Origin: Pyrobaculum neutrophilum V24Sta
GTDB taxonomy: Archaea > Thermoproteota > Thermoprotei > Thermoproteales > Thermoproteaceae
NCBI RefSeq assembly: GCF_000019805.1
Contig: NC_010525.1
Coordinates: 1,258,618-1,290,617 of the forward strand
Length of the DNA stretch: 32,000 nucleotides
Direction of reading: 5' to 3'
Position numbers and translations under genes: made by a program
Notes under the pieces: generated by a model
Seen by the model: only the letters and a program-made list of their open reading frames with translations
The model's database searches: none
What the model was told of the DNA's origin: nothing
Shown: piece by piece, positions 1 through 32,000 of the stretch
How positions within the stretch are numbered: position 1 is the stretch's first letter
Layout of the letters: each line of letters begins with the position of its first letter

Positions 1-1
1 C

Positions 2-451
2 TTGGCGGCCTCTGGGAAAACCGTGGGCGCCGAGGTGCCTGCGTTGCCGGGGCTAGAGCGCCAGATCGCCGAGGCGGTAAACGCGCTGGCGCCGTACATA
101 AGCTTCGTAAACATCAACGAGCTCGACATCTCCGAGACCAACCGGGAGAGGCTAAGGGCTATGGGCTACAAGGCGGAGGGGCTAAACGTGGCAGGTAGCC
201 TAGAGGCGGCGAGGAAGATAGCGGAGATGGTCACGGTGCCGGCACACATATGCACAGGAAGATCAAAGGACTTGATACAGATGGGGACCCGGCTGTTTAG
301 ACACGCCATGGCCACCGCCGCGCCGGCTGAACACGTCCAAGACGACGGCACCGTGGCGTATGACGAAGAGGGGCGACACCCCAGAAGCCTATCGGCGAGA
401 AAGATTCGTATAAAGCTAAAGACGGGAGAAAAAACCCTCGAGATACAATAG
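2..451 (+). CDS. C-terminal part of a conserved hypothetical protein (5' end outside the window)
   Basis: The frame is open from the window edge to a stop at 449-451. I cannot assign any motif safely. Confidence 0.5.
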   Translation: MAASGKTVGAEVPALPGLERQIAEAVNALAPYISFVNINELDISETNRERLRAMGYKAEGLNVAGSLEAARKIAEMVTVPAHICTGRSKDLIQMGTRLFRHAMATAAPAEHVQDDGTVAYDEEGRHPRSLSARKIRIKLKTGEKTLEIQ

Positions 452-493
452 CCCACCCCAACGCAACAGTTGCTAATATTTTGAGAAAACTAC

Positions 494-799
494 GTGAAAT
501 CCGCAACGGCCCTGCTCCTCCTGGTGCCGCTTGCCCTCGCCGCCACAAACTCCACAGACCCCTTTGGAAAGATCGCAAAAACCATAGACAGCGTGCTCAC
601 CTCGGTGGACAACTTCCTCCAGAACCTAAAGGAGGTGCTGAAGACGCACGTGGCTTCCATGTCGAAAACGCTGTCTGTCATACTTGGGCTCGTAGGCGCC
701 TTCCTCTACTTCTCCGGCATAAACAAATACGGCGGACGAAGCATGCTGATAGGAGCAGTAGTTCTGTACATACTAGCCGAGTTCGTAAACGGGTTATAG
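494..799 (+). CDS. Small secreted/membrane protein with VirB2/TrbC-pilin-like topology
   Basis: GTG start lies downstream of an AATATTTT box. The layout is a signal peptide (MKSATALLLLVPLALA), an amphipathic helix, a hydrophobic helix (LSVILGLVGAFLYFSGI), a basic loop (NKYGGR) and a C-terminal hydrophobic helix. Confidence 0.6.
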   Translation: MKSATALLLLVPLALAATNSTDPFGKIAKTIDSVLTSVDNFLQNLKEVLKTHVASMSKTLSVILGLVGAFLYFSGINKYGGRSMLIGAVVLYILAEFVNGL

Positions 800-1004
800 C
801 CCCCGTTGCGGCTTCCGCCCCGCCAGAGGCTCAGGGCCCGTCCGCAGAGACGCCTAGGCCGCGGGCCGTGGGGGGCTGCAGCGGAAGGCCTTCGCTGTAG
901 ACCGTCTTGATACCTTTGATTGACCGGCCCCCGAGAACTGCAGCTTCTCTTCAAAAGATAGGCCACCGGGTAGACCCGCCCTGAAGGGCGGGGTCTCCAG
1001 TTAT

Positions 1005-1016
1005 AAAGCTTATAAA
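1005..1016 (+). promoter_or_regulatory. BRE/TATA element of tRNA-Ala
   Basis: AAAGCTTATAAA ends 20 nt before the tRNA 5' end. The identical 12-mer sits at the same spacing upstream of tRNA-Pro (11837-11848, minus strand). Confidence 0.6.
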
Positions 1017-1036
1017 CCCGCCCATATCTTGACATG

Positions 1037-1108
1037 GGGCCGGTAGTCTAGCGGAAGGATGCCCGCTTGGCGTGCGGGAGATCCCGGGTTCGAATCCCGG
1101 CCGGTCCA
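1037..1108 (+). tRNA. tRNA-Ala (anticodon GGC), intronless, no encoded CCA
   Basis: Hand-folded cloverleaf. Acceptor stem is GGGCCGG/CCGGTCC with the G3:U70 alanine identity pair. Anticodon arm is CCCGC-TTGGCGT-GCGGG and T arm is CCGGG-TTCGAAT-CCCGG. Confidence 0.9.
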
Positions 1109-1169
1109 CTTCATTAAATCTGGTGTTCTAGACGGTAATCTATAAAAACAACCATAATTCAATCTATTT

Positions 1170-2330
1170 ATGAACTCCAAGTATGGGCTTCTGATAATTA
1201 TGCTGGCTACGTTGATATATGCACAAGGCCTATTTACTGTCCAAACCGCGACGGATCCTAAGGGGGATTTCAACGGCCCGGGTTGGTACACACCCCCTCT
1301 TAACCCAGTGTTCAAAAACGGTACTGTTTTCGACATCACCAAGTTCGAGGTGCTCTATAACGCGTCATCTGACGCGCTTATTTTGAGGATAACCTTCTCG
1401 GACCTGGGCGGAAACCCGCTTAACTCAGAAACCGGGTTCTCTCTGCAGTACATCCAGGTGTATATACACAGGGGGTTCCCCGGCAACCCGTGGGGGACGG
1501 TCAGTTGTAGCGTTCTAAGGCCGGAGGACGGCAACCCCGCGGCCGGCAATGCCTTTTACGACGAGGCCACGCGCTTCTTCTGTCCAGATCCCGCGAACCT
1601 AACGCAGTTCAAGTACACGCCTGGGGTTAAGTTCTCCAGCTCCGCGCCCTGGGATGTGGCGATCTTCATAGGGCCGAAGTGGGGCAACGATACGGTGAAC
1701 CTAGTCGCCGTGGCCGATGTCACAGGTGGGACAATAAGCGTGTCCCCCCTGCCGCGTGTCTACACACAGGGAAGCTCTGTTGTGGCCGTTGTGCCTAGGA
1801 AGCTGATACCCCCAACGACCAGGTTCATGAGCGACTTTCCACAACCCACATGGAGATACTACGTGTTGGTAACCGCGTACGACCGCAACGGGCCTGGGAG
1901 GATAATACAGTTTGCCACGCAAGCCGACGCGTCTAAGGCCGGCGCCGGCTCTGCCAACGCCTCGGCGATTGCCTCAGGCACGTTGCCTAGAGTGTTCGAC
2001 GTGTTGGGACCCAACGCCCCGCTTAGGACGTTCTCCAAGGACTCCCCAGCTACGCTAGAGCCGCAGGCTTTGAGCTGGGGCAACTTCCCGTTGGCCTATA
2101 CCACATCCACTGTCAACAGGCTCGTGCCTGTGACGGTAACTAAGACGGATACGTTGACTGTGACAGAGACGGCCACAGCAACGCAATACATCACAACAAC
2201 AGCGACATCCTACGTCACGCAGACGCAACAGATCTACGTGCCGTATGTCGACCCGGTCAGCTACGTCGTACTTGGGATAGGGGTGTTAGCCGGGATAGCG
2301 GGGGCTCTTGCAGCCGCTAGACGTAAGTAA
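1170..2330 (+). CDS. Surface-anchored protein with a glucodextranase-C-like (SLH-like binding module) N-terminal domain
   Basis: Signal peptide, then DPKGDFNGPGWYTPP...FDITKFEV, which is typical of the Glucodextran_C family. It has a Thr-rich linker (TVTKTDTLTVTETATATQYITTTATSY) and a C-terminal TM helix with an RRK tail. A TATA box lies at about 1139-1148. Confidence 0.65.
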   Translation: MNSKYGLLIIMLATLIYAQGLFTVQTATDPKGDFNGPGWYTPPLNPVFKNGTVFDITKFEVLYNASSDALILRITFSDLGGNPLNSETGFSLQYIQVYIHRGFPGNPWGTVSCSVLRPEDGNPAAGNAFYDEATRFFCPDPANLTQFKYTPGVKFSSSAPWDVAIFIGPKWGNDTVNLVAVADVTGGTISVSPLPRVYTQGSSVVAVVPRKLIPPTTRFMSDFPQPTWRYYVLVTAYDRNGPGRIIQFATQADASKAGAGSANASAIASGTLPRVFDVLGPNAPLRTFSKDSPATLEPQALSWGNFPLAYTTSTVNRLVPVTVTKTDTLTVTETATATQYITTTATSYVTQTQQIYVPYVDPVSYVVLGIGVLAGIAGALAAARRK

Positions 2331-2547
2331 AAAGCTAATAGCCATAGGTTTTTTCTTGCTATTCCTCTCCTTTTCCATAGCTCTTCAGCAGTCGTATGTG
2401 CAGGCCCACTGTACAGAGGGCAGATGCCTAGACCCCTCCCTAGTTCTCTTATCGTTTCTACTTCTAATTGCGGGCGCCGCCGTGTTGTTCTACTCGGTTA
2501 CGCTCTTTATAAACACAAAAATTGAGGAAAACTTAAAAAGAAGATGA
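2308..2547 (+). CDS. Possible small two-TM membrane protein
   Basis: The only in-frame start is a TTG that overlaps the upstream gene by 23 nt. Two hydrophobic segments are present. The 3' part coincides with the AT-rich promoter of the next gene, so this may be spurious. Confidence 0.3.
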   Translation: MQPLDVSKKLIAIGFFLLFLSFSIALQQSYVQAHCTEGRCLDPSLVLLSFLLLIAGAAVLFYSVTLFINTKIEENLKRR

Positions 2548-2559
2548 AAACAATTAATC

Positions 2560-5151
2560 ATGAGACACAAAATGTTCCTATTGGTGCTCATGCTAGGCGT
2601 GTTCCTAGCGGCCCAGTACACCGCGCCGCACACGAACCCGGGACCTGCCGCGGATAGAATAGTCGGCAAGTCTGTCCCCATAGCACAGGCGGGGGCCGCG
2701 GTTAAGGCTGGAGACATAGACGTCTACATATTCGGCATGAGGGCAGCTCAAGCGGCTCCCCTCAAGGGAGACCCCTCTGTGGTTCTCTACACGGCTGCGG
2801 CTGGCTTCAACGACATTGTTCTGAACCCAGCGCCCTCGAACCCGCCTTGTGCCAACCCCTTCTCAAGCCGGGCGATTAGATACGCGATGCAGTTTGTAGT
2901 AGACAGAGACTACGTGGCAAACGAAATTTTCAAAGGCTTCGCAGTCCCCATGTACATATGGCTCTCCCAATACGACCCCACCTACTCGATAGTGGCGGAC
3001 ATAATCTCGCAGCTCGGCATTAGATACGACCTAGACTACGCAAAGGCGATAGTGGATAGCGAGATGCCTAAGCTCGGCGCCACCAAGGGGCAAGACGGCA
3101 AGTGGTACTGCAAGGGCAAGCCGGTCACGCTGATCGGCCTAATCCGTGTAGAAGACGAGCGTAAGGACATCGGCGACGCCTTTGCCTCCGCGCTTGAGCA
3201 GTTAGGCTTTACTGTAGACAGGAAATATGTGACATTCGACGTAGCTATTCAGACGGTCTACGGCACAGACCCAGCCCAGTTCCAGTGGCATTTCTACACA
3301 GAGGGTTGGGGCAAGGGCGGTATTGACAGATGGGATACGAGCTCCATATCTCAGTACTGCGCCTCGTGGTTCGGCTATATGCCGGGCTGGGGTACCACGG
3401 GTTGGTATAACTATGCCAATGCGACAATCGACGAGATAACCGACAAGCTGTACAAAGGAAAATACACCTCCTTCAAAGAATATGTAGAGCTATATAGAAA
3501 GGCCACCTTGATGTGTATACAGGAGTCTGTGAGGGTCTTCGTCAATACAAACCTCAACGCCTTTGTGGCATCTCCGCAACTTAAGGGAGTCACAGTTGAC
3601 CTAGGCGCCGGTCTAAGGGCTTCTGTCTACAACGCCCGCAACTGGTACGTCCCAGGTAGAGACGTAGTAAACGTGGGGCACCTATGGATATGGACCGCCT
3701 CCAGCGCATGGAACCCTGTGCCGCAGGGCGGTTTTACAGATGTCTACTCCGTAGACTGGTTCAGGATGATGTACGACCCCGCCGTGTGGAACCACCCATT
3801 CACCGGCGAGCCGATGCCCTTTAGAGCTACGTATGTCGTAGAAACCAAAGGCCCGGCCGGCTACTTCGACGTCCCTGCTGACGCGTATAGGTGGGACGCC
3901 AAGCAGAAGGCTTGGGTGAGCGCCGGGGGGGCCAAGGCTAAGTCAAAAGTCGTGTTTAATTACGCCAAGTACATAGGCGCTAAGTGGCACGATGGACAGC
4001 CGATTAAGCTTGCAGACGTATTGTTCATCTACGCATTCATGTGGGATATTTCAAACGACCCGCAGAAGGTCGCCCGCGAGTCCGGCGTTGCCTCGTATGT
4101 AAATGCCACGATGAGCTTAATCAAGGGTATACGGGTGGTCAACGATACAGCTATAGAGGTGTATATAGACTATTGGCATTTCGACCCCAACTACATAGCG
4201 TCTATGGCTGTATATACGCCGGATATGCCGTGGGAGATCTACTACGCCACGGATCAGCTCGTCTATGTAAAACAGACGTACGCCGCCTCCAGGGCGTCTG
4301 CGACTAAGTACAACGTCCCCTGGCTTTCCCTCATATTGAAAGACCACGCCAAGGCGGCAGCCGACGTGCTACAAGACGCCCTGTCTAAGGGCGTGTACCC
4401 AGAGAGCTGGTTTAAGATAGGCAACAAGACCTTGTTAACAAAGGACGAGGCTTTGGCGAGGTACAAAGCCGCTATCGACTGGTTTAACAAATACGGCCAC
4501 TTGATAATATCGCAGGGGCCCTTCTATCTATATGCGATAGACACAGCTAAGCAGTACATAGAGCTACGCGCCTACAGAGATCCCACCTACCCCTACAAAC
4601 CAGGGGCCTTCTACTTCGGCGTAGCTACACCGGTTTCCATAAAGGCCATAAACGTGCCGGCCGTCACGGTGGGCCAGCCTGCGTCTGTATCGGTCTCTCT
4701 GGAGGTGCCCACCGGCGCTGGAAAGATATACTACAAGTGGGGCGTGGTGGACCCCACCACTGGAAGATTCATTTACATATCTGAGGAGGCCTCCGCGGCG
4801 GGCGCCCCGCTAACCATAAACATGCCCGCGGACGTCTCGTCTAAGCTTACGGCCAACAAGCCGTACAAGTTCTGGGTTCTTACATACGCCGAAAATGTGC
4901 CTATAGTATCCGAGGCCACGCAGGTCTTTGTTCCAAAAGCTGCCGCCCCCGCAACTACCACGCCCGCCGCCACCACGCCTCCGGCGACCGCCACGCCGAC
5001 TGCGACACCGCCTCAGCCGACTGTTGCGACGACTACGGCGCCTGCGGCCGGGTCCACCACGGCCCTAGCGGCAGCTGTGGTGGGTATATTGGTGATCATA
5101 GCAGCGCTGGCCCTCGCCTTGAGGAAGAAAAGCGGCGGAGCTCAGCAATAG
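2560..5151 (+). CDS. ABC transporter substrate-binding protein, family 5 (Dpp/Opp type), membrane-anchored
   Basis: Signal peptide and a family-5 signature region (NPFSSRAIRYAMQFVVDRDYVANEIFKGFAVP). The C-terminus has a Thr/Pro-rich linker, a TM helix and a basic tail. Two Dpp-type permeases lie directly downstream. Confidence 0.85.
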   Translation: MRHKMFLLVLMLGVFLAAQYTAPHTNPGPAADRIVGKSVPIAQAGAAVKAGDIDVYIFGMRAAQAAPLKGDPSVVLYTAAAGFNDIVLNPAPSNPPCANPFSSRAIRYAMQFVVDRDYVANEIFKGFAVPMYIWLSQYDPTYSIVADIISQLGIRYDLDYAKAIVDSEMPKLGATKGQDGKWYCKGKPVTLIGLIRVEDERKDIGDAFASALEQLGFTVDRKYVTFDVAIQTVYGTDPAQFQWHFYTEGWGKGGIDRWDTSSISQYCASWFGYMPGWGTTGWYNYANATIDEITDKLYKGKYTSFKEYVELYRKATLMCIQESVRVFVNTNLNAFVASPQLKGVTVDLGAGLRASVYNARNWYVPGRDVVNVGHLWIWTASSAWNPVPQGGFTDVYSVDWFRMMYDPAVWNHPFTGEPMPFRATYVVETKGPAGYFDVPADAYRWDAKQKAWVSAGGAKAKSKVVFNYAKYIGAKWHDGQPIKLADVLFIYAFMWDISNDPQKVARESGVASYVNATMSLIKGIRVVNDTAIEVYIDYWHFDPNYIASMAVYTPDMPWEIYYATDQLVYVKQTYAASRASATKYNVPWLSLILKDHAKAAADVLQDALSKGVYPESWFKIGNKTLLTKDEALARYKAAIDWFNKYGHLIISQGPFYLYAIDTAKQYIELRAYRDPTYPYKPGAFYFGVATPVSIKAINVPAVTVGQPASVSVSLEVPTGAGKIYYKWGVVDPTTGRFIYISEEASAAGAPLTINMPADVSSKLTANKPYKFWVLTYAENVPIVSEATQVFVPKAAAPATTTPAATTPPATATPTATPPQPTVATTTAPAAGSTTALAAAVVGILVIIAALALALRKKSGGAQQ

Positions 5152-5199
5152 TCTATAAATAACTATATAAAAACCCCAGAAGCTTTTTAAAAACCGTTT

Positions 5200-6288
5200 T
5201 TGTCCCTTCCTATGGCTTCTCTTGTGAAGACCTTGGTCGTCAAGGCTTTGACTCTTGTGGTTGTCCTAATCGGGGTGCTTGTATTGTTGGCTGTGATACT
5301 GGGCGCCACCGGCCTTTCCAACAAGATTCTGAAATCCATACTAACGGCGGAGGTGCAGGAGTACAAACAGCAACTTATCAGACAGGGGCTTGACCCGGCT
5401 TCCGTGGAAAAGGCCGTGGCTGAGTACAACAAGACAAGGGCAGAGGCGCTTGGGTTAAACAAGGACTGGTACGTCAGACTGCCGCAGACAATTGTGCAGC
5501 TCTTGCTCCTAGACCTAGGCACCTCGAGGACGTTGCAGTCGTCGTGGGGCTCTAACAAGATTTCGGATCTGATAATGGACAGGCTCCCCAACACGATCAT
5601 ACTGACGACGAGTGGCATAGCCGTAACGGCGCTGGTGGGCATCTGGATAGGGCTCTACATCGGGTCAAACGTGGGGGGGGGGGGGAGAGCCGACAGGGTC
5701 ATATCGATACTCTCTGCCGCCTCATACGCACTACCGCTGTGGTTTGTGGGCCTGGTGCTGATCCTAGTGCTCGCCTATGCGCCGAAGATCCTCTGGGGAG
5801 TCCAGATATTTCCGCCGGGCGGCATGGTGTCAACGCCTCCTCCTAGGGAGCCGCTGGCCTACGTCTTAGACGTCTTGTGGCATCTCTCGTTGCCCCTTAT
5901 AGCTTCCTTCATCGTGTTTTTCGGAAGTTGGGCCTACAGCACGAGAAACATCGTGCTAAGCGTATCTCAGGAGGACTTCGTCGCGTTCGCGAGGGCTAAA
6001 GGGTTGCCCGAGAGCTTGGTTAGGAGGCGCTACATCCTCCGCCCCTCTCTGCCGCCAATTCTGACAAACCTAATCCTCAGCCTCGCATTCTCCATCTCAG
6101 GCTACATAATAACCGAGAGGGTCTTCAACTGGCCGGGGATGGGGTCTCTCTACTACGCCGCGATAACAGCTCTAGACGAGCCGGTTATATTTGCGCTGAC
6201 CTACATCTTCACGCTGGTGTACATAATAGCTAGGTTCATCCTCGAAATTCTCTACGTCGTTGTCGATCCCAGGATAAGGCTGGCATGA
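5200..6288 (+). CDS. ABC transporter permease (DppB/OppB type)
   Basis: Multi-TM protein with an EAA-loop region (ARAKGLPESLVRRRYILRPSLPPILT). It overlaps the next permease gene by 4 nt. Confidence 0.9.
   Translation: MSLPMASLVKTLVVKALTLVVVLIGVLVLLAVILGATGLSNKILKSILTAEVQEYKQQLIRQGLDPASVEKAVAEYNKTRAEALGLNKDWYVRLPQTIVQLLLLDLGTSRTLQSSWGSNKISDLIMDRLPNTIILTTSGIAVTALVGIWIGLYIGSNVGGGGRADRVISILSAASYALPLWFVGLVLILVLAYAPKILWGVQIFPPGGMVSTPPPREPLAYVLDVLWHLSLPLIASFIVFFGSWAYSTRNIVLSVSQEDFVAFARAKGLPESLVRRRYILRPSLPPILTNLILSLAFSISGYIITERVFNWPGMGSLYYAAITALDEPVIFALTYIFTLVYIIARFILEILYVVVDPRIRLA
5673..5685 (+). repeat. 13-nt poly-G homopolymer inside the permease CDS
   Basis: Counted directly: G at every position 5673-5685, encoding the GGGG of SNVGGGGRAD. 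Confidence 0.95.
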
Positions 6289-7700
6289 TTAGGGAGTTTG
6301 TCAGAAGCCCAGCCGGGTTGGTGGGGGCGGCTATACTGGCGTTGTTTACCTTAATCTCGTTGTATGTGCTAGTCACATATCCGCTGGACTATGGGACGAG
6401 GTACTGGTCCAACCCCAAACACTGGGAGGACTACCCAAAGCTGGTGCCGCCGGAGTGGGTGAACTACTTCTCCGCCCAGAAGCTGCCGAGGCACTACGTA
6501 AGCGAGCTCCATAGGCCAAGCGAAGTGGCGGGGAACATAAAGAGGTGGGTGTTTATCTACGAGTTTGACGCTGACAAGTTCCCAACAGGCATAATCCTCA
6601 AATACGACAACTTGACCTTCTACGGCGATCTACCCATCGTATCCCTGAAGGTGAAAAGGCCAGATGGGAAAGAGGTCGTGTTGTTGGACTACGACGGCGG
6701 AATACCTCCTCCACGCCCCGGCGAGCAACCCCCCTACGTCAGATTTGTGGAGAGCCCCAGGACGATCGTGCTGGGGGCAGAGCCCCAGGTCATAAGGAAG
6801 GCTACGGTATTTGCAAACGAGCTCGGGGTCAACTGCACCATCGCAGACGTGAGAGACGGCAATTTGCTCCCCTATATAGTATTCGGAGAAGCGGTGGGGC
6901 CCGGATGCGTCGCCGACTCCTTTAAGCCGCTTAGGGGCAGGTACGTATTTGAGGTGGAGCTTGTGGGGGACCCAAGAGACGGCGTTGGCCTCGTTAAACT
7001 AGTGGTGCAAGGCGCCGTGTACGGCTTTATGGGCACGGACTACCTAGGCCGCGACCTCGCCCAGGGGTTGCTCTTCGGCTTCCCCGTCGCCCTATTCATA
7101 GGAGGCGTCGTTGCGCTGTTCTCCACCTTAATCGGCATGGCCTTGGGCATAGTGAGCGGATACATAGGCGGAAAGGTGGACGAGGCTATCCAGAGGTTTG
7201 CGGATGTTATGAACAACCTACCGACGTTGCCTCTCCTGATACTCTTCGTCTTTGTTCTGGGGAGGAGCCTTTTCAACATAATACTGGTCCTGGTCCTATT
7301 TGGCTGGGCCGGCGTTACGATAATCGTGCGGTCTATGGTGTTGAGCATAAGAAATAGCCAGTTTATCGAAGCGGCGAAGCTCGCCGGCGCGGGGAGGCTT
7401 TGGATAATGAGGAAGCACGTACTGCCGCCGGTGCTGCCGTACTCCTTCGCGCTCATCATTTTCAACATCCCTGGGGCAATCCTCTCCGAGGCGGGCTTGA
7501 GCTTCCTAGGTCTAGGCGACCCCTCGATACCGACGTGGGGCCAGATACTGCAACAAGCCTTTGACAACGGGGCGTTGCAGAACTTCGCCTGGTGGTGGAT
7601 CTTGCCCCCCGGCATCTTGATCGTCCTCACCGCCGTCGGCTTCGTCCTAATCTTCTTCGCCTTGGAGCCGCTGGTAAATCCGAGGCTTAGGAGGCAATAA
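6285..7700 (+). CDS. ABC transporter permease (DppC/OppC type) with a long extracytoplasmic N-terminal domain
   Basis: EAA-loop region (AAKLAGAGRLWIMRKHVLPPVLPYSF) and a multi-TM C-terminal half. The start is coupled to the upstream permease. Confidence 0.9.
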   Translation: MIREFVRSPAGLVGAAILALFTLISLYVLVTYPLDYGTRYWSNPKHWEDYPKLVPPEWVNYFSAQKLPRHYVSELHRPSEVAGNIKRWVFIYEFDADKFPTGIILKYDNLTFYGDLPIVSLKVKRPDGKEVVLLDYDGGIPPPRPGEQPPYVRFVESPRTIVLGAEPQVIRKATVFANELGVNCTIADVRDGNLLPYIVFGEAVGPGCVADSFKPLRGRYVFEVELVGDPRDGVGLVKLVVQGAVYGFMGTDYLGRDLAQGLLFGFPVALFIGGVVALFSTLIGMALGIVSGYIGGKVDEAIQRFADVMNNLPTLPLLILFVFVLGRSLFNIILVLVLFGWAGVTIIVRSMVLSIRNSQFIEAAKLAGAGRLWIMRKHVLPPVLPYSFALIIFNIPGAILSEAGLSFLGLGDPSIPTWGQILQQAFDNGALQNFAWWWILPPGILIVLTAVGFVLIFFALEPLVNPRLRRQ

Positions 7701-7728
7701 ATTTAAAAAGCGGCTTTAATCCACGTCT

Positions 7729-8190
7729 GTGTCTCAGGAGATACGCGCCATTGTACGCATAGGGGATACCGACCTAGACGGCAACAAGCAGGTGGCATAC
7801 GCCCTGGCTAAAATCAGAGGTATAGGGATCGCCACCGCCTACGCCATCTGTTGGAAGCTCGGCATTGATCCGCATGCCGTACTCGGCATGCTTACAGACG
7901 ATCAGATCAACAAGCTGGACTGGGCCGTGAGGAACCTAAACGAGCTCGCCCCCGCGTGGTTCTTAAACAGGAGGAAGGACCCGGAGACTGGCAGAGAGCT
8001 GCACCTAATAGGCTCAGAGCTTGTGCTAGCGGCGAAGAAAGACGTTGATCTGATGAAGAAGCTGAAGAGCTGGAAGGGCGTTAGACACTCGCTCGGTCTT
8101 AAGGTTAGAGGCCAGAGGACTGTCACCACCGGCAGATTCGGCGCCACAGCCGGCGTCACCAAAAAGAAGGCGGCGGCCGGCGGTAAGTAA
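7729..8190 (+). CDS. rps13: 30S ribosomal protein S13 (uS13)
   Basis: The sequence IRAIVRIGDTDLDGNKQVAYALAKIRGIGIATA and a basic C-terminus are typical of archaeal S13. AAATTTAAAAAG at 7699-7710 ends 18 nt upstream of the GTG start. Confidence 0.9.
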   Translation: MSQEIRAIVRIGDTDLDGNKQVAYALAKIRGIGIATAYAICWKLGIDPHAVLGMLTDDQINKLDWAVRNLNELAPAWFLNRRKDPETGRELHLIGSELVLAAKKDVDLMKKLKSWKGVRHSLGLKVRGQRTVTTGRFGATAGVTKKKAAAGGK

Positions 8191-8223
8191 AAATTTAAAA
8201 AACGTGATGTGTAGCCCGGCGGT

Positions 8224-8703
8224 ATGGGCGGTTTAAAAAAGCCGAAGAAGAAATACCTCGCCGGCAAGCCCAAGAAGATATGGAACAAGCAGCTCCTATT
8301 GGAGGAGCTACAGCTAATGGGCGAGTACGGCCTTAGGAACAAGAAGGAGCTCTGGCTCGCGAGAGCCCACCTGAAGTGGATAGTGAGACGCGCCAGATCT
8401 CTACTCTCTATGACGGCAGAGGAGCGCGCCCCGCTTGAGCTGCCCTTCAAGGAGAAGCTGTACAAGATGGGCTTCATCGAGGACCCGAACGTCCCCCTCG
8501 ACAGAGTGCTATCTCTTGACGTGAGGGCTATCCTGGAGAGGAGGCTCCAGACTATTGTATACAGGATGGGCCTGGCGAAATCCATATACCACGCGAGGCA
8601 ACTCATCGTCCACGGCCACATAGCCGTGGCCGGGAGAAGGGTCTCCTCCCCAGGGTTTTTAGTGCCTAGGGAGCTTGAGGACAAGATCTCCCTAATACAG
8701 TGA
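8224..8703 (+). CDS. rps4: 30S ribosomal protein S4 (uS4)
   Basis: N-terminus KKPKKKYLAGKPKKIW...EYGLRNKKELW and an S4 RNA-binding domain (RRLQTIVYRMGLAKSIYHARQLIVHGHIAVAGRRV). It has its own AAATTTAAAAAA box at 8191-8202. Confidence 0.9.
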   Translation: MGGLKKPKKKYLAGKPKKIWNKQLLLEELQLMGEYGLRNKKELWLARAHLKWIVRRARSLLSMTAEERAPLELPFKEKLYKMGFIEDPNVPLDRVLSLDVRAILERRLQTIVYRMGLAKSIYHARQLIVHGHIAVAGRRVSSPGFLVPRELEDKISLIQ

Positions 8704-9608
8704 GGCCGACGGTCGCGGTACACGGAGGAGCCGGCCTCTGGAACATCGGGGAGGAGGAAAGGGAGAGGGTTAAGAGGGCTTTGAGAGACGCGGTGGAGGA
8801 GGGGCTTACCGCAGTGCAGAGGGGGTCCGCCCTAGACGCCGTGGTTGCCTCGGTGGAGTACATGGAGAAGAGCGGGGTCTTCAACGCAGGATACGGCGCG
8901 GCTTATGCGGCAGACGGCGCCGTTTATCTAGACGCGGGGGTGATGGACGGTAGGACGAAAAAAGCAGGCGCCGTCGCCGCCGTGGGGGCCGTCAAAAGCG
9001 CGGTGAGGCTGGCGCGCTTGGTCATGGAGCAGACGGACCACGTGATACTTGCCGGGGAGGGGGCCATGTTGCTCGCCGCCAGAGCTGGGCTACTGGAGGC
9101 GAGGCATAGGTTCTATTCGGAGGGAAAAAACAGGAGGTTCGGCGAAGTGTTGGAGGAGGCTAGACGGGGCCGGTGGCCCTATAGGAGGTCCGCCGGCTTA
9201 ATAGGAGACACGGTGGGGGCGGTTGCCCTCGATAGAGAGGGCAACGTGGCCGCCGCCACCTCCACGGGAGGCGTTTGGCTCAAGTGGCCTGGGAGGGTGG
9301 GAGATAGCCCTATACCCGGCGCGGGCTACTGGGCGGAAAACGGCGTTGGCGCGTTCAGCGCGACGGGACTGGGGGAGGCGATCTTGATGAGTCACCTCTG
9401 CCTGAGGGCGCGCGACGCCCTTGTGGAGATGGGCGACGTGGCTAAGGCGGTGGAACGTGCCGTGGGACAGATCACAGAGGCCTACGGCTCCGACACAGCG
9501 GGCATCATTGCCGTAGACGCCAGAGGCAACACGGCCTACGCCTTTAACACAAAGGCCATGGCCAGAGGTTGGGGTAGGCCTGGGGAGCCGATATACGCGG
9601 AGCTCTAG
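8700..9608 (+). CDS. Isoaspartyl peptidase / plant-type L-asparaginase (Ntn hydrolase)
   Basis: VAVHGGAG N-terminal motif and a GDTVGAVALD autoprocessing/Thr-nucleophile motif. The GTG start overlaps the S4 stop (GTGA). Confidence 0.8.
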   Translation: MRPTVAVHGGAGLWNIGEEERERVKRALRDAVEEGLTAVQRGSALDAVVASVEYMEKSGVFNAGYGAAYAADGAVYLDAGVMDGRTKKAGAVAAVGAVKSAVRLARLVMEQTDHVILAGEGAMLLAARAGLLEARHRFYSEGKNRRFGEVLEEARRGRWPYRRSAGLIGDTVGAVALDREGNVAAATSTGGVWLKWPGRVGDSPIPGAGYWAENGVGAFSATGLGEAILMSHLCLRARDALVEMGDVAKAVERAVGQITEAYGSDTAGIIAVDARGNTAYAFNTKAMARGWGRPGEPIYAEL

Positions 9609-9626
9609 CGGAAAAGTGAAATTTCC

Positions 9627-9839
9627 CTAAGCCCTCTTCCTCCAGGTCTTCGACTCTGGGTCGAACTTGAAGCCCATCTTCTTCAGCTCGGTTATGGTCT
9701 CCCTGAACTGGGACTCTGGCAATCTCCTGCCTTTGCCCACCTTCACCACGATCTCGCCCTCCTCCTCTGTGTACTCTACGGGGAGTCTGCGGAGGACGTC
9801 CTCCACGTTTTGCCTCTTTTTCTCGTCCATTGGACCCAC
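9627..9839 (-). CDS. Small basic hypothetical protein
   Basis: 70-aa ORF with clean coding appearance and no recognisable motif. The start could instead be the second ATG (MDEKK). Confidence 0.5.
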   Translation of the reverse strand: MGPMDEKKRQNVEDVLRRLPVEYTEEEGEIVVKVGKGRRLPESQFRETITELKKMGFKFDPESKTWRKRA

Positions 9840-9866
9840 AGATCCGTGATATATAAAGGTTTGGGT

Positions 9867-10226
9867 TTAGAAAAGCCGGGATATCTTAACGATCTTCTTC
9901 ATCGCAAGATCCAAAGCCCACGGGGGGAGCTCGAAGTTCTTCAACACGTGGTTTACGAGCTTCTCCACCTCGCCGCAGTCTAAACCGCCCTGTTCTCTAC
10001 AGAGCTTAACGAGGTACCTAGATCTGGCCTCGAAGAGCTCGGGGGTCATCTCAACGCGTCTACACCTGTGGTCGTAGGTGTAGCCCCTCTCCAGGTCGCG
10101 CATGTGGAGGTATAGATGAGCCGCCGCCTTACCCACGTCGATTCTGCCGCCTTCCACATACATCCCCTCGTTTACGGCGTAGCAACTCCGGAGGCCCGAA
10201 TATATGAGTCTATCCTCCACGGCCAT
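9867..10226 (-). CDS. Hypothetical protein
   Basis: 119-aa ORF with no recognisable motif. It is divergent from the DUF72 gene, with only 24 nt between the two start codons. Confidence 0.5.
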   Translation of the reverse strand: MAVEDRLIYSGLRSCYAVNEGMYVEGGRIDVGKAAAHLYLHMRDLERGYTYDHRCRRVEMTPELFEARSRYLVKLCREQGGLDCGEVEKLVNHVLKNFELPPWALDLAMKKIVKISRLF

Positions 10227-10250
10227 TTAAATCTACGGCTTTTTAAAGGC

Positions 10251-10967
10251 ATGGAGATATATGTCGGGACGTGCGGCTTTCCGAAGTCTCGTCGGGCTAT
10301 ATACGAGGCGTTAGACGCTGTGGAGCTACAGGAGACGTTCTACAACATGCCGAACCCCGAGAGGATGGCTAAGCTGAGGCAGGAGGCCCCCCAGTTCCGC
10401 TTCACGGCGAAGGTGTTCCAGGGCCTCACGCACCCGCCGGGTAGTCCAACCTTCAAGAGGACGAGGGGGTTCAAGCCCGGGGAGAAACACGGCCTTCTAA
10501 AGCCCACGGGCGAGAACCTGGAGCTCTGGCAGAGGTTCCTCGAGGCCGTGGCGCCGCTTAAGCCGGAGGTGTTGGTGTTTCAGACGCCCCCCAGCCTAAG
10601 GCCTGAGCCGTACATCTACGACTTCTTCGCCTCGGTGGTCGGCGGTGTAAAAATAGCGTGGGAGCCCAGAGGCGAGACGTATAGAGACCCCGCCTTGATA
10701 CGGAGGGTGGCAGAGCTTGGCGTGATAATCGCCGTCGACCCCCTGAGGAGAGAGCCGCCCCCCGGCTTCACACGCTACTTCAGACTGCATGGCCTCGGCG
10801 GAGGCGAGGTGAACTACAGATATAGATACACTGGCGAGGATCTGTCCAGAGTCGCCGGCATACTGACGAGCTTGGGGAGCGGCGAGACCTACGTCATGTT
10901 CAACAACGTGTATATGTACGAAGACGCGCTGGCCCTCAAACGCTTGTTAAAACAGCAAAAAACTTAA
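10251..10967 (+). CDS. DUF72 (UPF0759) family protein
   Basis: The N-terminus MEIYVGTCGF is typical of DUF72. I chose ATG 10251 rather than the ORF-track start at 10116, because the upstream extension overlaps the divergent gene. Confidence 0.75.
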   Translation: MEIYVGTCGFPKSRRAIYEALDAVELQETFYNMPNPERMAKLRQEAPQFRFTAKVFQGLTHPPGSPTFKRTRGFKPGEKHGLLKPTGENLELWQRFLEAVAPLKPEVLVFQTPPSLRPEPYIYDFFASVVGGVKIAWEPRGETYRDPALIRRVAELGVIIAVDPLRREPPPGFTRYFRLHGLGGGEVNYRYRYTGEDLSRVAGILTSLGSGETYVMFNNVYMYEDALALKRLLKQQKT

Positions 10968-10992
10968 AAAGACGGTCGTAGTGCCAACTGCC

Positions 10993-11093
10993 GGGCCCGT
11001 AGCTCAGCCCGGTTAGAGCGGCGGAGGACCCAGCCGGGTCTGCCGAGGCTTTTAACCCGTAGGTCGTGGGTTCGAATCCCACCGGGCCCGCCA
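10993..11093 (+). tRNA. tRNA-Lys (anticodon TTT) with one non-canonical intron (11025-11047, between positions 30/31); CCA encoded
   Basis: Acceptor stem GGGCCCG/CGGGCCC, D arm GCTC-AGCCCGGTTA-GAGC, T arm GTGGG-TTCGAAT-CCCAC. The BHB has central helix CGGC/GCCG, 3-nt bulges GGA and AGG, and inner helix GGACCC/GGGTCT. Cutting after the second bulge nucleotide gives anticodon arm GCGGG-CTTTTAA-CCCGT. Confidence 0.85.
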
Positions 11094-11100
11094 GTACTCC

Positions 11101-11676
11101 TCACAGCTCAAAAAGACTGTAGATTACCCTCCTGGCCCCCCGGCAGACGCCCCTCCTCGCTATACAGATGCCGTAGGCCCCCGCCTCCTCTGCCATCCTC
11201 ATGTCGTACTCCGAGTCTCCCACAACCACCATATCCCTCGTGTCGACGGAGAAGCGTTGGCCTACCACATAGAGGGGGTCCGGCGCCGGCTTCCCCCGCG
11301 GCACCTCGTCTCCCCCGAGGACAAAATCCACCAGATGCGACAACCCCGCCGCCTCGATCACCCGCCGCGCCACGTAGCCGCTTGACGATGTGACAACGGC
11401 TATGGGTCTCGGAAGCCTCTCCAGCGCGGAGACGTCCTCGTAGGGCCTCACTAGGGCGAGGTACCTCTCCAGGAACAGCCTATTTTTAAGAGCTGCCAGC
11501 TCTGCGGCCCGCTCCGGGAAAAGCGCCGCCGCAATGTCGCGGGCAGGTAACCCCATCAACGGCTTCACCTCCTCGTATCTCCTCTCGACGCCCATAAGCC
11601 TCAATGCCTCCAGCCACGCCGCGACGTGTGCGTCGACGGACTCCACCAACGTGCCGTCGAGATCGAACACGTACAC
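11101..11676 (-). CDS. HAD-superfamily hydrolase (phosphatase / phosphoglycolate phosphatase-like)
   Basis: Motif I is VFDLDGTLVES, motif II is VVTSS, motif III is K...VVGDSEYD. I chose GTG 11676, downstream of a TTTTTAAA box. The longer ORF-track start would read across the tRNA-Pro gene. Confidence 0.8.
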   Translation of the reverse strand: MYVFDLDGTLVESVDAHVAAWLEALRLMGVERRYEEVKPLMGLPARDIAAALFPERAAELAALKNRLFLERYLALVRPYEDVSALERLPRPIAVVTSSSGYVARRVIEAAGLSHLVDFVLGGDEVPRGKPAPDPLYVVGQRFSVDTRDMVVVGDSEYDMRMAEEAGAYGICIARRGVCRGARRVIYSLFEL

Positions 11677-11705
11677 GCCACCCGAGTCCTGCCGGTTTAA
11701 AAACG

Positions 11706-11817
11706 TGGTGGGGCCGCCGGGATTTGAACCCGGGACCACGTGGGCTCCCGCCGATGGCGGTCCCAAGCCACGCCTCAGGGGGCAACGCCCGATCCTACCA
11801 GGCTAGACGACGGCCCC
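11706..11817 (-). tRNA. tRNA-Pro (anticodon TGG) with two introns (11774-11791 at 25/26; 11745-11761 at canonical 37/38); CCA encoded
   Basis: Acceptor stem GGGGCCG/CGGCCCC, T arm CCGGG-TTCAAAT-CCCGG. Both introns sit in BHB motifs: central helix TAGG/CCTG with bulges ATC/AGG, and central helix CTTG/CGGG with bulges GGA/AGC. The spliced anticodon arm is CGTGG-CTTGGGC-CCACG. Confidence 0.8.
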
Positions 11818-11836
11818 CAATATCCGATCTCCCCGA

Positions 11837-11848
11837 TTTATAAGCTTT
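11837..11848 (-). promoter_or_regulatory. BRE/TATA element of tRNA-Pro
   Basis: The minus strand reads AAAGCTTATAAA and ends 19 nt before the tRNA 5' end. It is identical to the tRNA-Ala element. Confidence 0.6.
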
Positions 11849-11908
11849 ACAACGTCCAGCGGTAGCTTCGTGTTCTACGACACGGCCTCTTAGGGCGAGG
11901 AGGGGTCC

Positions 11909-12038
11909 TGGTGGGCCCGCCGGGATTCGAACCCTATCCCAACCCCCCTCGGCGGGGGGTTGACGGGACCACCCGCGTTCTTAGGCTGTTGCGGGTGTGC
12001 CGTGTAAGGCGGGCATCATGCCGCTAGACTACGGGCCC
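11909..12038 (-). tRNA. tRNA-Val (anticodon TAC) with two introns (11978-12002 at canonical 37/38; 11934-11963 inside the T stem at 51/52); CCA encoded
   Basis: Acceptor stem GGGCCCG/CGGGCCC. The canonical BHB has central helix CTTA/TAAG and bulges CAC/AAC. The T-stem BHB has central helix GTCC/GGAT, bulges CGT/AGG and inner hairpin CAACCCCCC/GGGGGGTTG. Predicted cuts restore T arm CCGGG-TTCGAAT-CCCGG exactly. Confidence 0.85.
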
Positions 12039-12111
12039 TGCCCAACTTTTGAGGGGGTTTTTTAAACTTGTCGCCGTTGTGCCTAAGGCAAGCGTCGGGC
12101 CCAGCGCGTGG

Positions 12112-12345
12112 CTACTGCCCTCTGCCTCCAGCCCAGGTCACCGTGTCGGTTTCTGGGTCCCACACGATGGTGTAGCCGTCTATCCTCATCCGAACTCTCC
12201 CCCTCCGCACCGCGATTATGTAGCCCCTCACCTTCCCCGTCTCTACGTCTACTACGAGCCTGCCTCCGACCACGTCGATTCTAAGCGCCTCCGCCAGTTT
12301 GGACCTCCTTAGTTGCTCGGCGACTTGGGGGAGGTCTGCGGCCAT
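12112..12345 (-). CDS. Hypothetical 77-aa protein, translationally coupled to rpoP
   Basis: Its ATG shares one nucleotide with the rpoP stop (TGATG). This is the in-frame C-terminal part of the 121-aa ORF-track entry. Confidence 0.55.
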   Translation of the reverse strand: MAADLPQVAEQLRRSKLAEALRIDVVGGRLVVDVETGKVRGYIIAVRRGRVRMRIDGYTIVWDPETDTVTWAGGRGQ

Positions 12346-12479
12346 CAGACGGCGGGTATCCGCTTTACGGTTGGGCTTCTGACCTTCATTATTATCTTGA
12401 AGTTGCAGTAGGGGCACCTGATGCCGGGGAGGATCTCCATCTCCGGCTTTGAGAACACCCTCCCACACCTCATACACAT
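12345..12479 (-). CDS. rpoP: DNA-directed RNA polymerase subunit P (Rpo12/RpoP), 44 aa, absent from the ORF track
   Basis: My translation is [44 protein letters not shown]. This is the CxxC...CPYC zinc ribbon with the PG(I/V)RCPYCG-like core typical of archaeal RpoP. The start may be ATG 12473 instead. Confidence 0.8.
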
Positions 12480-12510
12480 ATAGAGCTTCCTCTCCTCGGC
12501 CACGTCGCTT

Positions 12511-13026
12511 CTAACGCCCCCATTTATAAACGTTGTCGTGGAGGAGTCTTACCCTCTCAACGCCCCCTATCTCGTCAATGTACTGGGCCACCGCCGGCGG
12601 CACCAACGCCCTCCAGCTGTCGTCTCCCTTTGCCATCAGCTGGCGTACCGCCGTGGCTGAGTAGTCGCCGAAGTGGGGGTGGCCTCTGACCTCCACGCCC
12701 CAGTGCCTTAGCGATATGGCCACCCAGGGGTTGTTCGAGTAGACCACGTGGTGGGGCGGGCACCAATGCCGCAGGTAGGCCCCCCAGATGCTCGACGGCC
12801 CGTTGGTGTCTGGGACCGTGCAGAAGAGCAGCCGGCGGTCTGGGCCGAAGTGTCTCCTAAACATCTCGATCCTCTCCCCCGGCGTGAAGGGGTTGTCCGG
12901 GGTAAACGCCTTGTCGGCTGAGCCTATGGCTATCACCACCTCGTCGTGTTGAGAGAGGAGCCACTCCACTGCTTTCACGTGGCCCCAGTGGAGCGGCTGG
13001 AAGCGCCCTACCAGAAGCGCCCTCAT
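12511..13026 (-). CDS. Nicotinamide-nucleotide adenylyltransferase (archaeal NMNAT)
   Basis: [16 protein letters not shown] (the (H/T)xGH motif), [10 protein letters not shown] and a GVERV C-terminus closely follow archaeal NMNAT. I chose ATG 13026, which lies 24 nt from the centre of the ATTTATTAA box. Confidence 0.85.
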
Positions 13027-13045
13027 CGCCTTATTGGAGCTACAC

Positions 13046-13054
13046 ATTTATTAA
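13046..13054. promoter_or_regulatory. Shared AT-rich TATA element between NMNAT and the candidate sRNA
   Basis: ATTTATTAA is centred at about 13050. That is 24 nt from the NMNAT ATG (13026, minus strand) and 24 nt from the C box (13074, plus strand). Confidence 0.45.
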
Positions 13055-13073
13055 CCGTGTCCCCGGCCTCCTT

Positions 13074-13121
13074 GTGATGTTGTAGCTCGCGGCTGACGAT
13101 GAGGAGAGGCATACTGGCTGA
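13074..13121 (+). ncRNA. Candidate C/D box sRNA (2'-O-methylation guide)
   Basis: C box GTGATGT (13074-80), 12-nt guide TGTAGCTCGCGG, D' box CTGA (13093-96), C' box ATGAGGA (13099-105), 12-nt guide GAGGCATACTGG, D box CTGA (13118-21). It is intergenic and has a TATA-like box upstream. Confidence 0.5.
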
Positions 13122-13154
13122 CGTCTTTCACATTGTTGAAAGCCGCGGGCGCGG

Positions 13155-13979
13155 TCATCTTCCGCCTAGTAGGGACGCCATGTGCATGATGAGTCTGACG
13201 GCTTTGACAGCTGTTATGTCTGAGACGTCGTTGGGGGGAGAGTACTCCATGATGTCGACGGCGGCGGGCTTGAGCGATAGGATGAGGTCGGCCAGCAGGT
13301 ACTCCAGCTTCCTGTAGCTCAGCCCTCCGGCCTCGGGGGTGCCGACGCCGGGGGCCTCGGATGGGTCCAACACGTCGATATCTAGGCTCAGATACACCCT
13401 CCCCGAGGCGGTGGACACGGCGTCTGACACGTCCTCCCTACTGAAGTCGGGCCCCTCCAACACGTAGAACTGCGCCTCTTCTGCGTATCTGCGCTCCTCG
13501 TCGTCGTACGCCCGAACGCCTATGTAGATGGCGTAGAAGCCCAGCCTCTCGTGGGCTCTCCTGGCGAAGGTGGCGTGTGACAACTTCTGGCCGGGGGGCC
13601 ACTCGTCTCTGAGGTCGAAGTGCGCGTCGATGTGGACATAGGTGTCTGGCCTCAGGGCGTTCAACGCCGCCAGGGTGGCCGTGTGTTCCCCGCCTACCAT
13701 TATGAAGGGGGGCTCCACCTTCTGTATAAACCGCTCTATCCTCGCCACGTTTTCCGCAGGCGCGCCCTGGAGGAGCTCCACATCGCCGAGGTCGCAGAGC
13801 GGCCCCCTGGGGTTGCCGAGGATGGTCGTATATTCGAGGTAGGGCAAGATGGCGCGGATCCTCTGGGGGGCGAACCTGGTCCCCGGCCGGAAGCTCAGGG
13901 TGTCTTCCATCGGCGCTCCGAAGAGCTTGACGTCTCCCGGGCCGCAGACGTTCTTAAGCATGTCTCCCCTCTCGTCCAC
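13155..13979 (-). CDS. speB: Agmatinase (arginase/ureohydrolase family)
   Basis: Metal-binding motifs GGEHTAT, HIDAHFDLRDEW and SLDIDVLDPSEAPGVGTPEAGG. An alternative start is ATG 13961. Confidence 0.85.
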   Translation of the reverse strand: MDERGDMLKNVCGPGDVKLFGAPMEDTLSFRPGTRFAPQRIRAILPYLEYTTILGNPRGPLCDLGDVELLQGAPAENVARIERFIQKVEPPFIMVGGEHTATLAALNALRPDTYVHIDAHFDLRDEWPPGQKLSHATFARRAHERLGFYAIYIGVRAYDDEERRYAEEAQFYVLEGPDFSREDVSDAVSTASGRVYLSLDIDVLDPSEAPGVGTPEAGGLSYRKLEYLLADLILSLKPAAVDIMEYSPPNDVSDITAVKAVRLIMHMASLLGGR

Positions 13980-14835
13980 GTTTATATTTAGGCACTATCT
14001 TGATATCGACGTGGACAATCAGCGGATGCATCTTCGATATCGCCCTAATAGCTCTTGTTCTCAGAGCGTGTAGCCTGCCCACCGTCATGTCTGGGCTTAC
14101 GGCGACTAGCGCATATACGACGAGGAAGCTACCCGCCCTCCTTATTTTAACGATGACGGGTCTGCCCAGCTCCGCAAGCCCCTCCTTGATTTTCTCCTCG
14201 AGGTCTGGGTCTTTATACAACGCGCCGAGTATACCGTACATGGCCTCCTTGGACAGCTTTACCAGCTCGTAGAGGACGTAGCCGTATATCACAAACACTG
14301 CGGCGACCTCCGCCACGGTGAGGTGGAGGAGGTTGCTCACCACTACGGCGGCTGCGGAGGCGGCTGAGAGGGCTGTGTCTATCTTTGCGTGGAGCGCGTC
14401 GGCCTTGATGATCTCCAGCCTGAGCGTGTTGTAGTTGTGTCTCTCCCAGAGATACATGAGGTAGGTGAGCCCTCCCCCCGCGAGGAGGAGCGTGGTCATC
14501 CAGAGCGGCGTGGGCTCGCCGCTTAATCTCACCGACGTGGCGAGGAGGTACGTGTAGAAGCCCAGCACCGCGAACGCCGAGAGCAACGTGAGCAAGCTCT
14601 CGAGTCGGTAGATCTCCCAGGGGAATGACCGCCCCCTTCTAGAGGCGTAGTAGAGGCCGAACCCAGAGACGTAGGCGATGGCGGAATCCATAAACCCGTG
14701 GAAGGCGTCGCTGGTGACCAGTAGGCTACCGTACATAACCCCCAGCAGGAGCTCCACCATGGTGTAGGCAAGCGAGATTGTGCCCATGACGAAGAGGTAA
14801 AGCGAGGCGAGCCACAGTCTGACAGAGGGGTTCAC
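13954..14835 (-). CDS. Cation diffusion facilitator (CDF) family metal efflux transporter
   Basis: Six hydrophobic segments, HxxxD-type motifs in TM2 (SDAFHGFMD) and TM5 (ADALHAKID), and a cytoplasmic C-terminal domain. The GTG start is uncertain. Confidence 0.7.
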   Translation of the reverse strand: MNPSVRLWLASLYLFVMGTISLAYTMVELLLGVMYGSLLVTSDAFHGFMDSAIAYVSGFGLYYASRRGRSFPWEIYRLESLLTLLSAFAVLGFYTYLLATSVRLSGEPTPLWMTTLLLAGGGLTYLMYLWERHNYNTLRLEIIKADALHAKIDTALSAASAAAVVVSNLLHLTVAEVAAVFVIYGYVLYELVKLSKEAMYGILGALYKDPDLEEKIKEGLAELGRPVIVKIRRAGSFLVVYALVAVSPDMTVGRLHALRTRAIRAISKMHPLIVHVDIKIVPKYKRGREGRHA

Positions 14836-14879
14836 GGCCTCCCCAGCCGGGTTATATAAAAGGAAAGGGTCAGGGCGCA

Positions 14880-16661
14880 GTGCTTAATAATAGGTGCTCT
14901 CCCACCCGCGTGAGCCGCGCGGAGGTGCTTGAGGAGATCGTGAAAAAGAGGTTGCTGTACTGGCCCTCGTCGGAGATATACGGCGGCGTGGGGGGGTTCT
15001 ACGACTACGGCCCCCTCGGCGTTCAGATAAGGCGCAACATAGTGGAGAAGTGGAGGAGGGTCTTCGTCCTGCCGTATCAAGAGACGATTGTGGAGGTGGA
15101 GACGCCGGTGGTGATGCCGGAGCCCGTCTTCAAGGCCTCCGGCCACCTAGACCACTTCACAGACTACATAGTGGCGTGTACAAAATGCGGTAGGAAATAC
15201 AGAGCTGATCACCTTGTGGAGGAGGAGCTGGCGAAGAAGGGGGTTAAGATATCGACGGAGGGTCTATCCGCGGCGGATCTACAGCGGCTGATTGGGGAGT
15301 ACAAGATAGTGTGTCCAGCTTGCGGAGGGCCGCTGGGGGGCGTGGAAACCTTCAACCTCCTCTTCAAGACCACCATAGGCCCCTACAGCGAAAGCGCCGG
15401 CTATCTCAGGCCCGAGACAGCCCAGGGGATCTTTGTCGCGTTTCCGCGCCTCGCCGAATACGTGGGCCGGAGGCACCCCTTCGGCGTTGCCCAGATAGGC
15501 AGAGTCGCGAGAAACGAGATATCGCCGAGAGGGGGCTTGATAAGGCTGAGGGAGTTCACCCAGATGGAGATCGAGCTGTTTTTCGACCCGCAGAACCCCA
15601 GCTGTCCATATCTGCCTGAGGTTGAAAACACCGAGGTCCCCATAGTGCCCGAGGAGTATGTAGCCAAGGGCAAGACCGACCCCCTCTACCTAACGGCGAA
15701 GCAGATCGTGGAGCGGGGGTACGCAAACGAGTGGATGGCCTTCTTCATGGCCTTGGCCACGAGGTTCCTGAGGGAGCTGGGGGTCCCCGTCGAGAGGCAG
15801 AAGTTCCTCGGCAAGCTACCCCACGAGAGAGCCCACTACTCCGCCAAGTCGTACGACCAGATGGTGCTCACGGAGAGGTTCGGCTGGGTGGAGGTGTCCG
15901 GCCACGCATACAGGACAGACTACGATCTGTCTGGACACAGCAGATACAGCGGGCGGGAGATGTACCTCGAGAGGCGTCTGCCTGTCCCGAAGGAGGTGGA
16001 GGTGGCCAGACTATACCCCAACCCAGCCGCGATAAGGGAGAGATATGGGGATAAGATAGGCGAGGTGATCAAGGCGATAAAGGAGCACGAAGGCGCGCTT
16101 CTGGAGGCCTTCAAGGCGGGCAAGGAGGAGGCCGTAGCGGGGCCCTTCGTGGTGACGCGCGACATGGTGTACATAAAGACGGAAAGGAGGAAGACAGACC
16201 TGGAGAAGTTCATCCCACACGTCGTAGAGCCGTCCTTCGGCCTTGACAGGATCTTCTACGTCGTATTGGAACACGCGGTTACGGAGGAGGACGGGAGGAG
16301 ATACCTAAGGCTACCGCCCGACGTCGCGCCGGTGGCGGCGTGTATCCTGCCGATTGTGAAAAAGAGCGAATACGTGGAAATCGGCAAGAGGCTCGCCCGT
16401 AGATTAGCTCAGGAGGGCTTCTACGTGCTCTACGAAGACGACGGCACAATAGGTAGCAGATATGCCCTATGCGACGAGATAGGCACGCCTCTCGCGGTAA
16501 CCATAGACGAGAAGACGCCCGCCGAGGGCACGGTCACCGTGAGAGACCGGGACACCAGGAGACAGGTGAGGGTTAAGACGGAGCAGGTGCAGGCCTTCGT
16601 AGCGTTGGTGACGAGGGGAACCCCGTTTCAGGAGGCGGCTGAGGCGTTGGAAGCTCGATAA
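14880..16661 (+). CDS. glyS: Glycine--tRNA ligase (archaeal/eukaryotic alpha2 type)
   Basis: YGGVGGFYDYGPLG, RPETAQGIF, LREFTQMEIE and a class II core plus anticodon-binding domain. The GTG start follows the TTATATAA box at 14852-14859. GTG 14910 is an alternative start. Confidence 0.9.
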   Translation: MLNNRCSPTRVSRAEVLEEIVKKRLLYWPSSEIYGGVGGFYDYGPLGVQIRRNIVEKWRRVFVLPYQETIVEVETPVVMPEPVFKASGHLDHFTDYIVACTKCGRKYRADHLVEEELAKKGVKISTEGLSAADLQRLIGEYKIVCPACGGPLGGVETFNLLFKTTIGPYSESAGYLRPETAQGIFVAFPRLAEYVGRRHPFGVAQIGRVARNEISPRGGLIRLREFTQMEIELFFDPQNPSCPYLPEVENTEVPIVPEEYVAKGKTDPLYLTAKQIVERGYANEWMAFFMALATRFLRELGVPVERQKFLGKLPHERAHYSAKSYDQMVLTERFGWVEVSGHAYRTDYDLSGHSRYSGREMYLERRLPVPKEVEVARLYPNPAAIRERYGDKIGEVIKAIKEHEGALLEAFKAGKEEAVAGPFVVTRDMVYIKTERRKTDLEKFIPHVVEPSFGLDRIFYVVLEHAVTEEDGRRYLRLPPDVAPVAACILPIVKKSEYVEIGKRLARRLAQEGFYVLYEDDGTIGSRYALCDEIGTPLAVTIDEKTPAEGTVTVRDRDTRRQVRVKTEQVQAFVALVTRGTPFQEAAEALEAR

Positions 16662-16689
16662 GTTTTAAAGTCGGTGCTACCCTATTCCT

Positions 16690-17040
16690 ATGGCAGAAAA
16701 TAGAGATGTGGAAAGGGGGAGGAAGCTCCTCATACCGCCATTTCTATCGCCGCAGCAGGAGAAGAAGGAGCAGAGGAAGGGGGAGCGCAGAGTCAAGGTG
16801 AAGGCCGCCGAGGGCGTTGAGGAGGGGGTGGCCAAGATACCCACCGAGATATACGAGGCGTTGGATAAGCCCGAGGAGGTGGAGGTGGTGGCCCCAGGTG
16901 GCTCCTCCCACGAGAAGAGGCGGGTCTTCAAGGCGGTACACGACGGTAAAGTGCCGGGGGGCGAGATACACATCTCCGCCGAGGATCTCAAGGCGTTAGG
17001 CGTAGCCGACGGCACCGTTGTAACTGTGAGAAAGAGATGA
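16690..17040 (+). CDS. Hypothetical protein with a charged N-terminus and a beta-rich C-terminus, coupled to endA
   Basis: 116-aa ORF preceded by a TATA-like GTTTTAAAG box. Its stop overlaps the endA start (ATGA). Confidence 0.6.
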
Positions 17041-17588
17041 GCGGAGTTTTAAGAGGGCTCGCCGTAGTTGTCCAAGACGTAGAACTCGCCAGGGCGTTAT
17101 ACAGGGAGGGCTTCTACGGCAGATTCCTCGGCTACGACAAAGTTAAGCGAGACGAGGTGGACAAGGTATCTGCCCCGCTAATCCTAGCCCTATACGAGGC
17201 GCTCTACCTAGCCGAGAGGGGGAGGATCAAGGTTGTGGCTGAAGACGGAGCCGAGATCCCTCCGGAGAAGCTCGCGGAGCTTGGGAGAGGGATGATCAGA
17301 AACTTCGACGACGTATACAAGATATACAAGTACTTCCGGGACCTCGGCTACGTCGTAAAAAGCGGGCTTAAATTCGGCGCGTTGTTCTCGGTCTACGAAA
17401 AGGGCCCCGGCATAGACCACGCGCCGATGGTGGTGGTTTTTCTAGAGCCAGACAGGGGGATCTCGGCCACGGATATAACGCGTGGCGGCAGACTGGGCCA
17501 CAGCGTGAAAAAGACCTTTACCCTGGCGACTGTGCTCCGACAGACCGGAGAGGTGGTACTCCTCGGCTTTTCCTGGGCTAAGCTTTAA
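17037..17588 (+). CDS. endA: tRNA-splicing endonuclease, catalytic subunit
   Basis: [25 protein letters not shown]...DHAP...[11 protein letters not shown] matches the EndA C-terminal catalytic domain, including the Tyr/His/Lys triad positions. Confidence 0.85.
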
Positions 17589-17610
17589 AAGTGGAACTCG
17601 AAGCCGTTTC

Positions 17611-18231
17611 ATGGCAACGGCAAGCAGGGCATCCCTGGAACAGGAAATATACCTAAGATCCCTGACGGGGTACCTAGTGGGGCAGAACCTGTTGGAGGGC
17701 TACAAGCGGGTCGCCGTGATAACGTACCCAGACAGGATCTGTAGCGCTATGGCTGCCGCGCTCGCCACGTCGTATATCGCGAAGGGCAACTACAGAGACG
17801 AGGCGGCGGCGGTTTTCACATATGAGGACGGGAAGGAGGCCGAGGTGGCGAAGAAGGTCGTGGACTACAAGCCCGACATCGTATATCTATCCTTCGGAGG
17901 CGAGCAGAAACTCAGCTACGTCGCTGAGATCACCAAGAAGATCCTATCCGCCCTCTCACAAGCCGGCTACAAGGGCGCCCTCGGCATCCACGTAAGGGTC
18001 TGGCTCGCCACTAAGCAGCTGTCCGCGGTGTTGGCGGACAAGAAGCTTGCGGACTATCTCGCCTCGCTGAAGGAGGTGCGCCTCTTCACCGCCGATGTTC
18101 CAAACCGCAAGTTCCTCTTCCACAAGGTCAAGATCGAGGGCGGAGCCGCCAAGCCGGAGAAGTACAAAGAGGTGGAGATCACGGCGGAGCACGCAAAACT
18201 CCTATCGATAAGCCTACCGCCTCCCGAATAA
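17611..18231 (+). CDS. Hypothetical protein
   Basis: 206-aa ORF with clean coding appearance and no motif I recognise. Confidence 0.55.
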   Translation: MATASRASLEQEIYLRSLTGYLVGQNLLEGYKRVAVITYPDRICSAMAAALATSYIAKGNYRDEAAAVFTYEDGKEAEVAKKVVDYKPDIVYLSFGGEQKLSYVAEITKKILSALSQAGYKGALGIHVRVWLATKQLSAVLADKKLADYLASLKEVRLFTADVPNRKFLFHKVKIEGGAAKPEKYKEVEITAEHAKLLSISLPPPE

Positions 18232-18618
18232 TCAATCTATTTTTAGCTCGGCTACCCCGTACTCCCCCGCTTTTGCCACAACTATCTGTAGCACCCCGTC
18301 TCTATAGATTGCCCTGGCGCTGTCTACCCTCAGCCTGTAGGGCACCTCGACCTTCCTAGACACGGGGAAGTTGCTTATCCTCTCCCTCCTCAGCGGTTTC
18401 CCCCCTCCCTCAGGCTGCACCGGCGCGGCCGTCACCTCCACAGCTCGGTCGTACACCCTGACCTTGATGTTTTCCTTCCTCATCCCCGGCATATCTATGT
18501 AGATGACTATGTTGTCGCCGACGTCGTATATGTCTACGTCGGGCTGTCTTTCAACCTTCCCGGCGTTGTTGTCGTACAGCTCCTTAAGCCCCTCCTCAAT
18601 CTTCCTTATGGGCTCCAT
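18232..18618 (-). CDS. hsp20: Small heat shock protein (Hsp20/alpha-crystallin)
   Basis: Alpha-crystallin domain: DIYDVGDNIVIYIDMPGMRKENIKVRV...YRDGVLQIVVAK. A TTTTTTAAAC box lies upstream. Confidence 0.85.
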   Translation of the reverse strand: MEPIRKIEEGLKELYDNNAGKVERQPDVDIYDVGDNIVIYIDMPGMRKENIKVRVYDRAVEVTAAPVQPEGGGKPLRRERISNFPVSRKVEVPYRLRVDSARAIYRDGVLQIVVAKAGEYGVAELKID

Positions 18619-18665
18619 GTCCTAAAACCCGCCTGTTTAAAAAACGGCGCGGCGTAATACCTGTG

Positions 18666-18890
18666 TTATTTCTTGGGCTCTACGACGCCTATCACCTCGC
18701 CGTACATGTTAATTGGGAAGGACCTCCCGCACTTGGGGCAGTTGATGCTGAAGCCGATGTTGTACCAACTCTCTCCTATCTCCACCTCGAACTTATGTTT
18801 GCAGTAGGGACATGTGGCTCTGACCTTGAGGGTTTTCTCGAGCTCTCCCCCTGAATATTCCCAATCCTCTGGGAACTCCTGGGCAACCAT
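18666..18890 (-). CDS. Small zinc-ribbon protein
   Basis: 74 aa with CPYC...CPKC cysteine pairs. Confidence 0.6.
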   Translation of the reverse strand: MVAQEFPEDWEYSGGELEKTLKVRATCPYCKHKFEVEIGESWYNIGFSINCPKCGRSFPINMYGEVIGVVEPKK

Positions 18891-18902
18891 GGCCCGGCGA
18901 CC

Positions 18903-18922
18903 AAATATTCATATAAATATTT
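18903..18922. promoter_or_regulatory. Back-to-back TATA boxes in a 44-nt divergent spacer
   Basis: AAATATT (18903-09), CATATA, AATATTT (18916-22), a perfect 7-nt inverted repeat. Each arm lies 26-32 nt from the start codon on its far side (18935 on plus, 18890 on minus). Confidence 0.55.
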
Positions 18923-18934
18923 TGCCCATCTGCC

Positions 18935-19651
18935 ATGGACTGTCTCGAGGCGGTTCAGAGGAGGAGATCCATAAGGAAGTTCAAGAGGGTTGCGATGCCT
19001 GAGGATGACGTCAAGAGGATCATGGAGGCGGGCCGTCTGGCGCCAACAGACGCCACCCTGCACCTATGGACGGCGGTTAGGGTTGCCGACTCGGCCGTGC
19101 GGTCTGAGGTGGCGAAGCTCATAGGGCAGAGCCACGTGGAGGAGGCCTCAGAGTTCTTTGTATTTCTCGCGGACTTGTACAGGCTTAGGGAGCTTCTGAG
19201 ATATCGGGATGTCCAGATGGCGGAGCGTAAGCTTGCGCTTTTTATCTTCGCGGCCGTAGACGCCGCCATCGCGGCCGAAAACATGGCTTTGGCGGCGACT
19301 GCCCTTGGGTACGGCACGTGTTTCATAGGGGCTGTCCAAAACGCGCCTCGCGAAATCGCTAGGATGCTTGAGCTACCCGACCTCACATATCCCCTCTTCG
19401 GCTTGGCCATAGGCGTACCCGATGAGGACCCGGAGCCGCGGCCCCGGCTTCCCCTGGAGCTGTTGTTCCACAGGGATAGATACAGGAGGTATGGGGAGGC
19501 GGATCTAGAGGATGCGTATAAGGCCATGGCTAGGGTCACTAGGTCGGGCGACTGGCTTAAGGTGCTGTCTAAATATGGAGGCGTGGGTGGCTACTTCGAC
19601 CTCCGCTCCGCCGAGCTGGAGAGACTCCTTAGGGAGTTCGGCATCCTCTAA
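18935..19651 (+). CDS. Nitroreductase-family flavoprotein
   Basis: The N-terminus RRRSIRKFKRVAMPEDDVKRIMEAGRLAPT is typical of the nitroreductase fold. Confidence 0.8.
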   Translation: MDCLEAVQRRRSIRKFKRVAMPEDDVKRIMEAGRLAPTDATLHLWTAVRVADSAVRSEVAKLIGQSHVEEASEFFVFLADLYRLRELLRYRDVQMAERKLALFIFAAVDAAIAAENMALAATALGYGTCFIGAVQNAPREIARMLELPDLTYPLFGLAIGVPDEDPEPRPRLPLELLFHRDRYRRYGEADLEDAYKAMARVTRSGDWLKVLSKYGGVGGYFDLRSAELERLLREFGIL

Positions 19652-19681
19652 AGTATATATACTCGTGGCGGGCTGGTCGGC

Positions 19682-20023
19682 ATGGCCACCATAAGAGGCG
19701 TGGTTGTCTCTAAGCAGCTGGTGTACGACCCCACGGGGGCTAAGTACATAAAGATAGACGTGGTGGAAGAGAGGGAGTTGCCTGGTCCAGTTGCGGCTTT
19801 TTCGGCGCAGGATGAACAGACGGCGCAGCTGATGAGGGAGGTAATGCCGCTTGTGACCCAGATCGTCCGCTCGCTTCCGTTCGGCGGAGGTAAAATCGCG
19901 GTTCCCAGGCTCACCCTCTGGCTTACGGACGAGGAGGTGGAGGTGTTCGGCGATATCGACGTCGGCGATGTGGTTTTGATCAGCGTGGAAAAGGGCGAGA
20001 TCAGGGTGAGGCCGGAAGGTTAA
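19682..20023 (+). CDS. rkd-1: Arcadin-1-position protein (first gene of the crenactin cluster)
   Basis: 113-aa ORF 25 nt downstream of AAGTATATATAC (19651-62) and 23 nt upstream of crenactin with no intervening promoter. The assignment is by position in the published arcade cluster order. Confidence 0.65.
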
Positions 20024-20028
20024 AATAG

Positions 20029-21336
<1,308 letters not shown>

Positions 21337-21338
21337 AC

Positions 21339-21935
21339 GTGGATCTCCCCAAGTTGCTGCTGGTGAAATTCTTCTCCGAGACCCTGGGCATGAGGTACGC
21401 CGGTGAGAGCGGTTGGGTCCTCCTCTTCGACGAGGGTTTAAACAGAGTGGCGGTGGGGGTCTACCTGGCGGAGGTCTACGAGGAGGCCGAGATGTATAAA
21501 CGCGTGGGCGAGCTGTTGGGCCTTGGCGCGTCGAAGATCTTTCTCGCGGTTCTGCCGGAGGCTATGCCGTTTGTGGATCCGAGGTACTTCAAGAGCCAGG
21601 GGTTGGGCCTGGTGGTTGTGGACCCCTCGAAGGGCCCCGAGGGCGTCGAGATAAAGATCTTCGCAAAGCCGCGGCCTACCCCCCAGGCGGATCTAGGTAG
21701 AGCAGACGCGGTGCGGACCGCCCTCATGGAGTACGTCAACTCGCAACTGAAGAAGCTTGAGGAGACGCTGTATGAGAAGTTGAAGAGGTACGTTGACCAG
21801 AGGCTTGAGGAGATCAAGCGGCGTGAGACAACGCCGGAGAGCCCCCGCGCGGAGCCCCAGCCGGCGGCGCCGAGCTCGGTTGCGGAAAACGAGTGGGTTC
21901 GGATACTTAGGTCTAGGGGGAGAGGGGGGAGTTAG
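21339..21935 (+). CDS. rkd-2: Arcadin-2-position protein (start uncertain: 21318, 21339 or 21390)
   Basis: The ORF begins 2 nt after the crenactin stop. It has a central coiled-coil-like segment (LKKLEETLYEKLKRYVDQRLEEIKRRE), a Pro-rich linker and a basic C-terminal tail (ENEWVRILRSRGRGGS). Confidence 0.7.
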   Translation: MDLPKLLLVKFFSETLGMRYAGESGWVLLFDEGLNRVAVGVYLAEVYEEAEMYKRVGELLGLGASKIFLAVLPEAMPFVDPRYFKSQGLGLVVVDPSKGPEGVEIKIFAKPRPTPQADLGRADAVRTALMEYVNSQLKKLEETLYEKLKRYVDQRLEEIKRRETTPESPRAEPQPAAPSSVAENEWVRILRSRGRGGS

Positions 21936-21943
21936 TATATAAA
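21936..21943 (+). promoter_or_regulatory. Internal TATA box of the crenactin cluster
   Basis: TATATAAA is centred about 24 nt upstream of GTG 21964. Confidence 0.5.
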
Positions 21944-21963
21944 GGCCGGCCGCCATTTCCGAC

Positions 21964-22134
21964 GTGGATATACTCCTGGAGGAGATAAGGAGGACCTTTG
22001 GAGCCACCGACGAGGGGAAGCTAGCCGAGGCGTTGGTCGTAGCCTATAGACAAGGCGGCGCTAAGGCGGCTAAGGCGGTGCTCCACGAGTACCTGAGGAG
22101 GCTGGGGGTCGATGTGGAGGATAGAGAGGATTGA
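21964..22134 (+). CDS. rkd-3: Arcadin-3-position small protein, 56 aa, absent from the ORF track
   Basis: My translation from GTG 21964 is VDILLEEIRRTFGATDEGKLAEALVVAYRQGGAKAAKAVLHEYLRRLGVDVEDRED, ending at TGA 22132-34. An in-frame TAA at 21940-42 bounds the frame upstream. It overlaps the next gene by 23 nt. Confidence 0.6.
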   Translation: MDILLEEIRRTFGATDEGKLAEALVVAYRQGGAKAAKAVLHEYLRRLGVDVEDRED

Positions 22135-24499
22135 GTTGGAGAACTTCAGATCCTACAAAGGCAGACATGAGCTACGCATAGGCGACGCCGCGGTCTTCTG
22201 GGGCAGAATAGGCGCTGGCAAGACATCGATACTGTACGCAATAGAGTACGCTTTGTTTGGTAGACAGCTTGAGGTGAAGGAAAGAGTTGCGAGGCTTGTC
22301 GATCTAATCAACGCAGATGCGCAAGAGGCTAGGGTGGCGCTGGAGTTGCGGAAAGGCGGCGAGTTGCTGCGCGTTGAGCGAAGGCTGGGGAGGAGAGGCG
22401 GCGAGAGGGTTGTCCTGCACTACGGCGGCGTAGAACACCGGGGGGATCAAGCCGAGGAGAAGCTGGCGGAGCTCCTGGGGGCTGACGAAGACGTCTACGA
22501 GCGCCTAGTCTACATATCGCATAGGACGCTTGAGGGCTTCATATACGGCACAACGCAGAAGAGGGCTCTCTCGGTGGACCGTCTCTTCGGTATAGACGTC
22601 GTAGACGGCGTGATCAAGGCCGTGTCTACATATGAGAAAGCCCTGCTCAACGTTGCGGAGGATCTCAGGAAGAGGCTTGCGTCGTATGAGAAATACAGGG
22701 AGGTCATCAAGCGGTATGGGGGCTACAGAGGCGTAGAGGCTAGGCTGGGGGCTGTTGAGCAAGAGCTTGAGGCGTTGAAGAAGAGGGAGGAGGCGCTTTC
22801 GGCCGAGGCCGCTGACCTCGCGAAGAGGAGGACCGCCTACCTGGAGAAGATCAGAGAAAACGAGGGCCTTCTCCTGGAGTACTACAGAGCGAAGTCGGAG
22901 CTTGAGGTCTTGGAGTCAGATGCCGGCGGAGATGTCGACGTATCTGCGGTGGAGAAGATAAGGGAGGCGCTTCGGGAGGCACTAGAGGAATACGAACATC
23001 TGTTGGGCCGCGAGCTTGCCGAGAGGCTGGAAAAGGCGGCAGATTTAGAATCTCTATCCACGGCCATGTCCGAGGCCTACGAGGCGCTCCTCAAGCTGGC
23101 GGGCGAGTTGGAGGCGCAGATCTCGGAGACTAAGAAGACGTATGAACAATTGCTGGCTAGGGCGAAGCGGCTTGACGAAGAGGTGCGGGACGCCGAGGCT
23201 AAGCTCAAGAGGTTGGAGAAGTCGTACAACCGCTTTAAGGAGCTTCAGCGGTCTTTCCAGTCTCTAGACGCCGCAAGAGCGGCCCTCGCTGAGGTGAGGA
23301 AGCGGCTTGACGAAGTGGAGAGATCCGTGGCGTTTCACTCGGCGTTGAGAACAGTGGCTTTGTACACGGCGGAGACTGGGGCTGAGCGGTGTCCGCTGTG
23401 TGGCTCGCCGATAGATCGCAGAGCCGCGCTACGGGTTGCTGATGAGGTAGAGGGGAAATTCGGCGAGCTTATCCGGGAGGCGGAGGCCCTCAGGGAAAAG
23501 GTAAGAGAGCTTGAGAAGGCCGTAGATGAGATGGACGCGTTAAGCGGCGAAGTCGCGGAGTACCTAGCCACGAAGGCAAAAGCGCAGGAGCTCGCGCTTG
23601 AGAGGGAGGAGGTGGTCAAGAGGGTTCTCCAGGCGGAGAAGTCTGTGAAACAGCTGGAGAAGAAGGCAGAGAGGCTCCGGGCCCTCCTCGCGAGGATAGA
23701 TAAGCGCATTATAGCAGAGGCCGTGGCTAAATACGGAAGAGCGCTGAGGGCTAGGGAGCTCCGCCGTAGAGTTAAAGAGCTGGAGGAGGCGTTGGCAAAG
23801 GCGGGGGTGGGGGGCGAAACTCTCGACGTGGAAATGCGGTGGAGAGAGGTTGTGGCCGACTTAGAAAAAACGTCGAGCCGCATGGCGGAGCTTCACAGGG
23901 AGAAGACGAGCCTGGAGGAGGTGGTGAGGGAGGTAGGCGGCGACGCCGAATCGCTGAAGAAGAAGCTGGACTCCGCCCTATACGCCTACGGCAGACTCCA
24001 GGAGCTGAAGGCCAAGCTGGAGCTGGCTAAGGTAAACGCCAGGGCTAGGTTGCTGGAGGTGGCAAGATCGAAGTTCAACGAGGTTTTTCTCTCGCTCTAC
24101 AAATACGGAGATTTAGTCGGCGTCAACGCCGACTTAGAACAGCGCAGGGGGTACTACGAGTTCTACGCGGTGACGCCCACGGGGGAGCGATACGGCATTT
24201 CAAAACTGAGCGACGGGCAGAGGCTCTCCATCGCCCTCGCCCTAGCCCTGGCCCTCCGTGATGTCTCGAACATCCACATAGGCTTTGTGATCTTCGACGA
24301 GCCGATACCATACGTAGACGTCAACATAAGGAAGGCCTTCGTAGATCTGGTACACGCTCTATCAAACAAGTACCAGATAATCGTCGCGACGCAATCCAGG
24401 GAGTTCGCAGATCTAATAAAAAACGCGCTAAACGCCAAGCTCTACTCGGTGGCGAAGAGGGAGAGCTCCGAGGTGAGGGAAGAGAGAGATCAGAGCTAA
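22112..24499 (+). CDS. rkd-4: Arcadin-4-position protein: Rad50/SMC-like coiled-coil ATPase with a zinc hook
   Basis: Walker A GRIGAGKTS (aa 31-39), a very long heptad-rich middle, CPLC at aa 427-430 (nt 23390-23401), signature-like LSDGQRLS, and Walker B FVIFDEP. Confidence 0.85.
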   Translation: MWRIERIELENFRSYKGRHELRIGDAAVFWGRIGAGKTSILYAIEYALFGRQLEVKERVARLVDLINADAQEARVALELRKGGELLRVERRLGRRGGERVVLHYGGVEHRGDQAEEKLAELLGADEDVYERLVYISHRTLEGFIYGTTQKRALSVDRLFGIDVVDGVIKAVSTYEKALLNVAEDLRKRLASYEKYREVIKRYGGYRGVEARLGAVEQELEALKKREEALSAEAADLAKRRTAYLEKIRENEGLLLEYYRAKSELEVLESDAGGDVDVSAVEKIREALREALEEYEHLLGRELAERLEKAADLESLSTAMSEAYEALLKLAGELEAQISETKKTYEQLLARAKRLDEEVRDAEAKLKRLEKSYNRFKELQRSFQSLDAARAALAEVRKRLDEVERSVAFHSALRTVALYTAETGAERCPLCGSPIDRRAALRVADEVEGKFGELIREAEALREKVRELEKAVDEMDALSGEVAEYLATKAKAQELALEREEVVKRVLQAEKSVKQLEKKAERLRALLARIDKRIIAEAVAKYGRALRARELRRRVKELEEALAKAGVGGETLDVEMRWREVVADLEKTSSRMAELHREKTSLEEVVREVGGDAESLKKKLDSALYAYGRLQELKAKLELAKVNARARLLEVARSKFNEVFLSLYKYGDLVGVNADLEQRRGYYEFYAVTPTGERYGISKLSDGQRLSIALALALALRDVSNIHIGFVIFDEPIPYVDVNIRKAFVDLVHALSNKYQIIVATQSREFADLIKNALNAKLYSVAKRESSEVREERDQS

Positions 24500-24757
24500 C
24501 GGCTAGCGGCCCCGCACGAGAGATATCTCGGCGGCCGTCCCCCTGCCAAGGCCATCTGCGAGTTGCTAGCGTGCAGAGCACTCAACCCTTCTTCGCGGCT
24601 CTTCCATAGAAAATTAGACCACGGGGCATCTCCGCCCTAAAGGGCGATGTGTGTTGTCGCTGTCAGTGCTCCAGACCTCACTCACATGTCGTAGGCCCCA
24701 CTGTGGACCTCATCACGGAGCTGTGTAGCTGGTTGCTTATATGTCTGTCGGCTGAGG

Positions 24758-25477
24758 CTACCTTGCCCTCTGCCAGAGGTGGTTGAAGTATGTACGGGCT
24801 ATCTCCGCAATAAATCTCTCGTTTGAGTAAATGCCGGAGATGTCTCCGCCGTATTTTACAAATATAACAACGGCGCCTCCGATGGCGCCTCCGCCGAACA
24901 TCTCCTGGGTTGTCCTAACCTCCACCCGCGGGGGGAGGTCAAACCTCTGCCTAAGCGCCTCAGTGGTCAACACCTTTATGGATATGCGCCTGGACTCCTC
25001 AGTCAGCGTGGCCAACAGCCTATATGTGGCGACCTCTGGAAAGGGTATCGCGAGATAGGCCTCAGCCTCGGCGGCGGTGACCACCTCCTGTATGAGATCC
25101 ACTACTCGATCTTGGCCTCGAATAAGCGTGAGAAACGTCGGCGCCACCTCTCTGTAGCGGCTTTCGTACAGCATCTGCAAGGTGTCGAACGTGGGCTTAA
25201 GCGTCTTCAACACGTCGGAGGCCGTGTTAACCAACCTCCTGTAGACCTCCGAGGGCGGGACAGCCTTAAACTTAGCTGGCCTAGACCCCCTCTCCTGGTT
25301 GACCGCCCCCGCCTTCTCAAGCCTGTTGAGGTGTTGGTAGACTTTTGTATATGGGATCCCCAGGGCGTCTGAGATCTCCCTTGCCGTCAGAGCCCCCCGC
25401 TCCACCAGCGTTATGTATATCTGCACCTCCCTCTTCCCCACCCCCAACAAGGCCATAACCCTCTCCAGCCCCTCCAC
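24758..25477 (-). CDS. TrmB-family transcriptional regulator
   Basis: The N-terminal winged helix is LGVGKREVQIYITLVERGALTAREISDALGIPYTKVYQHLNRLEKAGAV, followed by a TrmB-type C-terminal domain. Confidence 0.8.
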   Translation of the reverse strand: MEGLERVMALLGVGKREVQIYITLVERGALTAREISDALGIPYTKVYQHLNRLEKAGAVNQERGSRPAKFKAVPPSEVYRRLVNTASDVLKTLKPTFDTLQMLYESRYREVAPTFLTLIRGQDRVVDLIQEVVTAAEAEAYLAIPFPEVATYRLLATLTEESRRISIKVLTTEALRQRFDLPPRVEVRTTQEMFGGGAIGGAVVIFVKYGGDISGIYSNERFIAEIARTYFNHLWQRAR

Positions 25478-25559
25478 GGCGTCTTCTCCCTATTTCCTTT
25501 TTAACCTTCTTCCGGTAACTCAGTTAAAAAGTATATATCTTGGTGAACTAGCGCCGTCA

Positions 25560-27281
25560 ATGACAACTCAGGTGTTGGTCGAGAGCCCGAGGAGGCTCGT
25601 GGATCTGTCGAAATACAGCCTCCCCGAGAGGTACAGATCCACGCTCACGAACGAAAAGTGGCAACAGACGCTGAAGAGGCAGTTCGGACTACCTGAGCAC
25701 GCCAGGGTTGTCAAAGCCACGCTCTCTCTATGTCCCGTGTGTAACCGCAGGATACCGGCGGCGGTGTATGAGGAAAACGGCGCCATCTGGATGAAGAAGA
25801 GGTGCCCAGAACACGGCGTTTTCGAAGACCTCTACTGGGGCGACGCGGAGATGTACTACTACTTCCTTCAGTGGGATAGGCCCGAATATATTGCGAAGGG
25901 CCTCGCCAACCCCTACACCGACCTTGAGTTCTACAAGGACATGGGCTCCTGTCCAGAGGGTTGCGGGCTCTGTCCAGTCCACAAGTCCAACACGGTCTTG
26001 GCTATAGTAGACGTCACAAACAGATGCAACATGGCGTGTCCCGTCTGCTTCGCCAACGCCGGCGCCGCGGGCTACGTCTATGAGCCCACCATAGAACAGA
26101 TAGAGTACATGCTGAGGACTCTGAGGGCCCAGAAGCCCTGGGCTCCAAACGCCGTACAGCTCTCCGGAGGCGAGCCGACCCTTAGAGACGATCTGCCAGA
26201 GATCATAAGAATGGCGAAGAAGCTAGGCTTTACGCACATAGAGGTGAACACCAACGGCATTAGGCTAGCCAACGACATAGAGTACTACAAGGCGCTACTT
26301 GACGCTGGGCTCTCTACCTTGTATCTCCAGTTTGATACAATTGACGAGAAGAACGAAGGCGTGTGGAGACACAGGATGTATCACCCCAAGGCCTACAAAA
26401 TCATCAAGGAGCGTGTTATCGAGAATGCGAGGAAGCTGGGCCACCGCTCTATTGTGCTAGTTGTAACCCTGGCGAGAAACTATAACGACAAGGACCTTGG
26501 GAAAATCGTAGACTTCGCTATACAGAACAGAGACGTCGTTAGATGGATTAATATCCAGCCTGTTAGCTTTGCCGGGCGCGCCAAGCTTTACAGCAAGGAG
26601 GAGCTTAGGAAGTTCCGCATCACTATACCGGATACCATCATAGAGATAGAGAAGCAGACGGGCGGGGCGATAAGCAGGTGGGACTGGAGGCCCACCAACT
26701 GGCCAGTCGCCGTGGCCAAGATGGTGGAGGCGCTGACAGACTCTCCAAAGCCGCTGTTCTCCATGAACCCCATGTGCGGCGCCGCCACCTTCATATACTA
26801 CGACGAAGACGAGAAGCGCATATACCCAATCACCAAGCTAGTAGACGTAGACGCCTTCGAGAAAGGGGCGTGGGATGTCTACTACACGGCGGCGAAGGGC
26901 GGCGTGTACAAACACGCGGCCAAGGTTAAAGCTCTGAAGCTTCTGAAGGCCGTGAAGCACAAAAGGGTGAGGGATTTGATATACGACTTCCTGGTCAAGA
27001 AGGACTACGACTCGCTAGGCCGCTTCTTCTTCAACGTGGTGGGGATAGGCATCATGCACTTCATGGACACCATGAACTACGACATAGAGCGCGTCCAGCG
27101 TTGCGATATTCACTACGCGACGCCCGACGGCCGCGTCTTCCCGTTCTGTACCTACAACGTAGTAGGCCACCGCGAGAAGGTAGAAAGCTCGTTCAAGATA
27201 GACGCGAAGACCTGGACGAAGGTCACGGGGCTATCCCTAACCGGCTGGAATAGGCAACGCTTTGCGGAACTAAAGGCGTAA
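25560..27281 (+). CDS. Radical SAM protein, tetraether lipid synthase (Tes / GDGT-MAS)-like
   Basis: N-terminal zinc-ribbon-like CPVC...CPEHG, an extra Cys cluster CPEGCGLCP, the radical SAM motif CNMACPVC, and SGGEPTL. I chose ATG 25560, which follows TTAAAAAGTATATATC. The ORF-track start at 25413 overlaps the TrmB-family gene. Confidence 0.6.
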   Translation: MTTQVLVESPRRLVDLSKYSLPERYRSTLTNEKWQQTLKRQFGLPEHARVVKATLSLCPVCNRRIPAAVYEENGAIWMKKRCPEHGVFEDLYWGDAEMYYYFLQWDRPEYIAKGLANPYTDLEFYKDMGSCPEGCGLCPVHKSNTVLAIVDVTNRCNMACPVCFANAGAAGYVYEPTIEQIEYMLRTLRAQKPWAPNAVQLSGGEPTLRDDLPEIIRMAKKLGFTHIEVNTNGIRLANDIEYYKALLDAGLSTLYLQFDTIDEKNEGVWRHRMYHPKAYKIIKERVIENARKLGHRSIVLVVTLARNYNDKDLGKIVDFAIQNRDVVRWINIQPVSFAGRAKLYSKEELRKFRITIPDTIIEIEKQTGGAISRWDWRPTNWPVAVAKMVEALTDSPKPLFSMNPMCGAATFIYYDEDEKRIYPITKLVDVDAFEKGAWDVYYTAAKGGVYKHAAKVKALKLLKAVKHKRVRDLIYDFLVKKDYDSLGRFFFNVVGIGIMHFMDTMNYDIERVQRCDIHYATPDGRVFPFCTYNVVGHREKVESSFKIDAKTWTKVTGLSLTGWNRQRFAELKA

Positions 27282-27287
27282 TTTTTC

Positions 27288-29123
27288 CTACCTCTTCTCC
27301 CTCCGCCTTAGGGCCAGAAACATAACTGTGGCTACTACCGCAGTCGTAGCCAGTGCGAGGACGGGGGGGCGAGGCTCAGCCTTTGGTTTATTCGTCTGGT
27401 GGCCCGCGGGGGGTAGGGCGAAGGTTATGTTTTTCACGACTATGGGGAGTTGGATGTAGTACTGTAGCTCGACTCTGGAGACGTTGACAGCGCCGTAGTA
27501 CCTCTTCAACGCCGCTATCTGTAGATCTAAGTCCCTTTTCTCCCTCTCCACAGCCTCCGTGAGGTTGTAGACTGTGGATTCCACATAGCCGAGCTTGGGC
27601 AGAGCCCTCAGCTGTTCCTCTCTGTAGCGCTCGAGAGCGCCGGCGGATTCCACGAGTCGCCTCCCGAGATCCCGCAGGAGGCGGGAGGCGTTGTGGAGCG
27701 GGGCGACGAATCTGTAGACCTCCCCCGCCGTCTTGTAGAGGTTGTCCGCCACAGCGAGGAGGTTCTTCGAGGCGTTGAGGAGGATCTGCGGCATGTCCTT
27801 CCTGAGGACTGTGGCGTTGGCGCGGGTGGAAGACGCCGTGTTGTTAAGTAGCGGGGCCAACTCCCCCAAGCTCCTTCTAGTGGCGTCGAGCGTGGCGATT
27901 GTAGAATCGATGGTGGAGATAAGCGCGTCGACTGTTGAGATATAGGAGTCCACGGCGGCTCGGGCGGCGGCTAGTTGCGCCTCGGTCGCGTCAAGCAGAG
28001 ATAACGTGAAGTTTACCGCTTGTTTAGCCTCCCTCGTGGTGGCGTTGAGCGCGCTTAACCTCCTCTTGGCCTCCTCCACGTTTTTGATCGCGGTATCTAG
28101 CTGTTGTCGTGCGGCGATTAGGTTAGCTCTAACCGTATACAGTTGGCTACGGGTGTTGATAAGGCTTTTCTCCGCCTCGCCGGCGGCGGCGTTGTACGAG
28201 GTCAACGCGGCAGACTGCACCTCGAGGAGGTTCGCCGCGGTGATCAAAGCCGTGTATTGATAATCGACGAGGAGGAGGCTTTGGTTAAGCGTCGTGGCGA
28301 CTCCGCGCGCGGCGTCGCCCAAGGCAAGCATCTGCCGCCTCAGCGCCTCCACAGCGTAGGTGGAGGCGTTGACGGCCACAGCACCTTGCTCCATCGCGGC
28401 GCCTGTCGCGTTTAGGATCTGGATCAGGCGCGTGAGGTTCTGGATCTGTCCGTAGGCCACGTCGGTAAACGTGGAGACAGCCCTTGTGAAGTTCCGAAGC
28501 CGCGCTAGAGCCCCCTCAAGGCCCTGTCTACGCGCCTCTAGGGACTCGACGGTCTTGTTTATGTCCAACACGGCGACTGCGGACACAGTGGGCATTCTAA
28601 CTGCGCCGAAGCTGCCGAACTGCCTTACCCTCAGCCTTATCCGGAACTCGGTGTAGTTCTGCACGAGGAGGCTCCAGTAGTAGACCGTGGTCCCAGATAT
28701 CTGGGATATAGAGGAGGGGGCCTCGCCGTAGAGGAGAGCCACCTTGTCGTCCACGGGGATAGAAACCACCACGGGCACCGCCGCCGGCACGAGGCTGTAC
28801 ATCCTCAGCGTAAGATCTACGGCGGTTCCCCTACCCCCCGACAGCGTCCCCTCCGAAAGCGTTCCGTTGACGTAGCGCACGTCAACGTCGATCCTCAGGA
28901 AGGGCGGGTAGATGTTCTCCACCGGCCTCTCCACGACCACCGCCGAGTAGGGGGGCACCACTACCCCGGAGTAGTTGAGGGGGGCGGAGCCGTTGTTTAT
29001 AACCACCTCCCTGACTGCGGCCTCCGCCGAAATCGCTCCCCCCGGCTTCACTGTGTATGTCACCACGAGGGTAGAGGCCGCCAGCAGATACGCCAAGACA
29101 AGCGCGTAGACAAGCGCCTTCAT
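27288..29123 (-). CDS. Membrane-anchored extracellular protein: N-terminal beta-rich domain, about 370 aa of coiled coil, C-terminal TM anchor
   Basis: Signal/TM N-terminus (MKALVYALVLAYLLAAS), long helical repeats, about 19 N-x-S/T sequons by my count, and a C-terminal TM with an RRREKR tail. ATGA overlap with the upstream ATPase gene. Confidence 0.75.
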   Translation of the reverse strand: MKALVYALVLAYLLAASTLVVTYTVKPGGAISAEAAVREVVINNGSAPLNYSGVVVPPYSAVVVERPVENIYPPFLRIDVDVRYVNGTLSEGTLSGGRGTAVDLTLRMYSLVPAAVPVVVSIPVDDKVALLYGEAPSSISQISGTTVYYWSLLVQNYTEFRIRLRVRQFGSFGAVRMPTVSAVAVLDINKTVESLEARRQGLEGALARLRNFTRAVSTFTDVAYGQIQNLTRLIQILNATGAAMEQGAVAVNASTYAVEALRRQMLALGDAARGVATTLNQSLLLVDYQYTALITAANLLEVQSAALTSYNAAAGEAEKSLINTRSQLYTVRANLIAARQQLDTAIKNVEEAKRRLSALNATTREAKQAVNFTLSLLDATEAQLAAARAAVDSYISTVDALISTIDSTIATLDATRRSLGELAPLLNNTASSTRANATVLRKDMPQILLNASKNLLAVADNLYKTAGEVYRFVAPLHNASRLLRDLGRRLVESAGALERYREEQLRALPKLGYVESTVYNLTEAVEREKRDLDLQIAALKRYYGAVNVSRVELQYYIQLPIVVKNITFALPPAGHQTNKPKAEPRPPVLALATTAVVATVMFLALRRREKR

Positions 29124-29884
29124 ATCCCAACCAGCTCGTCGATGTGTTTCAACTTCTCATACACCGCGGCAGCCCGCTCGACGTCTACCTTGAGCTCCCT
29201 CCTAGGTGGCTCCGCTGTTTCGTAGAGCCTGCCGCCCCTCATATACACCAGCCTGGTGGCTATGCGGGCCACCTCGGGGTCGTGCGTGGCGATAAACACA
29301 GTGGATTTAAACAGCCTGTTGACCACGTGAATAAGGCCGAGGACCTGCGAGGCGTTGTCGGGATCCACGTTGGAGGTCGGCTCGTCTAGGATGAGGATAG
29401 GCGGGTTGGCCGCCAAGGCTCTCGCCACGGCGGCCCTCTGCTGCATACCGCCGGACATCTGGTGGGGGTAGAGCGCGGCCGCCTTTTCAAGACCCACCAG
29501 CTCCAGAAGTAGCCTCGCCTTGAGCATGGCGAGCTCCTTCTTGACCCCCAGCGTGACCAGGGGGAGAGCCACGTTCTGCTCCGCCGTGAGGTAGGGCACT
29601 AGGTTGTAGCTCTGGAAGAGGTAGCCTATGTTGCGCAGGCGGAACCTCTCCAGCTTCCCCTCCGACATCTTAACCACGTCAACCCCCAGCACGTACACCT
29701 CCCCGCTGGTGGGCCTATCCAGCGTGGCGATTATGTTCAACAGCGTCGTTTTGCCGGACCCCGAAGGCCCCATTAGGACAACCGCCTCGCCTTGTGCAAC
29801 ACTAAGCGAAACGCCGTCTAACGCCACCGTTTTAACGCCGCCGCTGCCGTATACCTTAGTTACGTGTTTCAGCTCTACCGCCAT
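29120..29884 (-). CDS. ABC transporter ATP-binding protein (MacB/LolD type)
   Basis: Walker A GPSGSGKTT, Q-loop, signature MSGGMQQR, Walker B ILILDEPTS. Confidence 0.9.
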   Translation of the reverse strand: MAVELKHVTKVYGSGGVKTVALDGVSLSVAQGEAVVLMGPSGSGKTTLLNIIATLDRPTSGEVYVLGVDVVKMSEGKLERFRLRNIGYLFQSYNLVPYLTAEQNVALPLVTLGVKKELAMLKARLLLELVGLEKAAALYPHQMSGGMQQRAAVARALAANPPILILDEPTSNVDPDNASQVLGLIHVVNRLFKSTVFIATHDPEVARIATRLVYMRGGRLYETAEPPRRELKVDVERAAAVYEKLKHIDELVGI

Positions 29885-31020
29885 AGTTGCATTATCTCAA
29901 GCGGCCTTAGCTTGGCCACCTTGTAGAGGGGCGCGACGGCGCCGGCCATAGCCACGGCTAGGGAGGTGGCCATCCCCAGAAGCGCGTACTGCGGCCTGAA
30001 GGCTATAGGCACGTGGAAGTTAACCCCCATGCCAACCAGCGCCTCCTTAACCGCGTTTGCCCCAAAGTAGCCCACCAGAACTCCCACGGCTCCTGCCACG
30101 GCGGCTATTATGAAAACCTCTACGAGGAGGGAGAGAGCGAGGTCGCGGGAGGGGACCCCCATGGCCTTGATGAGGCCGAACTCCCTTAGACGCTCCCTGA
30201 CGGTTATAGACATAACTGCGAAGGTGGTTATGGCGGCGGTCGCCAGCGCTGCGCCGCTTATTGCGGAGAAGACGAAGTTCAAGGCGTTGAAGACCTGGGT
30301 GACGGTCTGGAGCAGGTTTTCCTGTGTATAGACCTGGGCGTCTCCGTACGTCTCCTTAAGCGCTTGGTAGAGGGGGGCCACGTAGGATTTATCCCTCGCG
30401 GTGATCAACACCGCGTTGACGAAAGGCCCAGTGCCCAGCTTGCTCTGTAGCCAGTCCAGGGGCACCACCACGAGGTTTAGCCTAAAAGCCCCTATGAACC
30501 CCCTTAGGAAGCTCCTCATCACCCCCACGGCCTTCACCTTGATGGTCTTCTCGCCGCCGGATGCGCTGTATATCTTTATCTCCATCTCGTCGCCGGGCCT
30601 AACGCCAAGGGACTCCTCGACGACGGCCTCCCCGCCCGACGCAGGTAGCCGCCCCGCGGCTAGGTCGACGGCGAAGTAGTCCACGTCCCTAAGAGGTATC
30701 CCCACTATGGAGACCACCTTCCCCCGGTAGACGCCCGTCGTTATGATTATGCCCTCGGCCGTCTGAACGAGGGGGTACCCCCTTAGGTAGTCCACGAGGC
30801 GCATGGGGATGTTTATAGACTCCGAATACAGCATTATGTCGGCTGGGTACAGCCTCAGGAGGGTCTGTTGCACGTAGTCCCTTGTGGCGTCGCTCACGGC
30901 GGTGAGGGCGACTAGGAGGGCGACCCCAACCCCTATGGCCAAGGCAGTGAGTATGTAGCGGACGGCCCGCGCTTTGAAGTCGCCCACGGCGATCATCAAG
31001 ATGTGTTCCACAGCTGACAC
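29875..31020 (-). CDS. FtsX/MacB-type ABC transporter permease
   Basis: One N-terminal TM, a roughly 220-aa extracytoplasmic domain and three C-terminal TM helices, which is the MacB/FtsX architecture. It overlaps the ATPase gene by 10 nt. The GTG start is uncertain. Confidence 0.8.
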   Translation of the reverse strand: MSAVEHILMIAVGDFKARAVRYILTALAIGVGVALLVALTAVSDATRDYVQQTLLRLYPADIMLYSESINIPMRLVDYLRGYPLVQTAEGIIITTGVYRGKVVSIVGIPLRDVDYFAVDLAAGRLPASGGEAVVEESLGVRPGDEMEIKIYSASGGEKTIKVKAVGVMRSFLRGFIGAFRLNLVVVPLDWLQSKLGTGPFVNAVLITARDKSYVAPLYQALKETYGDAQVYTQENLLQTVTQVFNALNFVFSAISGAALATAAITTFAVMSITVRERLREFGLIKAMGVPSRDLALSLLVEVFIIAAVAGAVGVLVGYFGANAVKEALVGMGVNFHVPIAFRPQYALLGMATSLAVAMAGAVAPLYKVAKLRPLEIMQLWR

Positions 31021-31064
31021 CCGCCACTGATATATAATTTTAAATAGGCAAAGCGGTTGTCCAC

Positions 31065-32000
31065 GTGCGCAAGACCGTCGTTGCCGCGCTTGTCCTCTTG
31101 GCCATGTACATCTACCTAGCCGTCCAGGCGCCGCACGTCTTCGACGTGTTGATCTACGACGAGTCCAAGCTCATGCCTCCCGACATCGAGCCGAAGCTCG
31201 TAGAGTCGATTGTCGGAAGCGGAGGCGGGAGCAAGGCTGTGCCCATCGTCATCTCGGGCCCCCACCTGGAGGAGAAGGCGAGGAATCTAACGCGGATTTA
31301 TCCCAACGCCGTAACGCCGTGGACGATCCTCGACGCCGCCACGAGGATCTACAGGGATAAAATAGACGCTGCCGTGGACAACGCCACCGCCCGCTTCAGA
31401 GAGGCCGCCTTCCACATATCCAACTCCACTAGGGAGATGTGCGACAAGTTGGAAATCCTTGCGAGAGTCTATGCGGAGTCCAGAGAGGCGGCAAAGCGCC
31501 TTATCCTCGCCACATACGGCGTTGCGGCCTCTGGGAACGCCTTCGACAACAGGACGAAGAGGTTCTTAGAGGCGTATGCGAGATACGTTGCGATCTACGA
31601 CGTAGACACCGCCGTCAGGAAGGCGGCTGACGAAGCATATGGCAACGTCTCGACGTATCTAGCCAACGTGACCTGGAGAACATGGGCAAGCGAGGGCGCA
31701 GTGGAAAACGTCACATATGCCATACTCAGGGGCAGGCTGAATTCCACAGCCCTGGAGATCGCCCGGGCCGTGGCAACGGTGGGGGTGAGGCAATACGTGT
31801 ACCTCTCAGCCCTGGATAAAACCCCTCCGATTCTCAGGCCATATCTGCCTCAGCTGGTGTGTGGGGGAGACGTGGAGAGAGCCGTGTCGATGTTTAGAGA
31901 GGAGCTTATGCGGAATCTCACTGCGCGTTTCCCGCCGCCTACCATATATACGGTGGAAGCAGCGGCGAAGTTGGTCTACCAGGGCAGATACGCCCTGGCG
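31065..32000 (+). CDS. N-terminally membrane-anchored, sequon-rich helical protein (3' end outside the window); not in the ORF track
   Basis: The frame is open from GTG 31065 to the window edge (312 codons). N-terminal TM is VRKTVVAALVLLAMYIYLAV, with about 9 N-x-S/T sequons. A TATATAAT box lies upstream. Confidence 0.6.
   Translation, partial: MRKTVVAALVLLAMYIYLAVQAPHVFDVLIYDESKLMPPDIEPKLVESIVGSGGGSKAVPIVISGPHLEEKARNLTRIYPNAVTPWTILDAATRIYRDKIDAAVDNATARFREAAFHISNSTREMCDKLEILARVYAESREAAKRLILATYGVAASGNAFDNRTKRFLEAYARYVAIYDVDTAVRKAADEAYGNVSTYLANVTWRTWASEGAVENVTYAILRGRLNSTALEIARAVATVGVRQYVYLSALDKTPPILRPYLPQLVCGGDVERAVSMFREELMRNLTARFPPPTIYTVEAAAKLVYQGRYALA

Follow-up and report, generated by a model that had tools for sequence, protein, structure and literature searches.

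The tRNA-Val(UAC) gene of Pyrobaculum neutrophilum and its two predicted introns, one of them at the non-canonical position 51/52 of the T stem

tRNA genes with several introns, splicing motifs of the HBh' type, the specificity of (alpha-beta)2 splicing endonucleases and the transposition of introns are all established for the Thermoproteales (PMC4090602, PMC4033280, PMC3218864, PMC8450103). The sources on the multi-intron tRNAs of the Thermoproteales and of Pyrobaculum are Sugahara (2007, 2008), to the extent that these studies are represented in PMC4090602, PMC4033280, PMC3218864 and PMC8450103, and the presence of similar introns common to different isoacceptors is credited to Fujishima (2010) in PMC4033280, PMC4090602 and bioRxiv 10.64898/2026.10.13.758758. 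At non-canonical positions, relaxed motifs of the hBH and HBh' kinds are substrates of (alpha-beta)2 endonucleases (PMC4090602, PMC4033280). The surveys of multi-intron tRNAs included the genome of Thermoproteus neutrophilus (PMC3218864). The tRNA-Val(UAC) gene described here shows no difference in kind from the multi-intron tRNA genes of the Thermoproteales, with which it shares a canonical intron at 37/38 accompanied by one non-canonical intron, junctions of the BHB type and a host with an (alpha-beta)2 enzyme, and its two-intron arrangement is already known in kind. Pyrobaculum neutrophilum is presumably the Thermoproteus neutrophilus of those surveys.

Relaxed HBh' motifs are reportedly cleaved by crenarchaeal (alpha-beta)2 EndA, a finding said to go back to Marck and Grosjean in 2003, Tocchini-Valentini in 2005 and Yoshinari in 2009 (PDB 2ZYZ). 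The crenarchaeal HBh' substrates resemble the second intron of the present gene in having a central helix of 4 bp, a 5' bulge of 3 nt closed by an intron hairpin and a 3' cut site 3 nt beyond the helix, with both endonuclease subunits encoded by the host; cleavage of intron 2 itself is a prediction. Regarding its position, the list given in one passage of a review (20/21, 22/23, 25/26, 29/30, 30/31, 45/46, 53/54, 56/57, 59/60, 'etc.') does not name 51/52. A full-text search of the accessible literature returned no archaeal tRNA intron at 51/52.

Anatomy of the gene and of its two introns

The gene was analyzed within a window of 32,000 nucleotides of the P. neutrophilum V24Sta genome, and its parts are listed in Table 1 together with related loci. 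The limits of the gene and of both introns had been placed correctly by the first-pass annotation, which gave no strand; the gene lies on the minus strand. Its reading of the locus as a tRNA-Val(UAC) with a canonical intron at 37/38 and a T-stem intron at 51/52 is borne out by ARAGORN on the spliced sequence and by uninterrupted sites in a paralogue and in orthologues.

Table 1. Positions of the tRNA-Val(UAC) gene parts, neighbouring tRNA genes, splicing genes and related loci (positions within the window unless a genome and contig are given; G000 is P. neutrophilum)
Feature	Position	Strand	Evidence
Complete tRNA-Val(UAC) gene, 130 nt including encoded CCA (11911-11909)	11909-12038	-	Rfam tRNA 32.9 bits; ARAGORN tRNA-Val(tac) once both introns are cut out
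Exon 1, tRNA positions 1-37: acceptor 5' strand, D arm, anticodon stem 5' strand, anticodon UAC at 12006-12004	12003-12038	-	Sequence and ARAGORN
Intron 1, 25 nt, canonical 37/38, strict hBHBh'	11978-12002	-	Sequence reading; ARAGORN i(38,25) with intron 2 removed; sequence kept in all genus orthologues found
Exon 2, positions 38-51: anticodon stem 3' strand, variable loop UGGUC, T-stem C49 C50 G51	11964-11977	-	ARAGORN
Intron 2, 30 nt, non-canonical 51/52 in T stem, relaxed HBh'	11934-11963	-	ARAGORN; empty sites in paralogue and orthologues; 24-copy family; pairing statistics
Exon 3, positions 52-76: G52 G53, T loop UUCGAAU, T-stem 3' strand, acceptor 3' strand, A73, CCA	11909-11933	-	ARAGORN
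A/T-rich box TTTAAAAAA, likely TATA element, its centre about 24 nt before tRNA position 1	12058-12066	-	Sequence reading
tRNA-Pro(UGG), two introns (25/26 and 37/38)	11706-11817	-	Placed by eye against orthologues
tRNA-Lys(UUU), one intron in anticodon stem	10993-11090	+	Placed by eye against orthologues
tRNA-Ala(GGC), no intron	1037-1109		ARAGORN/Rfam
EndA catalytic (alpha) subunit gene, enzyme expected to cut both introns	17037-17588	+	PF01974 94.8 bits; TIGR00324 endA 94.3 bits (curated cut-off 59.6)
EndA beta subunit gene, 97 aa	G000:C1 ~26779-27072 = L063:1447-1740	-	PDB 2ZYZ chain A (P. aerophilum PAE0789), E 3.9e-46
tRNA-Ile(GAU) with copy of intron 2	G000:C1:1346993-1347112		30/30 identical intron
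tRNA 3' fragment with diverged 51/52 intron, outside window	G000:C1:1505117-1505184 = L004:1495-1562	+	
Intron family copy within this fragment	G000:C1:1505133-1505159		
Four tRNA matches of 62-64 nt with odd 5' ends, outside window	G000:C1 70204-70265, 560032-560093, 1131699-1131762, 1441525-1441587		Rfam
RtcB homologue in two pieces, genome G008	G008:C60:4473-7331 (L079 / L081)		

Removal of both introns leaves a sequence of 75 nt that ARAGORN calls as a perfect tRNA-Val(tac), with an acceptor stem of 7 bp, a D stem of three pairs and a U13-U22 mismatch, an anticodon stem of 5 bp and a T stem of 5 bp (CCGGG/CCCGG) closing the T loop UUCGAAU, followed by A73 and the encoded CCA. The anticodon loop CUUACAC has 7 nt with U33 and the anticodon UAC, giving the cloverleaf of a tRNA-Val(UAC). 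The T arm in this call is the CCGGG-TTCGAAT-CCCGG that the predicted cuts had been expected to rebuild. ARAGORN gave no call on the unspliced gene, nor when intron 1 alone was removed; with intron 2 alone removed, it called a tRNA-Val with a canonical intron of 25 nt, i(38,25). On the raw window this tool, which is blind to multi-intron genes, reported only tRNA-Ala. The Rfam tRNA model matched positions 12038-11912 (tRNA positions 1-71) above its cut-off of 29 bits, taking stretches of 26 nt and 32 nt as insertions.

The anticodon UAC occurs in only one of the 44 Rfam tRNA matches of the genome (1,769,823 bp, 99.98% complete), namely in this gene, with Val(GAC) and Val(CAC) encoded by separate genes. 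As the sole UAC tRNA among these matches, its precursor must be spliced for use. An A/T-rich box is found at a similar distance upstream in every tRNA-Val(UAC) orthologue and is likely to be an archaeal TATA element with a role as promoter.

Intron 1 lies one nucleotide 3' of the anticodon and reads CCCGC-CUUA-[CA^C]-GGC...GCC-UAAG-[AA^C]-GCGGG, where square brackets enclose the bulges and the caret marks the predicted cut after the second base of each. It is a strict hBHBh' motif with the central helix CUUA/UAAG of 4 bp, the 3-nt bulges CAC and AAC, the inner helix GGC/GCC and the anticodon stem as its outer helix, so that the earlier description of a textbook BHB holds in all its parts. An intron of nearly the same sequence is present at 37/38 in every tRNA-Val(UAC) orthologue recovered, from 15 other genomes of the genus, with one pair of the central helix lost in G004 and G010. 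This conservation indicates that intron 1 is old. Membership of a dispersed intron family was ruled out for intron 1, as BLAST against the genome found this single locus and no second copy; the sequence is unique to tRNA-Val(UAC).

Intron 2 reads G46-U47-C48-C49-[C50 G51^U]-CAACCCCCC-GCCGA-GGGGGGUUG-GGAU-[AG^G52]-G53. The exon-intron helix H comprises the 4 bp of GUCC/GGAU (one of them a G-U pair), the bulges are CGU and AGG, and the 5' bulge of 3 nt is closed by the helix h', a perfect 9-bp hairpin formed by CAACCCCCC and GGGGGGUUG around the 5-nt loop GCCGA. If both bulges are cut behind their second base, the product is a canonical tRNA. While the helix, bulges and hairpin were all as first described, the designation as a full BHB did not stand: no outer exon-exon helix h, which a strict hBHBh' requires, is possible at intron 2, since no pairs can be formed between U44/G45 and G53/U54. 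This makes the motif a relaxed HBh', and its 3' splice site does not lie inside a closed bulge.

As a G flanks both ends of intron 2, the junction in this gene is ambiguous by one nucleotide (50/51 or 51/52, with an identical product). The last base of the intron is A instead of G in the G005, G004 and G010 orthologues, which leaves 51/52 as the only possible junction. The uninterrupted site is found as GGTCCCGGGTTC in the paralogue tRNA-Val(CAC) of this genome and in the tRNA-Val(UAC) orthologue of G001, and as GACCCCGGGTTC in the tRNA-Val(UAC) orthologues of G002 and G006. Taken together, these empty sites and the three intron-bearing orthologues confirm the predicted boundaries of intron 2 at 51/52.

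Thermodynamic folding of the precursor gave no support, since the minimum-energy fold at 37, 85 and 95 C is not the splicing conformer. It was calculated at -68.1 kcal/mol compared to -50.8 kcal/mol for the cloverleaf with two BHB motifs (37 C), with the same ranking at 85-95 C; in it, the anticodon stem loses its 3' strand to pairing with intron 1, and the helix of intron 2 slips, with GUCC extended to GUCCCG. Such a discrepancy between the minimum-energy fold and the splicing conformer is often seen with pre-tRNAs and does not decide the matter.

Among the four tRNA genes of the window, three carry five introns in total, as had been counted at first pass, with those of tRNA-Pro(UGG) and tRNA-Lys(UUU) placed by eye. 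The adjacency of two tRNA genes with two introns each is likewise correct, but the dense concentration of introns that had been read into it is normal for the genus (PMC3218864, PMC8450103). In G004 and G010, the tRNA-Pro(UGG) gene that adjoins tRNA-Val(UAC) carries an intron of the 51/52 family and no intron at 25/26, and it follows that intron complements differ between orthologues. It should also be noted that four Rfam tRNA matches elsewhere in the P. neutrophilum genome, with their short length and odd 5' ends, suggest tRNA genes with introns in the 5' part across which the model cannot extend.

The 51/52 intron family and its distribution in the genus

A pattern search for intron 2 across 18 genomes of the genus detected 24 copies in four of them (three in P. 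neutrophilum, two in G005, nine in G004 and ten in G010), while a reversed control pattern had no match in the same 18 genomes. BLAST suggests two further diverged copies in G004. Family size is thus 2-3 copies in P. neutrophilum and G005 and 9-11 copies in G004 and G010. Near-identical introns at the same tRNA position in different isoacceptors of one genome are also what characterizes the transposition families of the Thermoproteales attributed to Fujishima (2010) in the papers that cite that study; compared with those clusters as so reported, the 51/52 family was followed within the genus only, at the copy numbers just given.

Every copy lies at 51/52, within the context ..[A/G]TCCCG^GGTTC[A/G]AATCCCGG. 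The host anticodons include those of Val, Ile, Pro (two), Arg (two), Asn, Ala, Gly and Cys as well as CAU (two), and the acceptor stems of the hosts differ. At least nine host genes are found in each of G004 and G010, and the host lists of this close pair appear to be partly different. In P. neutrophilum, where 16 uninterrupted sites with a compatible context are present, two copies are intact and the third is part of a fragment. The second intact copy, in tRNA-Ile(GAU), is identical to intron 2 of tRNA-Val(UAC) over 30 of 30 nucleotides, so that two isoacceptor genes within a single genome have like introns at one and the same site, as expected of a transposed-intron family. In G005 the intron is likewise found in both Val and Ile, with its two copies not identical to each other. 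Divergence between the copies of G005 and identity between those of P. neutrophilum point to orthologous occupancy followed by homogenisation in P. neutrophilum.

The pairing proposed for intron 2 is maintained in the family. Across 20 distinct copies, pairing at the 13 positions proposed was intact in 99.6% of cases, compared to at most 64% for register-slid controls. One pair of the hairpin shows a compensatory change from C-G to G-C, the altered intron being the one carried by three of the tRNA-Val(UAC) orthologues, and the pair that opens the central helix is variously G-U, G-C or A-U, with a single mismatch.

The fragment in P. neutrophilum consists of a variable loop, a T arm interrupted by the diverged intron TCGAGCCCCCGCAAGGGGGGCTTGGGATAA and an acceptor 3' strand CCAGGGC, followed by TTTTTT. 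Its exon part is closest to the 3' ends of tRNA-Thr, and the Rfam tRNA model made no call for it. There is no 5' half nearby, nor was a 5' half with GCCCUGG and a D arm found anywhere in the genome; the locus, which had been examined as a possible split or multi-intron tRNA, was treated as a fragment. The tRNA-Cys gene is intact elsewhere in the genome. A pseudogene is one possible reading of the fragment, a remnant of an integration event another.

Comparison of tRNA-Val(UAC) orthologues shows the 51/52 intron in P. neutrophilum, G005, G004 and G010, and no T-arm intron in G001, G002, G006, G012, G013, G014, G015 and G017. G003 (L013) and G007 (L016) have, instead of the 51/52 intron, an intron of 17 nt with a different sequence (AGGG..CCCCGGGAA) at 53/54. 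An extra intron at 29/30 is found in six genomes (G007, G012, G013, G014, G015 and G017) and in none of the others named here; the intron at 37/38 is present in all of these genes. Different non-canonical introns have been collected by the tRNA-Val(UAC) gene in different lineages.

In a nucleotide tree of RtcB, P. neutrophilum and G005 form a pair (99/96) that is sister to G012, G007 and G009 (100/99), which are without the 51/52 family. A pair of its own is made up of G004 and G010, and the backbone of the tree lacks resolution. The distribution of the family on this single-gene tree requires at least two changes, which could be one gain and one loss, two gains or a transfer. With at least two changes on this tree and such a backbone, the timing of the gain of intron 2 is not settled by one gene.

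Splicing machinery and interpretation

The gene for the catalytic alpha subunit of EndA lies within the window, only 5 kb from the intron-rich tRNA cluster. The beta subunit, encoded elsewhere, is also matched by the NCBIfam beta-subunit models, below their curated cut-offs. Its structural match, P. aerophilum PAE0789 (PDB 2ZYZ chain A), is taken here to be the structural beta subunit of the heterotetramer of that species. An RtcB ligase is encoded in the genome as well (592 bits). Judged from these matches, the host encodes a broad-specificity (alpha-beta)2 endonuclease of the kind that HBh' introns require. Of the RtcB homologues compared, that of G008 matches in two pieces within one open frame of 961 aa, compared to about 490 aa elsewhere, which suggests a large in-frame insertion, possibly an intein.

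It is considered most probable, at roughly 0.93, that the locus is a functional single-copy tRNA-Val(UAC) gene whose precursor would carry two protein-spliced introns. The precursor of about 130 nt would probably be transcribed from the TATA-like box, and the heterotetrameric (alpha-beta)2 endonuclease would then cut after the second base of each 3-nt bulge. At intron 1 the enzyme would recognise the strict bulge-helix-bulge built on the anticodon stem; at intron 2 it would recognise the relaxed HBh', in which G46-C49, from the variable loop and T stem, would pair with GGAU near the 3' end of the intron and the 9-bp intron hairpin would close the 5' bulge. RtcB would join the three exons, and the T stem CCGGG/CCCGG would form only after splicing and ligation. 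Expression of the product and its aminoacylation with valine are suggested indirectly, by its standing as the sole UAC tRNA and by the box kept upstream in the orthologues.

Two other readings would deny removal of the 30-nt segment. A decayed pseudogene, with the hairpin as an insertion that inactivated the T arm, would agree with the failure of ARAGORN on the unspliced gene, with an Rfam score just over the cut-off and with the tRNA-like 3' fragment elsewhere in the genome, which has a diverged copy of the insert and no 5' half nearby. Such decay is nevertheless very improbable for the sole UAC tRNA of a 99.98%-complete genome: its exons show no damage at all, orthologues keep the promoter-like box, and in 24 copies, whose host tRNA genes are otherwise intact, the insert preserves an exact BHB-type geometry, with a compensatory change. 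Slightly more remote still is retention of the segment in the mature tRNA as an extra arm from the T stem. Although the hairpin is predicted by folding to be very stable alone, retention would split G51 from G52 and break the universally required T stem of 5 bp; the flanking bases form exactly the 4-bp helix and 3-nt bulge geometry cut by the endonuclease, and the insert is missing from the same tRNA in G001, G002 and G006. We know of no tRNA with an arm at T-stem position 51/52, and this too was counted against retention.

With the reading as a spliced two-intron gene, intron 2 would be a lineage-specific member of a family that spread to position 51/52 of many tRNA genes sharing ..[A/G]UCCCG^GGUUC[A/G]AAUCCCGG, by intron 'transposition' as described for the Thermoproteales. 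The manner of this spread could be a different one, in that the 3' part shared by tRNA-Val(UAC) and tRNA-Ile(GAU) might stem from gene conversion or recombination via the conserved T arm and not from independent movement of the intron. From position 45 to the CCA, the two genes of P. neutrophilum are 97% identical over 67 nt, including the identical intron, whereas the orthologous Val introns of P. neutrophilum and G005 differ, as do the two copies of G005 mutually; moreover, all hosts are homologous around the insertion site, over at least 7 nt on its 5' side and about 15 nt on its 3' side. Against this, the acceptor 3' strands directly after the T arm differ among the hosts of G004 and G010 (CGGGCCC, CGGCGGC, CGGCCCC, CCGGTCC, CCGCCGC, CCGGGGC), so that only a short patch of intron and T arm could be shared and not whole 3' halves. 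Conversion is given a rather low but not negligible probability; it bears on the way the intron spread, leaves the nature of the feature untouched and agrees with the reading as a spliced two-intron gene. A similarly tentative view is taken of the idea that the 51/52 introns form a recently or still mobile family, strictly specific for the one T-arm target ..[A/G]UCCCG^GGUUC...

The main value of the finding is correct annotation, as standard tRNA finders in bacterial mode miss this essential tRNA-Val(UAC) and a naive reading would make it a pseudogene. Such introns are detected by default by tRNAscan-SE 2. The gene is also a clean example of a 30-nt intron that sits inside a tRNA stem and would still be removable. 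It also shows one intron family in occupation of the same T-arm site in many tRNA genes. If the family is indeed mobile, short-patch conversion via T-arm homology and reverse splicing would be the candidates for its spread, and it would offer a tractable natural system for the mechanism by which archaeal tRNA introns spread.

What the first reader, a model, noticed from the sequence alone, without database searches (positions are those of the whole stretch)
27288..31020. MacB-type ABC transporter operon fused to a 611-aa glycosylated coiled-coil surface protein
Seen in sequence: three minus-strand genes are coupled by overlaps, 10 nt between the permease and ATPase genes and ATGA between the ATPase and 611-aa genes.

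The third product has:
- a signal/TM N-terminus
- a roughly 190-aa beta-rich domain
- about 370 aa of uninterrupted helical/coiled-coil sequence
- a C-terminal TM anchor
- about 19 N-x-S/T sequons

Established knowledge: bacterial MacB pumps work with a coiled-coil adaptor (MacA) that spans the periplasm. The overall architecture also resembles the crenarchaeal S-layer stalk protein SlaB.

Inference: this may be an archaeal analogue of a tripartite mechanotransmission system, spanning the pseudo-periplasm beneath the S-layer. I do not recognise it as a characterised system.
Basis: partly seen in the sequence, partly recalled or inferred. Interest (0 to 1): 0.7.

Follow-up and report, generated by a model that had tools for sequence, protein, structure and literature searches.

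The report
Archaeal MacB pump with hairpin stalk
A heat-loving archaeon (Pyrobaculum neutrophilum) has a three-gene operon for a MacB/FtsX-type ABC transporter plus an uncharacterised, sugar-coated surface protein whose roughly 25-nm helical hairpin could span most of the gap under the cell's outer protein coat, making it a good but unproven candidate for a new archaeal envelope-spanning machine.

Summary
Three minus-strand genes encode a permease, an ATPase and a 611-aa protein. They overlap by 10 nt and by ATGA. The 611-aa protein has a signal peptide, a beta domain, about 360 helical residues, a C-terminal TM helix and 19 N-x-S/T sequons (3.9 expected).

New here: the helical part is not one rod. 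It is an antiparallel hairpin of about 170 residues (about 25 nm) per arm, inserted in a membrane-proximal beta domain.

The gene pairing holds outside Pyrobaculum:
- A 26%-identical homolog in a non-syntenic contig has the same MMPL | permease-ATPase-homolog layout.
- Two more distant homologs sit beside MacB-type genes.
- Vulcanisaeta-type loci keep only the ATPase.
- One Pyrobaculum-like lineage keeps only the permease.

The SlaB idea fails. The Pyrobaculum S-layer is one self-anchored 292-kDa protein, and the topology differs from SlaB.

The protein is not homologous to MacA/HlyD adaptors, MCE proteins or any solved structure.

Best reading: a dedicated extracytoplasmic partner of an archaeal type VII ABC system, analogous to MacA or EnvC. 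No interaction, oligomeric state or substrate has been shown. I class it as a new variant of a known kind, of moderate-to-high interest.

The parts
29875..31020 (-). MacB/FtsX-type ABC permease, 381 aa from the GTG at 31020 (378 aa if it starts at the more likely GTG at 31011). It has 4 TM helices and an extracytoplasmic domain of about 200 aa between TM1 and TM2. It has no N-x-S/T sequon.
   Evidence: - ORF.
- Pfam FtsX (residues 253-371) and MacB_PCD (residues 23-223), both above gathering score.
- Hydropathy TM segments at 18-46, about 246-274, 291-324 and 345-365.
- Best solved relatives are 5xu1_M (S. pneumoniae MacAB-like permease, E 1.8e-12), then MacB and LolC.
- Ortholog N-termini align from residue 4.
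29120..29884 (-). ABC ATPase of the LolD/FtsE/MacB-NBD clade, 254 aa. It overlaps the permease gene by 10 nt and the 611-aa gene by ATGA.
   Evidence: - ORF.
- Overlaps read from sequence.
- ABC_tran at 119 bits.
- NCBIfam LolD 193, DevA 191, MacB 186 and FtsE 182 bits, all below equivalog cut-offs.
27288..29123 (-). 611-aa glycoprotein partner, whole gene including the stop codon. It belongs to an orphan archaeal family.
   Evidence: - 48 Pyrobaculum homologs at 47-100% identity; the 100% match is P. neutrophilum.
- Distant homologs with the same architecture.
- No Pfam or NCBIfam family reaches threshold.
29073..29123 (-). Residues 1-17: Sec-type signal peptide (MKALVYALVLAYLLAAS). Cleavage is inferred, not shown.
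   Evidence: - Hydropathy.
- Model has helix 2-14 followed directly by the first beta strand at residue 18.
- The alignment shows a conserved short hydrophobic h-region.
28563..29072 (-). Residues 18-187: orphan beta-rich domain. It ends in the family signature FGSFGAVR(M/L)P, with W150 invariant across the whole family.
   Evidence: - Model strands with pLDDT about 75-93.
- Hydrophobicity period of 2.0.
- W150 invariant in alignment A2.
- A profile of this domain finds nothing in the PDB at E <= 10 and no Pfam family.
28053..28562 (-). Residues 188-357: outbound arm of the alpha-hairpin, 170 residues, about 25 nm. It has a canonical heptad pattern. Conserved sequons lie at N189, N211, N229, N238, N252 and N280. 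Residues 223-310 are the most conserved stretch.
   Evidence: - Helices 188-281 and 283-357.
- 3.5-residue periodicity power 186 against about 10 at other periods.
- Conservation 0.80-0.85 and about 50% hydrophobic columns at 223-310.
- Sequon conservation.
28035..28052 (-). Residues 358-363: hairpin turn. This tip is the most variable and indel-prone region, and carries a sequon at 360 or 362 in 17 of 20 homologs.
   Evidence: - Non-helical 358-363 in the model.
- All indels within the Pyrobaculum family cluster at 366-375.
- Sequon counts.
27486..28034 (-). Residues 364-546: return arm of the hairpin, 183 residues. Conserved sequons lie at N427, N436, N450, N478 and N520, with N547 at the junction. 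Conserved prolines are P424, P445, P475 and P509.
   Evidence: - Helices 364-470 and 473-546.
- 3.5-3.6-residue periodicity.
- Deletions in distant homologs at reference residues 429-450 mirror those at 263-291 on the other arm.
27426..27485 (-). Residues 547-566: two beta strands (VELQYYIQLP...) that appear to return to the beta domain and close the hairpin. They are followed by a poorly conserved, low-confidence linker at 567-588.
   Evidence: - Strands 550-557 and 561-564; pLDDT 92 for residues 551-560.
- E552, L559 and P560 invariant.
- Linker conservation 0.37.

Packing onto the beta domain is inferred. I had no access to model coordinates.
27294..27359 (-). Residues 589-610: C-terminal transmembrane anchor, with a short basic cytoplasmic tail (RRREKR).
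   Evidence: - Hydropathy 586-606.
- Model helix 589-610.
- TM plus basic tail conserved in all homologs.
31021..31064 (.). 44-bp divergent promoter region shared with the MMPL gene. The A/T block ATATATAATTTTAAATA (31030-31046) is centred 27 nt from the permease GTG at 31011 and 27 nt from the MMPL GTG at 31065. This suggests two leaderless, possibly co-regulated transcripts.
   Evidence: - Sequence.
- Short A/T-rich MMPL|permease spacers in 12 related loci.

Promoter function is inferred from archaeal TATA-box spacing (established knowledge). It was not tested.
31065..32000 (+). 5' part of a divergently transcribed MMPL/RND-superfamily transporter gene, which runs off the window. It is a frequent but not obligatory neighbour of the operon.
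   Evidence: - Reading frame.
- Orthologous full-length genes of 853-929 aa carry PF03176 MMPL in P. aerophilum, P. calidifontis, L021 and Vulcanisaeta L007.
- Absent upstream in P. oguniense.
- The 311-aa fragment itself has no Pfam hit.

Best explanation
The operon encodes an archaeal type VII (MacB/FtsX-fold) ABC system with a dedicated third, extracytoplasmic subunit.

Shown:
- The permease has 4 TM helices and a MacB-type extracytoplasmic core domain.
- The ATPase belongs to the LolD/FtsE/MacB clade.
- The 611-aa gene is translationally coupled to them.
- The gene family stays next to these ABC genes in lineages with unrelated flanking genes.

Shown by modelling and alignment:
- The 611-aa protein has a signal peptide and a beta domain.
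- A heptad-regular antiparallel alpha-hairpin of about 170 residues per arm (about 25 nm) is inserted in that domain.
- The chain returns to the beta domain and ends in a TM anchor. The beta domain therefore sits at the membrane and the hairpin points outward.
- Conserved N-glycosylation sequons face away from the coiled-coil core.

Inferred:
- The beta domain and hairpin base dock on the permease's extracytoplasmic domain.
- ATP-driven movements of that domain (mechanotransmission, as established for MacB, LolCDE and FtsEX) act through or along the hairpin assembly, which spans most of the roughly 37-nm space under the S-layer.
- The most likely job is to extract a hydrophobic or amphipathic substrate from the membrane surface and pass it outward. 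This would resemble MacA-MacB or YbbAP in a cell without an outer membrane. The frequent pairing with an MMPL/RND lipid-type exporter fits a lipidic substrate.
- A lever-type role like FtsEX-EnvC is the main alternative output.
For: 1. Family assignments of the permease and ATPase.

2. Coupling. The 10-nt and ATGA overlaps recur in 24 Pyrobaculum/Thermoproteaceae loci. The operon stays intact where flanks differ: P. oguniense lacks both the MMPL and radical-SAM neighbours, and L014/L035 and L026 lack the radical-SAM neighbour.

3. Linkage in distant relatives:
- L021 (homolog 26% identical, unrelated flanks): MMPL | permease-ATPase-homolog with a 4-nt overlap.
- L017: permease-ATPase-homolog.
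- L006: ATPase-permease divergent from the homolog.
- Vulcanisaeta L007 and L037: ATPase-homolog.
- L005/L011: the permease directly overlaps the homolog, with no ATPase.

4. Hairpin:
- AlphaFold2 model.
- Foldseek finds only long antiparallel hairpins such as MCP, Rad50, MukB and SMC.
- Strong 3.5-residue periodicity.
- Indels confined to the predicted turn, and mirror-image deletions on the two arms in distant homologs.

5. Extracellular and glycosylated:
- 19 sequons against 3.9 expected.
- 14 sequon positions conserved.
- 11 of 13 helical sequon Asn residues point more than 90 degrees away from the hydrophobic core.
- All 20 family members tested have more sequons than their shuffles, by 2- to 6-fold.

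6. Length constraint. The helical region is 350-359 residues in every homolog down to 26% identity, except one of 319 residues (P0057, 24%). That gives about 26 nm per arm, against a 37-nm membrane-to-lattice distance.

7. Precedent in cis. Four large FtsX/MacB_PCD permeases carry coiled-coil inserts of about 400 aa in their extracytoplasmic domain.
Against: - There is no evidence of physical contact.
- The partner has no detectable homology to MacA/HlyD adaptors or EnvC. hhalign against a HlyD protein gives only 45% probability.
- The hairpin tip is the least conserved part, so no conserved distal docking partner is evident.
- Vulcanisaeta-type loci lack an FtsX permease within 10 kb. This is awkward if the permease is the obligate contact.
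- Two distant homologs, on short contigs, have no ABC neighbour in the sequence available.
- A conserved operon would equally fit the protein being a client of the transporter.
- The hairpin plus beta domain (about 30 nm) may fall short of the 37-nm lattice.
Confidence: 0.5

Rival explanations
1. The 611-aa protein is a client or cargo, or an independent surface glycoprotein such as a pseudo-periplasmic strut, spacer or adhesin. It is co-transcribed with the ABC transporter because the transporter helps its biogenesis, for example membrane extraction or insertion in the manner of LolCDE. It would not be a working subunit.
For: - The operon linkage is equally compatible with a client relationship.
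- The variable tip and heavy glycosylation are typical of exposed surface proteins.
- Some homologs lack an ABC neighbour in the sequence available.
- Loci can lose either the ATPase or the permease while keeping the protein.
Against: - The protein carries its own Sec signal and a TM anchor, so it needs no dedicated exporter.
- Translational coupling suggests stoichiometric co-production.
- The helical length is conserved down to 26% identity.
- The strongly conserved mid-hairpin has an unusually broad hydrophobic face, which points to specific protein contacts.
Confidence: 0.27
2. Together with the ABC motor it forms an FtsEX-EnvC-like lever. ATP hydrolysis moves the hairpin to control something at the S-layer canopy, such as lattice insertion, gaps or pore gating, rather than to transport a substrate.
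For: - Type VII ABC systems include pure mechanotransducers that act on coiled-coil hairpin partners. This is established knowledge (FtsEX-EnvC, PMC7668044, listed).
- The hairpin length is conserved and approaches the lattice distance.
- The published Pyrobaculum lattice has gaps and must be remodelled during growth.
Against: - The protein has no effector domain; the beta domain is an orphan.
- The beta domain sits at the membrane end, not the distal end.
- The tip is poorly conserved.
- The link to an MMPL transporter fits transport better.
Confidence: 0.12
3. It is a SlaB-type S-layer stalk or anchor protein.
For: The linear order of signal peptide, beta domain, coiled coil and C-terminal TM, plus glycosylation, resembles SlaB (SlaB is described in the paper text returned).
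Against: - The Pyrobaculum S-layer is built and anchored by one 292-kDa protein with its own TM helix and an Ig-domain pillar.
- The coiled coil here is an antiparallel hairpin that puts the beta domain next to the membrane, opposite to SlaB.
- The gene is not next to an S-layer protein gene.
- No SlaB or S-layer structure appears among the Foldseek hits.
Confidence: 0.03
4. It is an MCE/MlaD-like lipid-transport tunnel protein, as the automatic JGI name 'ABC-type transporter Mla subunit MlaD' suggests.
For: - JGI names for several homologs.
- Weak helical-region matches to Mtu_fam_mce (E 0.019) and Mce4_CUP1.
- The MMPL neighbour hints at lipids.
Against: - No MCE domain hit at E <= 1.
- The matches cover only coiled-coil segments.
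- The partner ABC is MacB/FtsX-type, not MlaE/YrbE-type.
- MCE helical domains are single parallel helices, not hairpins.
Confidence: 0.03

Closest known systems
MacAB-type pumps, especially those of monoderm bacteria (S. pneumoniae Spr0693-0694-0695, B. subtilis YknXYZ) and E. coli MacAB-TolC
   Same: - A MacB-fold 4-TM permease with an extracytoplasmic core domain.
- A LolD/FtsE-like ATPase. Here it is a separate gene, as in the monoderm systems.
- An operon-encoded, membrane-anchored extracytoplasmic partner built from a beta domain with an inserted alpha-helical hairpin that projects away from the membrane.
- The window permease's best solved relative is the Spr0695 chain 5xu1_M.
   Different: - The partner shows no HlyD, lipoyl or beta-barrel domain by Pfam and no fold match to any solved adaptor.
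- Its hairpin is about 25 nm. From my own knowledge, not checked here, adaptor hairpins are roughly 5-13 nm.
- Its anchor is a C-terminal TM helix rather than an N-terminal one.
- It is heavily N-glycosylated.
- There is no outer-membrane duct. Instead a proteinaceous S-layer lies 37 nm away.
- Hexamer formation is unknown.
FtsEX with coiled-coil partners (EnvC, PcsB, CwlO, RipC)
   Same: A type VII ABC complex whose extracytoplasmic domain grips a long antiparallel coiled-coil protein and moves it by ATP-driven mechanotransmission (PMC7668044 and others listed).
   Different: - Those partners carry an effector or regulator domain (LytM, CHAP, NlpC/P60) that acts on peptidoglycan, which Pyrobaculum lacks.
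- They are not TM-anchored by a C-terminal helix.
- The permease here matches MacB_PCD over its full length rather than the FtsX equivalog (NF038346 E 0.007).
YbbAP-TesA and LolCDE (type VII ABC extractors of hydrophobic molecules)
   Same: A MacB-fold ABC that pulls lipidic molecules out of the outer leaflet and hands them to an extracytoplasmic partner (PMC12646458 and PMC8333309, listed). The MMPL neighbour here suggests a lipid-related role.
   Different: Their partners (TesA hydrolase, LolA chaperone) are small and globular, not a 25-nm anchored hairpin. No substrate is known here.
SlaB (Sulfolobales S-layer stalk)
   Same: Signal peptide, beta-rich domains, coiled coil, C-terminal TM helix, N-glycosylation, and a length comparable to the pseudo-periplasm.
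   Different: - From my own knowledge, the SlaB coiled coil is a single-pass parallel trimer with the beta domains distal.
- Here an antiparallel hairpin returns to a membrane-proximal beta domain.
- Pyrobaculum needs no separate stalk.
- The genomic partner is an ABC transporter, not an S-layer protein gene.
Large FtsX/MacB_PCD permeases with in-cis coiled-coil inserts (P0081, P0091, P0095, P0098; apparently bacterial, uncharacterised)
   Same: A MacB-type permease combined with several hundred residues of extracytoplasmic coiled coil. These proteins were recovered as weak hits of the 611-aa family profile.
   Different: - The coiled coil is part of the permease chain.
- The sequences are K/E/D-rich and lack the beta domain.
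- hhalign probability is only 36%, so homology is not established.

Membership tests
Type VII ABC transporter (MacB/FtsX/LolC fold): permease and ATPase | C-terminal FtsX domain forming the TM2-TM4 bundle | tested here: met
   PF02687 FtsX at 68.2 bits (cut-off 25.5), residues 253-371.
Type VII ABC transporter (MacB/FtsX/LolC fold): permease and ATPase | Large extracytoplasmic domain (Porter/Sabre) between TM1 and TM2, with a four-TM topology | tested here: met
   - PF12704 MacB_PCD at 50.4 bits (cut-off 27), covering profile positions 2-206 of 207.
- Hydropathy segments at 18-46, about 246-274, 291-324 and 345-365.
- Solved relatives are 5xu1_M, MacB and LolC.
Type VII ABC transporter (MacB/FtsX/LolC fold): permease and ATPase | Cognate NBD of the LolD/FtsE/MacB clade | tested here: met
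   Top NCBIfam matches are LolD, DevA, MacB and FtsE at 181-193 bits. All fall below the equivalog cut-offs, so this is clade-level membership only.
Type VII ABC transporter (MacB/FtsX/LolC fold): permease and ATPase | Mechanotransmission: ATP-driven movement of the extracytoplasmic domain without transmembrane substrate passage | not testable with these tools
   Needs biochemistry or structures in different nucleotide states.
Periplasmic adaptor / membrane fusion proteins (HlyD, MacA, AcrA family): 611-aa protein | HlyD-family lipoyl, beta-barrel or MP domains | tested here: not met
   - No HlyD_D23, HlyD_3 or Biotin_lipoyl_2 hit at E <= 1.
- A profile of the beta domain finds no PDB chain at E <= 10 and no Pfam family.
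Periplasmic adaptor / membrane fusion proteins (HlyD, MacA, AcrA family): 611-aa protein | Alpha-helical hairpin inserted within a beta domain, so that the chain goes out and comes back | tested here: met
   - Model: strands 18-187, hairpin 188-546, strands 550-564.
- Mirror-image deletions and tip-restricted indels.

This is a topological resemblance only.
Periplasmic adaptor / membrane fusion proteins (HlyD, MacA, AcrA family): 611-aa protein | Detectable sequence or fold similarity to solved adaptors | tested here: inconclusive
   - No adaptor among the top 50 Foldseek PDB hits.
- hhalign against a HlyD-family protein gives 45% probability over the tip region.
Periplasmic adaptor / membrane fusion proteins (HlyD, MacA, AcrA family): 611-aa protein | Hexameric funnel or tube assembly on the transporter | not testable with these tools
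   No multimer prediction was available. The broad hydrophobic face of the mid-hairpin only hints at self-association.
SlaB-type S-layer stalk: 611-aa protein | Anchors a separate lattice protein, and its gene lies beside the S-layer protein gene | tested here: not met
   - Neighbouring genes are an ABC transporter, MMPL and a radical-SAM enzyme.
- The Pyrobaculum S-layer protein is self-anchored.
SlaB-type S-layer stalk: 611-aa protein | Single-pass parallel coiled coil with distal beta domains | tested here: not met
   The coiled coil is an antiparallel hairpin and the beta domain is membrane-proximal.
MCE / MlaD family: 611-aa protein | MCE beta-barrel domain (PF02470), partnered with an MlaE/YrbE permease | tested here: not met
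   - No MCE hit at E <= 1; only coiled-coil-level matches.
- The partner permease is FtsX/MacB type.

The most novel reading that the evidence does not exclude
The ABC motor and the hairpin protein form an ATP-driven mechanical link across the archaeal pseudo-periplasm. Force generated at the membrane would be carried about 30 nm to the underside of the colossal S-layer canopy, to open, insert into or remodel the lattice, or to gate its pores. That would be an FtsEX-EnvC-like principle in a cell with no peptidoglycan. A related version is that the hairpins assemble into a glycan-sheathed conduit, shared by the MacB-type pump and the neighbouring MMPL exporter. That would amount to an archaeal 'tripartite' efflux system without an outer membrane.
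Probability: 0.12. Interest if true: 0.85.

Novelty: new variant of a known kind. Interest (0 to 1): 0.6.

Why it matters
MacB/FtsX-type ABC systems are understood only in bacteria, where each works with a specific extracytoplasmic partner (MacA-TolC, LolA, EnvC, TesA). Nothing comparable has been described for archaea, and a major review of archaeal surface biogenesis does not mention FtsX or MacB at all.

This locus offers a concrete, conserved candidate partner. Its length appears tuned to the width of the space under the S-layer. It appears just as the first molecular structure of the Pyrobaculum S-layer has been reported as a preprint.

If the proposed role is confirmed, it would show how archaea move hydrophobic molecules or mechanical signals across a 30-40 nm pseudo-periplasm. 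It would also define a new protein family: an orphan beta domain carrying a glycosylated hairpin of about 25 nm. The recurrent MMPL neighbour gives a handle on the unknown function of archaeal MMPL/RND transporters.

Tried and rejected
Searches that gave little:
- Two word-indexed protein searches using broad alignments returned only Pyrobaculum sequences or 3 close relatives.
- Scans of genome contigs and metagenome contigs with Thermoproteales-level patterns found only Pyrobaculum/Thermoproteaceae loci. The broader alignment had no usable conserved stretch.

No multimer modelling was possible.

Unresolved:
- The precomputed tags PF28019 and PF24161 on some homologs could not be identified in the local Pfam copy or in the literature.
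- Taxonomy of the distant loci was resolved only for L007, which is Vulcanisaeta.

Checked and rejected:
- Saci1846, the third S-layer component in Sulfolobus, is a thermopsin-like protein with Ig-like domains and is unrelated.
- MCE/MlaD, SMC, HmpF, laminin and similar matches are coiled-coil noise below thresholds.
- Viral structure matches are generic SMC/Rad50-type hairpins.

Literature searches for PAE2285, archaeal MacB/FtsX partners, archaeal MMPL and archaeal membrane fusion proteins found no prior description.

Full report
**Source and observation.** The window comes from Pyrobaculum neutrophilum; the 611-aa product has a 100% match there. ORF listing confirms three minus-strand genes at the stated coordinates: a permease at 29875..31020, an ATPase at 29120..29884 and a 611-aa ORF at 27288..29123. 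The sequence shows the 10-nt overlap (ATGGCGGTAG) and the ATGA overlap.

The permease passes the Pfam gathering scores for FtsX and MacB_PCD. The ATPase is an ABC NBD whose best NCBIfam matches are LolD, DevA, MacB and FtsE. The permease's closest solved relatives are the S. pneumoniae MacAB-like permease 5xu1_M, then MacB and LolC.

The 611-aa protein has hydrophobic N- and C-terminal segments and no cysteine. It has exactly 19 N-x-S/T sequons, against 3.9 +/- 1.8 in shuffles. The permease probably starts at the GTG at 31011.

**Anatomy of the 611-aa protein.** An AlphaFold2 model built on 20 homologs (mean pLDDT 78.9) gives these elements in order:
- a signal-like helix at 2-14;
- a beta domain at 18-187;
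- helices at 188-281 and 283-357;
- a turn at 358-363;
- helices at 364-470 and 473-546;
- two confident strands at 550-564;
- a disordered linker;
- a TM helix at 589-610.

The helical region is thus a long antiparallel hairpin inserted in a beta domain, not one continuous rod. Three lines of evidence independent of the model agree:
- Foldseek against the PDB and a viral library returns only long antiparallel hairpins such as chemoreceptors, Rad50, MukB and SMC.
- The outbound arm has a very strong 3.5-residue hydrophobic periodicity, with power 186 against about 10 at other periods.
- Within Pyrobaculum, all indels fall next to the predicted turn. In distant homologs, deletions on the two arms are mirror images: reference residues 263-291 on one arm and 429-450 on the other.

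Each arm is 170-183 residues, about 25-27 nm. Because the chain returns to the beta domain before the TM anchor, the beta domain should be membrane-proximal and the hairpin should point outward. The packing of strands 550-564 onto the beta domain is inferred from their high confidence and conservation. I had no access to model coordinates.

**Glycosylation pattern.** Fourteen sequon positions are conserved in at least 16 of 20 homologs. In the helices, 11 of 13 sequon asparagines point more than 90 degrees away from the local hydrophobic core. This is what solvent-exposed glycan sites on a coiled coil would look like. All 20 family members tested have more sequons than their shuffles, by 2- to 6-fold.

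The distal third of each arm (about 281-357 and 364-426) has no conserved sequon apart from the tip. The tip is the most variable region. The mid-hairpin (223-310, paired with about 411-495) is the most conserved part, at 0.80-0.85 column conservation. About half its columns on the outbound arm are hydrophobic, more than a two-helix coiled coil needs. That hints at further protein contacts, either self-association or a partner.

**Family and distribution.** Word-indexed searching finds only Pyrobaculum orthologs. An exhaustive profile search of 1.84 billion representatives finds 56 hits. About two dozen of them share the full architecture: signal, beta domain ending in a W...P signature, sequon-rich helices, and a C-terminal TM.

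No Pfam or NCBIfam family reaches threshold on any member. A profile of the beta domain alone hits nothing in the PDB at E <= 10 and no Pfam family. The family is rare, archaeal as far as I could tell, and uncharacterised. Automatic names such as MlaD, SMC, EzrA and prefoldin reflect coiled-coil noise.

Within Pyrobaculum and Thermoproteaceae, 24 loci have the permease directly upstream of the homolog. In 22 of them the ATPase lies between the two genes. The two exceptions are copies of one contig. The operon survives where flanks change. P. oguniense has unrelated genes in place of both the MMPL and radical-SAM neighbours, and several loci lack the radical-SAM gene. In the L005/L011 contig the ATPase gene is absent, and the permease gene overlaps the homolog by 4 nt.

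Outside this group:
- L021 (homolog 26% identical, unrelated flanks) has MMPL | permease-ATPase-homolog with a 4-nt overlap.
- L017 has permease-ATPase-homolog.
- L006 has ATPase-permease divergent from the homolog.
- Vulcanisaeta L007 has MMPL | ATPase-homolog with no FtsX permease.
- L037 has ATPase-homolog, with no FtsX gene within 10 kb and an MMPL gene 6.5 kb away.
- L016 and L018, both short contigs, show no ABC neighbour.
- L019 and L020 are cut just upstream of the homolog.

So five of seven informative distant contexts place the gene beside a MacB-type ABC component. This argues for a functional unit rather than inherited synteny. It also shows that the trio can be split.

**Relation to the S-layer.** A 2026 preprint (10.64898/2026.08.21.746120) reports three relevant things. 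The Pyrobaculum S-layer is made of one 292-kDa protein. That protein anchors itself with its own C-terminal TM helix and forms its own Ig-domain pillar. The membrane-to-lattice distance is about 37 nm.

A SlaB-type stalk is therefore not needed, and the reversed topology here also argues against that reading. The same numbers make the spanning idea plausible. A hairpin of about 25-26 nm, a beta domain and a 24-residue linker would reach most of the way to the lattice.

The helical region is 350-359 residues in every homolog down to 26% identity, with one exception of 319 residues (P0057, 24% identical). It is shorter in more distant lineages, at 255-334 residues. That conservation suggests selection on length.

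**Comparison with known partners.** The build is a beta domain with an inserted hairpin, a membrane anchor, and an operon shared with a MacB-type ABC. This is analogous to MacA, YknX or Spr0693 adaptors and to the coiled-coil partners of FtsEX. Homology is not supported: there are no HlyD-family domains, no adaptor among the fold matches, and hhalign gives only 45% probability to a HlyD protein.

The weak helix-only hits of the family profile include several envelope-machine proteins:
- four large FtsX/MacB_PCD permeases with coiled-coil inserts of about 400 aa;
- a HlyD adaptor;
- an SLH plus TolC-like protein.

I treat this as a precedent for MacB-type permeases combined with long extracytoplasmic coiled coils. 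It is not evidence of common descent.

**Mechanism.** I commit, at about 0.5 confidence, to the reading that this is the extracytoplasmic subunit of an archaeal type VII ABC machine.

Shown: the family memberships of the permease and ATPase, the translational coupling, the conserved linkage, and the hairpin-in-beta-domain architecture with outward-facing conserved sequons.

Inferred: docking on the permease ectodomain, ATP-driven action through the hairpin, and an outward hand-off of a hydrophobic substrate. The recurrent divergent MMPL/RND gene suggests such a substrate. In the window it shares a 44-bp spacer with one A/T block placed 27 nt from each start codon.

Rivals:
- a client or independent surface protein (0.27);
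- an EnvC-like lever acting on the S-layer (0.12);
- a SlaB-like stalk (0.03);
- an MCE-like tunnel (0.03).

**Novelty and interest.** I found no description of this family or of any archaeal MacB/FtsX partner in the searchable literature. The transporter is a known kind. The partner and the envelope context are new, so I class this as a new variant of a known kind.

Interest is 0.6. It is a specific, testable lead that ties into the newly reported Pyrobaculum S-layer architecture, but the central claim of a physical and functional complex is still inference.

Noticed in passing
window 20047-24499 (+): The crenactin 'arcade' cytoskeleton cluster lies about 3 kb from the operon. It consists of an actin-family gene (20047-21336; PF00022, 34.9 bits), small ORFs, and a 795-aa SMC/Rad50-like coiled-coil ATPase (22112-24499). 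Naming these crenactin and arcadin-4-like rests on my own knowledge. The same order recurs in P. aerophilum and P. calidifontis, but not next to distant homologs of the 611-aa gene.
   Followed up: partly
window 31065-32000 (+) and L001:1470-4052, L021:1362-3923, L007:2254-5043: A divergent MMPL/RND-superfamily transporter gene is the operon's neighbour in Pyrobaculum, in the L021 lineage and in Vulcanisaeta. Its first extracytoplasmic loop in the window appears helix-rich on reading the sequence and carries many N-x-S/T sequons. The function of archaeal MMPL proteins is unknown.
   Followed up: partly
L005:4871-7815 (= L011), a Thermoproteales MAG: The ATPase gene is missing from the operon and the permease gene overlaps the 604-aa homolog by 4 nt. 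The converse occurs in Vulcanisaeta-type loci (L007, L037), where the ATPase and homolog are adjacent and no FtsX permease lies nearby. Where the missing components are encoded is unknown.
   Followed up: partly
P0081, P0091, P0095, P0098 (proteins): These are large (1204-1359 aa) duplicated FtsX/MacB_PCD permeases, apparently bacterial. Each has a coiled-coil insert of about 400 aa in the first extracytoplasmic domain. It looks like an in-cis version of 'MacB permease plus long stalk'. I found nothing characterising them.
   Followed up: partly
L006:7904-8392, L016:2648-3133, L019:1937-2425, L020:1860-2378: A highly conserved gene of 161-172 aa (72% mean column identity) sits immediately downstream of the distant homologs in four contigs. 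It has no Pfam hit, and its N-terminus looks ribbon-helix-helix-like. It is absent from the Pyrobaculum locus.
   Followed up: partly
window 10993-11090 (+) and 11912-12038 (-): Two tRNA matches found by Rfam (53.7 and 32.9 bits) were missed by ARAGORN. They are longer than a standard tRNA (98 and 127 nt), so they probably carry introns.
   Followed up: no
window 25413-27281 (+): A radical-SAM enzyme gene with an HMPTM-type zinc ribbon converges on the 611-aa gene, with stop codons 6 nt apart. The listed 622-aa ORF overlaps the TrmB-family regulator gene (24758-25477, -). Orthologs are 573-580 aa, so the true start is probably about 45 codons downstream.
   Followed up: no
homologs P0001-P0010, P0026, P0045: Some homologs carry precomputed Pfam tags PF28019.1 and PF24161.2. 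These do not appear in the local Pfam scan or in the searchable literature, and I could not establish what those models are.
   Followed up: partly
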